DNA of 63,840 nt, the filler included, from Lenisia limosa (lineage: Eukaryota > Protista > Breviatea): assembly GCA_001655205.1 (NCBI GenBank). It is 11 parts of 11 records of this genome, joined end to end, with 100 filler letters (N's around TTAATTAATTAA, not from the genome) between each part and the next. Parts side by side here need not be neighbours in the genome. Positions count along the whole stretch, not along the records: positions 28,951 to 30,937 come from LPNZ01003989.1; 10 more parts are not named here. One strand, written 5' to 3'. Positions within the stretch are counted from its first letter, which is position 1. Each line of letters opens with the position of its first letter. The translations under genes were made by a program, and so were the position numbers. Shown piece by piece: positions 1-63,840 of the stretch. Under the pieces are notes generated by a model. The model did not search any database. It was not told where the DNA came from and saw nothing but the letters and a program-made list of their open reading frames with translations.

Positions 1-30
1 TGAAAACACAAGAGGGTTGATCACCTCATT

Positions 31-3000
31 TCACAACCTCGCACCCTTTCGTAAGCTGCCGAGCGGAGGGATGGACTTTGTCCCCGGGGTTTGCTTTGGA
101 GGTAGCAAAGTGTGTTTGAGCAAGGCTTGTGAGTCCTTGAGGAGTGTCTCCGGTACCTGCCGAAATCAACCAATTAATAATCCGCATTTAGCACAAATAG
201 ACCAGGAAAGTTGAGACACCGTTCGCAAAGTGTCCACAAGAAGGCAAAGCTGGAGTGGGCTATACCCGACAATTACATCAGTTCCCATTGCTATTGTTAT
301 AATACATGGCCAACTCATCTTCCTCTTCCCACCGAATCCGAAACTGAGATGGGTGAAAACGGCACGTATTGGGCTGCGGCCGAAATATGCTGTGGCAGGA
401 TATGGTCTGGCAACTTGGTTACTTGCGAGAACCCCGTCTGCATTGTCAAAGTTGCAAAGGGAGAATATCACACGAAATGAGAAATAAAAAAAATAAGGTT
501 GTATCTTGCCGAAGCCTTCCACACCATCACGCTTTTAAGAGATATTGGATTATAGTATACTATTAATTCACCCTGTTATTTGCCTGACAACTCTGTGTAG
601 CTTTCTGTGTGCCGTGAATATCGTACGTAGAAATGAGAAAAGAAATGGAGAATCTGACCGAAGAGATACTGGTACCACCCCCATTCCCACTTCTATACCC
701 GGCGTGGAGTAAGTTCTTGGTCGGTTCTGCTCGGTCTTGGCGATGTCCTCGAGGACCCTGCTGGATGGACGGCTCGGCGGCCGTGACACTTTCAGCTTCG
801 TTGAGTTGAAGGACAGTCTATAACCATAACAGAATAGGACACAGTTTGGTATATCAGGCTAAAGCCGTAAAAAATAGGATCAAATGCGCTATATTTAAAA
901 TAATATCTTGATACTTTCACCTCATCAACTCTCAATAAATGAATAAAAACAAACATCGACGACCGATACGCACTTTTTGAGAGGGACAACCTTGACATTG
1001 TTTAATGATACCATGGGGGTGGGCGATGGCGATTTGTGTTGGTACAGCGATGATGGGGACCGAGGGGTGACGGGCTAAAGAAGTCAGAACTGATGGTTAG
1101 GAATCTCGATAAATCCTCGATAAATATCAATGTTTTTTCAGTCTGTTGGAACCGAAAGTGAATCTACAAGATACCACCTGTATTTCAGATTTCTACATAT
1201 TATTTTGGGAACACTCTGCATACTAAGTCGACAGGCTGACTGGACATTGACGAGATCGAACGGAGGGACTGGGTGCTTTCCTTATACGGTGTGCAGAGGG
1301 AGTGGACTTGAATGGGTTCGACAGGGGGCAAAGCTGAAGACTGTCCCATTCCAGATGGTACGGGGTTGAACATTTCTTCCTCACCAGGGGGCTGTACGTA
1401 AAATCAGGAAATTCGAAGCAAAACTTGTCGCAAAACCAATGTATTTACTTGAATTTGGCAAAACCTTGTTCTAGGTTCACGTAATATATCTTTTCATCAT
1501 TTCGGTCATTTTGAGTGAAGCCGTAAACGTCGCCTATCCACCACACATGACTAGCAACCTACGGAAAGGGGGGCAGAAGTTGGGGCGGCAGTCAGGGCAA
1601 CATGGGGACAAAAGGGGTCATTACTGATGGAAGGAATTAACAATAGCGATTCTCATAACTCAGATGAAATGCTCAAATCATATTGTGTTAATGAAGAAAT
1701 AAAATCATAATATGTGTGAATCCAACCTAGTTCTTAGGAAGTACTGAAGAAGCACCACGAGGCATTTGCTTTGGTTGTTTTCTTGCGACCCTACCACTAT
1801 CGTTGTTGCTGGTACTTGTTAAATACTTACCAATCAGGTTGTTAAAACCAATAATCCCCCAGCTCTCTGTGCCAAATCTACCATAATATGCCATACATAA
1901 CCCCAACAACCTATTTTGTTTTTCATGATGCCCGCGCCTCCTCCGCAGAGACCCCTCCAAATCCCCCGACATGCAGGGATACAGCTCCAGTTCATGGGGG
2001 CGACTGCCTGGGGGGGGGGGGGNNNNNNNNNNNNNNNNNNNNNNNNNNNNNNNNNNNNNNNNNNNNNNNNNNNNNNNNNNNNNNNNNNNNNNNNNNNNNN
2101 NNNNNNNNNNNNNNNNNNNNNNNNNGTCTTCCCCTCCAACAGAGAAAAACTCAGCAGATGCGGATGAATTTTCACTTACAAGCTTCTTGGTATCTAAAAT
2201 CTTGTTATATGTTGCTATAATGAATCATATAAATTAAAGTAGCACTATATACTGTTGCATGCGGTCTCCACTAGTTGATAGGTAATAGTATTGAATTACA
2301 CTGCTGACCCTTCCTACCACTTATACCCCCCTCCCCAACCATCATTTTGCTTTGAAAGGGACTGGACAGCGTTCGACACCCACCCAAGATGGAGCATTAG
2401 AAAGGCCGAAAGCGCTCGAGACAGAAAACTAGGTTAAAACAACAAAGAACTTGGGGTCCTTCTCCATGAATGCCAAGAGGATTTCGAGGAAAGCAGCAGC
2501 AGACGCGGCGCGGGTCGGCCTAATTAGCCCGGGCTTGGCATAGAGGGCGGCCCAATTCTCAGACTCTGACATCCCCGCGTTGCAATTAAATTCAAACTCC
2601 GTCACGGGTTGGAAAGCATGGAACGAGAATATCGGTGATATTCTGGGGGTACTGATCAACTGCATCGCATTGTGTCTGGAAATATGAGGCTCTTGGATTT
2701 TGATAATCGGAAATTGATGAATATACTTGTATTATCCTTTTGATCCTCCATACTTAGCCTTCTGACACGCCTGCTCCACCGCAGCCTGTTTGAAGTTATA
2801 GTGAAAGGGCCGTGCAGACGGCAGTGAATGGTTCTCGGCAACATGGAGGAGACACTCGGTGTTGATGCTGGTCACAATGGATTGGACGCAAATCTCCAAC
2901 AGAGGAACGAGGACTGAGAAAAGCGGGCCAAATGTGCCGACCTAAGGGACTGTCAATGGGGGGGGGAATTGTTACAGGTTTTGCCTTGAGCAAAAAAAGG

Positions 3001-5125
3001 TCTTTTCCCTGAAATTCAAGTTTCTCATTATCCTGGGTTGGTATTTAGGAATTCACTTTCGTAAAAATATAGACATAATTTCTCGACCACTCCTCGAAAA
3101 CTATCGATTATGGGCTAAAGTGAAGCACTTATTGTAGTCTTAAGCTCTTCCGAACAATATTGCATTGTCCAGCATACCTTCTCCTCAGGTACTGTGAAGT
3201 GGATGCTCACAGCAAAGACGGCTGTTTTTCGAGGTTGTGGCGAAGGGGGTGAAAACGAGTCTGACCCGATAGTCGCGCTGCGGTTGCGTATCCTGCTGGG
3301 GGGGTGAGACGGAGGAGTGGTGGTGAATGTCATCCTTATTATTGGCCATTGACACCCCCATTTGGTTTACCCCAATTNNNNNNNNNNNNNNNNNNNNNNN
3401 NNNNNNNNNNNNNNNNNNNNNNNNNNNNNNNNNNNNNNNNNNNNNNNNNNNNNNNNAATAAAATATGTTACTTTTGATGACAAGAAATTAGAGAATGGTG
3501 AATACTGAAGAAATAAAATCCAGCAGAAAGCAAACAAAAATAATAATAAGAACCCACCTTTTATTGGGGGTACGCACAAATTGTGGTGATTTCTCGTTTG
3601 CCATTTTCGAAAGAGCAGGGGAAGAGGGCACCCGGGGAACCGGCTTTGTTTTGGGCGAAACATTACCAGGAGAATCACCTGATTTACTTGGGGGTCCATG
3701 GACCACAAAAAGGTGAGAGAGCAGAAACCCTCCTTTAGAAGAGAGATAATGGACTTTGGATGACGAAGTCTTAATGGCTCCGGCGGCGGCACCCCAAACA
3801 CACTCCTCAATTTCTCGAGGACCAGAGAGAGCGGGGGCTTTGGTGGGGGTTGTGGGGTTCTGTTTGGTAATTCGTGAGGGTGCAATAGACATGACGCTCC
3901 TAACAAGGGATTTCTAGTCGATGCATATCATATTGATATCATGAGACATATCATAATAAATCATATCAATCCCACAGAGAGATGAGAAATAAAACAAGAT
4001 TATATCTGACCGAAGCCGTCCACACCATCAAGCATATATATACAGTGTATATTATAGTATCACATCATTCGCTGGCAACTCTGTGCACACAGCATTCTGT
4101 GTGCCTTTCCAACATACACATATAAATACACATACTATATCATAACAAAAAAGATCTTTTATGATACCCCCAGAAGTTATCCCCCCTATATAAGATCACC
4201 ACCCACCCTGAGAGGGGACGCCCTCAATCCGTTCCGGGTGATAGTACTGCCCCTGCGTCTTCGCGAAGCTGGAGTGCCGGGAGATGCGGCGCCGGGAGTC
4301 TTGGTTGTCGGACTGTTTGATGACCTCAGGGGAGTTCCGTCTAAAATCGTAAATAGGACAATCTATGAGAGATGATGTCAAACTCATTAATATGCGTTAC
4401 ACTGTTTATCTTGAGATGTGGTAAAGAGGTTTATCTAGTAATCAATGCGTTCAATATTTCCTTGTTGGCTTTCCAGCCAACTTTCAGAAATGGGGTGAAG
4501 CTCCGAATTGAAGTTTCCGTCATAGACAAGTACATGATTGCATGAACTGTCTTCCTGCCAAATCTGGTAGATAATTGAAAGTCTAAGAATAAAACGTAAT
4601 TGATAATGCAAACCTAGATAATTCCTGTTGGAGTATTTTTTATTTATTCATGGGAGATTGAGGGTAGGAGAGAACCAAAATTCAAAAAGGAGAGTGAAAT
4701 GGTAAAATCCAGCAGGAAGTAAAAATCAATTTATACCAAGAAATGGCCACACCCCTTCCTCACAAGAAACCCTAAGCAAGGACCCATACCCTACAAGGAT
4801 TCGAATGTCTTTCTCGGATAGTGTTGAGTAGGCTGCCGTGTCTCTATATGGCAGTTAGGAATGGATGACGTCCAATTCATAGATCATAATAGAACGAGTA
4901 TGCTCCTGCCATATCAATTCATAGATCATAATATAACGAGTATGCTCCTGCCATATCAATTATTTGAACTTGGCCCCAATAAAAAATACAGGGGAAATGC
5001 AATGAAATGAAGTGCAGAAGGTTATGGGGAAATGCTCATGAAGTGAAGTGCATTACAACAAACAATTTTGGGAACTCGATGACAGGCTTTGGCTTCTTGA
5101 AGAGAGAAATAAGCTTAGGGAACAT
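31..5125 (-). CDS. FNIP: Folliculin-interacting protein (FNIP1/2 / Lst4)-like, multi-exon
   Basis: Exons read by eye match FNIP blocks in order: MFPKLISLFKK (ATG 5125); SEKDIRILV; IEECVWGAAAGAIKTSSSKVHYLSSKGGFLLSHLF (cf. EMMFGSVAMSYKGSTLKIH..QLMLSKVF); LISTPRISPIF; LSRALSAFLMLHLGWV (cf. LPALITAVLTNHLAWV); TTIVVGSQE..VLLQYFLR (cf. RTVVVGK..LLYFLTYFIR). The 3' end is uncertain. Confidence 0.8.
475..613 (+). repeat. Element X copy (unclassified ~130-bp structured dispersed element), FNIP intron
   Basis: AAATGAGAAATAAAAAAAATAAGGTTGTATCTTGCCGAAGCCTTCCACACCATCACGC...TTTGCCTGACAACTCTG..AGCTTTCTGTGTGCC; the same blocks recur about 11 times in the window. Confidence 0.9.
3043..3131. mobile_element. 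Decayed hAT-type MITE copy
   Basis: TAGGAATTCACTTT...TTTCTCGA..CCTCGAAAACTATCGAT...AAAGTGAAGCACTTA resembles the intact copies at 22.8-25.8 kb; another relic lies at ~1095-1168. Confidence 0.55.
3982..4105 (+). repeat. Element X copy, FNIP intron
   Basis: ATGAGAAATAAAA..ATCTGACCGAAGCCGTCCACACCATCA...GGCAACTCTGT GCACACAG-CATT-CTGTGTGC (perfect 8-bp hairpin). Confidence 0.9.
4873..4961. repeat. 42-bp tandem duplication (x2) in intron
   Basis: CAATTCATAGATCATAATA(G/T)AACGAGTATGCTCCTGCCATAT twice, one mismatch. Confidence 0.95.
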
Positions 5126-5616
5126 TGCGTGTTTTACCTGGATGTAATGATGCGTTTCATTTTTGAGTTTCCTTAGATCACTGTGCAAGACGGCTACACC
5201 GTCTCACTATCATGTTTTTCTGATCAAACTCTCTATTTTCAGTACAAATATGTAGCTCTTTACAATGCAAGGGGAGAGAGAAAGTCTGGGGGACAAACAG
5301 GATGACATCCCCATGTCTTATTATTTTAAAACACCTTCTGTCCTGATGCTTGACGCTAGAGAGCTAGGGAGCTAGAGAGTCTGTTATTTGATTTATTATT
5401 ATAATATTATATAAATGATAGGTGAAACAAGAAGAAAAAGAAAGCAATAGAGGAAAGATTTGCTGTGTTCACGATGTATAACACTCTTCTCCCGATTCTC
5501 ATCAGTGTTTTGCTCCCATTTTGGTAAGATGGAACTGATAAAGAAGAGGCGGAGGAACTCATACCTTTGTTCTTCTTTTTACATTCTCAACTTACTCTCC
5601 AGTTTTTGCTTTTCAG

Positions 5617-8600
5617 TCAACTCAGAAGGGCTCCATGTGGGGCTGCGAGTCGAAGCGTCAACCAAACCTGACGCACCAGTTCCTTATGTGGGTTGGCTCA
5701 GTTCCTATCTGGATTGGCCCAGATCCTTCTGTGGATTGGCTGAGGTACTTATGTGGTTGGCTTGTGTTTCCTCTTGCTTTAATTGTCTTATGGGTTGTTC
5801 ACTTCCTCAACTTCCTTCCCTTTCTTTCTTGTTTCTCTTGTCCTTTTTTGCGTTTTTTTTTTGATGGGTCCTTTTTTTTATGGAACAAGATGAATAGTCG
5901 ATTATTTTAAATCAACTTGAAGCATGGGTTTGAACGTCACGGTGTAGTCCGTGGTTGCCGCATTGACTGCGAAGGTAAACGAACTCCGATGCTCAATTCC
6001 TCCTTCCGGTAGGCTAGAGTATGAGTGTAACAGGATGGTCTGATGCTCAATTCCTCCTTCCGGTAGGCTTGAGTATGAGTGTGACAGGATGGTCTGGTGT
6101 AATTGGATGGTCTGGTGTAATTGGATCTGTATACTTTTTTCCCCATTGCCTTTTAATCGGTGTGTGTGTTGTATTACTTGATTTTCATATTTTTGGTGTT
6201 CACATAAGAAAAGGGTAGTACAAACATAATACCAAAACTAGTCCTGTCTAAACACCAGGATACACCAACTGCGTGGCTGCCCCGGATAAGATCGGAGTCC
6301 TGGAGACTTGTGAGGTACCGATCTCTCTGTTGACCCCTGGTAGATTCGCTGTCGGCAACACGGGGGTATGCTGGGAACATATTAACAAGGTCAAAGTGTG
6401 TTGTTCTTTTTCTGACCCCATTTCCCGCCACAGTTGGGAGAATATACGTACATATTATATCATATACTATTTAAAAAGTAGATAAGAACATTAATAACTA
6501 GATATTGATATATCAACGTACCATGGCATATAGTATTGCTGGGGAGGTACACAGAAAGCTATGTGCACAGAGTTGTAAAGCAAATGATTGGGTGAGTTAT
6601 ACTACAATTCAATATCTCTTATAAGTATGATGGTGTGGACGACTTCGGCCAGATACAACCTTATTTTTTAATTCTCAATGCTTGATATTATACCACTAGC
6701 TATACTGTCTTGTATCAGAGCTACTGACCGACGATATCGCCCCTTCACCCGCGTAACGAAGTGTAGGGAACCGCCATTTGCACTGACGGAACATGGAAAT
6801 TGGACAACTCCACTAATATCGGTGAGATTCTGTCGATGTCACTTTGGCACTTTTAAAGGAAATGAGAAATATGAAATAGGGACTATCTGGTCGCTCTTTT
6901 ATCGTAATCACGAAAGGAGCTTGGTCAAACCCTGATTTGTGTTGTATATTATATAATTTGATTAATTTCTTTTTGACAGTTGATTTGGGCATTGTTTTGT
7001 TTTATATAGTATGTAAATTTTCCAATTTTACTCCCCCCCCCCCCTTCAGGTCAGAATTGTCGGGACATTGTCGCTCTGGGCTATCCAGATGGAGAATATG
7101 TTATCGCAATTGAGGGAACAAGTCCCACTGGTAGGCCCTATCTTCAACCAATGTCCTTCATACGCATGGTGTGGTTCCATTGGTAGTACGCTGGAGTGAT
7201 GAGATGTGATGCTGCAGGGGGAGCTTTTTCAAAGCCCTAATGCTATTATGCCCCTCAGCTTAATATTTTTTATAGTAACCTTTGACTTGTGCCCATTTGT
7301 TTTGTTTTTTGTGCTGTTGTTTCGATTTCAATGTTTGCTGTATGTGTGTTTGTTTTGTTTTGTGCTTTACCCAGCCAACCCTTTTTTTGTACCATTACTA
7401 CTTTTTTTGCTCAGCATCAGTATGGTTGAGAATAGTCATAGTTTACTTGACACCATATTGTTCGTACCTGTGGAGATTCTTTTCTGCAGTCTGGTCTGGT
7501 CCGCGCTCTGTCCATCCAGCTTTGATCCCCTCGGGGGTCGTATGCTTGGGACGGCTCTAAGCGTTATAATTGGATTGTGACCGTTAATAAGTCGGATCTT
7601 CAACATTTATCTTACTTTTTAACGCCTTACAGGTACGTTTGGGTGATCGATCGGTGGTGGGACTCTTCAAAGGCGGGCTCGGGCTTGTTCTTGTTTTTGT
7701 GTTTTTGTCATCTGGCTTTGTCAAGTTTTAGCGTTGGTTGCTCATGTTTGTTGTTGCTTGTTTTTTGTTTTTTATTTGTTTGGAGTTTCAGATTATTCGG
7801 TTCGTGATTAGTACCTTTACGCCAATATTCTTCGCACAATTTCCTTCGCTTTTTACTCACCCCACCCCCATATCAATTATTAACTGCACAGCGCTTTTGT
7901 ACGTTGAGTGTATGCAACTTGACGCCGAACGTGAGAAGGATACTGGGAGACAGGGAGGGGGAGAGGCTCTCCTATATGTTTAGCTTACCTCCTTTAATCC
8001 AAGTTGAAGATTACTGAACTAAAATTGCATTAAAATTTGAAATTTGTTCATCTTCCGCAACCTTTTCCGCGTATTTGATCTTCTATATTTACCATTTACA
8101 GGCGGGTGGATGCAGATTCGACCGGAAAGCATGGACAGCGCAATCGCCTCAACTTATACTTGCGACATAGCCACCATTCCTTCCACTGGTGGGTGGGGTG
8201 CTGGTGGAAAGAAGAGGAATTTTCAATTTTTGACATCATTATCTTGAGGTTGCGGTTCACTGTCACATGGCATTGCAGCAAGGTTGTCAAGTAAACGTGA
8301 TTTTTTCTTTCGTATTTCTTCCATAGGCCATAACAGAAACGACCTACCTATTTTCCTCATAACTGTAGTGATTTGGGTGCTTAGTTTAGATCAAGTATTT
8401 TTGCATTTTTGGTTTTCGAACTTTGTAACTTACTTTTCAGGAGTATTCTCCTACCGTTGCAACCCGAGCGCAGAGCCTGCCCGACCAAGCCATTGTGGTT
8501 GTACTATGCACCTCAAGTACAAGATCCCTATCATGAGTTGGAATGGGCGGGGAAACATGCTGCCTAGTGTTTTACATACCCGCATTTGATTCTGTCAATT

Positions 8601-9199
8601 GACAAAACACATAGCACCTAATTACATATACAATATTCTATATTTGTGTATGGGAAATCACATAGCAAATCGGTCAAGACTTATCCCGATCACTGTATAT
8701 GATAGAGTAGATATAATATATGCTGCAGCGCAGAAACCGTGTCATTTTTGCGATATCGTGTCATTTTGATTTTTGATGTTTTTTTTTTTGGAATGAATTT
8801 TAGAGATGTAATAAAGGGAAAATGCAAAACAGTTTTTTTTAACTTGAAACAATACATTCAAAAAAATTACTTCTTAGCCTTCTTTTTCTTCTTTTCCTTA
8901 AGCTTTTTAACCGTGCTTTCTCTGGGACCAAGAACGCCACCTTTGTTTGTCGGAGCCTTTTTTCTGTCGATCTTGAGCTTATCCTTCGTTGCAATAACCT
9001 ATACATAATCAGTCAAAAACTGATGAAGGTCACTTTACCTGTCCTGTTCTGATGGTTGTGACTTGCTCACCACGCTCTAAAACAAAGAATTTAACTGGCT
9101 TTAGTACTATATCGGTCGAAGGACCAATTTGGTACAGAGATGGTTATCTCTTAACTGGAGCACCGCTAAAGAGGCTGCGGCTCCCTGAAGGAATCCTTT
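5617..9199 (+). CDS. Putative multi-exon Cys-containing extracellular protein (partial) with a fibrinogen-N-like motif
   Basis: AG/GT-bounded exons such as VNSEGLHVGLRVEAS..FCGLAE, NYTNCVAAPDKIGVLETCE, GQNCRDIVALGYPDGEYVIAIEG and GGWMQIRP; the start and full structure are unresolved. Confidence 0.4.
5988..6126. repeat. 54-bp tandem duplication (x2) followed by an 18-bp tandem duplication
   Basis: GATGCTCAATTCCTCCTTCCGGTAGGCT(A/T)GAGTATGAGTGT(A/G)ACAGGATGGTCT x2, then GGATGGTCTGGTGTAATT x2. Confidence 0.95.
6546..6679 (-). repeat. Element X copy (reverse orientation), intronic
   Basis: GTACACAGAAAGCTATGTGCACAGAGTTGTAAAGCAAA...TGATGGTGTGGACGACTTCGGCCAGATACAACCTTATTTTTTAATTCTCA. Confidence 0.9.
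8667..8695. mobile_element. Solo right TIR of the Tc1/mariner-type MITE
   Basis: AAATCGGTCAAGACTTATCCCGATCACTG followed by TA; matches the TIR at 28473-28502. Confidence 0.75.
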
Positions 9200-9299
9200 N
9201 NNNNNNNNNNNNNNNNNNNNNNNNNNNNNNNNNNNNNNNNNNNTTAATTAATTAANNNNNNNNNNNNNNNNNNNNNNNNNNNNNNNNNNNNNNNNNNNN
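9200..9299. other. Artificial scaffold-joining spacer (one of 10)
   Basis: 100-bp block N44-TTAATTAATTAA-N44, with stops in all six frames. Identical blocks at 22678-22777, 23960-24059, 28851-28950, 30938-31037, 36255-36354, 39398-39497, 55912-56011, 57522-57621 and 61919-62018. Confidence 0.97.
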
Positions 9300-10016
9300 A
9301 AGAGTTGGAAGGCATCCGCCTCGCCTGCTTCCATCAGTCCTTGTTTGACCATCTTCTGCACCTGACGCTTGCGTTTATTGGTTCCACTATTGTGTAAGTA
9401 TAATAAGAACACATTTTTTTGTTACTTTGTAATTATTTTTATTATTAGTTGTATTTTTGATGTTGTTTCTTTTGATTGAATATCGATATTTATTCAAAAC
9501 AAAAAAAAGAAGGGTAGAAACGAAAATCACAACACTATAGTTATACGTACGAATAAAATGATGGAAATCCTTGACAATAATATGTATTGGTTCATAATAT
9601 GCAGCCAATACACCAACTATTCACGTCACTAGAAAAAGCAAATCAAAAGGACACACCATATTTCCACAGATGAAAAACATCATAACTTTGGCCTTTCATT
9701 ACCTCGAGAATCCCATGTCATTCTTATAGCACCACAACACGTTGGGCCTGGCCTTGACAAGCGACTTTGAGAGAATGTAATGGAGGTTGATGATCTGGAA
9801 AAAAATAAGCATGGGGACAGTATAAATAGTCCAGTAAGTTGACGATTTAAGAAACTTCTGAGGAAGAAAATACTTTATGTAGCATAGAATGGATTGGGCA
9901 AGGCCCCTCACCTGATCACGAGCATTGTCTCCGACAATAACAAAGAAAGAACGATGCTTAGTCTTCACACCATTTTCAATCAAGGTTCTGATCCTAGAAT
10001 CAACCTTTTTACGCAT
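9300..10016 (-). CDS. NAT10: RNA cytidine acetyltransferase NAT10/Kre33, N-terminal part (truncated by scaffold end)
   Basis: MRKKVDSRIRTLIENGVKTKHRSFFVIVGDNARDQ | intron 9911-9795 | IINLHYILSKSLVKARPNVLWCYKNDMGFS | ... NKRKRQVQKMVKQG..DAFQL. Confidence 0.95.
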
Positions 10017-10342
10017 CTTTCACGTTTTATTTCAAAATAGATTAACCACCTAAGCTGACTAAATATACTTCCACGCACTCCTAATGTATAAAACTCTGAA
10101 AAGACGACAACTGCTGGAGTAAGAGGAGTAAGAGGACTTAGAGAAGCAGAGAGGGGAAAAAGGGATATGATTCTTGGGGGTCCTCCCACCCTCCACCCAT
10201 TGGTTGCAATGAAATGTGAGTATTGGGTGAATATTACTGTTTAGATTGGTGATATTGGGTATTTATTGGTGCTGGCTCTATAGAGTTGGAGTTAGACAGT
10301 AGGTTAGTTTGTAGGAGTCAAGATTTGACACAAGACACAAAA

Positions 10343-13300
10343 ATGCTCCGCTTGTTTTTCCTTTTACTGGTAACAACTTTTGCCTTTGCCTCTGAACGTA
10401 AGTTCACTGAAGGATGCAAAATGGTAAGGGGTGGGGGGTTGGGTGCCTGGGAGCTTGAGGGAAATACCTGTTCCAATTTAATTGGCGATTCAACTAATCG
10501 CACCTCTTCCCTTCATCCTTATGTTTGTTTTTCTTTCTCATCATTATTCAAGGCTGATGGAGCCGAAGCGTTCTGCGAAGATGGGTTGTCACATTTGAGC
10601 CTTCCAGATGGTGGGTCAGTCACTTTGAAACTCGGTTTTCTGACCCGTCAATTCATTCTGAAATAGTGATTAGTAAAAATGTGTAGTCGATGATTTGTTA
10701 TTAAATACCAAAAAAAAAAGTTAAATTTAAACCTAAGAATTGGAGTTGCTCATAATTTGTCCTTTGATTCATTCTTGCACCCTTTCACTCTTAGATGATG
10801 TGGTGGAAGTTGTGCTTCTTCGTGCCCCCGTAGGCTACAGGACCAGGGGAACTTTTTTTTTTTTTTTAACCCAATTTAATATTTTTTATTTTTTCTACCA
10901 ACAGAGGAATTCTAGTTTAACCCGAAGTAGCTCTTCAAGGCCAAGCTCGGACCGGTTCTTGCCAAGTTCGACCTTTACCATGCTGGTGTTGGGTTCATTT
11001 CGAAGAAAACAGGCCGATCATATGACGTTGACTTTGGTAAGTAGAGCGGATGTAGATTTGCTGCATTTTTTATTATATGGGCTTCACTTTAGTATGATTT
11101 TCTCGATAAATCCTCTCTGAATTTAAAATTGAAAATCCCATTCCAGTTTCAACTGTGGAGCATTTTCACCCTTACCCTCCCTCTAGTGGCAGTGTTTGAT
11201 ATGGTGGCATCCGTGTACCCGAACTATACTTCTTCGGGACAAGAGCTTTGGTGCAATGATGGTCTGATTTTGAGAAGGGAAGAATACCGTTGTTGATCTA
11301 ATAGTCTTTTTTTTTTGTTTGTTATAGCGACTGATCTGGGCTTTGTTTTGCAGCTTTCAAGTTTGTACTGGTAGTTGCAGATTATTCGACTCGTGATTAT
11401 TTTTTGCAAATATTCTTCCTCGAAATCTTATTCACTTTACCCCCCCCCCCCTTCCNNNNNNNNNNNNNNNNNNNNNNNNNNNNNNNNNNNNNNNNNNNNN
11501 NNNNNNNNNNNNNNNNNNNNNNNNNNNNNNNNNGGGACTATTACGACCACGTAACTGCGCTGACTGGTGCACAATTCAATGAGCTCGAAGTACGATGGGT
11601 TTATCATATTATACATGTTCATCTTCTCCTAGTACTTTGAATAAAAGTATTATATGATCTATATCATGTAGCTATATGATTCTCTCTTATATGATAGTTT
11701 TGACCATGACGAGATTTCCCTTCTTGAAAATTGTTAGACTTTCCACGGTCAGTGTATGTTATATAATCTGTTGTTCTTCTACATTTTCCGATTCCTCAAT
11801 TCAGAGAAATCTTAAAACTAGTAATAAATAAATAGCGGTCATTTCGTCCGTTAATTGTATCTTATCCCCAGGTTTGGCTGAGGGACTTCAACAACACTTA
11901 CACCACTTATGAACTGTTCACTGTGAAGCAAGGCAAGTATGCTGTTCATTTGATCTGGCCGAATCACAAGCTTTTATTGGATACTTTACCTTTCTAGAGA
12001 TGCTCCAGTGGACATTATGGCACACACCTGCTTTGAGTTCGCTTGGCAGGTGTTCAACAAGATTTACGGTGTGATTTCTCAAAATAATTCAGTAATGTGG
12101 CAAATTTGATCGGCAGTTTACTGTAACATATATAATGGGCTGTGGACTTGTCTCTTCTTGGATGTCTTTTGACTCTTTCATCTCCTGCTCCGTCTCTGTA
12201 TCTGTTGGTTTGTTCTAAATGGCATGAAGTAGGGCCCGTGCAATTAATTGAACAATAAATTTCAAAATGCGAAGTCATATTGAATTAAACACAATTCCAG
12301 ACACATTGATTTCTAATTTTGTCAAGTTCTTCATTTATAGGATTAGGGGGTGGTCCATGTTGTCCCCACTCTTGTTGAAAATTGACAACCTAGATCTCGG
12401 AGGTCGATTCTCTCCTGATGAAGTTCTCAGCAAGAACGTGGTGAATCTATTTGCAAGCTCAATTGAGGTTTGACTGGCAATTTGTATTACATAGCTCTCC
12501 GTTTCACTGCTGATCCCCCTTTCAGAAAGTGGATATGACAATCACTGCCAACATCAAGGCTGTCGCTGAGTTCTATGCTGGTCTGGGGGGATAAAATGGT
12601 TTCCAAATAGTTGGGGGTTTGATTTTTGTTTTGCTTTGAAATTACTCTTTGCTTAATCAGCAATATTTTGACAAGTGTTATTAAAAAAATATGATATTAA
12701 AATAATAAATAAAGGAAAATGGATATGATGTTGAACTATTTCAGAAATGGCAAACCACAGTGGTTCACCTGAGGAATTCATTTCCTTCTACAGAGACCTA
12801 GTTGTAGGAATGGGTATTTTGATTTTTGTAGTATTTCCAGCACGTATGATGCCTATTCTCTTTTTTAAGGATTGTATAGTTTCTGTTTTTAATTCATCTT
12901 GTCCCATCCGCGTTTAACTAGATCCACCATTCAAATCGCTGTTCATTTCACAGGAGCTTCCAAAATACCTCTACCATGAGAAGGCCTACTACAAGCTCCA
13001 AGATATGGTGGCACCATTCATCAACTACGACTTCGCCAGGTCACCTCTTCCGGGTCAGCACATTAGCTTCTAGTGTTTACATTTTCGATTATTCTAAGTC
13101 TTCTTGTTCCTGCTCGAAGGAATTGTTGTTATTTATTCTTTCAAAACCTCTCAGTTCGGTAACTCCAGCCAGCTTATCAGAAATCAGGGGTATTTTATGG
13201 AACAATATAGCCTTTAAACAGTTCTACAAGAGCCTCACACGAGGAAACGTCTAAATATGTTAATCTAGCATATTGCAATTGATCTTATCACGTCTTATTT

Positions 13301-13344
13301 CAGGTCTGCCAAGCCTCTCACAAGTGGGTACACCCCCCCCCCCC
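10343..13344 (+). CDS. CLN5: CLN5-like lysosomal protein (BMP synthase / NlpC-P60-like fold), signal peptide, about 12 exons
   Basis: MLRLFFLLLVTTFAFASE; DDVVEVVLLRAP|LFKAKLG..LYHAGVGFISKKTGRSYDVDF (cf. human EVFRLQAPVWEFKYG..IMHDAIGFRSTLTGKNY); ELWCND; HVTALTGAQFNELEVWLRDFNNTYTTYE; AHTCFEFAWQVFNKIY; ELPKYLYHEKAYYKL..APFINYDF. Confidence 0.85.
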
Positions 13345-13401
13345 NNNNNNNNNNNNNNNNNNNNNNNNNNNNNNNNNNNNNNNNNNNNNNNNNNNNNNNN
13401 N

Positions 13402-15325
13402 TCTTTTTCTAAATTTCTGCTCCATCGCAATTCTGTAGAACTGAACGAGTTAATAATAGCTCTAACATAATCCTTGCCCCCCCCCCCCCATGGTAGGGTA
13501 ATCCTTCCTGAATAACAAACAACAAATTACCATCACTCACTTTGATGATTTCCTTGGATGCAGCCCGCGCGACGGACATTGCTCGGAATACATCATCTCC
13601 CATGCTGCCGATGGAGTGCAGCGCCAATAGGTCGCTCTGGGGGAGGGGTGAGAACTTTTTCAAATTATTTCATATTTTTAGAAGAGTAACATGTAACCTC
13701 AATATAAATGCAATCTGAAAACCACCAACCTGATTTTTAGTATCAGCAAACATGAAGGTTGCATAACTGATGTCTTTTTCCTCTTCGGCATCCAAATCCA
13801 GCACTAATCCATCCAGAGTCACACCCACAGAGAGGGCCGCTGCCTGATGGGGGGTGGAGGGTTGGAAATTTATGAAACACAATAAAACTCTGATGGCTCG
13901 CAACACACGAGCAATAACCAAAGCAGGTGCATGTATATACTTCAATCACCGTTTTGTAACAACAAGTGTGAAAAGCAGTTAAAACGTACAGTATCATTGT
14001 TAAGAAGTGTGAAAATGTAGCAAGGTGAAAAGAGACACCAAAATATTCATGGATATTTGATCAAAAAAACATATCGTACTGGGCAATATAAATGGATTGT
14101 ACGATTTAAGATTTCATAAAACTGAAAAAAGGGGATCTGGTAAATATCATTCTAGTATCTCCTCACCATACAGGACATTTCAACCCCGGCATCCATGAGG
14201 GCTAAAACGGCAGCATTCAGCACACAAGCAAGAATCTAAAGTGTTTATTCTTTTGCTTTTGAAAATGGCCATCCTGTACTTACAATATTGATTGTGACTA
14301 AAACTGAAACCGTACCAGCACCACCACCTTCGATACCAACCACAGGTTCACAGCTGAGCATGCAAGCGTCAAGGGGAATGTACAGAGTGGAACCGCTTAT
14401 TGCAGTAAAGACCCTCACTCTGAACACACTTTGGCTAAGCCACCCCAGCCGTCTCGCATGCTCAGCGGTGAACTCGTCGGCTCGAAGAAATACACGCAAA
14501 AAAAATATCTACAGGATAATATCTTAAAAGTTGAGACACGTGGTTTAAACCCAAGTATATTAAGATGATAAAGTCACCCCCCCTCTAACAGCTCCATCAT
14601 CCTTTTCAATTATGACATGGACAACAATTTGCGTTCTTGGGTGGAGTGTTTTGAGAATGAGGCTGTCCAAGGTCTTGTGAACGTAATCCTCAGCCATGCT
14701 CTCAAAAGGTGCTATGGAGTCAGCGATGTCACCAAGAGTTATGTATGCCAACAGATAGGATAACAGTATTCTTTTGTAAACGGTACCAGAAAAAAAAAAA
14801 AAAAAAAAAAANNNNNNNNNNNNNNNNNNNNNNNNNNNNNNNNNNNNNNNNNNNNNNNNNNNNNNNNNNNNNNNNNNACACCTGTTGTTTCAACTTGTCT
14901 TTTAACTCGCACGGATAGTGAAGTACCTGTTAAATAAATTTTAATCCTATCAAGAGAGAATGTGGTGGTAACTGGGCGTCACTGTTGAAAACAAGCCTAC
15001 CTTCGAAAGACTCCTTTGACATTGGTGCATCAGATGGACCAAAAACTGACGCAATCGCCTTGGACTGTCCTACAAAAATCATTTTCAGAAAATAAAATGT
15101 GCAGAGAAAACAAATATACTATTAGTTATCGGACACAGGAAGAGAGAACAGCTAGGGGAAAGACTGCATTATTGCAAACCCATGCTGAAAGATGCTGATC
15201 CATCACAGCGGTCAAAAACGGCCAAATTTATCTCCAATTGTCTCTATATTGTTAAATTAAGAACTAGAAGAGGGAAAAGGTACCATCTGCGAAGGGACAC
15301 GTCCTCCTGCTCTTTCAATTCCCAT
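13402..15325 (-). CDS. EXOSC5: Exosome RNase PH-like subunit RRP46
   Basis: MGIERAGGRVPSQM|RQLEINLAVFDRCDGSASFSM|GQSKAIASVFGP..|..LKTLHPRTQIVVHVIIEKDDGA|ACVLNAAVLALMDAGVEM|..LVLDLDAEEEK..|..FYRIAMEQKF. Confidence 0.9.
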
Positions 15326-15466
15326 TTCTGTACTTCTTCTTGGACGTATATACTGAGAATGTTTCCCAATCGTTCGTGTTTAATACAATTTTTAATTTTG
15401 CCTCCTTTCGGCAGATTCCCCAAAGACTCCCCAGGTATTATATATCCCCTTCCATAAAAGAAGAAA

Positions 15467-18400
15467 GAGTTAGAGCGAGGTTGGAGCGAGGAATTAGCCG
15501 AGAAGACTAGAGAAGAAGTTGAGAAGAAGGCTCAGAAGANNNNNNNNNNNNNNNNNNNNNNNNNNNNNNNNNNNNNNNNNNNNNNNNNNNNNNNNNNNNN
15601 NNNNNNNNNNNNNNNNNNNNNNNNNNNNNNNNNNNNNNNNNNNNNNNNNNNNNNGGACATACGCCAAAACTCTGGTCAAGAAAGATACGGTCATTGACTT
15701 GACCAAAGAAAAGACAACGATTTCATCTCTCTCTTCAGAGCTTCTCCAAATCCCCAATTCAAAGATGATAAAAAAGAAGCTCTCAGCTGAGGAACGCGTA
15801 GGTTCAGCCAGACAAAGATTACAAATCGCTTCGGTAGGTGATGGGAAAATAGAGGATTCAAATATTCCAGCCCCCCCCCCCCCNNNNNNNNNNNNNNNNN
15901 NNNNNNNNNNNNNNNNNNNNNNNNNNNNNNNNNNNNNNNNNNNNNNNNNNNNNNNNNNNNNNNNNNNNNNNNNNNNNNNNNNNNNNNNNNNNNNNNNNNN
16001 NNNNNNNNNNNNNNNNNNNNNNNNNNCCTTTTTATTGTATTAGATTCCAAGCCGGTTACCATGCCGCGAGAAAGAAGTCAAACACATTGCCACATTTATC
16101 AAGAATATTGTCAGCTCTAAAACCCGTGAGCGTTCCTGTTTTGGTTCATCCTGCTGTTAATAGGCTGAAAATTAGAGATGAGGAGCCTGAGTAGAAAGAG
16201 TGCTTTGTCACCGCAGTTTAGGTCGCGGCGGTTCACTTTATTTATCTGGAATACCTGGTACTGGAAAGACTTCAGCTGTTCGTCAGGCAATCACAGACTT
16301 GAAGGAGACTAAGGTGGGGAAATGAAGGACAGTTAATTAGGGGTGAACGTGTAACATTTTCCGCGCTTCTTCATTCTCTTTCACAAATAACTTCGTACAA
16401 AGTATTTAACTGACAGAAATTAAACTCCTTTTGTTGTCTCACAGTTCATTTATTATCTTGTTCCTCAGAACCTCCCCTTGTACGACCTGGTACCCATCAA
16501 TGGAATGAGACTGACCAACCCCGGCCATGCCTATTCCCAAATCTGGTCCGTCGTTTCTGGCTCCAAGAAGAATGTCAGCATTTTGCATTGTATCTTGATT
16601 ATAAAAAAAAACCTTGTAAATGTTACCCGTCAGGTTACACCTAGTAAAGCCTGTCAGCTCCTCGATGAATATTTTCAAGGAGGCAAAGGCAAAGCCATCA
16701 TCATTATCGTTGACGAGCTTGACATGCTCATAACAAAGTCCCAAGACGTGGTATATACTCTATTCGAGTGGCCGCAGGTGTGTTGACTCTCTTTAATGAG
16801 AATAAGAGTGTATTTTAGAAAAAAAAAATATCACGCTTCGTAATCAGAAGATTGTATTGTTACGGTCAGATACTTCTTTATTTTGTTATTTCTCATTGCC
16901 TTATATATCATATGGTATCCATCTTTAGGTATTGAAAGCAATTTAACTCTTTTCGTCGTTTCAGTTTTATAATATGATGCGAACCTTACAAACAATATTA
17001 TGAATTCCACTTGCCATCTCATCCTATTAGCTCCAAAAGTGCTCCTGTGGTGTGATTGGAATCGCCAATACAATGGACTTGCCAGAAAGAATGTTGCCCA
17101 GAGTATGGTGATGATAATGTTGACTGCCTTGAAAGTGTTGTCAATTCCCCCAAACTCTGTTTGAACATTCACTCTATTTTTTTATTAGATTTTTAACTTC
17201 GTTATCAGCAGTTTCTAAAAACCTCCGCATTGTTCATCTTTTGATACTCCAAGGTGGACAGTCGACTTGGTTTAGATCGTGTCATCTTCGGCCCGTATAC
17301 AGTCGAGCAACTGAAAACAATTATTATGAATAGAATCACGGTTTGTTGGGGAAATCCACTCGTATTATTTTATGAAGAGCACTTTTATGGTGACCTCACA
17401 ACGGTCGGCTTACCCAAAGGTAGTACCAATGCAGCTGCTCTGCTCATATAGCAATGAGAAATAAAAAAAAAATAAGGTTGTAGTTGACCGAAACCGTCCA
17501 CACCATCACGCTTTTAAGAGATATTGGATTATAGTATAGTATTAATTCACCCAACCATTTGCCTTACATGTGCACACAGCTTTCTGTGTGTCTAGCATAC
17601 ATTATAATATTATCAATTATTTGGAGAATGAGACATTAAACAAGGGGGTATCTAGCCTAAGCCCCTTTACAATAGTGCAATTATATTACTTGGACGGGAC
17701 CTTAGGAAAACCTCTTTAACTTGTTAACAATTTTTTCTTAGTAAACTGAATTCACACAATCAGAGCTTCACTTAGTGATTATTTTTCTGCTCTTTCACTT
17801 TATCAAATTTCTGGCAAGACTTTCAATATTTTGTGAGATCACCGATTTGTCTCAAACGTTCATCTCTCCTTTTAATTACACAGGGACTGAACATCTTTGA
17901 AGATGATGCGGTCGAGCTATGTTCTCGAAAAGTCGCCTCCGTTTCCGGGGATGCTAGAAGAGGCCTCGAAGTTTGCCGGTAGGTTTATATTAGTTGTGTG
18001 TTCAGTTACTGTTCGTTTGTTGAGTGTATTTATAATTATAATTCTCAGGCGAGCGGTGGAGGTTGTCGGGGAAGGCAAAAAAGTGACCATGAAAGATATC
18101 AATGCAGTTATCAAAGTAGGAGCTTTGATTGTTGTTGTTTTTGTTTTGGTTTTTTAATGAACACCTCACCTTGTAGAATATGACATCATCATGTACCAGC
18201 ACTGCTCTGAAGACCCTCCCACTCCACGGCAAGCTGTTGGTAGTGGCTATTCACTGTATTATGGCCCGACTCAACACTATGGACGCTGATATCGAAGAGG
18301 TTTGTTGGAAAGTTTTTGGGACGGTAAAAGGGACAATATGCAGAAATGAGAAATAAAAGTTGATATAAATGCTTTTATTCATCCATCCTCGACACAGCTT

Positions 18401-19405
18401 TCTAATGCTTATGATCCCTCCTCTTCAATTCTCATCCCCCAAGGTATTTTCAATGCACGGCGCCCTCAGTCGTCGGCTGAATCTAACTGACCCCCTCTCT
18501 ACCTCTGTTATTCTTAATATCCTGTCAACCCTAGTCTCGCAGAGGTGGGTGGTGATGCAATATAACTTGATTCACCTTGAGAAAGGGTTGGTTACCAATA
18601 TTATAGCGAGATGTATACCGTTTGTTTGATGGGGCAATTTCTCGATGTTCAATGCATCACTTTTCTCTTGTCAAATGATTTTATCTTTCAATAATAACTA
18701 TCAATTCAGATAGCAAAGGATTTAGAACAGGAAATTGTTTGAGATCACCCAAAAAAAGAAAAATGAGAGAACGCTTCTTTTTTTTATTATTATTATTATT
18801 ATTGTATTTTTGTTTTCAAAAAAAACACTTGTGCAAGACTCGAACCCAAAAAGTTTGAGGTACATCTCGNNNNNNNNNNNNNNNNNNNNNNNNNNNNNNN
18901 NNNNNNNNNNNNNNNNNNNNNNNNNNNNNNNNNNNNNNNNNNNNNNNNNNNNNNCAGACAAATATCTTACATACTACATAAAATGATGTATTCTACCTTA
19001 TCACTTGTATCTTGAAAGCATCATATGTATGATCTATGTATACAGATAATATATGATGAGTTGTTCCTTTAGCATTAATAAAACTTGTTTGTCTGACTAT
19101 GTAGTTTGGTTTACTGTGAGCCTGCACCCCCAGCCTATCCACGTAAACTCTCGGTTGGAGGCTTACATCATTACTGATGATAGTTATGCATTATTTACTT
19201 AATACTGGGCTACTTTGAGGAAGGGTGTCATTCTAAATTTGACAATGACTATTTGATTTAGGCTTCGTTTTTTCATTAGCTCAAAAACACAAATTCCACA
19301 TTTTTCATTGAGTAGGTTGCAGCAGACGAAATTTTCGGAGCCTATGGTGATGATGAGCGATTAAGTACAATTCTGAGAGAGTTACCTGGGGCTGACACTG
19401 ATTAA
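15467..19405 (+). CDS. ORC1: Origin recognition complex subunit 1 (ORC1/CDC6 AAA+ family)
   Basis: Walker [14 protein letters not shown]; [17 protein letters not shown] (ORC1-type); Walker [11 protein letters not shown]; [11 protein letters not shown]; [13 protein letters not shown]; [16 protein letters not shown]; C-terminal [12 protein letters not shown] ending at 19405. The N-terminus is unclear because of gaps. Confidence 0.9.
17453..17595 (+). repeat. Element X copy, ORC1 intron
   Basis: Near-identical to 475-613; ends GCACACAG-CTTT-CTGTGTGT-CTAG. Confidence 0.9.
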
Positions 19406-19644
19406 TAATATAGGTGGGTAGCTTCATTTATTTTTCTGGCGTGTCTTGTTCGTATCCTATTTATCCTTAACTCTCTTTGAAAAAATAATCTGGCTCGAAT
19501 TCAGGAGTACCTCTAAAAACAATATTAATTCGACAAACAGCAGCTCATGAAACCTACATACATGTGAACCATCTTACTTTATAGGTCTTTCTCTGTTTCA
19601 TTCTAAGTTATGGTTATGGTAAGTTGGTTTCAATGGATAGTATT

Positions 19645-21359
19645 TACATGTTAGTAAGAGGATTCAGGATGGACCCTAGTGTAACTGAGCGATATGTAGA
19701 GTTGCAAGACCGGGAATCAAGAGGTGGATCCTTTCTCAGAATTGAACGGTTCAATACTAGCAAAAAATATTCTTTCTCTATGGGGGATAAAACATTTGTT
19801 TGCCCAATCCGTCACTCGTATCCATTGGATTATAATTCACCCAATCAATTGCCACCTCTGCCCATTCAGCTTTCTGCGTGCCTCCCCAGATATGATGATA
19901 ACATGAGGCTTGTTGGTAATATAATAATAGGAAATCTATTGAAAACATCGAGACCACACAGAAGCCAAAAAGGTAAAATTAAAACAAAAAATAACTACAA
20001 CATTAAGAAAATCAAACCCAACAAAAAAAAACCAACATCACAATCGATTTACATCTTCAAAAGAGCCATGCACTCAGTAGGTAACAGTTCCTAAATGGTG
20101 AGTATGTAAGAAATTGGAAGAAAAAGAGCTATGTTAAAAAGTCAAAAGGCGTTTTTAGAATAATAAGCTCAACCGTTCTATGCACCTCACCTTTTCCTTA
20201 TAAAGCAAATCACGGTTTTCGATGATTTTGGCTTCAATGTTTTTCAGAACTGTTTGGTCCTCCAATTTTTTCCAGTCGATATCACTACGCTTTGCTAGGT
20301 TTCGGCTGTCCAAAACGTCTCCCTATAGTCATTATTGTTTTTATCCAGCCATACATACATATCATATAGATATATGATATGTAAACACATATGATACATC
20401 ATATAGACAGATTGATAGATAAAATATGATATAGCTATACTACATTTTCTGATTAAAAGGTTTAACTATGACGCATTTCCTCATCTGATATGTACGCTGA
20501 TATTCGAACTTAAAAAAAATATTCTCTCCCCCACTCACCAATTTTTTCGAATGATTGGGGAGAGTTAAAACTTGCGATTTAAGAATGGCTAAAACAGTGA
20601 ATTCACATAAAATGGTAATGAACCAAAAACATATAAAAAAAATTTTGACGAAAATGGGCAATTCAAACCACAGACAAAAAACCAATGTGAAAAATGAAGG
20701 TAGCGTCAAAAACCAGGTACTGGTAGAAGCTATCCGTAAGCAACCCCCCCCCCCCTCTCACCAATAATAGCCACTTTGGCATCGGGGACGGGCATCAACA
20801 GCGGCTTTTCCGCTGAAGAATCCACAATTGATATTTGCTCATAGATCAACATCCGGATATCATTGATATTGTGAAGGAGCTGGACAAAAATGAGTCGAAA
20901 GGTGTCAGCCAGAAAGTTTCTGATGTATCGCATAGTTTCATTTTTGCTCTCAGATATAAAGAGAATATCTTTACTGTAACCTTTCAAACCTGTTTGAGAA
21001 CATCATCTGAGATGTTCTTAACAACAAGGGGGTTTCCAATCAAAAGCTTTTGGAGAACTACAGGGTAAGTAAGCATGGACATAAACAGGGCAAACCTTCA
21101 ATGTGTTTGGGGAGGGTTTGAATGATGACACGGACAGCAATTCCGGCTTCCGTTGTTGACAGACGGCTTCTGGGCTCTCTAGGAAGGTTAGTGAATTCAA
21201 AGGAAAGAAGAAACTTACTTTTTCAGACGGGCAACCGCGGGCATCGCTCCAACTATATCAACATTAAAATGCACCATTTTAAAGGCAAATGGACGAGTTA
21301 ATCCCGGTTCAAGAGTGATTGGTCTTCCGTCACAAACCTTTATCTTCGACTTCGGTCAT
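19645..21359 (-). CDS. Hypothetical multi-exon protein, divergent from TOP2
   Basis: Splice-bounded exons MTEVEDK|VGAMPAVARLKK|EPRSRLSTTEAGIAVRVIIQTLPKHIE|VLQKLLIGNPLVVKNISDDVLKQ|..|GDVLDSRNLAKRSDIDWKKLEDQ..; family not recognised. Confidence 0.5.
19809..19888 (+). repeat. Element X, diverged 5'-truncated copy
   Basis: CCGTCACTCG..ATTGGATTATAATTCACCCAATCAATTGCC..CTCTG..CAGCTTTCTGCGTGCCTCCCCA. Confidence 0.75.
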
Positions 21360-21630
21360 CTTGCCTTCCAAAATGCGTTCAGCTAACGAATTCAAATTAA
21401 AAACGTCGTGAAAAATGGATTTTTGAAAAAAAAAACAAGTTGATTGACTTAATATTCGATATATTTCGATAAATATTGATATAATATAGAGTATAAAATG
21501 GGTTTTTAGGCTTGCGAGCGAGGGCTGACTGATTGATATTTAGACTTAATTAATACTGAATTAATATGTATAAATATTAAGGTCAAAGGGGGAAGATTAA
21601 AAGACCAGACATTCTTTTCAGTCACCGACA

Positions 21631-22677
21631 ATGAGTGAGAACATGAAAAACAAGGTTGGTTAAGTGTTATGTTTGCAATTTTACCAAGCTTATGGAGGCC
21701 TGTCCAATTTCTGACGAACTTTTCTTTAGGCTAAGGGTATGAGGGCGTTTTACGGGTCGATATTTATATTTTCTGTGCGTAATTGCGTATTTCCTAAGCA
21801 GAAAAATGACACACTTCAGGCAAGTCGGTTGAAGAAATCTATCAGAAGAAATCTCAGCTGGAGCACATCCTCCTTCGTCCTGACACCTACGTTGGATCCA
21901 CAGATAAGACCACTCAAAAACTTTGGGTGGTAGACAATGGCCGTGAGTTCCTTGGTCATTTACCACTTTCTGTAACCGTCTTAGGTATGGTCGAGAGGGA
22001 AGTGACGTATGTCCCCGGCCTCTTCAAAATCTTTGATGAAATCCTTGTCAATGCTGCAGATAACAAACAGAGAGACCCTACCATGGATTGCCTCCGAGTC
22101 ACTATTGACCCTTCAAAGAACATGATCTCAGTTTACAATAACGGACAAGGTCAGCTGACTGCATTTAGGCCTCTTATGGAAGTGATTCACATTGTAGGAA
22201 TTCCTGTTGAATTCCATGAGAAGGAAAAAATGTATGTTCCAGAGCTAATCTTTGGTCATCTTCTGACCTCTTCCAACTACAATGACGACGACAAGAAGGT
22301 TGTCGGAGGACGTAACGGTTTTGGTGCCAAGCTCGCTAACATCTTTTCCACCAAGTTCATCGTTGAGACTGCTGACGGTGAGGGGTCGTGGCAGGCTTTC
22401 TTTTGGACATTTTTTAATTGGCTTGGAGATGAATATGGACCATATGAATGCAGGGGTAATTTGTTATGACTCCTAATAGCCAAACTTTTCCTGATCTTAC
22501 CCCTCAGACCAGTCCGACCAAACCTTCAGACAAGTGTTCCGCAAGAACATGACCCAACGTGATGAGGCAGAAATCTCTCACTTCACTGGTAATGAAACAT
22601 CTCATACAAAGATCACGTTCTTCCCCGACCTGACTCGCTTCAAAATGGACTCCCTTGATGATGATACTGTTGCGTAT
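21631..22677 (+). CDS. TOP2: DNA topoisomerase II, N-terminal ATPase part (truncated)
   Basis: KSVEEIYQKKSQLEHILLRPDTYVGS; VPGLFKIFDEILVNAADNKQRD; PELIFGHLLTSSNY..GGRNGFGAKLANIFS; TKITFFPDLTRFKM. Confidence 0.98.
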
Positions 22678-22777
22678 NNNNNNNNNNNNNNNNNNNNNNN
22701 NNNNNNNNNNNNNNNNNNNNNTTAATTAATTAANNNNNNNNNNNNNNNNNNNNNNNNNNNNNNNNNNNNNNNNNNNN

Positions 22778-22873
22778 GCTTCACTTTGGTTCGAAAGACA
22801 CCGGTAAAATATCGATAGTTTTTGAGGATTAATCGAGAAATTCAGTCTTTTTTCGAACCGAAGTGAAGCCCTA
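22778..22873. mobile_element. hAT-type MITE (subfamily A), left end at scaffold edge
   Basis: GCTTCACTTTGGTTCGAAA...TTCGAACCGAAGTGAAGCCCTA; ~25-bp TIR. Confidence 0.85.
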
Positions 22874-22968
22874 GACATAGTACAGAAGGATAACTACAAA
22901 GTAAAAAATCACCAGAGGTATAATAACAAGTCTTACTATATGTATGTAACGGGGTTATTATGGGGCTC

Positions 22969-23014
22969 TGATGTGGACGGCTTCTGCCAGGCACAACCTT
23001 AATTTTTGCTCATT
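22969..23014 (-). repeat. Element X fragment
   Basis: TGATGTGGACGGCTTCTGCCAGGCACAACCTTAATTTTTGCTCATT. Confidence 0.7.
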
Positions 23015-23035
23015 GCTGCATTTCACACCTCTCAG

Positions 23036-23651
23036 GTATGGACCTTCAAAAATGTGAGAACGTGTATCTGGCCACCGAAATTGCTCTCAAAATTGCGGAC
23101 ATCAGCCACGGCTTGAAGGTCAGCGTTTCGCCGTCTTTATTATAAATAGGGATTCCCAACGGTCCGAAAAAGACCGTCAAAATAATAGCGGTATTTATTG
23201 AAGATTTATCGAGAAATTCAGTCTTTTTTGGGACTATAGGGAAGCCCTAATTATTAAGCATGAAAGGGAGAATGCCAATCTGTAAATCTTTTTTCTTTTA
23301 AAATCCGCTTAGTATTGTCTCTTATCAAACTGTCATAATGTCTCTCATCCTTTAACCTGTCATTATATCCATCCTTAAACCTTTTCAGACGTGGGAGTCG
23401 ACGCGAGAGTGGAGTTACAGAATACAAGTCGAGTTCTTCGAACAGGTAGAGCTTGTTTTAATCAAAATGGTATTATCACACTTTTTTACTTTTCAGAGAG
23501 TTGATTGTGATTTTGGGTTCTATTTATTTTTCATAAATTTTCCAATTTACCCCCCCCCCTTTGCAGGGCGACCATGAGAGGGACTCCGGAAACATGCCGT
23601 CGGCCTTTATGGACCGCCGGACCCGCAATATACCGAAGAGCCAAATAGGCT
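23036..23651 (+). CDS. Class I 3',5'-cyclic nucleotide phosphodiesterase, catalytic C-terminal fragment
   Basis: IALKIADISHGLK|TWESTREWSYRIQVEFFEQ|GDHERDSG..SAFMDR..IPKSQIGF matches the PDEase_I motifs LKxADISN..W..EFF.QGD.ER..MDR..Q.GF. Confidence 0.9.
23147..23249. mobile_element. hAT-type MITE (subfamily B), PDE intron
   Basis: TAGGGATTCCC...GGGAAGCCCTA; flanks ATTATAAA/ATTATTAA (7/8 TSD). Confidence 0.85.
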
Positions 23652-23770
23652 NNNNNNNNNNNNNNNNNNNNNNNNNNNNNNNNNNNNNNNNNNNNNNNNN
23701 NNNNNNNNNNNNNNNNNNNNNNNNNNNNNNNNNNNNNTCGTTTTGAAGGTTCGGGGGGTGGGTGAAGTTT

Positions 23771-23872
23771 TTAAGCTTCACTTCGGTTTGAAAAAAACCG
23801 GTAAAATATCGATAGTTTTCGAGGATTTATCCAGAAATTTAGTCTCTTTTTTTGAACCGAAGTGAAGCCCAA
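23771..23872. mobile_element. hAT-type MITE (subfamily A)
   Basis: AAGCTTCACTTCGGTTTGAAAA...TTGAACCGAAGTGAAGCCCAA. Confidence 0.8.
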
Positions 23873-24059
23873 GGTATTCCAGACTTGTTCACAAACACGT
23901 GTTACCAAAGCTGAGATCTTGGGGGTTTTGTTCGTTTCAAATGGCCATCATCTTCACCANNNNNNNNNNNNNNNNNNNNNNNNNNNNNNNNNNNNNNNNN
24001 NNNTTAATTAATTAANNNNNNNNNNNNNNNNNNNNNNNNNNNNNNNNNNNNNNNNNNNN

Positions 24060-26946
24060 GGGAGGGGGATAGCTTCCCTGCAGTCCCCAAAAAGACAGAA
24101 TTTCCAAATTAATCCTCGATAAATGTCGATATTCTGATGGTCCTTTTCGGACCGTAGTGAAGCCCTAGATACCCCACACACCATATCCCTGGCTTTCTTC
24201 ATAAGACTATCAAGGTCTGCAAAAGCCTCGTCCATAGTTTCGTCAGCTTTGGCAGCCTCGTCCGCCTTCTTCCGAGCTATGCCAACTGCGGGGGTGAAAT
24301 GAAAAGTTCAACTCTCTATGTACATATGTAATATAAACCACTAAAAATGTAAAATGTCTATAAACTACACTATCTTAGCACCCCCTCCCCACCAATTCCA
24401 GCAGAGGAAGTTGTGAATTCCTTCTTTGTCTCTTCCTGCTTTTTCTTCGGAACATGCTACGAGGGACAGGTTATATCATATCGATATGATATATGATATA
24501 TAATTTAGTATATTATGCATAATAAAACTAGGTTGTATCTGCCGCGTCTACACCATCTCGCTTATAGTAAGATACTCAGTCAGTGGCCTTACAACTTGGG
24601 CTTCACTTCGGTTCGAAAAAGACCAATAAAATATCGATAGTTTTCGAGGATTTATTGAGAAATTCAGTCTTTTTTCGAACCAAAGTGAAGCCCTACTTAC
24701 AACTCTGTGCAGATAAACACCATTCACTTACAAGCGCCCCCATTCATACCTTCCATGCCATATAAACACACGCAACCATCCTTCACAGACACAACTTATC
24801 ATATAAACGTATACCAAGGGCTTCCCTAAGATCCGAAAAAGACAGGTAAAATATCAATTTTATCGAGAAATTCAGCCTTTTTTTGGGATCGAAGGGAAGC
24901 CCTACGTATACCATGTAAACACCCCATCGGGCGCGAGAGTACGGAGTTTGTTTGTCCCAAATGTATTAACTTGTTCCCCTAGATTTCTAATGTATAGTAT
25001 ATCATACATTATTTCTCTTGTTTCCAAAAAAAACACTTCATACCTTCCAGGCTTCAGACTTCAGAGCCGCAGAACACTGCTCCAGAAACGTCTATATAAT
25101 CAGCAAAAAAGTCCCGATGATATGGAATACAATGTTATTTCTCATTTCTACATATTACGCGATAAGTTCTGACACGATTGATGAAAGATAAAGCTCAAAT
25201 CCGTGTCAAAACTAATCACGGTCAATGATATGATCATATGTAGTGATATTATATGATATAGTAAAATATGCATGTTGGGGAGACGCAGAAAGCTGTGTGC
25301 ACAGAGTTGAAAGGCAAATGCTTGGGTGAATTAATATTACACTATAATCCAATATCTATGAAAGCATGATGGTGTGGACGGCTTCNNNNNNNNNNNNNNN
25401 NNNNNNNNNNNNNNNNNNNNNNNNNNNNNNNNNNNNNNNNNNNNNNNNNNNNNNNNNNNNNNNNNNNNNNNNNNNNNNNNNNNNNNNNNNNNNNNNCGCC
25501 GCTTCTGAAAGAGACACGGAAAGCACCCCCGTTCGAGACCGTGACAACCAGCTTGTGCGACGCCATCATCTTCTTCTGGTTGGGGTTAGAGGGGGGGGGG
25601 GAGCAAGAAAATAAAAAGAAAGGGATATAAAACGGACTAATATCAAAGGATGCATATCTTTGTATATATAATTAGTATTGTTACAAGTATAATCCATGTA
25701 TTTGTAGGGCTTCCCTACGGTCCGAAAAAGATTGTTTAAATATCGATATTTATCGAGGATATATCGAGGAATTCGGTCTTTTTTGGGACCGTAGGGAACC
25801 CCTAATTATTTGGGAGCGAAAAGTGAAGCCTTGTTTACCCCCACCACCAGTGCAGAAGCGACTGACTTGTGCTTTGTTTTAATTATAATTTTGAATCCTC
25901 CAAATGGTCACCAACATATTTGATTTTGGGTATTTTTGATTCATAATTATTAATCCTCCCTTATAAGCGTGATAGTGTTGACGGATACTACCCCTCTTCT
26001 AATACCTGGTGACTAAACTCCTTCACATCGGCGAGATTAAGCCCCAAAGTCACTACAATGTCAAATTCAAAGGAAAACGCAAAAATGTCAATAAATTCAA
26101 TATAATTTTAATAAAATCAATAAAATTTTAAATATAATGTCAATATAATGCCAAGTAGTAGGAAACAGTCAATAAAACGGTTATTCAAAGAAATCGGAAG
26201 AAAAACTCCTCTCGGATTGGCATATTCCTTTGGATTAAAGTTTGAATCCAAAGAAACACGGAAATCTCAAGGAAATAATTTGAAGTTACAATCGGTTATT
26301 AAAATTTGTTAAAACGGGATGATATAGTTTCCCCAAAATAGCCCTCCCACCCACCTTGATCCCTCTTCCAGAGCAGTCTATGAGTAGTGATGTAAATGGT
26401 GCCCTCTGTATGTGACGGTTTGCCTGACTTTACACCTTCATATAGAGCTGTGCCCTGGATTGTTAATACCCTCTTATGAAAGCAGGTATCCAAACCAAAT
26501 TCATTACGTAATCTTAGCCCAGCCCCAAATCCATGAATTTTGATTAAAATACAAAGCAATACTTACACTTGGATGCTCTTTTGTATTGTAATTAGATTAC
26601 AATCGACATGGTCTAGTTATAAATATGTTCCACCCTTACACACAGCCTGCATAAAATATACATACATATACATATATACATATAATATNNNNNNNNNNNN
26701 NNNNNNNNNNNNNNNNNNNNNNNNNNNNNNNNNNNNNNNNNNATCACCCATTCCTTGATATCCAAAGAGAACAAAAAGGTCCCCAGATCCCGCCACAAAA
26801 AACCCAAATAAGATCCGATCCTATTGCGACAGTACTCCGCAACTCCCAGTTCCTACCTCTTGCATTTCTCTGACAACCTCATCGTGGTCCTCAAAGAGCT
26901 CCGGTCGCCCGCTGGATGTGACTTTGAAAGGCTTGAGGCTCTCCAT
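24060..26946 (-). CDS. VPS36: ESCRT-II subunit VPS36 (GLUE domain), 3'-truncated
   Basis: MESLKPF..; GTALYEG..EGTIYITTHRLLWKRD (GLUE); FRVSFRSG; TFLEQCSAALKSEAWK; SAGIVGIARKKADE..MDEAFADLDSLMKKARDM. Confidence 0.9.
24069..24167. mobile_element. hAT-type MITE (subfamily B, diverged)
   Basis: TAGCTTCCCTGCAGTCCCCAAAAAGAC...TTTTCGGACCGTAGTGAAGCCCTA. Confidence 0.75.
24521..24718 (+). repeat. Element X copy interrupted by a hAT MITE
   Basis: GGTTGTATCTGCCGCGTCTACACCATCTCGC...GGCCTTACAAC[MITE]CTTACAACTCTGTGCA. Confidence 0.85.
24596..24695. mobile_element. hAT-type MITE, 100 bp, perfect 8-bp TSD CTTACAAC
   Basis: CTTACAAC|TTGGGCTTCACTTCGGTTCGAAAAAGAC...GTCTTTTTTCGAACCAAAGTGAAGCCCTA|CTTACAAC. Confidence 0.95.
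24816..24904. mobile_element. hAT-type MITE, perfect 8-bp TSD CGTATACC
   Basis: CGTATACC|AAGGGCTTCCCT...AGGGAAGCCCTA|CGTATACC. Confidence 0.95.
25277..25385 (-). repeat. Element X copy (reverse), cut by N gap
   Basis: GGGGAGACGCAGAAAGCTGTGTGCACAGAGTTGAAAGGCAAATG...ATGATGGTGTGGACGGCTTC. Confidence 0.9.
25705..25804. mobile_element. hAT-type MITE (subfamily B), VPS36 intron
   Basis: TAGGGCTTCCCTACGGTCCGAAAAAGA...TCTTTTTTGGGACCGTAGGGAACCCCTA; flanks TGTATTTG/ATTATTTG. Confidence 0.9.
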
Positions 26947-27182
26947 GGAGATCTGCGGAGCAAGGGGACTCTGATAAAAATTCGCTGTGATTTGTATACA
27001 AGAAATGTTTTTCAAACAAATTAGCAACAGGATGTTACAAAAGAGGGTCGTTAGCGTTGAGCAAAAGGAAAAACAGTAAGTCTGGGGGGCTTATACCTTT
27101 TCAAGGAATTTTTTCAATGATTTCTTGGTTAATTGTTTGGTCACTTGTTACTCTGTTGCCAGGTTGTCAGTGTTTGTTTTAA

Positions 27183-27295
27183 GCAAGGCAGGGATAGGAA
27201 ATAGGTCTTCGAATAGTCGAGTTTTTCGAGAACGCAGTCTTTTTAGTCCATCTAAGTGCGGAATTGGTAGCTTCTTTACGTTCAGCTCAGCAAAA
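27183..27295 (+). repeat. Dispersed ~110-bp repeat (family Y), uninterrupted copy
   Basis: GCAAGGCAGGGATAGGAAATAGGTCTTCGAATA..TTTTTCGAGAACG..AGTGCGGAATTG..AGCTCAGCAAAA; second copy at 28404-28593. Confidence 0.85.
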
Positions 27296-27488
27296 GATTG
27301 TGTAAGGCAGATTCTGCGCCGTCTGGCAGCTTCACAATGGAAAAAGTTCCTGTATGTTAAAGTTCAACAAATGGGCCCTCTTATTATTATTTAGACTCCC
27401 CCAGAAGTGTTAAAAAGGGCGAAGGTTGATCCTAAGGACCCCCCACAATCGGTTTGTCGGGGCATCAGACTTCTCTCCCCTTCTTCCA

Positions 27489-28808
27489 ATGGGAAAAAAC
27501 AACGTAAAATGAAGCAAAAGGGCTATTTGACTGGGGCCTGCAATCAAATCTTCTCGTTGTCATCCAATGGTTATTATGTTCAGGACGGGAGGACCAAGCT
27601 GTTGACAGCCTGCATGCGAGGCGATCTTGACGTTGTCGAAGTGCTTCTCAAGAAGGGTGTGGACGCGAATCAAGAAACAATCGTTGGGGGGTTGAGAGAT
27701 GGCTTCTTCTTGGATGTTCTGGGATGGGAAACCCGGATAGGGGAAGGCGTCGTGGAGGGTAGAGGGTTTGTTGAGGATGGACGAGGTGTTTGGAATGCGT
27801 GTGTTGGTTGTGATGGAGCTGGTTAACCTAGAGTGGTGCTTCCTTGTTTTAATGTTAATGAAAATGGGGAATGAAACGGTTTGATTTCGAGGAATCTCAT
27901 TACAGAGGGGCCAACATTCCGAAAAAGTGGTGATTTCCTAGCAGTATTTGTTGCTTTATTTGTGTTACGCTGAGATTTGAACCCTCCACTCCTAAAATTG
28001 TAAGAATATTTCGTATCATCTGCAAATGCAAAAACAGTTAACCGGGAATATTTCGAGCTAAAGAGCAGAAAGATGTAGTTTAACTTGATGGTCTTTTTTT
28101 GAGAGGATATCTGTGCGCATGTGGGCAGTGGTTTGGTACAATTCATTTCCACCAAAAATCGGCTCATTTATGACCTATTGCCCCGACATCTTGACTTATT
28201 ACTTTTGATAAATGCCCGCCTTTTTTTTTTTATATTAATCTTTGGATTTGATTTTGGTTTTTTATTTATCATATGTGTTTGGCTTACCTCTGCATAGCCG
28301 GGTGTTTCACCTGTTGAGTTGGAATCGGGATGATATTTTCGAAATCCGAGCCACCCTCCCCCTGTTTTTACACCCGACAAACCTCATTATTTGTTTGGTC
28401 GCTGCAAGGCAGGAATAGGAAATACAGTGACCAGGATAAGTCTTGACCGATTTTCTACGTAATTTCCCTGGTAAAATCGGTCAAGACTTATCCCGGTCAC
28501 TGTAGGTCTTCGAATACTCGTGTTTTTCGAGAACGTCTTGTTAGTGCATCTCAGTGCGGAATTGATAGCTTTTCTACATTTAGCTCAGCAAAATATACAT
28601 GTATATATATATAAGTTCCCTCACCCTCCAGATGGGCTTCTCCCCCCTCTACGTGGCATGCGGTGTGGGGCAGCCAGGCGAAGACGATCCCAAGATCTCA
28701 TCACGACCCAAGGTGCTGAAGGCCCTTTTAGCTGCCGGTGCGGACCCTTGTTGGACCCACGCGTCAACGCTCAGGAGCGCCCTCTTTAACTGCCGCACAA
28801 AGGAGCAG
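27489..28808 (+). CDS. Ankyrin-repeat protein (partial)
   Basis: DGRTKLLTACMRGDLDVVEVLLKKGVDANQ; MGFSPLYVAC..VLKALLAAGADP. Confidence 0.85.
28425..28502. mobile_element. Tc1/mariner-type MITE, 78 bp, TA TSD
   Basis: TA|CAGTGACCAGGATAAGTCTTGACCGATTTT...AAAATCGGTCAAGACTTATCCCGGTCACTG|TA; TIR 29/30 identical; empty site at ~27201. Confidence 0.95.
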
Positions 28809-28950
28809 GTGGGAGGTTTACGACGTGGAATTAGTATGCTGGGATGCAGGNNNNNNNNNNNNNNNNNNNNNNNNNNNNNNNNNNNNNNNNNNNNTTAATT
28901 AATTAANNNNNNNNNNNNNNNNNNNNNNNNNNNNNNNNNNNNNNNNNNNN

Positions 28951-28972
28951 TTACCATTGTTGTGTGTAGTTA
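28951..28972 (-). other. attC-like site, R'' end only (truncated by scaffold end)
   Basis: Minus strand: stop TAA, then ATAACTACACACAAC-AATGGTAA; R''-like ...CAAC complementary to the R' at 29969-29956. Confidence 0.65.
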
Positions 28973-28973
28973 T

Positions 28974-29939
28974 TTAATTTTCAGTTCCATAATATTCATC
29001 ACATTCCGAACAAAGTCCAGTTGCGTTATCTATGTCCAATTCTTTGTCACAGCGTGCACAATTGTTTTTTCTATGAATTTTTTTATCTCTTATTTCCAAA
29101 TGGTCTAAAATTACAGAATCGGATATCTCAAGTTTACAAAATTGACATTTAAGTTTTTTTACTTCAAATCCAATTATAATTTCATCTTTTTCAAAGGGGT
29201 TATATTCTTTAATAGGTTGTAAATAGATAACAGCACTGTTTTCACAAGAGGGACATTTTGTTTCTTCTTTGTATGAAGTACTCAAGATGTTTTTAGTAAC
29301 TTCTTCTTTGTCTATAATGAAGCCTTTGTTTCCTTTTAATGACAACCAGGTTTCTTGATGTGCCTCAAGGATAAGTTTTAATTTCTTTTCTAAATCGGTT
29401 TGTAAAGTACTGGATAGCTTTGAAAGTTTAATGTGTGACCCATCAAAGAAATGTCCTTTTTTTATAGATAGTTCGGTTGAAATATCTTTTAAAAAAGGAT
29501 AAAAATCCCTCTGAAGAATTTCTTTCAAAGAATTAATGTCTAAACGATTCAGTTCGTGGTGCACAATTATATCTCTGGCATTTGAAATATTGAATAAAAG
29601 ATTTTTATTGTCATAGCAAACTTTTGAAATGTGTTGAGCTCTTAACAAGCTATTACGAAACGTTATTACATCTTCATTCGGATTAGTTGCTAATTCCTTT
29701 GAAGTTTTACTTTCAGCTATGATTTTTTCTTTATAAAGACATTGCAAAGAATGTTTGAAATCAGGTTCAATTAATATGTAAATGGGATTTATATCATATA
29801 AAATTCCTTTTAATAACCTTTCTAAACCCAAAGCGAAATTTAAAGTCAATTGAATTACTTGAAAGTCATCCAAATTCTTTTGAATTCCGATTGAAACCAT
29901 TTTAAAAAACTTTCCAGAGTCAGAGAGATATATATTCAT
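28974..29939 (-). CDS. Bacterial cassette ORF, 321 aa: HEPN-like N-terminus (RxxxxH) plus four C-terminal CxxC motifs
   Basis: Intronless, AT-rich; LGLERLLKGIL...NARDIIVH; CPSC, CQFC, CARC, CSEC. Confidence 0.85.
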   Translation of the reverse strand: MNIYLSDSGKFFKMVSIGIQKNLDDFQVIQLTLNFALGLERLLKGILYDINPIYILIEPDFKHSLQCLYKEKIIAESKTSKELATNPNEDVITFRNSLLRAQHISKVCYDNKNLLFNISNARDIIVHHELNRLDINSLKEILQRDFYPFLKDISTELSIKKGHFFDGSHIKLSKLSSTLQTDLEKKLKLILEAHQETWLSLKGNKGFIIDKEEVTKNILSTSYKEETKCPSCENSAVIYLQPIKEYNPFEKDEIIIGFEVKKLKCQFCKLEISDSVILDHLEIRDKKIHRKNNCARCDKELDIDNATGLCSECDEYYGTEN

Positions 29940-29955
29940 TCAATTCAGGTTTTTC

Positions 29956-30098
29956 TAATTACACACAACGTTTATGTATAAGATTAGTGGCGTGATTAAG
30001 CACCTAATTTAGTATAGAGATACTTGCCAGAGAAAATTCCGCAGGAATTTTCCAAGTAGGCTAAAACTAGCCATTAATTTTATACGGTGTTGGCAAAC
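29956..30098 (-). other. attC-like recombination site (complete, ~135 bp)
   Basis: Minus strand: GTTTGCCAAC-ACC-GTATAA-AATTAATGGC...GAAAATTCC-TGC-GGAATTTTC...GCCACTAAT-C-TTATAC-ATAAAC-GTTGTGTG; imperfect long palindrome between a stop codon and the next ATG. Confidence 0.85.
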
Positions 30099-30102
30099 GT
30101 AT

Positions 30103-30791
30103 TTATAATACAAATTCCAACACTATTAACTTTCTAACGAGTTCGTTATTCAAGTCAGCTTCTTCTATAAATAACTCATTAATTTGTTCTTTATCAAAAA
30201 TATTTTTTCGGTCAGAAAATCGTTCAAAAAATCCGCCAAATTTTCTAATATAGTCGGTCGCTTGTCTGTACTTTCCATTATAATAATTCACGTATCTTAA
30301 ATTCATTNNNNNNNNNNNNNNNNNNNNNNNNNNNNNNNNNNNNNNNNNNNNNNNNNNNNNNNNNNNNNNNNNCTGAACATCAAATCCTTTTTTCTTAATT
30401 TTATGTAAGGTCTATCAACATCAAGAAATATTAAAGAATCTTCTTCTACCTTGTCGTAGGAACTATTTGGTAAAATCCAAACAGAGTCAGGATGATAGTA
30501 CATTTCCTTTTTTAATTCACTTGCCTCAAATCTGTTAGCAATCTCTTTAGGTTTAGGCAACCAATTTTCGGTTGTTCCGTTTTTATAGTCAATTAAGAAT
30601 TTCCTGTAAGATTCGTTTAGTTTAGAATTTGGATACTGTTTTTTCAGAAAGTCATTTTCAAAATCGTTTACAAGTAAAGTCAAAGTTTTACTGTTTTCCT
30701 CGCCTAAAACTTTCTCAAATTCTGTTATTTCTTTTTCGTTTGAACAACTAAAAGTCAGAAGTACAATTATGAATAGATTGATGAATTTCAT
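30103..30791 (-). CDS. Bacteroidota-type lipoprotein cassette ORF (spans internal N gap 30308-30372)
   Basis: MKFINLFIIVLLTFSC (lipobox Cys16) SNEKE...; the C-terminal part ..RKLIVLEFVL* (30306-30103) is inferred to be the same gene. The ORF-track start at 30914 runs through the attC-like site and is spurious. Confidence 0.8.
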
Positions 30792-30804
30792 TTTTTGGTC
30801 ATAT

Positions 30805-30937
30805 GTTTGCCAACGGTTTGTGTAAGGATAGTTGCGTGTGCAAGCAACTAACTTACTAAAAAAGGAACGAACCAGAGGAAAATCCGTAGGATTTTCCGAG
30901 TAGGCTAGAACCAAGCAATTTTTTTTATACGATGTGC
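30805..30937 (-). other. attC-like recombination site (R'' end cut by scaffold end)
   Basis: Minus strand: GTATAA..TTGC...GGAAAATCC-TAC-GGATTTTCC...GCAA..TTACAC-AAACC-GTTGGCAAAC, then ATG 14 nt later; shares the central AGTAGGCTA + palindrome block with the 29956-30098 site. Confidence 0.8.
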
Positions 30938-33900
30938 NNNNNNNNNNNNNNNNNNNNNNNNNNNNNNNNNNNNNNNNNNNNTTAATTAATTAANNNNNNN
31001 NNNNNNNNNNNNNNNNNNNNNNNNNNNNNNNNNNNNNTATAAGTATGGTCGAAATTATAACACATAAGGTTCATATTTTATTGAGTTGAATTGGAAAGCA
31101 ACGCTTGTATGTATCTATCATCACCCTTTTCCATCAGGAACCGTATAAATTGATAGTTATTGAAGTATTTTGTTACTCCAATAAATAAAAAAATAGTAAT
31201 TCGGTAGCACACCCACCCACGANNNNNNNNNNNNNNNNNNNNNNNNNNNNNNNNNNNNNNNNNNNNNNNNNNNNNNNNNNNNNNNNNNNNNNNNNNNNNN
31301 NNNNNNNNNNNNNNNNNNNNNNNNNNNNNNNNNNNNNNNNNNNNNNNNNNNNNNNNNNNNNNNNNNNNNNNNNNNNNNNNNNNNNNNNNNNNNNNNNNNN
31401 NNNNNNNNNNNNNNNNNNNNNNNNNNNNNNNNNNNNNNNNNNNNNNNNNNNNNNNNNNNNNNNNNNNNNNNNNNNNNNNNNNNNNNNNNNCATAAGGTAC
31501 ACGGTTTCTCAAAAGTTACACGGTTTCTGCGCAGCAGCATATCTATACGCAGTTGATCCTCTATTGTTTTAATTTACATAATCTTCATGCTCATAAAAGC
31601 CTCAAGAGTGGCAATTCGGCTCTGAGGAGGCATCCGAAACCACGGACTCTTCTTCGTCTTGTTCCTAATATTAATAAAAAAATGATAAACCACAGGACAG
31701 ATAGTTGACCCGTTCACAAACATTGTCCTCGAGTTCATGTGGGAACAGAACGACAACTTACCTCCCGGCTCATCTTGAAGGTCATATTGAACTTTGTTGT
31801 CACCTAAAACAGGGTCGGCGTAATATTAATTACCTGCAAACAATACCAACCATATCTAGGTAGTTAACCTACGTATCTTATACAACTATTTGATATGTTA
31901 AATGATGAACACAAGAGAAAGTCAGAGTTGTTTTGTTGCACATTGTACCAATAGAAATTACATAAATATAGTTTTCGCCGACCTCTAACCAAGAGGCGGT
32001 ATCAAGATCTTTGGTTGCGAAACTGCAGGAGGAAGCCCAAGGAGGCTGGCAACAGTGTTTTCAACAACAGGGTGATCGGCAGACAATAGTTCATGCAACT
32101 TATTCTGAGGAATAGTGAGCCGTTGAGAACAAGAGATGTTTGGCTCTCCAGCTGTTCAGGTCGATCAGAAAATCTATTCAGTGAGAGGAGTGTACATGTT
32201 TTGTGATATTTCAAAAACTTTTTCTAATGGAACATCATATCTGTGAGACCCAGCTTTGATGTGACATACATGTACGTATTACAACTTCACCAAATATCCT
32301 TTTTCTTTTACCTCTGCAGGATTTCCACAACATATCCCCAGTACATCAAAGGTACACATAAAACCACTAAGAATGGGGTAGATAGATAACATTGCCTTTT
32401 GGCATAAGGTCATATCCATGCTGACAGAATCTCGTGAACATCCTAAATGGGGATCAATGGTGTGTACCCATGATTGAGTAGTATATAACGCTGTAATCAG
32501 AGTGTTTAAAGAAATGGAATCAAGCATAATATTAGAGGTAATGTTCGGTATTTCACAATACCCATCCCTCTCCCAACCTAACCAATATGTTAAATCCAAA
32601 AAGTGCGAGGCAGGAATAGATTGTGCTGTAGAATTGAAACTGGAGATAGCCACTAGCTGAACATAGAATTCAAGCTGGTATCCGATCATTGTATTTTTTT
32701 CATAACAAACAACTGAGAAGGTCGCGTGTTACACTGAAACACTTGTGATTTGGTCGAGTTTCTAAGACGAGTATTATTTACACACATAAGACATTACGAC
32801 CGAGATGGCACTGCGTCTCAACGGAAGTATTTAAAAATATATGTACATAATAGTACCTCTACATATAAAACACTACACATTATCAAGCAATAAATTGGAT
32901 ACACGTTGCTTCATCAAAAATTAATGATACATTTACAACACACAATTTAGACAAGCTAGCCGAAGGCCCAATTATCTTCAGAGTTTCTATGTAATGGTGA
33001 AATTTGAGAGAAAAATGTTCAAAATAGTGCTGCAATCCCTCAGTGACAACAAAGGACCTTTTCCCAAGAGAGTCTTGTCTTGGATGGATGACGGAATGCG
33101 GTGGGAAAGTTCGGAAAAGCGGTCAGTGGCCGGTGCAATAGGGACAGAATTCCGTAAAAGTGACTCTTGTACCTTTTTTTTTGTGAAAACTACCCACAGA
33201 GAGGATAAAAAGAAGCTAGATAGGTGTACAAGTTGGAAACTACACAACATATATATTTCATCAGGAATAAACCCCCACAAAATACTGTTTGGAAATCCCG
33301 TTCCTACTTCAAATTTAGGGCGTTTCGCCTTTTTGGAGTCTGAGGGACTCTTTCCTTCCTCTCCTATATTCATTTAAGTACTGCAACAGATGAAGTAACT
33401 GATCAGTTCAAGTTCCATTCAAGGGCAAAATAAATTCGTACAAACCATTATCTTTTTTAAGCTACCAATCATACTGATATACTGATGAAGCAACAAAGAT
33501 ACAGGAAATAAAAGGACAGAAGGGGAGAACAAACTTACCGGCATGATCGCAGAAGAGGTTTTGATCAAAGTGCTGTGCTATGTTTTGATGAACTAAGAAA
33601 CTAAAAAAACTAAATAAAAAAAGGCACCAATCAAAGAAAAGACAGGAGAAAAAGAAGAAGGAGTTGAAGGAGCTGTAAGGAGTAAACTTGCAGCAAACTT
33701 GCAATTCCTGTAATGCAAGTATCCAACATGCATTTTTTTGACTCGCTCCCAACAAGATCATCTGTATGTGTTGTAGCAAAGATTCTAAGAAGGAGTGACG
33801 CAAGAAAGGCTCGATTTGTTGTTTATTTTGTAAAAGAGACTCACTCAGGCCAAGAAGGCAAATGGAGGCTTTCGATTCAATTTTCTATTAAACACCAAAT

Positions 33901-34100
33901 GGCAAAACTGGCAACAAAAGGCTTATTCTGAATTATTATATAGACCCCCCAGTGTTTTCTAGGTCCCCCGAGACCAATCCCGGTGGGGGGGCCTGGGTTT
34001 GATTCAGGTATTTCGGGGGTTTTCAGGTTGTATCAGGGTTGTGTTGCATTGTATTGTGTGATGAGAGTGATCAAAACCAATAGGTAGTACTGTGTTTGAA

Positions 34101-34421
34101 ATGCCACCAAAACTTTTCAAATGTTTATTTTCTGGATGCTCAAAAGTGTTTAATGATACTTCCAATTTGTCCAGGCATTTACGAGTCCACACTGGTGAAA
34201 AGCCGTTTTCTGTTTTTTGTTTTTTCGCCCCTGACTGGTGTCCTCATAGCAACTGTAATCGATCATTTTCAAGAAAGTCTATCCTTCAAGATCATCTAAG
34301 AGTGCATTCAGGACAAAAGCCATTTTCATGTCCATATCCTTCATGTATAAAGTTTTTCTCTCAAAAAAGTAATATGTTGCGCCACTTCAGGTTTTTTTTT
34401 CCTCTTGACATAATCATTTGA
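34101..34421 (+). CDS. C2H2 zinc-finger protein (3 fingers, Kruppel-type linkers)
   Basis: FKCLFSGCSKVFNDTSNLSRHLRVHTGEKPF..CPHSNCNRSFSRKSILQDHLRVHSGQKPFSCPYPSCIKFFSQKSNMLRHFR; a further exon may end near 34575. Confidence 0.9.
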   Translation: MPPKLFKCLFSGCSKVFNDTSNLSRHLRVHTGEKPFSVFCFFAPDWCPHSNCNRSFSRKSILQDHLRVHSGQKPFSCPYPSCIKFFSQKSNMLRHFRFFFPLDIII

Positions 34422-36216
34422 ACACACTTTAAAGCTCAATCCTATAGGTATGCGGTATTCTCTAATATGCTCTCCAAATGTTTCAGCAGCTGTTCAAACT
34501 GTTCAGCCAATCCAGCCAATTAGAACTATTCAGGCACTTTCGTTATATCAAGAAGTCCAGATAAACCCTGAATGAATGTATTGAATAATTATGACTTTTG
34601 GAAAATATGGACATTCCTGTTTGATTTTTTGAAAACCAGTCGATTCATCCCACTGAAAGAACTTGAAATATTAACTCCTTGTGCAAAAGATATTTCTTGT
34701 GAGGGTTGAAGGGAAGTGCACTGCGAAACATGACTTGAGCAAAATGAGGAAGATAAATAGTCAGGTCGTTTCAGCCACAAATAATTGGAATGAGGCTTCA
34801 TAAAAATGGAATGTCCTTTTTTGGAACTGCGAGATAACTTACATGACAATCTCACTTCATGAAGAGGGTTGAGGTGAAGAGGTTCAACATCATTGAAAAT
34901 ATGATCATGATTGTCCAAAACTACAGATTTTGGAGTGAAAACTGGAACAACAAAACTCATTAACTGTAACACATTCATATTCTTATTCAAGGATAAAAGT
35001 AAACTTGTTGCCAGGGTCGGTCAAACTCATGGAGGTAAATTGATCACTAGATGGGGATCCGAGGTGACACTGCCCCAACAGTTCAGCCAAAACTCCAATT
35101 CGCAAAAAAAAGTACATAGTTTTGTAGCTACTCAAATTATAAGAAGATACGAGGTTGGTTGAGGGATGAGAAGTTCCGAGTGTCATCTTTTAACAATCAG
35201 TTTTAGTCCAACTCTGAAGATCATGATTGTGTGATTATTCACAAAGTTTTATGATCCCCAGTGCTCATATACGAAGAGGGCTTTTGTGGAGTAAATTGTT
35301 TTCTTTTCTCAATGAAGCTCCTACATATTTTGCGGTAATATTTAGAGAAAAGAACAGGGCAGTTCACCCCCCTCCAAGGGATTCCTAAAAATGGGCTGCC
35401 TCCGAAGGAAATGTCAGAAATCGGTTCGGAAACGGGATGGATATGTTTTAAATACTGTATTAAGTATATAAAGCGCGAGAGAGTCGAGCGAAAGTCCTTT
35501 TATTATGAGGTATGAAAAGTGGAAATTTTGCATTATTACCTTCCTATGCTCCTTGAGTGGAATAGAGCTTTTCAATGAATTCTATGTTAATATTGGGAGA
35601 TTTTGGAGAAGTCCTCATTTTTTATCGTCCAGAATAATGATGAGAATCACTGATTAGGGCATAACTCAAAATTTCTTCCTAACGTATCCCCCTTTTTTTC
35701 TCTCTTGCCCCTCTAACTATTGCTATGGTTGTTTAAAATGCAGTTCATTGGAAAACAAGAATTTTTTGCTCTGATTCAAGACTTATTCCAACTTGCCCCC
35801 ATACCCCCTTTAGTTGTTTTGTATTTTCCCACCTATCATCACCATTCCTTTGACTTACTCTGTAGTTTTACTCAATAAATAAAAGTTTCCTTTGTTTGCA
35901 ATCACGCTGTGAGTAGGTTACGGTATTTGTGTTTATATGTACTTGCCTTCAATATGACTCTGACGCATGTAGTTTATTGTGCTCTCTATTTCAATCTACT
36001 ACAACGACCTCTCGGTGTCTACTGAAGTCAAATGTCTCTGTCTTTAGTTGATGCTATTCTGGACAATCTGAAAAGGTTGAACGAAACTGATTTTCCCCCA
36101 GAAGAAGATTGTAAATGTGCTTTTTGTAACAAATCACCTGTGTCCTTTGAATTTTTCGAAACACAGTTTTCATTTTGTTACCAACTTTTGATTGGTAAGG
36201 CGACCCCCCTGAGTGC

Positions 36217-36254
36217 GAATTCCAACCTGAGTGCGAATTTCAACCTGAGTGCGA
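36217..36254. repeat. 18-bp tandem repeat (>=2.5 copies) running into scaffold end
   Basis: CCTGAGTGCGAATT(C/T)CAA units. Confidence 0.85.
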
Positions 36255-36354
36255 NNNNNNNNNNNNNNNNNNNNNNNNNNNNNNNNNNNNNNNNNNNNTT
36301 AATTAATTAANNNNNNNNNNNNNNNNNNNNNNNNNNNNNNNNNNNNNNNNNNNN

Positions 36355-39300
36355 GTGTTCTTCGCTCATGGCCAATCTTTTGGTATGTCATCAAATTTCC
36401 TCGCGCATCTCACTGCCTTCTAAATGTTTTTGTAATCGTAAAAGAAGTTTAATTGCTATTTTGAAGTAACTTACAGCAAAAAAGAACAACCTCACTTATC
36501 CGCTTAGAAAGGCGGAGGGGAGTGGGCTCTATTCCGGAAGAGGATGTTGAATTCTTTCTCCATGGCGAACAAGGGGTTTGCAGGCTTATTGTTGGGTTTT
36601 CTGGGTACAGTATTGATTCTTTAGGAGGATTACTCCAACAACAACTACTATGCTTGGCGGTATTGCGGCAAGTATATCAAGGTGATTATCGGGTTGATGA
36701 GTAGCGGACCAGTTCTATTGGCACTAACAACCCAGACTGGAATGACTGAAGCGTTGTTCAACCCATACCCCTTCACAAGAACCGTTGAAGGAGCGGCAAT
36801 GAACTTCTTATATGTATGTTGCGCTTCCTCCCAATAATCATATCACTTTTCATATGTAGGCATGGCATAACTAGAGCTACAATTAATATTAATATTAATA
36901 TTAATTAATATCATATCGTATGATGTATTATCTTTGTTCATCGTAAATATTAATATTAATACCAATATTACTAGTCATATTCACATGTATTAACATAATA
37001 GTATTGTACCATTTTCCCTGTTTCTTCAGTATTTTTTTATTCATGCTTCTTATTATGTATTAATTAGTATTATTAATAAGTATTATTCATTAGTATTATT
37101 GGTAAGTATTATTAATTAATATTTTTATTAATATTTTATGATATGATATTGTTTGTTATTTTTATTAAATCATTATTTCATTATTTTCTTCGTTAAATCT
37201 TCCAAGTCCCATCAGCTCGTTAATGTCCTGTTCTACCCCCATGGTGCATCTTATTACCCGAATATCATTGCCCTGAAGGTCTCTAAGTCTAACACCCATT
37301 CAGGGTGGATACGCTATCACAAGCATGGAGTTTAAGGAAGACATGAGCTATGCCACGGCATTTGCAAGCAACTTTGACGTGATGTCGTCGAAGTTCAGGC
37401 CTGCCTACGCTATTGGCGGCGCCGTTTTGTCGGTGAGGGGGATTCTGTCTTCTGCTAACTCTATTTTGCTTGGCGGGGTTGGGGTTGAAAATGATGTTTT
37501 TATAGGCAAGCACTCACAGTTTAGGCCCAAAAACCAGGAACATCCACCGACATCTTCAACTACGACTACAACTACCGCTCCATTATCACCAGCAGCTTTG
37601 ATGTTCCTATTGGGTCATATTCCGTGGGCTGGAATTGAAAGGATTAGGATGTTTAGTTTTGCTTCTTATTCAATTAATGATTTTATGTTATGTATCACCA
37701 AAAGGTACATCTTATTTTCGCTTTGTTGCCACCCAGGATTTATATGTTTAGTCAGCGTCATACTGGAACACCGCCGCCCCAGCCGGGACATTAACCAACG
37801 GAATGTTCGAGTTTAAGACCGATGACGTCATTGCCGGCTCGCTGACTATTGGCAAGTACCCCCCAGGAATCAAAATATTTTTCATCCCTGGAATGATCAG
37901 TATGAGGGGGGAGGTTACATGGGCTTAAAAGAGATATTTTATTTTCACGCACACCACTTTTTAACGCACATCATTTTGGAAAACCGGATAAAATACCTTA
38001 AATAGATAGGGTTTTTATGTTTTGCTGCTGGTCAAACTCGCTAAACGAATTACCACCAGTTTGAGAAAATATGAATTTTTTTCCCCATGGTGTGTTCTGT
38101 CACATCATTGTTCTAATGCAGTGTTGCATCTGTGCAAATAGCCAACTGTTTCAGATGGCTATGATGATGAGGTGTCAAGCATGCTCGGGTCCACAGGCAG
38201 ACAGAAGATTAAGGTTGGATTGGTGGTTGGTTATCTGACGTAGTATGTTAAATATGACATTATATATGATATTCTGATACTTCGAGCAGGGTGTGTATCG
38301 CGTTGGGAGGGCACTTGAGTGTTCCCATTTGCTCCTATCACAATTCCTCCCCATCTTACCTCTCACTCACCCCCCCCCCCCCNNNNNNNNNNNNNNNNNN
38401 NNNNNNNNNNNNNNNNNNNNNNNNNNNNNNNNNNNNNNNNNNNNNNNNNNNNNNNNNNNNNNNNNNNNNNNNNNNNNNNNNNNNNNNNNNNNAAAGAATT
38501 GGGATTGTGTGTGGTGTTTATATGTTGCTAATATCGACAGAATTGGAAGTTTATTTACTTCCTCTTTGTCAGCTTAATAGAGGCCATTTTAGTTCAATTG
38601 TTTTCACTGCTATTTGAACAACAGTACCCCCTTTATATCCCTCACTCGCTCCTTAGAACACTGGAACGTTTGACACCGTTCGTCGTATCGATTCGAAGCT
38701 GTCGTACAGCAGTATGGCCACAACTGGCTGCGACTCCTCAACTTTTCCGGGTATGTAATGGGTCAACTTTCCCTGGTTTTGATCAAAAGAAAAGGATAGT
38801 AAAAGCTTAAACGTTATCATGTTTTAAACATTGCATAAAATTCTGGGGACAGTTCACCAGATATGTTGCCTGAGAAGCTGAGAGGTTCAATCTTTACCCT
38901 CACGTTCTGAACCTTCAGCCGAAGGTGCTGCCGGTGATAATGACGACTACTACTTCCGTCGTGTCATGTGCTATGGCTCAACTGGAGTGGGGGGGGGGGG
39001 NNNNNNNNNNNNNNNNNNNNNNNNNNNNNNNNNNNNNNNNNNNNNNNNNNNNNNNNNNNNNNNNNNNNNNNNNNNNNNNNNNNNNATCTCAATCCTTGAT
39101 TATAATTGGTTCTTCTCTGTGCCCCCAGGATAAATCGTGATCTTTTCAGTGCGTTTGTGTGGTAACTTTTATTGATTGTTTCTCTGTGTTTTCTTATGTC
39201 CCTGTTATTCATTTATTCTTGCTCTTGACAAGCTAACCATTGCCATGTAGAGTCTGGCCTAACCATTGCCATGTAGAGTGGGACCTCGCGAACAGTGCGC

Positions 39301-39397
39301 ATGGACGAAATGCCGTACATCAAGAGCACGTCGCAATGGACCGTTGTGTCCAAGTTCGACCACGGCGGCACTAAGCTCTACTCAAAGATACAGAGCA
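36355..39397 (+). CDS. Large multi-exon protein of unknown family (internal fragment)
   Basis: Open, splice-bounded exons: EDYSNNNYYAWRYCGKYIK; GPVLLALTTQTGMTEALFNPYPF; GGYAITSMEFKEDMSYATAF; SASYWNTAAPAGTLTNGMFEFKTDD; AEGAAGDNDDYYFRRVMCYG. Confidence 0.55.
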
Positions 39398-40414
39398 NNN
39401 NNNNNNNNNNNNNNNNNNNNNNNNNNNNNNNNNNNNNNNNNTTAATTAATTAANNNNNNNNNNNNNNNNNNNNNNNNNNNNNNNNNNNNNNNNNNNNCTC
39501 CTGTGTGCTGAACACTCCCGAACTTATTCAGGAAATTGAAATTGCTAAGAGTAGTTCCTTGAATCTAAATATGCATGGGCCAGAATTGCCGACTTACGAG
39601 ATGATTTGACTGAAGCTGAAATCCATTACACTGAGCACCCTGATCAACTTCCTTGGCAAGGTAACCCAGTCATTGGAAAAGATGACAATCTTGCTTTTGA
39701 GCCTGGTAAAGGAAAGAGGGTCTCAATTGTACCTCATACAGAAGACCACTGGTCAAAACGCCTCTTGGAAAAGAAGAAATATGAAATTGCACGACAAGAC
39801 AGTTGGTATCATCACATATTCTTCACTGTTTAGAGTTGAAAAGGGCAAAAAAAGCATTGGAAAAGTGTGAAGCTCGTAATCAAATGATAAAACGTAAGGT
39901 GTTTTCTAAGATTTGTTGACTGTATTTAGAGAAGCATCGCAAAAAACCAAGGTAAACGGTCTAAAAACTTCTATTACCTTTCATTACCTCAATTAATTAT
40001 GTCTAATGCATTTTATGAAAGCGTATATTAATTGTTATCTGAAAACATTGTGGTTTTCCTTAAAAGAAATTGTTGACTTTCTTTAAAAATTTGACCTTTT
40101 TATGAAAGTGGGTACGGTTTTGTGGCTGGGTACGGTTATGTGGGGTCACCCTATACGTTTTATTAATTTTTCCAAAAATTAATAGCAAAATTAATCAAGA
40201 CGTGAGAAGAGCCGAGTTGGATCTGTTTGACAGATATTCAACACAGCTTCATCAACAGTCAGAGGTTCAATGATAACTTCATTCCGTCTTATCAATGTAA
40301 TACCGGAAAATACGAAAATTTTTACCATATATACAATTGCTCTCGGACCCTACCCCTTCTATACATTACATCATAGACCTACCCTACTTAGCCAAAAAAG
40401 CGTATTTTTATAGT

Positions 40415-41388
40415 TAAAACCGCAAACATGATAACAACCGTAAAACAGGATTATAAAACCGCGAACATGATAAAAACCGCGAACATGATTAAAACCGCGA
40501 ACATGATTAAAACCGCGAACATGATTAAAAAACTGCGAACAAAAAAGGAGGCTTTTCTTTCAATTTTTGACCCAATACGCTCCTTATATCCCCTCTTTCG
40601 CATAGTTTGCAAATTATTGCCCGAAACACTCCTTTATACAGGGTTTTATTCAAAAGAATAGGCAGGAGTATCAACATACTATTAAAAACACGGGCTATGG
40701 ACCTAAAATCGTCCCTGTGATAAAGCGAAGACGTTCTTGCACCAACAGATGTGAATTTTACCACTCTTAAGCAATCTAGAAGCATATTAGTAGAGAAAAC
40801 GAGATAAATTGAGCAAAAACGAGCGTAAATTACCCAAAAATGGGCGAAAAAATGATAGAAGATGTTAATAAATCAAGCTAATTTGACTCTTACCTTTTTT
40901 GTGCCATGCCATGTTACTGACGCAGCATATACTTTAATCAGACGTCTATTTCGTCGACTGGCTCCATTATATAGACTGAACAAGGAAAATTCTTGAAAAA
41001 AACCCTCACAAAAGTGACTTAAATTTCTCAAAACCACTACGTTTTCTCTGAAATTGGACTTCAGATTAGAATTCTCCTAAAAATCTGCGTTTCTTTAGTG
41101 GAACTTTAATTGGCTCAAAATGTTATTATTCTGAAAGAGGGGGTTTTCAAAAAATATTAAAGGAAACTGAGTGACCCCGGCCGGGTTTGATTCTGATCAA
41201 AAGATCATTTTTTTTATTATTTTTTCATCCCCGCTTTTCCCTCTTCTTTTTGGTCAAAATTGCTTTGTTTTGATGTTATTGATAGTCTAGTGCTCAAAAC
41301 TGCCGAATTTCACACTAAAAATGGTGTTATTGAAGCGATTTATGTCGATTTTTGGCTTGTTCGCGGTTTTAATCATGTTCGCGGTTTT
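40415..41388. mobile_element. Candidate ~1-kb non-coding DNA transposon derivative with inverted subterminal 18-bp repeat arrays
   Basis: (AAAACCGCGAACATGATT)n, ~6 copies at 40415-40541, and its reverse complement x2 at 41357-41388. Confidence 0.55.
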
Positions 41389-41540
41389 GCACACCAACCG
41401 AAATGTATATATATATGTATATATGACCATGACCCTCACACATGTAATATAATACTACCAGTATACTATCTGTAGATAAAAAAGGGACATATGATAAATG
41501 ATGTACATGATTGTAAGTGTACCCAGAGAAAACGATAATA

Positions 41541-41620
41541 AATGACAAATAAAAAAAGTTGCATCTGGCCGATACCGTCCACACCATCACGCTTAAAATA
41601 AATATTTGATTATAGTATTA
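41541..41620 (+). repeat. Element X, 5' half
   Basis: AATGACAAATAAAAAAAGTTGCATCTGGCCGATACCGTCCACACCATCACGC...GATTATAGTAT. Confidence 0.85.
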
Positions 41621-41639
41621 AGTATATGAGAGTTGGGTA

Positions 41640-44600
41640 TACCTGAGCAAGGGAGGGTGCAGGATGGTGAGGTTGCGGCATCACTGGAGTTGTTTGTTGT
41701 TGTTTGGATGCGCCCCAAGGAGAGGTGTTACGCATAGCGTTTTGCTGAATAAGTGAAAGAAAAAAAAATTCCTTAGAAGTGCTTTAAAGGAGAAAGCTGA
41801 CTCGCAAAAGGGACGCTGATAATATTTTAACAGATCATCTACCAATATAAAGCACATCGTATGATCCCTCTAAGTAAAATAGGGTACAACTGGCCACAAT
41901 CACCCACAGAAGATGGGGGTTGAGCTCTAGGCTGCTGGGGTTGGGAGGTCCATGGGTTCGGCTGCATTATTAATGGTGTGAAGACGAGAATGAGTAAAAA
42001 GATGTATTGGTCACCTCTAAATAATGATTACCTTACAGCAGAAAAATGAGTGCGTGATGGTGTTGCTTACCTGGGGTAGGGAGGGGACTGGTGAAGGGTT
42101 GTTTTGTCTTTCAGGTGCGGCCTGTTTGGTGATAACAAGTTCACCTCTATGAAGCTGTGATGAAGGGAAATACACATGTTTTCCATTGTATGTAATATAA
42201 AAAAAACTCGAAGTAAGGATATGAACAGTGGTGTTAGTGAAAACTCTCACCTGTGATGGCTCAGCGGGTTTCTGTGTCGGGGTTATTGTCTGGAAATGTC
42301 ATGGGTATATTAAATGTACCAAAAGACAAGAACGTGTTTTGCCATTAACTTTTAAAAAAAAGTATCATACTGCCATTCATACATCTTCAGTATCGTACAA
42401 GTAGTCCCCAAATTCAAAGGCAGCTGAATAGTTAAACATTTTGCTGGTGACACTGGGAAAAAAACCGAATCAGGCAAACACTTTTCGAAACCCTCTTACA
42501 CTCATCTTCATCCTCGCGTTGCGGTAAGTCATCATATCCATCAGAAGGTTGGGGCACCCAGGGACCGTAGTATTCCTTTGCCCTATTATGGTCATAAGTA
42601 AGCTGTCCTTAATAGGGGTTTGATGATAGAAAAGATTATAATCAACATTCAACAGAAATCATCCACCACGAAGCCCACTGTTTAACACCCAGCTGAAGCT
42701 CGTCTTCGTCAATTTCGAAGTATGGCAGTCTCTCTTTGCGAATGGCAATATGCGGGGGATTGTTTGGCCGTCTGCAATGTCAGATTTCTTACGACTGATG
42801 ACAGCTCAATCTCTTCATCTTCCCTACAAACAATCCGAACTATCACTCAAGGAATACCTTCTATTAAAGTAGTAGCAACAATTATTATTAGAATCTTTGA
42901 TATTATTGACAGCAGTATTCTGTCTTATTGCATGAAAAAACAAGGATTCAGCAGACATAAAGCAGTCGCCAGGGAAATCAGGAGGCTTGTTGATGATGTC
43001 CATGCATCTAAAGTGATGACGATGATCCAGACGAAGATTACAGTTACGCATCTTTGTCAGACTTCCATGAGGGTATTTTTATTACGCTCATCAGGGACAT
43101 CGCGACACCCAAGAAACATTACCTGTTGTAGAGCAGGAGCGTGGCAACCGCGTCCCTCGCAGCGTATTCAATCTGCACGGGCTTCAGAGGCCAAAAGGAC
43201 CAGTCTGAGCACGCCACCGCCTACAAACGATGAGGACTGGTGTGGAAAAGGATCACTTTTGTTTCAAAAGATAATACAAAAGTCTGGCACAGTTATCATG
43301 ATATGACTTCATTGGCTATGATGAGTACAATTACTGGTGTGCAAACATGTAGACATGTCATCTATAATATCAATCATGGTATGAATAATTATATACATAC
43401 AGTGGTGTTACCAAATCCATAATACTTTTACTTTGGGCATATAGAGCTGCACCAGACGGTGGACACACGACTAAAGGAGTTAGTGTGGGGTGATAAGGGA
43501 AATAGAACAAGGATGATTCAAACCTCCCAGTATGAGCTTGAACTTACAAAATAATCCATCAACGAAGTATGCTTTGCTGTTTAACATTCACAAATAAACA
43601 TATCGTTTCTTCCAATGATAACAGAAAAGTAGACCCATAACACCAACCCCAAAAACCTGTAAACCCGGAGAATTATCTCCTTCCAAAATGAGGTAGCAAA
43701 GAAGACAACTATCAACCGCATTTCTAGGCATGATACCAAGGAACCTCCAGAGATACCTGGAAAGTCAGAATGTAAAAACAAAAACAAAAGTGATAAATGA
43801 CAATGAATACACTACTTCGCCATTTCCCCTTGGATACCTTAAATCAAGTCGCATATCGAAGAAGGCTTTCACCACTCCAGGGTCTCTGAACACCTGAGCT
43901 GATGAGATGTGACCAGAGCTTGTAAGGTCCAATATTATTGGTCTTTTTCTGACTATCATGGATATATTTTGAAGAGATGCTTTTCCATTCCACTGATAAT
44001 GATACTGGTTGATGTGATGGTTTCCTCGCCCACGTTTTTGACACTGACAGGAGGCGTCTTACCCGCAGGTACCTGAACAACCAAACAGGCATCCTCAGTG
44101 GCCATCTATAAAGAATAAATGCGAAAAGCCAGAGATATTTATGAGCGCCTTTGCTCAATACGTATTACAACGCTAAATTTCTTTGAGAATGTGTGCCATG
44201 GTTACCCCATACTTGAATAATCAGAGTGGGAGGAGTGGTTTGGTTCCATTCAAGGTCAACCCCTGAAACAATGAATACATAACATATTAGTACTTTGGCC
44301 AATATTAGAAGTTTTGATGCATCCAAAAACAATACAACAACGACAAAAAAGGGGGATTGGGTTTCAGCTATAATTCCCTTTTTGAGTCCACCCACCCAAA
44401 ACTCGTTGGCCTGGCGGCTTAATTTGGAGGTACTTTGCAAACCATAAGTTGCACTATATCAGTTATCAAAGGGTGTAATNNNNNNNNNNNNNNNNNNNNN
44501 NNNNNNNNNNNNNNNNNNNNNNNNNNNNNNNNNNNNNNNNNNNNNNNNNNNNNNNNNNNNNNNNNNNNNNNNNNNNNNNNNNNNNNNNNNNNNNNNGTAC

Positions 44601-45670
44601 ACAGTTGTCATACTCCCTGGAGAATGCACTCCATTGTAATGAAATACGTGATTAGCTGAATATTATCAACATTCCAGTGATCAAACCTCATCATTGTCCC
44701 GAGTGGTAACCACGGCAATGTTGGCGAGGGAAATTGCATGACTCAAGTTGGCTCCAAGCCCAGACTCTTTCAACCCCTTTGGGGCCGATAACTGTCACGT
44801 TAACACTATGACAACAAATGGTTCTCACTTGACTGAAGGAACAACGGTGTAAATTACGATGAAATAAAAGGCGTTTATTCTCGAAATAATGTAACCACTT
44901 ATGAAGGAACTACTTAACCCGCATACCCTCGTAGCCTTGCCTTTCTTCGCCATAATACGTTGGCGGAAAGTGTTAGAATTCTCAACAATATGGGACTCAA
45001 ACAGCTGCATTTGTGAAATGAAAAAAAGACGAGAACCCAAGAGGACAAGACAATCAATCTTTTCTTTGTGGAAATTAATTGAACCTATCTCTAAACCCCT
45101 ACAGTTTTGGCGACAGCTTGCTTGGTTTTCTCCAAGTCCACACCGCGGACAGTGCATGTAAGATTCGGCTGAACACTAAAACGTTTAAAGAACAAGTTTG
45201 TGGATACACTCGCATACTGAACTTTGGGTGACAATAGAGTCAATAATGGTGCAAAATCCTCACATACAAGCAATGGTATTGAAAAACAGGAGGATTGCCG
45301 TCAATTCTATCATATCTGTAGTGTGGAGGCCGAAGGTCTCCACGATCACAATGTTTCTAAAAAGATTAGAGAGATTCTTTTCATGCTGTACAGCCAACAG
45401 CTAATAGGGGTACTGGCAATAGAACCACTTTTTCCAATGGAAATAACTATTATGACGAATTGATATTCAGACAGTATTCTATACTCCGTTTTAGGATAGC
45501 AGAATAGGAGCAGTTCAATGTACAAAATAATCAGGTAGGAGGAATTGAGCGTGAAAATAACCAAAGGCTGGTAAAGCGCTTACCGCTAAGATTTCAACGA
45601 AATCAACACCCATTGTCAGCTTATGATCCTCAAAGACTCCAACAAGGGTGTTGCGATAACGACTGCGAAA
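41640..45670 (-). CDS. DEDD 3'-5' exonuclease (WRN-exo/EXD2/Mut-7-like) domain protein with a P/Q-rich C-terminus
   Basis: ExoI GVDLEWNQ..LIIQ|MATEDACLVVQ; ExoII FRDPGVVKAFFDMRLDLR; ExoIII CSDWSFWPLKPVQIEYAARDAVATLLLY; ends approximate. Confidence 0.8.
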
Positions 45671-46095
45671 TAGAAATGTAAACCACTCAACGTCTATTTC
45701 TCTCAATGAATAAGAACTATAAACAAAATTATGTATATTACAAGGCAAGTGAGGGCAAAAGGAACCTTCTCTCACTGTCTCACTGTCTCAGCCTCAGGAA
45801 TCCACTTTTTAGAGAATTAGATCAAACGATCTTTAACTTCCTTACTTGTTATTTGCTCAAAAATTCAGGTCGATTTCTGCGATTCGGTCACTTTTTTTAC
45901 GTTTTAGCATTACATCCTGGACAAGAAATGCTAATAATAAGCTTATCTTTTTTAATATTGTTTTCAAATAAGCTCTCTCCTTCCTCCCCTGCGCTTGGTT
46001 TATTGAATAATAAGAAGAAAAAGTCAGATTGACCAGGTTTAGTTGTTCAAAACGTATTGTGTCCTCGTGTTCCTGAATTTCTACAATTGCACAGT

Positions 46096-49000
46096 CGTAC
46101 TCTCTCAGGAATTACCAAGGTGCTTTAAGTGGTTATGGAGACGGATCCATTGGAAGGCTCCTTCCCGGGATGGCAGAACTGGCGGTCGAAATGGCGATCG
46201 GAGCGTGCTGTTGGGGCCAGGCAGTGTGATGGTGTAAAGACTGTCTCTCTTCCTTGTATGTTGGGTGACTGTAAATCTCTTAAGTGTCTTGTGTGACTGG
46301 GTGGATGGTTTTATATATCTATGGTATGTTGCATATTGTTAAAGTGCATTTTTTCAATCATCCTACCCCTTTTTTTTAGTATTACAAGCTCACGCCTTTC
46401 AGCTTCACAATACCTTAAGCAAGCTGCGACTTTGTCAGCGCACGATACCCACAGCTTTGTTGTCCAGGTGGGTTATGGGATGCAATGAATATACAGTGTA
46501 GATTTTCTATTGTCTCTGAAATTGAGAAACCATTTGATTATTGAAGTCTATATCATATCTACCTCAATCTCACATTTTACGTATTTGAATGTAACAGTTT
46601 TTTTTTTGTTTTTTTGAACCATATTTACTCTTCTGAAATAACATCCAAGGGATCCTCACTGGCATCTGGAGTGATACAGGTGAGGCTGGGGGATTTAGAA
46701 TGCGGGCTGATTTGTAGTAAGAAATATCGATATACTATGTGTAATATCACACAGCAGTATTTTACAAACTTGAGGTGCGTCTTTTCATCAACCCGATGAT
46801 TGAAGTTATGTGGCATTTCACAAGCCCCATCCTCATTTTGCAGGTTGCAAGATTACTGCGTCCGAAAGATGGAACATCTGCGTCTCTCCAGGTTGGCTTC
46901 CTTTGTCACTCAAATGTGCTGGAAATGAGTACACAGTGCAATTTGATATTGTTGAGGATATGAATACGTTACTGTTTTGTATATGAACCACTCTTTGGCT
47001 CTATTTTCGAAGCCATGATTATTGCTCATATGTTTGTACCCCGAAATTCTTTGTAAGTGTAATTGAGCTTGAGGTTCTCAACCGAATCCGGCATGGCTCC
47101 CCCGTTTTATCCCTGGACTGGCGAGAGTCTATGCTGTTCTGTGGAGGAAACAAGGTAGGAAAAGTCGACCATAAAGCCATAAAACGGTTGTTTTGGGTGA
47201 TATCTGTGTTGGTTCATTTTTACAATCCTCAATAATGTCTTGCTTAATTGCGGATATAAGGCAAGCCCAACTTCTCTTGACTCCTTGCAGATTTCAATGT
47301 ACAATATCGACGCTGTGGCCGCCACTAACACTCGGGAAGTTGACCAATATGGAATGTTGGATNNNNNNNNNNNNNNNNNNNNNNNNNNNNNNNNNNNNNN
47401 NNNNNNNNNNNNNNNNNNNNNNNNNNNNNNNNNNNNNNNNNNGCTATGATGGTGTTATTTTCTCATACATTAGTCCCATCCCCATTCCCATGACAAGAGA
47501 GGACTACCAGTTGCCCACTTTAGACACAGCCTCTCCATCGATTCCCGGCAAGTTCACCAGGTCGAACCGCATCAATTCCCTGGCTGTTAATCCGTGCACA
47601 GTGGGTTTGTAATTTATGCTAAATAGTATTCCACGAAGTTCAAAGGGCAGGTGGGTGGGCTCAATATATCGTTTTCCCGAATTTGTCATTTTAATGTCCA
47701 TTTGCAATCACCAAACTACTATTGTGTATTTGACCTGTAGCCTCTTATTTCTTCCTCCCACAGCATGGGACGTTGGCAGCCATCAGAGACGACTCACTCA
47801 TGTTTTGGGACTTGGAACGCCCGGCTGAGGTCTCCTCTGTTAATTCGGTGTGCTGTGAGGCTTTGACAGACGTGTGTCCCTGCTATTATCAACAATGCGC
47901 CTAACTCACACTTAACTCTAGCACATGTTAGTTGTAACATTGTTGGTATAATGAGCATCTATTGTCAAAAATATGGTCAAAGACCTACCCATCACGCACT
48001 TAATCATCACCGGCATGTCCACCTATCATATCAGTCCATATCACCACCTAATCTCACTGTTTAGACATTTACGGCCCCTCTCACGGACCTTTCATGGAGT
48101 AGGCACAATCCATCCCGACTCGCCGTATGCGGTTCAAGAGTAAGCATCGGTGTGAGTAGTGATACCCTCAATGTACAGGTATTTCTCAATAACAGAAATT
48201 CTACCCACTTCTCAAAAATCCATATTGTCGCTGAAGGATAGAAAGACTTGCTGGTAATCTGCCTAATTAATCGCGCATACTTTTGTGTTTTACTTAGTAA
48301 TCTTGTCTTTTGCTTTGATGCAGGAATCTATTTACATGGAAAATATGGTTACTATGTACCACCACATGTTGAGTTGTTTGAGTGGGTTATCTACCACCAC
48401 ATGTTGAGTTGTTTGAGTGGGTTATATCATCAATAACCATTTAGATGGTTCGCGTTGTAGATACAAGACAGAAGCAAAGTAGCAAAAAATCTGTGGTATG
48501 TCTGAAGTCAATGTTATTTAACTGTATTTCAGTACTTTTGTTATCACTACAAATGATATGTGAAATGTTTATTATATAAAATATGGAACTACTTATTACT
48601 GATCCTTAGATTTGGCGTCATACATCTGAGGAAGACTTGGTGACAACAGTGTCACTGAACCCCTTGATTCCTTTCTGGGTAGGGATTTTGACTCATATTA
48701 CGATCAGTTTATCAATTGTCTAATGTCAAAGTTTTTTTAATTGGTTTACTGTTTCATGGTTTATAACTTTAGTACAATATTTATTGATTATTATTCGCTT
48801 TTTGCACTGCTTACATGACCTCCAGCTCATGTCTGCGGGCTATGACGGCATGGTCAAGGTGTGGGACCTCCGAGCCCAAAGTGAGCCGGCCGCTATCATC
48901 CGAACCGGCTCCGGCGTTTCAGCTGTTGGGGGGGGGGGGGGTAACTAAGAAGNNNNNNNNNNNNNNNNNNNNNNNNNNNNNNNNNNNNNNNNNNNNNNNN

Positions 49001-52000
49001 NNNNNNNNNNNNNNNNNNNNNNNNNNNCTACCGTAATATTATGTGGCAAAATGGCTTAATACATGTACATTATATATCATATGTATGTACTTCCAAATCC
49101 CATTTATTCAAAATCATCTATTCATTTGCCCAGGCTAATTGGTCCAATGTACACAGTGATCACCTATGTTGTTCGTCGTCCAATGGATCTATTCAAGTAT
49201 GTCCTTTTGAGCGTTATTTGATATTTCCAGAGACATTATTATTTTTCAGTCTTGTTTTTAAAGTCCAAATAAAGTCAAGATTAGAAAGAATCATATAATT
49301 CTGGCTTGATATTCGAAAGCGGGCTTTAACGTTTTGTCAATTTAGCATTAGGAAGTAAGAGGAAAATCACAACTTAGGGGAGAGACAGCTGTTAATGATG
49401 TTCCTTTGGTCCACGTTTGTGGAGTGTTTCTTAATTATTATAGATCTTCTCTCTTCGACACGAACCGGATTACTGCATTATGAAGGACACTATCACTCAC
49501 TCCTCGCCCGTTGTCGACGGTTGGTATCACTAACACCACTCTCTATTTTACTGACATTAGCCTGGTATTTTTATTTTTTGCTTATCGTTATTATTAGCTC
49601 TTTTTGAAATTTTTCTATTGCCAGTATTTACACCTTTGAATTATGGTATTTGTTACATTTGTCAAATCACTGCACCTTGTATTGGAATTTTTTTTTATTG
49701 TATTTCCTTGTTTTGATGATATCGTTTTTAATAGTGCAGTTTGCTGGAACTCCAATACGCCGACAGTATTCTCCACCTCCAATTCAGGCATGCTTGCTGC
49801 CCACTCCCTGTCCACCGCTCTTTTGGGCCAAACTGTTGTCCATAGGTATGTGGGCAATCCTCCGCCACAATTGTACGATGATATTGATTGTATTAGTATT
49901 GTGATTGTGTTAGCTCGCCCTGATCTATGATAGTGTATGGTATGATACTGAATAAGTAATCCATATTCCGGGCTTTATTGTGGTACAAGAAGATATGAAT
50001 TGAAACTTGATTCCTCTTTTTGGGGAAATTTGCCATTTGTTTTGATGCCGTTCTAATACCTTCCCTCTATTGTTAAACACCTTTCTTATTCCTTCACTCT
50101 TTAGCTACACGCCGGCACATCAGTCAGAACGTTCATTGGAGAGTTTGGTCTACTGCAGGTTTGCGAAATCTCTGTTTCTCCCCGCCTGTTACCTTTTGTT
50201 TATCTTACCAGTGGCAGACCACTAATTTTTATTTTGTTTCTAATATGAATATGACATTAAATGTGTATATGAACCACATTAGCAAATAAATGGTATGGTG
50301 ATTACCCTTATTTTAACAGGGACGTTGAGGGAGCTTTACAATCGTCATTGGACTTGGCTGCCTACAGGCTTCAAGGAGACCGGTTAGTGGTTAATGTCGT
50401 GCCTTCATTTCAGCTGTGGTATAATAGAAATACTTGTCTTTGAATATTTTTTACTAAAGCAAGTCCTATAAAATTTGATGGAATTGGGCGGCCTCGGCAG
50501 GAAGGTTCTTGTGTTTTTTTATTATTTCTACACATTATCCTTAATATAGCTGGAAGACGTTATAGCCTTGGGGATGATTTGGATAGCCACAATTTCCACC
50601 CACCCCCAGAATGGTTACATCAATCATTTAACCCAAACTAGAATTGAAGATGCAGCAAATGCAATGTCGATGGTTGAAGTTGCTGAAATAACCCAGGTGA
50701 GAATGGAACCAAGGCCACCCCCTTGGTTTGAACTTTCAACTTTAGTAGTTTGAAACAGAATAGATATTACTATGATTATGTTGTCTTGAAATGTCTCAAT
50801 GTGATATTTGGCTACAACATCTGTTTCTTTTTTTTTTACTCTGTCCAGGCTACCGCCAGTAATGTGTCGCGACTCGCAATGGCACGTGAGGCCTACTCCT
50901 CTGATCTCCCCAAGTTCCACAACAAGTTTGCAAGATGATCCTCCAACCCCACCCTACACCGCCTACATATCCCTATGTGCCTTTCCTCTTTCTCAATAAC
51001 GTTTATTACCACTAAGACCTTTCTTCATAATCCTTCCAGGTTCCCCCCAGGGATGGAGTTTTTAATATCTGAAGAACTTGAGGCTAAACTGTCCCTCATG
51101 AGGCTGGTGATTGAACTGTGCAGGGTATGAGGGATGAAGGAAATACTATAGGGTTTCCTTAAGTTCCAGAGTTCTTATAAGGTTGAAGTGAAACGCTGAA
51201 CATATTATTTTTAATCAACTATTTTACTCTCTCCATTTGCATAAGACTACATGCTGCTTCGCACTTTCATCTGATATATCCATAGACACAACAATCCTCA
51301 CCAACCAGACTGTACGAACCTACGAAATCGCTTACTCCGAAGCTGCGGGACATTTGAGTTCTTTGCAAATGACTAGCGGGCAAGAGGCAAGCCCTGACCA
51401 GGTGTGTTATTTACACTGCCGCCCTAATAAATTTATACAAAAGATAATGATCAGTTGATGACAAAGGCGACGTAGTGTACATTCTCAACTATTCTGGTCT
51501 AGTACCCCTTTTTTTTCTCAGTGCTATATTAAATGTATTTCAATCTTTCCATCAATTTACCTCTACCCATGGTTCCCATTTGATATGATATTTATGGTCC
51601 AGGAAGCATTACTGTCTTCTGCCGAAGCCACTTTCGATAACCTCACTGATAATATGCTCGAGGACATTTGCAACATTTGGCCGAATATCAGGGTATGAGC
51701 TGGAGACTAACACGATGTTTTGGTCAAACTATAACCCAATTTTGTAAAATAAAGATGATTTGTGGTACTGTACTATTTCAGTGTACTCTATATTTATATA
51801 TATATATATATATTTTCATCGTCTTTGTTGCCAGGAGTTACCGCAATAGGATGCAGTAATGGAAGCGCCGGGAGCTTTGACTGTGGCACCTTTGGCGGTA
51901 AGCTTCCAATCCATGTTTTTTGTTCAAATGATTTGACAACGCCCTTATTCTAACAATGATCCGTATCAAGTCAAATTGTGATACTATGGGCTTCTATCCA

Positions 52001-54843
52001 CAAATACTCATCCAATCTCACTCCAAATTTACGTTTTTGTTTTTAACCGTTGGTAATTGATTTTTATAAATCAAATCAGGAGAGCTCATTACGAGTTCCG
52101 TATCATTCAATTCAATGACTCACGGTTCCAGAAAGCTCTGCAGGTCGTATGTAATGCTGACCAAATCACTGGCCTGAAAATGATACTTGAACTGATCAAT
52201 GTTGCTGGGCCGGACGGCAAAATGAGGTGGCCGATTTGTATATTAATGACAGACATGCATTCTATTGAACGCCTTTGGGATTCTGCATGTGAATCCCTCA
52301 CCCATTGTAATAAGTAATCACCTTTCACCTGTTATAATAAGGATATCTTAACCGCCCTCATATGCTACAGTGAGTTTATGCCTCTGACGCGATGTGCTCT
52401 ATGTCCCACGATGTACAACGTAACTGAGGCCTCTAAAGACCCCAGGAAAGGCGGAATTGCCCTTCCAAAGCTTCAAACGGGGAGTCCTGGGGTGGGTTGC
52501 GAGTGAATTACTCTATTTATTTGTTCTTAATAGTACCCGTATTGATGAGCTTGACAGTTTGTTTTTGTGTTTAATCTTTTAGCCCACACCACCAACTTCC
52601 CCACGACAAAGTGCTGCAAACTCACCTCGTGATGTAAGAGGGGGGGGGGTGCAAAAACCGATGGAGTTTTAGAAAGACTTCCTTTTAGTCCGAAAAAATG
52701 ACATAAAATATTATTCTTCTGTGAAGATATACTGTGTACTATGTCACAACACTCATTTTTTTTTGTTCCAAAATCCCAAGATTTGGTGCTGGAAAGATGA
52801 TTGTCATACCCTGATTATTGCAGCACCCGTCTGGGCGCGAGGCGTGCCAACGTGCGCGTGCAGATGAGGATGCATATTTCAGAGACTACGCACGAACATC
52901 AGATCAAATTGCCCTCAGAATGTTTGAATGGCAGTTTCAACCTTTTTTTCTTTTGGAAGCGTTTCTGTCTTCAGTTGTTTTTATCAAGTTACCTTTTTCA
53001 GCGATGTTTTGACTCTGATTCGCAACGAAGCCTCCCCTGAAGCGGTGGTTTTGAGGTATGTGTGAAAGCATCCTGAGTAACGAGTTGAGCACCAATAGAT
53101 ATATATGTCATGTATGATATTGAAATCCGTTAAGGGGGATACTTAATCAAATCACAAAAGATCAAGCATGATTTTGAATCCAAAGTCTGTGTACTCACAT
53201 TTTCAACACTTGGGTTGCTTTTAGTTGACATATTCAGAGTGCAAAATGATCCAGACCTGCCACTCAATGCAGACATTCTTGTGACCTACATTCGGGCTCA
53301 TGCATTATGTAATGTAAGCGGTTTAAGACGATATAAATTAACATTACAATGTCTGATTTTTGATTGAAGGCTTGTTCATCAAGGCCACGTCTTCACCGCT
53401 TCAGTCGTTCTACCAGGCTTTTAGCATTGGGCTGGACGTTTTAAGAACAACCGAGGTTTGTGATGCTCACAATAATGAGTGCTATTTCATCCGATTCTGG
53501 CTTACACGAAACAATAACTGTATCATATTCGGCGTATAATGCCTTTTAGGGACTTCCGATCCATACAACCATCAGCACCATTCTCAGAGACCAAGTCAAA
53601 CCCGCCTTCCACAACCTCTTGAAGGAAAGTCTTGTCCCGGTGGTATGTGGAATACAAAGAAAACCTTTACATTTGTATTTTTAATTCGTGCCAAATTAGG
53701 GGGGCATTTCTCTCATATAGAGAAGGGGGGGGGGGGGCTNNNNNNNNNNNNNNNNNNNNNNNNNNNNNNNNNNNNNNNNNNNNNNNNNNNNNNNNNNNNN
53801 NNNNNNNNNNNNNNNNNNNNNNNNNNNNNNNNNNNNNNNNNNNNNNNNNNNNNNNGGATGGGATGAAGGTTTTTGAGAGTGGTGTTTGTATCCTCTAAAC
53901 AGCAGAAAATGACGGACGGGGCAGCGAAGTGTCTGCACAACGCTGACCTTCTTGAGGTTGCTAGCAGACAGGTTTGCAACTTGGGTTGTGGTGCTTAATG
54001 ATCTGACATTCTAATGCAATATACAAACAATGTGGAAGAAGTGACCTTAAGACTGTCAACTGAATTACTGGCGACTGGATAAATCATATAAAGTTGTATT
54101 CCTTCACTAAATAAGAACCCTTGATCGCGCTTAGTTTCTCCCTTGTCATTAGCTACATGTCATACTTACATGCCGTTGTGTTACCTTGTACAGTGTGTTG
54201 CAATTGCCTACCAAATTGAGCCGAGATTCTACGACAAAGAGCGAGTCAGCTACTCCGAAACTATTTCGTGGGCTTGTGACGGAAAGGAATACGTATTAAC
54301 TATAATTCTGTCTTTTGACATGGTGAAGACTTTTAACATATTTTATAGAAGAGGAATTATAAACTTTTTCTGTTGAGTCAGCTCACCCTTCACAGTCAAC
54401 TTGCAGACTCAATGAAAGCATGCTACTCCAACCTCGACCAGTTGCGAGACCTTTTGGATGTTCCGCTCGGAAGGTCTGCATCTGAAAAAGCCTTTAAGTT
54501 TTCTGGCAATACTTTGTTTTCAACCCCCCCCCCCTCTCCCTTTTGAGTGAGCACTCCCTCACGTGACAGGCGGGCTTATTCCATGGTAAAAATGCTGACA
54601 GAAGCGACGGCAGGGGCCAATCCTCATAAGGTATGTGGACATAATACTAACTCTTGTGGCTAGTTGATTCTTTTATGGCACTTTTATCATACCAAAGCGC
54701 TACCATACATTCCTGATTTTCGGCAAAATGCGCACTTCAAACAATTAGGGTGACTCTTAGTCATATTTTAGGAAACCAAGGAGGCGGCTGAAAAGATGGT
54801 TAAAATTGTTGAGTCTTGGGCTGAGGCTGATGACCCGTTCTAA
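46096..54843 (+). CDS. Large WD40-repeat protein with a helical C-terminal region
   Basis: DDSLMFWDLERP; LTDLSWSRHNPSRLAVCG; LVTTVSLNPLIPFW|LMSAGYDGMVKVWDLRA; AVCWNSNTPTVF; last exon ..SWAEADDPF* (TAA 54841-54843); start approximate. Confidence 0.75.
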
Positions 54844-55191
54844 ATGAGCTGATTTATTATTTATTGTTTCTTGATCGATTTTTTCACACAGTAAATTGAT
54901 CAAGTTTTCGATTGGTTTTTTTTTATTTCCATTCGTTTTCTACATCTCGCGGTCATGCTTTAAAGCCACCTGTTGTACCCTAGGGGCTCCGAGCGACGCT
55001 TTGGGGTGTTCAGAGTGTTATAATCCAAACGCTAACCGGAATTAAGGAATTGAGCCGCAGAGAGAGCCATGCGCCTTGCGTAACTTGCGTCATATTTCGA
55101 GACCAATCCAACAAAAAGGAAGACATTACAATGAATCAGAAAAACTAACAAAAAAAAACAACCCAAACGTAGAAATAAAATAAAATACAGA

Positions 55192-55911
55192 CTATTGCAA
55201 GATCTCAGCACGGTCCTTCCCTCTTGGTTCACGCTGCTGCGAACGATGGTACATCTCGTCATCACTCACTGACTTGATACTCCGGAACATGTCCTGGACG
55301 AGTGAACCGATGGTTGAAGGTTACTCCCATCAATGATTCGATTCATGGGCCTTATGTATACAAACAGTGACCGGGATAAGTCTTTACCGAATGATTTCAT
55401 AAGGAAAATCGGTCAAGACTTATCCCGGTCACTGTATATCAACATGATAACATAGTAATGGCAGTACACAGCACCTGGATTTGTTCGATTGGCTGGAGGT
55501 TGTAAGGCGTCTGTTGATAGGTCATGATTTCACTGATAACGCCATAGACAAGCTGAATCGTGAGGGCGTATCGAAAAATCAGAATGTGGAAGTAATCTCA
55601 AGAAATGAGAAATCAGACCTTGCGTTTGGAAAAGTTAATCAACTTGGTACCTTCAGAGGAGCCGGATATCATATTGGGGTTGCCATCCTGCGGTGTAAGT
55701 TGGGTGAAGGAATGCAAATTTGAAATACAGGGCTATGTATATACAAATGAAGAAACAAGAAGAAAAATAATGGTAGTCTCTGGATATCGGTCCAACAAAA
55801 AGGACCATTTCGCCAGTTGTTTACCTCAGTAAACGTCAAATCCGTGAGTGCCACTCCAAGGTAGGGGATGCACGGGGGGTCCACGTTATGTAGAATCTCA
55901 CGGTAGTTCTG
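55192..55911 (-). CDS. RasGEF (CDC25 domain), C-terminal fragment
   Basis: YREILHNVDPPCIPYLGVALTDLTFTE|DGNP..LINFSKRK|..EIMTYQQTPYNLQP|..DDEMYHRSQQREPR. Confidence 0.95.
55365..55434. mobile_element. Tc1/mariner-type MITE, RasGEF intron
   Basis: CAGTGACCGGGATAAGTCTTTACCGA...TCGGTCAAGACTTATCCCGGTCACTG|TA. Confidence 0.9.
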
Positions 55912-56011
55912 NNNNNNNNNNNNNNNNNNNNNNNNNNNNNNNNNNNNNNNNNNNNTTAATTAATTAANNNNNNNNNNNNNNNNNNNNNNNNNNNNNNNNN
56001 NNNNNNNNNNN

Positions 56012-57521
56012 GGTTGTAGGGAAGCCGGCACCATCACCCTTGTCATAGAACTGATACATAGCACCTCGCATGATGCGGCTAAGAGGTCAGCAACAATCGG
56101 TCAAGACAGATACGATGATAAATGGCGCTCATGAAAAATCACTAATATTTACATAACTTTGCCGCTCATCATATCAATGTCTGATATGGTAACAATGAGA
56201 AACAGAAAAAGGTTGGGCTGACCGTCCAAACTAAAAACTGAGCTCCAATACCCTACATAAAAGGTCACTAAACCACACCCACCCAGTTCCAAGGTCACTA
56301 AACGTGCTGCCCCAGTACGGGCATCCGACAAAGAGATGGTCGGCTTTGTCAAGATGGTTCGTGCGGGCGGCCTGGGGGGGGGGGTAATGAAAAAAGAAAA
56401 AAGAACAAAACAAAGCACAGAATAATCTGCCCCCCCCCCCGCACCAGCATAGACCAGAAGCAGCGCGAATCAGTGGTAGTGGTGGTGGCTGTCAGCTCCT
56501 GAGGGTGTGAACTTCTCGGGGTACAAATTCTTGTTTATCGTCACGCCAACACTCCTCGATATACCCCCCAAAAATAAAAATAATTCTGATGAAAAAACCC
56601 GCCGCGCATAATCTTCCCCCCCCCCTCCCCNNNNNNNNNNNNNNNNNNNNNNNNNNNNNNNNNNNNNNNNNNNNNNNNNNNNNNNNNNNNNNNNNNNNNN
56701 NNNNNNNNNNNNNNNNNNNNNNNNNNNNATGAGATCGAAAGTGGAGTAAAATCGGAGAATTTATGAAACAAAAAGCCTAAAATAAACTCTGTTGGCTGAC
56801 AACACACGGCCAGTCACTTATGCAGCACCACATCCCATCACTCCAACAAAACAAACAAAACCCAGGCCAGTCGCTTCTGCAGCACCTCATCCCATCACTC
56901 CGAGGGGGTGACATTAACTACCTCAGTGCAATCAATTGCCTAAGGAAACTAATCTCCAATATTTGAAATTAGTGAGCCTGAGACGGTGTTTTTGTTACAA
57001 TTTATCCTTCAAAATTCAAAAATTTCTCAATGAAAAAATGATATTTTATAATTTCATTCGTGTCCAAGAAAGCTCATGATGCCTATCAGCTTCTGCTTTC
57101 TGATACCCTTATATTTACTCATAACTCCAGATTCTATTTGAACAATAAAACCCTATCCCTTACCCATTTTGACTTTGGTGTCATCAGCAAGGGGGGCTCC
57201 AATCACAAGGTCTGAGAACCTGAAGGGTGAAGCTATGTCAAAGGGATACATTACAGAGTGACAAGACGAAGCCCTCCGATCAGAGATCTTGATGGGAATA
57301 CTCTAACAATCATTTGCCTTTTTGGGCTTCACTTCGGTTCGAAAAAAAAAAGAATAAATTTCTCGATAAATCCTCGAAAACTATCAATATTTTACCAGTA
57401 TTTTTCGAACTGAAGTGAAGCCCTGTGTATTCCACCTTTCCTTACCCCTTTATTCCCCAATACCCCCGTACCCAGAGCCGTCAAAGTCGCCAAAAGCCAC
57501 GGAGAACCCGAACAGTTCGGG
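56012..57521 (-). CDS. FG-GAP (integrin-alpha beta-propeller type) repeat protein, internal fragment
   Basis: ELFGFSVAFGDFDGSG|FSDLVIGAPLA; second repeat DHLFVGCPYWG..RGAMYQFY. Confidence 0.8.
57322..57425. mobile_element. hAT-type MITE (subfamily A), FG-GAP gene intron
   Basis: TTGGGCTTCACTTCGGTTCGAAAA...TTTTCGAACTGAAGTGAAGCCCTG. Confidence 0.85.
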
Positions 57522-57621
57522 NNNNNNNNNNNNNNNNNNNNNNNNNNNNNNNNNNNNNNNNNNNNTTAATTAATTAANNNNNNNNNNNNNNNNNNNNNNN
57601 NNNNNNNNNNNNNNNNNNNNN

Positions 57622-60600
57622 AATTCAACAGTTTCAGCAGTAGTTTTCATTACAAGCTGTCCTACTTATTAGCAGCAAAGCAGGCCTTGTTCATGGAGGA
57701 TTCCAGGAGAGCGTCATGAGTACCTTGTCTATTTCATAAGATAAGCAGTGACGACATTTAGTCAAAATTGTGAAAAATATACTAATATCACCAATACTAT
57801 ATGATAGTAAATGGGTTAAATTCACACAGCGTGTTGTATTCTCTAAAATGAAACTCAAGCCCTCTTATCATGCTCAAAGAAGACACCCCCCAAAAGGGCA
57901 ATCCAAGTCCTCTCACATATAGCCTCGAAATTCCGGGTGGTAGAGTTTGCGGTTGGTGGTGATCTACGGAGTTAGAGCCCGAGGAGTCGAGGCTATACTT
58001 GAGCATCCTTTCCATCTCAAAAAGGACAGATGGTTTCTGGTCTTTTTTGGAGCGGAGCAAAACTTACATTACATATGCATATGATATATCTTTGTCTTAA
58101 ATAAATAGCTAAACTGAGGCAATTCCCCAGTTGCCTTACAACTTGATATGATATGGTATGTGGTATGTGGTATCAGCCTACAGTTTTATGGACACGGTTG
58201 CGACAGCCGCCTGGAGGGTCAGAAGGGCATATGACGGAGGGGGGGAGGTGTGAAAGGTCATAATGAAGGCTGGATGGCCAACAATTAGGGGTTACTTTCA
58301 AAGAAAGTAAACACCGCCATTGCCAAAAACGGATAATAATCCAATAATACTTGTTTCTCTAAATTGCTCCCTCATATATCCCACATGTTCCGTTGACCTC
58401 AGTTGTCTCGGGGTAAATAGTCCACATTCCAATCTCGGCCGCCTGGGAGTCGGCATAAACCGTATTGATCTCCTGAAAGTGTCATTAGTATGTAATACAT
58501 GCATATTACATACGATATCATCATATCATCAGATAATAAAAAAAATAAGGTTGCATCTGGCCGAAGCCGTCCACTCCATCACGCTTATACGATATATTGA
58601 ATAATAATGCACCCAATCATTCGCCTTACAACTCTGAAAGCTGCAGCTTTCTGCGTACCTCATACATACTACATAGTATGTATATCATTAGATACTGACG
58701 CCATTTATTTGATTCTACTAATGGCACATTCGAAAGGACATAACGGACGGGAAGTGGTGCGTATTATTCTTCTGGTTCACGTTAACCTATCCCCTTGGTA
58801 AATTCGTCCACTGACCTTGACAACACTGTGGCAATAGAGGGCACAGTCGCGAGCGTCAAGAAGCATGAATAAGAGATCCAGTGATGGACACTGTTGCGAC
58901 ACTGAATGGTTACTTAGAGCTGTCTATGGTTAGGAAAAGTATTGGTAATTAAATGCACTATTTTTTTGTTCCGATTTGAACATTCATCAAATATCGGCAT
59001 TCCCTTATTCCTCTTGCACTCTCTCTTTGACCTCCTCAAGCCTGACAAACCTTCAGTCCTCGCGTGTTTGAATTTGATGAAGAAACAATCTGCCGTGAGC
59101 CCAGTGCCGCACCTAATGGAGCGCGGAATTTCCGATGATACGATGCTGTGTAGCAGTCATCATCATTTCGAAAAAGTTGTACAACAATTAATATTATATC
59201 GATAATCATATTGATAACACGATGATAGCCATCTAGGGCTAAATAATATTATTGCCTCCTTTTCCATACCAACATCCAAAATATATATTATATTATACAA
59301 TATATATACATATCATATATATAAAATCGGGTGAAGGTAGGCATAGACAAAAACGTCTTCACCTTATGAAAGGGTTGACCGGATGCAGTGCTGCGTGGAT
59401 GGAGTCATTCAGAATATCCGTTTCGTCAATTTCGTCATCGCTTGAGGTCTCTTCATCCTCAGGAACTTCAACATCCTCAACAGCGTTCTCAGTCTCCTCA
59501 GTTGCGGTGGCAGCGTCAGGCTCCTCTGCTTGTATGTCTTGAGGTATCACCTGAATAGGGGGGGGGGGNNNNNNNNNNNNNNNNNNNNNNNNNNNNNNNN
59601 NNNNNNNNNNNNNNNNNNNNNNNNNNNNNNNNNNNNNNNNNNNNNNNNAGATATCATAAAAAAATACTAATAACAATTAAAGCAATAGACATCGTGCTCC
59701 TCCTACATCCACAACAAAACTGATGAACAGTAATACACGTATATCCTGATAAAATCCTGTATTTTGCATAGAGCAACCCAAAACTGATATTGTAATGAGG
59801 CTGTGAACTATCTCTTATCAGTACAAAACGCAGGTTCAACTCCAATCCCAAAAAGAAACATCAATACCCGAGAGATATTGATAACCTTGGTAAACAGGAA
59901 AAAACAATATCCCAATGGAGCACAATTCCCTTGAAGGTGGAGAACACAATATCTGTTTTTACAAAAGCACATCTCATATCATAATCAAATGATCAAAGAG
60001 AAACCTCATAGAATCCCCCTTTCCCCCACCTCATCTGTGACAGACAAAAGTGAGACAGCTTCGGGTAGAGTATTTTCAATTTCTCTTTGAGTATTTTCAG
60101 GTTCTGTTTGTGCATTTTCAGGTTCGGAGATCACGGGAGCTGATTCTGTAACAAGGCTTTCCGGAGCCTCATACGCTTCACAGCTTTCGTGAGTCCTAAA
60201 GCAGTTAATGCAATCAATTTCCACTCATGATTGAGGAGGTTGTGATCGCGTTAATGAACGTGATGCCTCATCATAGGAGGAGTATAGATTAGGAATCTAT
60301 ACTTCTCCTTGCCTCATATTTTAACAAACCCCACTACAGTCCCCCCTCAATAACAGAGGATGAACTTCATAAAACCAACGTTTGTTGGATTTCTTGGGCT
60401 GCTTCGGCTGGCTGTTCGTAAGATGGTGGCGCTTCAGCTACAAAATAAATGAAGATCAAAGGGAGCTGGGAAACAGGAATGATCCCATCCATGGACAACA
60501 CCAAGGAAAGGATGGAACCAAGGCAACAACCTACCTTTTTGAGCCAGATTTCTTAATTCAAGATCAGGAGCACGGGGGGCAGGTCCTAGAACGTCCTCTG

Positions 60601-61400
60601 AAGAGATTTCCGTAGAACGCGTTGTCTCCTCAGAGGGCCTTACCGCCTCCATCTCTGCTGAATACCTGCCAAACTACAATCTCAGGAATCCTAATTCCCT
60701 AAGTCTTCCTTGCTTTGTTTCTCTGAAAGCTAATTTGATAACAGTAGTTGCACGTGTAAATGATCAATTGAATTTGTTTCTTTTCTCGCCAAAATATCAT
60801 TGAAAAACGCGTGTAGTAGTGTAATAAGTTGACATTAGCATAGTTATAGATCTTGGTATTATAAGGGCAATTCACAATGAAGGTTTACAAAACTTCCGAT
60901 ATCTTGAAACTCAAGAAGCCCACAGAAGGTAGTACCCACTGAAATAACTTGATTTCTTATTGCTTTATAGAATATTTGGTCCCGCTCAGTGCAAACACTT
61001 ATGGTATCTTCTTCCACTATTTCAGAATTAGAGGTTTGTGAGGCCAAGGGATCTGAAAATGAGCCATTCGCATGCCTACAAATGGAAAAATTCTTATATG
61101 ACCTCATCGAAACAGCATTTTGAAATGAAAAGAGTGATTAAGGGTGATTTCCCTGTTTCCTTCCCCTCTGACTTCCTTCTCCTTGCATCTTATTTGAAAT
61201 GGGTTACTTTTTTTTGGCCCTCTATCAGAATTGTGTCTGATTTGATAATGATTTTGTAACAGAGTTCAATTGATATTTGGCAGACATGGACACGAATGAG
61301 ACGCTGTTTGAAGTGGATGTGCCTTGTCCGGAAAATATGACATTCCCGCAATTGGCAGATGTCTGTATCGCTGCGGGCTCTGATGACTGCAGGTGAGAAG
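57622..61400 (-). CDS. Putative multi-exon protein with acidic low-complexity segments (fragment)
   Basis: Exons such as QAEEPDAATATEETENAVEDVEVPEDEETSSDDEIDE and ESAPVISEPENAQTEPEN; family not recognised, frames of several exons ambiguous. Confidence 0.4.
58533..58660 (+). repeat. Element X copy
   Basis: AATAAGGTTGCATCTGGCCGAAGCCGTCCACTCCATCACGC...TTCGCCTTACAACTCTG..GCAGCTTTCTGCG. Confidence 0.9.
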
Positions 61401-62018
61401 TGTTCTCATATTGGTAGCCATGATGATAATGCTACTTTTGATGAAGGTGGTGGTAGTGGTTGATGATGATGGTTTTAAATACTACTAATGGTGATGACGA
61501 TGATGCCGTTTCTGATGATGGTGGGGCTTAGAGGTACTTGTAGACTGATTATGATGATAATGGTGATGCAAGATGAGTTATTTTAGTGATTATGATAATA
61601 AGGAAGATGAGTATGAAGGATTGCGTTTGTGATTGATGGTGGTGAACGTTCAGAGATAGCTTCTTTTGGGCAAAACGCATACCTTTATTCAAATCATCAT
61701 TCTTCATTATATCACCAACTGAAACTACAGACACATTCAATACGACTTTGGTGAAAAGTTCCTGGCGCGTAAGAACATTGGAACAAGGTATGCTGAATGT
61801 TGATATCTGTCAAAATGAAATTATCTTCTCTTATCGGCAACTCTGTCTAGACATGTAGTAGAGAGGTGATGGGTAAATATATCGACAACATTTTCTATAA
61901 CCTCTCAGTATTTTTATCNNNNNNNNNNNNNNNNNNNNNNNNNNNNNNNNNNNNNNNNNNNNTTAATTAATTAANNNNNNNNNNNNNNNNNNNNNNNNNN
62001 NNNNNNNNNNNNNNNNNN

Positions 62019-63840
62019 GTCTCCTGGTCCGGGTGTGGATTCCTTCTACGACAAAGCTCAGTCCGCTCAGGCAGAACTCTTCGAAGGTACTGGGGGATTA
62101 ATCCGATCCAAATGTGGAGTTTCTCTACAAGGGATTGAATTCACCCTTCAGAGCTTGACGAGTATTTGGTGTCAATCAAGAAGACTTTAGGAATTAGTAA
62201 TGTGGCCTATAAGTATGAGGGTTTACAGTGATATTATTCGAAAATGTAACGAGAGAAGTGTAAACGTAGTGACCGGGATAAGTCAACCTATTTCCTTGAG
62301 AAATCATAGATAATGGGTCAAGACTTATCCGGTCACTGTATATTATTTGATGCAGCATGCCTTATTCCGTTACCCGTTGCCCCCCCCCCCCNNNNNNNNN
62401 NNNNNNNNNNNNNNNNNNNNNNNNNNNNNNNNNNNNNNNNNNNNNNNNNNNNNNNNNNNNNNNNNNNNNNNNNNNNNNNNNNNNNNNNNNNNNNGCGATT
62501 TATTCACAAGGCGGCGTATCAGGCAAATTAACGTTAAAGGGACGTCATGAAGGACAAATTCCAGTTGGAGATTCCTGCAAGAGTCGTAGACACTATCGAT
62601 GTGAGTGGGGGGTGAAATTTCAGAAATGGAAGAGAAATGAGATATCATAACACTGGAAAATCATATTGGGCTCCTGGCGACTCCACTGGTAAAATTCACA
62701 TCNNNNNNNNNNNNNNNNNNNNNNNNNNNNNNNNNNNNNNNNNNNNNNNNNNNNNNNNNNNNNNNNNNNNNNNNNNNNNNNNNNNNNNNNNNNNNNNNNN
62801 NNNNNNNNNNNNNNNNNNNNNNNNNNNNNNNNNNNNNNNNNNNNNNNNNNNNNNNNACAGGATTAAGGTCAGTTGAGCTCATTTGGAATTCCCTCAAGCT
62901 TCACCAACATCTTCAGGTTCCCTCAAGCTTCATTTCAATGCAGCGCAATAAGACAGTCGGCCGATTCTGGACCCCTTTCCTCAGAGACAAGCAGAAGGCG
63001 ATTAAACAGGTTCGGGGTTACTGGGCTGGAGGAGAGCTCGCTCGCTTTTTCTCTGGGAAGGATACCCTATGGACAGATGAACCTCTTACGGTGTAGTGTG
63101 AAGAGGACCTCGAGGAGGCGCAAAGCGGGTTTATCAGCCGTCTCATGCTTAGGTTGGCAGCGGGGGAATTGGCAGCTTGATCGCAGCGTTATGTATTGGA
63201 TTGGTGTAGAGTACGAAATACTGAATGGGATCTGGGTAGGATGTTACAAAAGGTCTCATTATCTCTACTAATACCAACGATACCTCCTCCATCGTTTTTG
63301 AGTCAAAGGCCTGGACTCTTATTGGTTCAGGTTTAGTGAAAGTGACGACGACTTCCGCGAATGGTCCGATGCGTTTGCGACTGTAGGCAATTGTTCACCG
63401 TTGATGCCTTTAGATTGATGCACTCTGCTCTTTAGCCGAGGTGTCTCGAGGCGGTGATGGAGCCATGTGCAAGCCTGAGCTCGTGACTCCCACAGGTAAG
63501 TACCGCCTTTCTTTTGGATCGGAGGGCTTTTTACCTCCCCCTCATTATGTTGCTTTTTTGTTGTTGAATCAAAAAAAGAACAATATCTGGGAGGAGAGAG
63601 CCGTGTTTACACCGATTCCAGTTGCTGGGTGTTTTGAGTAGATTTGGGGCAGCTGGTCGCGGATACTTTTTGTTTCCTTATCACAGTTTATCTGTCCCCT
63701 CTGATTTTGACTTCCTTGAGAGCCTTCCAAGGGCTTTCACAGCTCTAAACCGCTAATGACCCTTTAGACAACCTGCCAGTTCTTGATTTGACGGAGGCCC
63801 GTCACCCAACTGCTTCGCTCATCAATTCAAACTTCATCCC
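62019..63840 (+). CDS. MSH6: MutS homolog MSH6, internal fragment
   Basis: KDKFQLEIP; GRFWTPFL; AEVSRGGDGAMCKP (cf. human ANYSRGGDGPMCRP); LDLTEARHP..NSNFIP leading into the MutS ATPase domain. Confidence 0.88.
62267..62338. mobile_element. Tc1/mariner-type MITE (diverged), MSH6 intron
   Basis: TAGTGACCGGGATAAGTC...GGTCAAGACTTATCCGGTCACTG|TA. Confidence 0.85.

Follow-up and report, generated by a model that had tools for sequence, protein, structure and literature searches.

Element X, a repeat of the Lenisia limosa genome that had been put forward as an unclassified structured mobile element or RNA, is very probably a short non-autonomous retroelement consisting of just the final ~155 nt in the 3' UTR of a Penelope-like element (PLE), a parent of the Naiad/Chlamys type. 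X is neither a new class of mobile element nor a structured RNA gene, and the label "unclassified" does not hold: X matches, collinearly, the 3' end of a reverse transcriptase (RT) element assigned to the Penelope-like order.

The window, by which we mean the whole stretch of 63,840 nt (11 parts of the genome joined end to end, filler included), contains copies of X at 475-613, 3982-4105 and 6546-6677 (the last on the minus strand in the orientation first described), as the original prediction had placed them. An initial search of the genome returned 2669 candidates. Pattern searches allowing at most three mismatches recovered 565 copies with a 35-mer from the hairpin end and 1108 with a 35-mer from the core, while the reversed patterns matched nowhere in the genome. 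The description of X as discrete, abundant and mobile was upheld. With gaps and contig ends located within its copies, X disrupts short-read assembly, and copies close to the consensus are underrepresented among those assembled; divergence values, the share of short copies and contrasts between subfamilies are therefore unreliable. The first copy in the window shows 85-87% identity to copies elsewhere in the genome. Its RNA sense lies on the minus strand, with the sense 3' end near position 473. The short fragment beside this copy is probably a piece of X, on the weak evidence of a local alignment that scored 17 where shuffles averaged 9.0 (0.4% of 500 shuffles scored as high), and would lie head-to-tail just upstream of it in the RNA sense to form a partial tandem.

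Table 1. Copies of element X, a candidate fragment and flanking target site duplications (TSDs) in the window; strand is that of the RNA sense
Feature	Position	Strand	Description
X copy 1	470..615	-	consensus 13-152; 5'-truncated by ~12 nt
TSD, left copy, of X copy 1	463..469	.	GAATATC on + strand; longest flank word in common
TSD, right copy, of X copy 1	616..622	.	GAATATC on + strand
Putative degenerate ~40-nt X 3'-end fragment	629..664	-	consensus 115-155; local alignment
X copy 2	3982..4117	-	consensus 1-151; ~70% identical to reference; older
X copy 3	6533..6682	+	full length, consensus 1-155; ~83% identical

The features of X were defined from an alignment of 32 copies. All of the three conserved blocks, the AT-rich middle of variable length, the 8-bp hairpin and the GGC-UUCG-GCC hairpin that had been described from the window were present in this alignment, and X is best read on the opposite strand, as had been suggested; the strand first shown is the reverse complement of the RNA. 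The size needed correction. The full unit is ~155 nt and not ~130 bp, and complete copies run 10-12 nt past the position equivalent to 613 (...GCGTGCCTCCCCAGCATA on the strand first shown), and it is at this GCGTGCCTCCCCAGCATA end that the first copy in the window is truncated. In the RNA sense, the 8-bp hairpin starts 13 nt from the 5' end and the consensus carries a run of six T residues (T6) 16 nt ahead of the 3' end.

The two ends of X behave differently. All copies finish alike at the sense 3' end (...CTCATTGCT), after which come 0-16 extra TA-rich bases before the TSD; in about half of the copies the 3' flank begins with ATAT. The 5' end is variably truncated, with lengths from the 3' end ranging from 35 to 2463 nt across copies, and the 5' ends pile up sharply at (G)TATGCTGGGG; in a local sample of 53 copies, ~19 have their end at 152-157 nt. 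TSDs had been described as lacking consistency, but variable TSDs of 6-17 bp are enriched at the flanks, and the longest word common to both flanks reached at least 8 nt in 8 of 33 copies compared with 4.8% of shuffled flank pairings. X has the hallmarks of SINE retroposition: its TSDs vary, its copies are truncated at the 5' end, and it has its 3' end in common with an autonomous partner. Most copies are single and dispersed, although three tandem 3' fragments occur in C11085 and an inverted pair in C1974.

Five of the 32 aligned copies run on into common upstream sequence, where homology extends at least 1340 nt and the truncation point differs in each copy. About 14% of X copies, a share subject to the assembly bias noted above, extend upstream into a ~3-kb decayed element that in the RNA sense contains a GIY-YIG-like motif, a KR-rich block, a CxC motif, a DKA-type motif, an RT and a 3' UTR of ~600 nt ending in X. 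The original prediction proposed looking for longer copies with an open reading frame; the longer copies do have an RT upstream of X and on its strand, and X is the 3' end of those copies. The RT is recognizable from the motifs LPYLYALPKMHK...RFIAGG (also LPK(M)HK..RFIAGG), GLPMGTNAAPLLANL and RFIDDIL and from a thumb region; it gave only a weak match to Pfam RVT_1 (E 4e-4, below the cut-off of that model), and the genome holds only ~62 RT candidates. Every parent copy that we read was decayed, and none showed the 5' terminus of the parent or a true pseudo-LTR. X was absent from the divergent PLE families of the genome (44-54% RT identity). In a protein atlas the parent RT fell with animal RT clusters. 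A conserved flanking gene has bacterial-like relatives of the GltD/PreT kind, with at most 59% identity.

Upstream of the RT, loci L075, L076 and L077 carry the CxC motif (ENCPC(H/Q)LNPDY...CPTSH(C/G)NH) and a DKA-type motif (VPVDKASDNFIIFCREHY). VPVDKASDNF likewise lies upstream of the RT. The CxC motif and VPVDKASDNFIIFCREHY are collinear with residues 304-580 of the relative P0097, and tblastn gave collinear matches to this protein from residue ~304 onward. The KR-rich block and GMLYAIVCSNVRTVYVGQT lie further upstream still. The latter, carried by L076:492-995, aligns with the GIY-YIG motif of P0097 over 24 residues (E 7e-4); because Pfam GIY-YIG gave no score on the decayed parent fragment, the assignment of an endonuclease to the parent is based on this 24-residue alignment and on collinearity. 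In the relatives P0097 and P0109, Pfam places GIY-YIG at residues 60-156 with the RT C-terminal, and homologues of a further relative, P0006, include proteins of ~770-790 aa with both GIY-YIG and RT. Four Pfam GIY-YIG matches were obtained genome-wide, none with DNA similarity to the parent element, and by motif they look like unrelated SLX1-like host genes. The predicted layout of the parent (GIY-YIG-like, KR, CxC, DKA, RT) is the permuted order of Naiad/Chlamys PLEs.

Naiad and Chlamys PLEs have an N-terminal GIY-YIG endonuclease, a CxC motif and a C-terminal RT (Craig, Yushenova, Rodriguez & Arkhipova 2021, PMC8557442). Naiads in particular have a KR-rich block, a linker with the CxC motif and DKA in place of DKG; they are strongly truncated at the 5' end, insert at (TA)n targets, form partial tandems, inverted copies and 3' extensions, and lack canonical hammerheads (PMC8557442). 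The L. limosa parent matches Naiad/Chlamys elements in its predicted order of GIY-YIG-like motif, KR-rich block, CxC, DKA-type motif and RT, and together with X it shares their heavy 5' truncation, TA-rich sites, 3' extensions, partial tandems and inverted copies; like Naiads, it has no canonical hammerhead. In contrast to Naiads, it appears shorter (~3.1 kb compared with 3.4-4.4 kb) and all copies read are decayed. Its proposed placement as Naiad/Chlamys type comes from motifs and collinearity.

Whether X is a unit in its own right or simply the residue of truncated parents depends on its 5' boundary. Copies with the 35-mer at the 5' end of X number 565, whereas 80 carry the junction with upstream sequence, a fall that takes place within ~25 nt; past the junction, the numbers barely drop over the next ~700-1000 nt (80 junctions, ~62 RT candidates). 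This step suggests that X acts as a discrete SINE-like derivative and not as the product of random truncation. At one site, GATG was found in four of five long copies and in ~4 of 27 X-only copies (one ascertainment set); this GATG/GTTG contrast between X-only and long copies is suggestive, with few copies and with subfamily contrasts affected by the assembly bias.

We consider it unlikely that the copies of X are ordinary, randomly 5'-truncated, dead-on-arrival PLE insertions with no short template and no SINE-like lineage. Heavy 5' truncation is known for PLEs (PMC8557442; PMC8969392), truncation points vary both within X and upstream of it, and within X the consensus of short copies is identical to that of long ones save at two adjacent sites, all as such insertions would predict. 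An RT pause or a preferred joining site at the 5' boundary of X could also produce a step. However, random truncation does not give a fall from 565 to 80 at a single boundary followed by a near-flat stretch, nor does it give the accumulation of local copies at 152-157 nt.

The preferred reading, that of a short retroelement derived from a PLE, would operate as follows. The PLE RT would act in trans on a ~155-nt RNA that contains the 3' recognition region. The PLE endonuclease would nick TA-rich DNA, and in target-primed reverse transcription the nicked end would prime cDNA synthesis at the 3' end of the RNA or at a TA-rich tail; the TSD would then result from a second, staggered nick. The defined 5' end of X most likely mirrors a defined 5' end of the RNA, which might arise at a transcription start ~155 nt ahead of the 3' terminus of the element or, alternatively, at a processing site. 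PLE transcripts begin within the pseudo-LTR, and an internal start ~155 nt before the 3' terminus is conceivable for this reason. RNA polymerase III is an unlikely source of the short RNA because of the T6 run, as an internal run of this kind would terminate that polymerase; no other promoter was identified. A classical SINE head, derived from tRNA, 5S or 7SL and containing a promoter for polymerase III, was rejected on the same T6 run, the lack of an Rfam match and the collinearity of all of X with the PLE 3' UTR. We regard as distinctly improbable the more specific proposal that the sharp 5' end reflects element-encoded RNA processing (by a new self-cleaving motif) or a defined internal start, either of which would replace the hammerhead, with X as the minimal substrate of the PLE RT, processed and competent for transposition.

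The original prediction listed a SINE or a retrozyme-like small structured RNA among its candidates, and this entry came close to the truth; Rfam and folding did not support a structured RNA. Both strands of the window and of five loci that span X, the RT and the 3' UTR between them were scanned at a threshold as permissive as E<=10, and no relevant Rfam family or ribozyme matched X or its junction. The same scan contained no hammerhead, in agreement with the earlier failure to recognize hammerhead, tRNA or 5S motifs. Its chance matches were snoZ242 and, elsewhere, a MIR319-like palindrome. The compact RNA-like fold ascribed to X was not borne out, as its folding energy was no better than that of shuffled sequences (z -0.69 for the sense strand and +0.81 for the strand first shown). 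Among copies with a single mismatch, both stem-breaking and stem-keeping substitutions occur, as expected under neutral decay.

These results bear on the reading of X as a functional structured or self-cleaving RNA, either retrozyme-like or a new ribozyme, in which self-cleavage would make the sharp 5' end. Besides that end, the 8-bp hairpin close to it and the UUCG hairpin would suit such an RNA; hammerheads occur in the pseudo-LTRs of canonical PLEs, although not in Naiads (PMC8557442), and vertebrate retrozymes have been reported as PLE derivatives (bioRxiv 10.64898/2026.07.22.740005). Given the scan, the folding energies and the substitutions, and with X dispersed and lacking the long tandem arrays typical of retrozymes, we judge this reading very improbable. 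A retrozyme proper was rejected because X has no hammerhead and its copies are mostly single and dispersed.

There is next to no chance that X is the remnant of a DNA transposon, whether a MITE or an end of the Helitron/Helentron-HINE, IS200/IS605 or Fanzor-associated kind. Short copies that do not code, flanks rich in TA and hairpins close to one end would fit, but X lacks terminal inverted repeats, only one of its sides is truncated, TSD length is variable (neither fixed nor absent), X is continuous with a same-strand RT gene in longer copies, and incidental reading of the loci noticed no Rep/helicase, Y1 or TnpB beside X. A MITE had already been discounted in the original prediction, correctly so, as none of the 32 aligned copies has terminal inverted repeats and TSDs of 6-17 bp are not of fixed length. 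Variable truncation on one side only, the presence of variable TSDs and the RT linked to longer copies contradict its other candidates, Helentron/HINE, IS200/IS605-HUH and a Fanzor end.

Several known systems resemble a PLE-derived short retroelement. Non-autonomous PLE derivatives include MRC1 and other non-autonomous Chlamys elements of Chlamydomonas (PMC8557442) as well as vertebrate non-LTR retrozymes, reported to derive from PLE pseudo-LTRs (bioRxiv 10.64898/2026.07.22.740005). Like them, X is short and non-coding, has a 3' end in common with an autonomous PLE, is presumably mobilized in trans and is occasionally inserted head-to-tail; it differs in comprising the terminal ~155 nt only, with no unrelated 5' part and no hammerhead, and in occurring mostly as dispersed single copies and not as tandem arrays. 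SINEs that use the 3' tail of a LINE are similar in that a short RNA with the recognition region of its partner would be copied at a nicked target, and in their 5' truncations, variable TSDs and numbers (thousands of copies compared with tens of the partner). Unlike these SINEs, X has no tRNA, 5S or 7SL head and no recognizable polymerase III boxes, and its partner is a PLE and not a LINE.

With at least ~1100 assembled copies, X is a major repeat of the 49-Mb L. limosa genome and is worth masking ahead of gene prediction. What was formerly an unclassified structured element can now be annotated as a PLE-derived short retroelement together with its decayed Naiad/Chlamys-type parent. The finding also raises the question of how, in a PLE clade that lacks hammerheads, the short RNA would acquire its defined 5' end. 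X offers a clean example in which ~155 nt of a PLE 3' end suffices for mass amplification, and this unit delimits where the recognition signal of a telomerase-related reverse transcriptase must lie.

We confirmed X, the short repeat flagged in the 9.2-kb piece, as a real mobile element. Two further matches lie in the same piece, and copies occur in both orientations, as the original prediction had stated (see table). A search of the organism's own genome (49.0 Mb, 11,727 contigs) returned 2669 first-look candidates; the 40 that were scored were 83-89% identical to the query, nearly all of them spanning query positions 12-149, which match the coordinates first given for X. With up to 3 mismatches allowed, a 35-mer from the hairpin end (the first 35 nt of X) found 565 copies genome-wide and a 35-mer from the UUCG-hairpin core found 1108, against 0 for the reversed-pattern control of each. 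An alignment of 32 copies with their flanks recovered the three conserved blocks, the AT-rich variable middle and both hairpins previously described.

Positions and motifs of X, its parent element and nearby features (window positions unless a locus, L, or contig, C, of the same genome, G000, is named; parent motifs 1 to 4 were read in three copies and are ordered 5' to 3' in RNA sense)
Feature	Location	Description
X, first copy	475-613	truncated at its right boundary
Duplicated word of first copy	463-469 and 616-622	GAATATC
X, same strand as first copy	3982-4105	
X, opposite strand	6546-6677	
Probable X fragment	629-664	40 nt, head-to-tail with first copy
Inverted partial X	L003:1023-1217 (G000:C1974)	5 bp from 3' end of a full X
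Tandem duplication	5985-6092	2 x 54 bp, 94% identical; no relation to X
Tandem duplication	4873-4956	2 x 42 bp, 98% identical; no relation to X
Different repeat	L051:7744-7856 (G000:C6560, about 11943-12056)	~110 bp, 769 first-look candidates
Palindromic hairpin	L032:1019-1118	~100 nt, near-perfect
GltD/PreT-like oxidoreductase	L072:5510-6283 (-)	intron-less 258-aa frame, flanking gene
GIY-YIG open frames	L086:1501-1692; L087, L088, L085	paralogous, FxxYxxxS...YIG.T..L.RRL.QHN kind
Parent motif 1, GIY-YIG-like		GMLYAIVCSNVRTVYVGQT...R
Parent motif 2, KR-rich block		RHRKRKSSSRRN...
Parent motif 3, CxC		ENCPCHLNPDY...CPTSHGNH
Parent motif 4, DKA-type		VPVDKASDNFIIFCREHY
Reverse transcriptase of parent		LPYLYALPKMHKSPISFRFIAGG, YDFSTLYT, GLPMGTNAAPLLANL, RFIDDIL; thumb region ends ...RYGRLCS

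The assembly itself biases the sample of X copies. Genome-wide, no copy of the 30-mer at X 99-128 is perfect, and 348 differ from it at a single position. Among 36 local copies, 30-nt windows starting at X 76-116 were perfect in none and those in the first 50 nt in 7-14. Moreover, 9 of the 99 N-runs in the 212 kb examined split X in mid-copy (e.g. X 1-20, then N, then 125-155), and several contigs begin ~57-63 nt inside X. Evidently, the short-read assembler failed to bridge consensus-like copies. Those full copies that did assemble are thus a biased and older set, the count falls short of the true copy number, gaps have cut some of the "short" copies, and the ~7% divergence from consensus is unsuited to dating. 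The empty zero-mismatch class at X 99-128 probably reflects, at least in part, an assembly collapse of consensus-like copies.

On the strand on which X was first read (plus for the first copy), a complete copy starts with AGCAATGAGAAAT... and closes with ...GCGTGCCTCCCCAGCATA, ~155 nt rather than the ~130 bp first proposed; the right boundary had been placed 10-12 nt too short. TATAT-like bases usually precede the left end, which is constant; the right one is ragged, with a stop point that differs among copies. This is the pattern of 5' truncation in retroposed RNA, so that the RNA sense is the reverse complement, with the 3' end ...CTCATTGCT. X has no terminal inverted repeats, in agreement with the original prediction, but the claim that it lacks a consistent short target site duplication has to be revised. 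The longest word common to both 30-nt flanks reached at least 8 nt in 8 of 33 copies versus 4.8% of shuffled flank pairings (mean 5.7 nt versus 3.7 nt). In clear cases, a duplicated word of 6-17 bp directly adjoins the variable 5' end, and on the 3' side 0-16 extra bases, mostly TA-rich, separate ...CTCATTGCT from it. Tandem 3' fragments were found in C11085, and the tail-to-tail pair in C1974 resembles inverted copies described for insertions of Penelope-like elements (PLEs).

In five of the 32 aligned copies, the ragged end is followed by a sequence that they have in common. A search with an 801-nt query, which also held locus-specific flank, gave 1439 first-look candidates for it. In pairwise comparisons of the longer copies, homology extended 352, 372, ~560, 713, 893, ~1130 and at least 1340 nt beyond X, each copy with its own stop point; counted from the constant 3' end, the 212 kb contain 53 copies of 35 to 2463 nt. 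A decayed reverse-transcriptase (RT) frame, on the same strand as X, lies upstream of it. Pfam matched this frame weakly to RVT_1, and its matches across the genome number only ~62. Its nearest protein-atlas clusters are animal, with RVT_1 and HTH_animal, and one named homologue is from a nematode. RT copies at L068, L065 and L070 (G000:C11431, C10708 and C6074) are only 44-54% identical to it, which implies that this genome has one or more further PLE-like families without X at the end. The nearest named relatives of the flanking GltD/PreT-like frame are bacterial (at most 59% identity), and either gene transfer or an unusual host lineage would explain this. The ~110-bp repeat at L051, an unclassified one, directly abuts one PLE copy at its 5'-truncated end; the copies of the repeat are 93-98% identical to one another, and the family seems both young and abundant.

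X very probably consists of short 3'-end copies of a PLE of the Naiad/Chlamys type, a known kind of element with a new family member here. An N-terminal GIY-YIG domain, a KR-rich block, a CxC motif, DKG changed to DKA and the RT form the diagnostic layout of this group (PMC8557442). The parent's motifs, with the GIY-YIG-like one first, follow the same order, and every copy of it that we examined is broken. The intact relative P0006 retrieved 181 homologues by word search, including proteins of 775-790 aa. Two of the latter, P0097 and P0109, have a Pfam GIY-YIG domain at residues 60-156 and a C-terminal RT. The parent's upstream motif aligns with the GIY-YIG motif of P0097 (pairwise E 7e-4), and P0097 residues ~304 to 743 are collinear with parent copies by tblastn; Pfam called no endonuclease on the parent's own decayed fragment. 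Naiad/Chlamys elements are also heavily 5'-truncated, form partial tandems and inverted copies, carry short extensions at the ends of insertions, prefer (TA)n targets and lack canonical hammerheads (PMC8557442; see also PMC8969392). In keeping with this, Rfam, searched with X, the 3' UTR and the RT region, gave no family at all, hammerheads included. The tandem 3' fragments, the inverted pair and the probable 40-nt fragment next to the first copy likewise occur here. The separate GIY-YIG frames at L085-L088 have no DNA similarity to the PLE and, by motif, look like SLX1-type structure-specific endonucleases.

X also behaves as a discrete unit. A 35-mer over its junction with upstream sequence had 80 copies (at most 3 mismatches), and a step such as this, from 565 to 80 at the boundary, is not what random truncation produces. 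About 86% of copies reaching the 5' region end within ~25 nt, and among the local copies the 5' ends are concentrated at 152-157 nt from the 3' end, where the sequence begins (G)TATGCTGGGG. Past this boundary, copy numbers barely drop over the next ~1 kb (80 junctions, ~62 RT candidates). Most simply, the bulk of the copies would have arisen from a template of ~155 nt. X would then be a non-autonomous, SINE-like derivative that exploits the 3' end of its parent, as the non-autonomous Chlamys elements do (PMC8557442). The same is suggested, on few copies, by one site of partial diagnostic value: within one search set, 4 of 5 long copies have GATG there, and the majority of X-only copies have GTTG. 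Transcription may start within the terminal region, as it does in PLE pseudo-LTRs, and so define the 5' end; alternatively, this end may be a processing or self-cleavage site, or an RT stop or preferred joining point. A T6 run 16 nt before the 3' end argues against polymerase III.

Of the compact RNA-like fold of the original prediction, the 8-bp hairpin GCACGCAG-AAAG-CUGUGUGC and the GGC-UUCG-GCC hairpin are present, but the stability of the whole 158-nt RNA did not exceed that of dinucleotide shuffles (z -0.69 in RNA sense, +0.81 on the other strand), and the proposed GTTGTA/TACAAC pairing is rivalled by UAAGG/CCUUA in the predicted fold. Single-mismatch copies of the X 30-mer carry both stem-breaking and wobble-preserving changes, as expected under neutral decay. 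The palindrome at L032 resembles MIR319 of Rfam on either strand, below threshold (28.6 bits, gathering score 54), and an inverted-repeat element is a likelier explanation for it than a microRNA gene. As for X, its hairpins may well be part of the recognition signal of the RT.

Follow-up and report, generated by a model that had tools for sequence, protein, structure and literature searches.

A cassette-array fragment in the Lenisia limosa assembly points to an integron-like system in marine Flavobacteriaceae

Among the 63,840 nucleotides that we analyzed from the Lenisia limosa genome assembly GCA_001655205.1 (the window, 11 parts joined end to end), the fragment at positions 28951–30937 very probably belongs, judging from its sequence, to a chromosomal, integron-like cassette array carried by a marine member of the Flavobacteriaceae. 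On its minus strand, two compact open reading frames (ORFs) alternate with imperfect palindromes of ~125 nt, and each ORF is enclosed by an inverted pair of its own. Sites homologous to these palindromes form arrays in other Flavobacteriaceae, where they obey a pairing rule and are linked to a tyrosine recombinase. We found no description of such a system in the literature searched.

Results

What does the fragment contain? Its features are collected in Table 1. The preliminary description had read a site–ORF–site order with inverted core pairs on the minus strand, and we found both where it had placed them, the pairs around the lipoprotein gene and around the second ORF each proving to be 14 nt long with 13 of 14 positions matched. 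The three sites that it counted differ in completeness: site B is whole (125 nt including AAC and GTT), but site A, because of an insertion sequence (IS) at its 5' end, is missing the R'' box and the first base of the spacer, and site C consists of its R'' box and 1–5 nt, followed by a second IS copy. An intact site C, AAC-AATGGCTATAAGTAATTGCTTG, was found as a loose end in seawater metagenome run X6. Sites A and B can be aligned, and both hold an apical hairpin that is kept across site subfamilies; in the alignment, each of its arms shows A-T to G-C changes. Near-identical relatives of site A occur in Dokdonia, Mangrovimonas, and Gaetbulibacter. The flanks of site B agree with each other only at AAC/GTT, just as had been reported for the middle site.

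Table 1. Features of the fragment, in positions of the window
Feature	Positions	Strand	Basis or remark
IS right end, last 5 nt GCACA, cutting site A	30933–30937	-	L001 continuation
Site A, attC-like core	30815–30932	-	Aligns with site B; nhmmer profile positions 18–156
Apical hairpin, site A, GGAAAATCC-GTA-GGATTTTCC	30877–30897		Sequence reading and folding
R' box, cassette 1, GTTGGCAAACATAT, where the ORF1 cassette begins	30801–30814	-	Inverted pair, 13/14
ORF1, 236 aa, putative lipoprotein	30103–30791	-	Continuous in L001:375–1085; split here by assembly gap
Assembly gap inside ORF1	30308–30372		65 N for 87 real bases; blastn against L001–L003
R'' box, cassette 1, ATACGTTTGCCAAC	30089–30102	-	Inverted pair with 30801–30814
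Site B, complete attC-like core between AAC and GTT	29970–30088	-	nhmmer profile positions 5–157
Apical hairpin, site B, GAAAATTCC-GCA-GGAATTTTC	30032–30052		Sequence reading and folding
R' box, cassette 2, GTTGTGTGTAATTA	29956–29969	-	Inverted pair, 13/14
ORF2, 321 aa	28974–29939	-	Sequence reading
R'' box, cassette 2, TAACTACACACAAC	28959–28972	-	Inverted pair with 29956–29969
Site C start (A, possibly AATGG), then IS left end (ATGG/TAACC...)	28951–28958	-	L001/L004 continuation

The gap inside ORF1 is bridged in three identical metagenome contigs (L001–L003), which match both of its flanks at 100% identity; because the true length is 87 nt rather than 65, the frame is restored and ORF1 becomes one continuous protein, with a lipoprotein-type signal (LLTFSC). 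Homologues of this protein are encoded in cassette arrays of Thalassobellus, Confluentibacter, and Mariniflexile. In the ORF2 protein, the N-terminal part is helical and contains an RDIIVH motif, and a series of CxxC zinc-ribbon motifs lies at the C terminus. Its earlier label, “HEPN-like,” is a guess from the RDIIVH motif; searches of Pfam, PADLOC, and the protein atlas assigned neither ORF1 nor ORF2 to a family, the atlas clusters closest to ORF2 being unnamed hypothetical proteins. A seawater metagenome contig holds a 95% identical ORF2 cassette, and the homology stops where the cassette does, at 28963 and 29967. A tRNA scan of the sequence found none, and scans for sigma-70 promoters and terminators, with models that do not cover Bacteroidota promoters, gave no excess over shuffles.

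Both outer sites are interrupted by an IS1182-family element that aims at one position of the site. Upstream of site A, L001 continues with ..TTGTGCAACAGGCACA and a divergent transposase N terminus, and the same IS end adjoins sites in L101, L119, and L126. On the IS1182 model NF033551 (cutoff 270), the transposase of the L126 copy reaches 333 bits, which places it in this DDE family. On the other side, L001 and L004 run on from site C with TAACCGTTGCACAAC.., 86% identical to the left end of the L126 element; overall, the IS ends beside the fragment are 84–86% identical to the L126 copy. An outer pair, GTTGTGCAAC / GTTGCACAAC, had been considered as a third nested bracket and was rejected, as it represents the two ends of IS copies. 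In keeping to one fixed position and orientation within a cassette site, the flanking element resembles IS1111-attC elements and group IIC-attC introns; unlike these, it is a DDE transposon rather than an IS110-family element or an intron.

How widespread are such sites? We found ~280 of them in ~86 loci from 30 Flavobacteriaceae genera. Within each locus all sites are co-oriented, as many as 9 of them in 8 kb, and Psychroserpens algicola carries 24 sites in 24 contiguous kb and further sites 24 kb beyond. The left edge is AAC in 252 of 282 sites and the right edge GTT in 257 of 282; the site measures 123–127 nt (221 unique sites), and its sequence is itself strongly conserved, as in VCRs and unlike attC in general. 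Cassettes have a median length of 672 nt and a coding fraction of 0.89, their ORFs are co-oriented with the sites in 83 of 92 cases, and their proteins are heterogeneous; 15 nt separate the stop codon from the following AAC, and 28 nt separate GTT from the ATG. Matches of a 16-mer scan outside the Flavobacteriaceae (in archaea, Streptomyces, Firmicutes, and others) were due to chance, with no site there.

The flanks of these sites pair in a cassette-specific way. We scored 11 flank positions in 179 pairs of consecutive sites from other genomes, and in 105 of the 179 cassettes the flank after GTT is complementary to the flank before the next AAC at 9 or more of the 11 positions. Mean complementarity is 7.9/11 for consecutive-site pairs, compared with 4.24 within a single site and 4.22 for random pairs; flank pairing is thus far above chance. 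Among the 105 cognate cassettes, positions 4–10 are variable yet ~100% Watson–Crick, and position 11 is an A opposite C in every one (105/105), a wobble on the bottom strand only; this invariant position is also the sole mismatch in the R pair of cassette 1. The pairing ends at position 15, giving a box of 14 bp. The remaining 74 site pairs are noncognate and chiefly span long intervals, which probably contain missed sites or several genes.

Covariation and a strand bias lend comparative support to folding of the site's bottom strand. Of the cells on this strand, 98.1% are paired, compared with 82.7% in shuffles (0/500) and 29–55% with slid partners. Within the 16-bp L stem, 12 of the 16 pairs have undergone compensatory change. 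Some 98 cells are G.U on this strand and only 2 are A.C, and another near-invariant G.U pair (columns 17/126) is found in 59 of 64. The bottom strand of site B folds into a long imperfect hairpin (z = -4.0). When cassette 1 is rebuilt as a circle, it gains a stem of ~16 bp, made of the 14-bp R box and two wobble pairs, with a predicted energy of -29.0 kcal/mol for the bottom strand vs. -23.8 for the top. In the L stem, neither the alignment nor folding reveals single-base extrahelical bulges like those known from classical attC; the unpaired bases fall mainly in a 6 x 3 nt loop that separates the R stem from the L stem. The arrayed R box has a 7-nt mismatch beside the presumed cleavage site, so arrayed sites would be poor folded substrates.

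It is scarcely credible, and already contradicted, that these sites are REP-like repeats, terminators, or regulatory RNA structures that confer no cassette mobility. They are, as such elements would be, intergenic, palindromic, and repeated, and their hairpin is stable. However, their 14-bp flanks are cassette-specific, and the wobble bias speaks against an mRNA structure, since the strand that it favors is antisense to the genes. A terminator scan found no terminator-like sites on the coding strand, and the only Rfam matches, at a permissive threshold, were due to chance. Against this reading also stand the recombinase and attI linked to the arrays and the breakpoints at GTT, both presented below.

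A tyrosine recombinase of ~388 aa lies directly upstream of the arrays, in the same orientation, at the head of 10 loci. Neither the window nor the 2.3-kb contig of the fragment contains a recombinase gene; its link to the fragment therefore rests on the homologous sites in other genomes. In Thalassobellus, Mariniflexile, Aequorivita, Lacinutrix, Polaribacter, Algibacter, Bizionia, Winogradskyella, and Patiriisocius, 45–80 nt separate the stop codon of the recombinase gene from the first cassette. Conserved after the gene is an attI-like junction, ..TATATAAC-NN/GTT, which in the main recombinase family (7 loci) reads ..wTATATAAC-rA/GTT with two upstream direct repeats; three further loci have more divergent versions. 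As to whether the upstream or the downstream ORF is a site's companion, a comparison of site identity had only two nucleotide-level cassette pairs to draw on; the order at attI, first cassette and then site, supports the integron convention of a site at the cassette's 3' end.

Natural polymorphisms fall at these junctions. Two metagenome contigs with identical recombinase genes (L135 and L136) share 1300 nt at 100% identity, to ..ATATAACAAGTT, and are unrelated thereafter: they diverge exactly at the attI GTT, so that one junction carries two different first cassettes. Blocks of between-species homology stop at GTT+3 to +10. Metagenome contigs split precisely at GTT or AAC; the depth of site segments is 5–10 times that of the cassettes. 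The preliminary description had proposed shuffled cassettes of a poorly characterized Bacteroidota integron or an analogous system, and our results support it on each of the four points on which it could have failed: the sites stand in long co-oriented arrays and are not solitary repeats, R''/R' pairing is cassette-specific in 105 cassettes, homology blocks between species stop at GTT and one attI is followed by two different first cassettes, and a recombinase with an attI-like junction heads 10 loci.

Is the recombinase an integron integrase? Its catalytic residues are conserved, but the check for the IntI-specific insertion was negative: residues 175–201 (27 aa) correspond to residues 179–242 (64 aa) of IntI4 (PDB 2A3V), and a structural model has only a loop in place of the IntI domain. 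“Analogous system” is thus the more accurate half of the earlier statement. This additional domain of IntI near patch III, which the intI_Cterm profile of IntegronFinder represents (Messier and Roy 2001), has been reported as essential for integron function. We consider it unlikely that the arrays are an ordinary integron, with a divergent IntI and attC sites callable by standard tools, in which only the host would be new. Several features do agree with that reading, among them the layout of recombinase, attI, and co-oriented cassettes with AAC...GTT palindromes, for which an “inverted integrase” arrangement is already known. The integron integrase model TIGR02249 outscores XerC and XerD on the recombinase, IntI4 is among its top sequence and fold matches, NCBI labels some members “site-specific tyrosine recombinase/integron integrase,” and a subgroup of “integron-like” tyrosine recombinases reportedly does not fully conserve the insertion. 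However, the TIGR02249 score is 210 bits in two stretches, below the curated cutoff of 265; the recombinase has an extra N-terminal domain; and IntegronFinder surveys miss arrays that complete Flavobacteriaceae genomes contain (L022, L079, L111, L127, and L128). Published integron surveys list no Flavobacteriaceae integrons, and for Bacteroidetes the IntegronFinder surveys of complete genomes gave only In0 elements and one Salinibacter integron.

A second alternative, which we regard as very unlikely, is that the enzyme is the host's single-Xer dimer resolvase with its dif beside the gene, like XerS or XerH, and that cassettes exploit Xer and accumulate at dif. The gene is single, 58–84% identical across genera, and often located at rpsO-pnp, and the top matches of the recombinase are XerA proteins. 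CTX phage, which integrates as a folded single strand via XerC/D, offers a precedent. However, the gene neighborhood differs in Bizionia, Winogradskyella, and Patiriisocius; the array of Mariniflexile jejuense is headed by a paralogue of 32% identity; Tamlana has two distant site loci; and the sites are 125-nt hairpins rather than a 28-bp dif. Loci in complete genomes lie at 52%, 15%, and 5% of chromosome length, a spread that does not indicate a single terminus, and GC skew around two recombinase loci tracks gene orientation and is uninformative on the replication terminus. The recombinase family is very large (2656 clusters at E < 1e-30), a representative search yielding members of it only, and other members may have other jobs.

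Discussion

An integron-like system accommodates this evidence as follows. A cassette comprises one compact, promoterless ORF and a recombination site of ~125 nt at its 3' end. In the free circle, the 14 nt before AAC would be complementary to the 14 nt after GTT, and the bottom strand, antisense to the ORFs, would fold into a long hairpin. The 14-bp R stem of this hairpin would carry a cassette-specific barcode and an invariant G.T wobble; beyond it would come the 6 x 3 nt asymmetric loop, then an L stem of 16 bp in which a further two G.T wobbles are conserved, and finally a terminal part carrying the conserved apical hairpin. The folded single strand would be the substrate, and the recombinase, as the presumed catalyst, would exchange strands at or next to GTT, between the folded site and an attI that is double-stranded and lies at the 3' end of the recombinase gene. 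Each arrayed site would then consist of the R'' of its own cassette joined to the R' of the next.

Among the closest parallels are sedentary chromosomal integrons, represented by the Vibrio super-integron with its VCR-type attC. Both systems have compact, promoterless cassettes that are co-oriented in long arrays on the chromosome; sites of ~125 nt that are highly alike among themselves; AAC...GTT core boxes with R boxes that are chimeric in the array; a bottom-strand bias; heterogeneous, mostly uncharacterized cassette proteins, some of them defense-like (TIR, SMODS+SLATT); and insertion sequences that aim at the site. In contrast to the Vibrio system, the Flavobacteriaceae recombinase lacks the additional IntI domain, has an extra N-terminal one, and is encoded in the same direction as the cassettes, attI lying at the 3' end of its gene; the R box measures 14 bp instead of 7 bp and includes an invariant G.T wobble; extrahelical bulges of a single base were not seen in the L stem; and site subfamilies are common to 30 genera rather than species-specific. 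An integrase transcribed toward the array is likewise found in “inverted integrase” integrons (e.g., in Treponema denticola), but these carry the IntI-specific region that the Flavobacteriaceae family lacks, and IntegronFinder detects them.

Xer systems offer a different set of likenesses. Among archaeal XerA and bacterial XerC–XerD, it is XerA that gives the best sequence and fold matches to the recombinase core, and the folded single strand that CTX phage presents to Xer resembles the folded sites proposed here. Acinetobacter pdif modules are likewise genes bracketed by recombination sites. However, dif and pdif are double-stranded sites of 28 bp with two 11-bp arms, and pdif alternate in orientation, whereas the Flavobacteriaceae sites are hairpins of 123–127 nt, all direct, with a dedicated attI beside the gene.

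Do the arrays represent a separate integron lineage in marine Flavobacteriaceae, and probably in more Bacteroidota? We hold the case to be evenly balanced. Such a lineage would act on folded, single-stranded cassette sites by means of a Xer-like enzyme without the IntI domain, would set the strand by G.T wobbles instead of extrahelical bases, would involve an N-terminal arm-type domain and the apical hairpin in recognition, and would have gone unseen by IntegronFinder surveys.

In practice, what counts as an integron is decided by two things, an integrase that has one special domain and a single attC covariance model, and by this definition they are nearly absent from Bacteroidota. If the arrays work as their anatomy indicates, the capture of cassettes via folded single-strand sites does not need the IntI domain, which would bear on the origin of integrons from Xer recombinases, and mechanistic work and synthetic biology would gain another set of structure-specific recombination sites, independent of the first. 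One recurrent cause of breaks in the assemblies of Flavobacteriaceae genomes and MAGs would also be accounted for. For the family itself, it would mean that dominant marine polysaccharide degraders own large shared pools of exchangeable genes, in arrays of up to tens of kilobases and with the same site types across 30 genera.

Layout of the cassette fragment

How is the cassette fragment at 28951-30937 organized? The whole piece is covered at 100% identity by contigs from Tara and other marine metagenomes (L001-L003), in which the 65 N at 30308-30372 are 87 real bases. The 22 additional bases put both halves of ORF1 in one frame; thus, ORF1 encodes one continuous protein. Six public contigs, L001-L003 among them, encode the ORF2 protein. 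A sequencing run of a cultured 'organism A' has the stretch on one 2052-nt contig and may be its source. Read along the minus strand, the piece begins with an IS end and continues through site A, ORF1, site B, ORF2, and the start of site C to a second IS end. The alternation of ORFs and sites in the preliminary description stands, but not its complete outer sites: in the extensions provided by contigs L001 and L004, site A abuts the IS end and the third site only begins. The two inverted pairs that had been proposed to bracket the ORFs were located where they had been placed, each at 13/14 (pairs I12 and I25), and the flanks of site B indeed agree with each other at AAC/GTT only. Sites A and B can be aligned end to end and have in common the apical hairpin GGAAAAT(T)CC-n3-GG(A)ATTTTCC.

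In the same extensions, ..TTGTGCAACAGGCACA and then the N-terminus of a divergent transposase lie upstream of site A, and past the ORF2 R'' box, following AAC-A, come ATGGTAACCGTTGCACAAC.. and a terminator. These are the two ends of a single IS1182-family element. Two copies flank the window cassettes, which is why all assemblies of the region end at about 2.1-2.3 kb. A seawater metagenome has an intact site C, AAC-AATGGCTATAAGTAATTGCTTG, 3' of an ORF2 cassette of 95% identity.

In L001 (twice), L081, L101, L119, and L126, the element directly follows the site's 'AAC A' and is oriented the same way each time—with its transposase always antisense to the cassettes and no clear target duplication at these insertions. 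It targets this site in much the same way as IS1111-attC elements target attC. Both of its ends contain GTTGYRCAAC, which resembles a fused R'/R'' box. Another foreign end, ..AAACTTAAG[C/A], adjoins the same site position in two more genomes.

Coordinates of features in the window and in the public contigs compared (L handles)
Feature	Location	Strand	Remarks
ORF1	window 30103-30791	minus	236 aa, lipoprotein-type signal peptide
IS1182-family ends	window 28951-28958, 30933-30937; L001:1-235, 2233-2287		
IS1182-family element	L081 ~6047; L101 3056, 4794-4810; L119; L126 3965-5682		
Other foreign end	L105:1-60; L107 ~1470-1586	minus (L107)	contigs too short to name element
Short site variants	L017 ~306-378; L025 ~240-366; window 29994-30069		window variant in sequencing runs X4 and X6
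Two-gene cassette	L096:3855-6035; L101:1346-3019		
SMODS plus SLATT_4	L132:11249-12668		Winogradskyella
MmeI-like gene block	L131:13692-20289		Bizionia
First cassette lacking an ORF	L073:4290-4575	minus	Mariniflexile jejuense
TTTACrGGATAw repeats	L127-L133, about 11090-11200 each		
Shared cassette end and site	L091:1-300; L092:1-300		Thalassobellus citreus

A site family in Flavobacteriaceae

Where else does the site occur? Scanning one genome per species with a 16-nt site core returned about 80 true copies, every one in Flavobacteriaceae; matches outside this family were merely 16-mer matches and were dismissed. A profile made from these copies found 288 sites at 92 loci (the six copies of this fragment's own contig included) and in 30 genera, including Polaribacter, Dokdonia, Psychroserpens, Thalassobellus, Mariniflexile, Algibacter, Maribacter, Winogradskyella, Aequorivita, and Tamlana. 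Orientation is uniform within any one locus, with at most nine sites per 8 kb. Psychroserpens algicola carries 24 sites across three neighbouring 8-kb blocks and, in a block 24 kb beyond that stretch, 7 additional sites of the same strand; the Thalassobellus sediminis array starts at the recombinase gene and extends for 14 kb or more. AAC forms the left edge in 252/282 sites and GTT the right edge in 257/282, with an AAC-to-GTT span of 123-127 nt (221 distinct sites). Short variants lack ~74 central nt, the apical hairpin region, and retain the R and L boxes.

Cassette pairing and content

For 179 consecutive-site pairs, we compared the 14 nt from GTT with the 14 nt up to the next site's AAC. 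At least 9 of 11 positions were complementary in 105 pairs, and the mean was 7.9, against control means of 4.24 for the two flanks of one site and 4.22 for random pairs. The non-cognate pairs are for the most part long intervals. In the 105 cognate cassettes, whose two flanks pair, R-box positions 1-3 are invariant (GTT/AAC), positions 4-10 vary freely yet are about 100% Watson-Crick, position 11 is A opposite C in all 105—a T.G wobble when read on the bottom strand—positions 12-14 are paired, and pairing ceases from position 15 onward. These cassettes obey the integron pairing rule, with a signature of their own.

Cognate cassettes, which are compact, have a median length of 672 nt and a coding fraction of 0.89; their ATG lies 28 nt past GTT, their stop codon 15 nt ahead of AAC, and 83/92 of their ORFs run in the orientation of the sites. 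The proteins are mixed (methyltransferases, DJ-1/PfpI, an NTF2-fold immunity protein, TIR, DUF4145), and many have no assignable family. Defence-type genes occur at array heads, with SMODS plus SLATT_4 as the first cassette in a Winogradskyella and an MmeI-like restriction-modification block downstream in a Bizionia array. Winogradskyella costae and a Leeuwenhoekiella have in common a two-gene cassette (short-chain dehydrogenase and AraC-type regulator), whose downstream site in Leeuwenhoekiella is interrupted by the IS. In Mariniflexile jejuense, the cassette next to attI lacks an ORF and has GCGGAA(A/T)TT-type repeats throughout, and the recombinase of this array is just 32% identical to the main family.

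Predicted folding of the bottom strand

When 64 diverse sites were aligned as bottom strands, a 16-bp stem (the L stem) adjoined the R box, with compensatory changes at 12 of its pairs. Paired cells reached 98.1%, compared with 82.7% for shuffled columns (observed value reached in 0/500 shuffles); sliding the partners by 1-3 columns lowered pairing to 29-55%. An asymmetric 6 x 3 nt loop separates the R and L stems, and no single-base bulges were seen in the L stem in this alignment. G.U pairs are conserved at three positions (64/64, 59/64, and 20/64 sites), with ~98 G.U cells vs 2 A.C cells on the bottom strand; a separate analysis adds the 59/64 pair. Because these wobbles would be mismatches on the top strand, selection has probably acted on the fold of the gene-antisense strand, which speaks for single-stranded DNA over mRNA as the folding molecule. 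Rebuilt as a circle, the ORF1 cassette folds at -29.0 kcal/mol on the bottom strand, with the R stem fully closed, and -23.8 on the top; the arrayed form gives -20.8 and -18.2 kcal/mol, respectively.

The recombinase and its attI-like junction

Recombinase homologues (~387 aa, 58-84% identity) occur throughout the family. In all seven whose surroundings were retrieved, small co-oriented ORFs begin 50-80 nt past the stop codon, or the contig terminates there; profile-positive sites come next wherever sequence extends past the recombinase. An attI-like junction is conserved, also in relatives of 47% and 40% identity: two TTTACrGGATAw repeats inside the gene end, then ..wTATATAAC-rA|GTT and a barcode, an arrangement reminiscent of attI1 with its direct repeats and its simple site. 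Both repeats fall in the last ~100 nt of the gene in L127-L133, the second inside the inverted repeat ATATCC..GGGATAT. In the site's apical hairpin, TACGGATTTT is loosely like these repeats; both are candidate targets of the N-terminal domain described below.

What is this recombinase? Its catalytic residues are conserved. It scores 222 bits against NF040815 (XerA/integron integrase; cutoff 220), 210 bits in two stretches against TIGR02249 (integron integrase; cutoff 265), and about 180 bits against the XerC and XerD models. A structural model (mean pLDDT 79.5) has a Xer/IntI core behind a confident ~75-residue N-terminal domain folded beta-beta-alpha-beta-beta-alpha; the closest folds are XerA first and IntI4 second. 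Full-length lambda integrase can be aligned with the model across ~350 columns, which suggests that the N-terminal domain may be an arm-type DNA-binding domain. The N-terminal part is present in all of the best 150 of the family's 2656 clusters (E < 1e-30).

The IntI-specific insertion that the preliminary description had proposed to look for is missing: where IntI4 (PDB 2A3V) has 64 residues the recombinase has 27, and the region absent is the additional domain, IntegronFinder's defining feature for IntI, reported to be necessary for activity. A divergent yet ordinary integron is improbable. A host Xer with exploiting elements piled up is less probable still.

Putative cassette movement and standing among integrons

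Do these cassettes move in nature? Contigs L135 and L136, from two metagenome samples, carry the same recombinase and are 100% identical over the final 1300 nt, ending ..GATATAACAAGTT; beyond, only 28/116 positions match. This comparison is the decisive natural experiment. Among Thalassobellus species and in other pairs, blocks of 97-99% identity stop 3-10 nt past a GTT. Within one Thalassobellus citreus assembly, L091 and L092 share 286 nt (cassette end and site) at 99% and part ways 3 nt past GTT, reflecting either a duplicated cassette or a culture heterogeneous in cassette order.

Apart from In0 elements, IntegronFinder surveys of Bacteroidetes report just one integron, from Salinibacter, and full-text searches of open-access papers and preprints gave no description of Flavobacteriaceae cassette arrays, although an earlier account may exist elsewhere. 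Compared with sedentary chromosomal integrons, this system lacks the IntI domain, one of their defining traits, and obvious extrahelical bases, has an R box of different length and wobble signature, and has an extra N-terminal recombinase domain. It nevertheless matches a sedentary chromosomal integron on each structural point that was testable.
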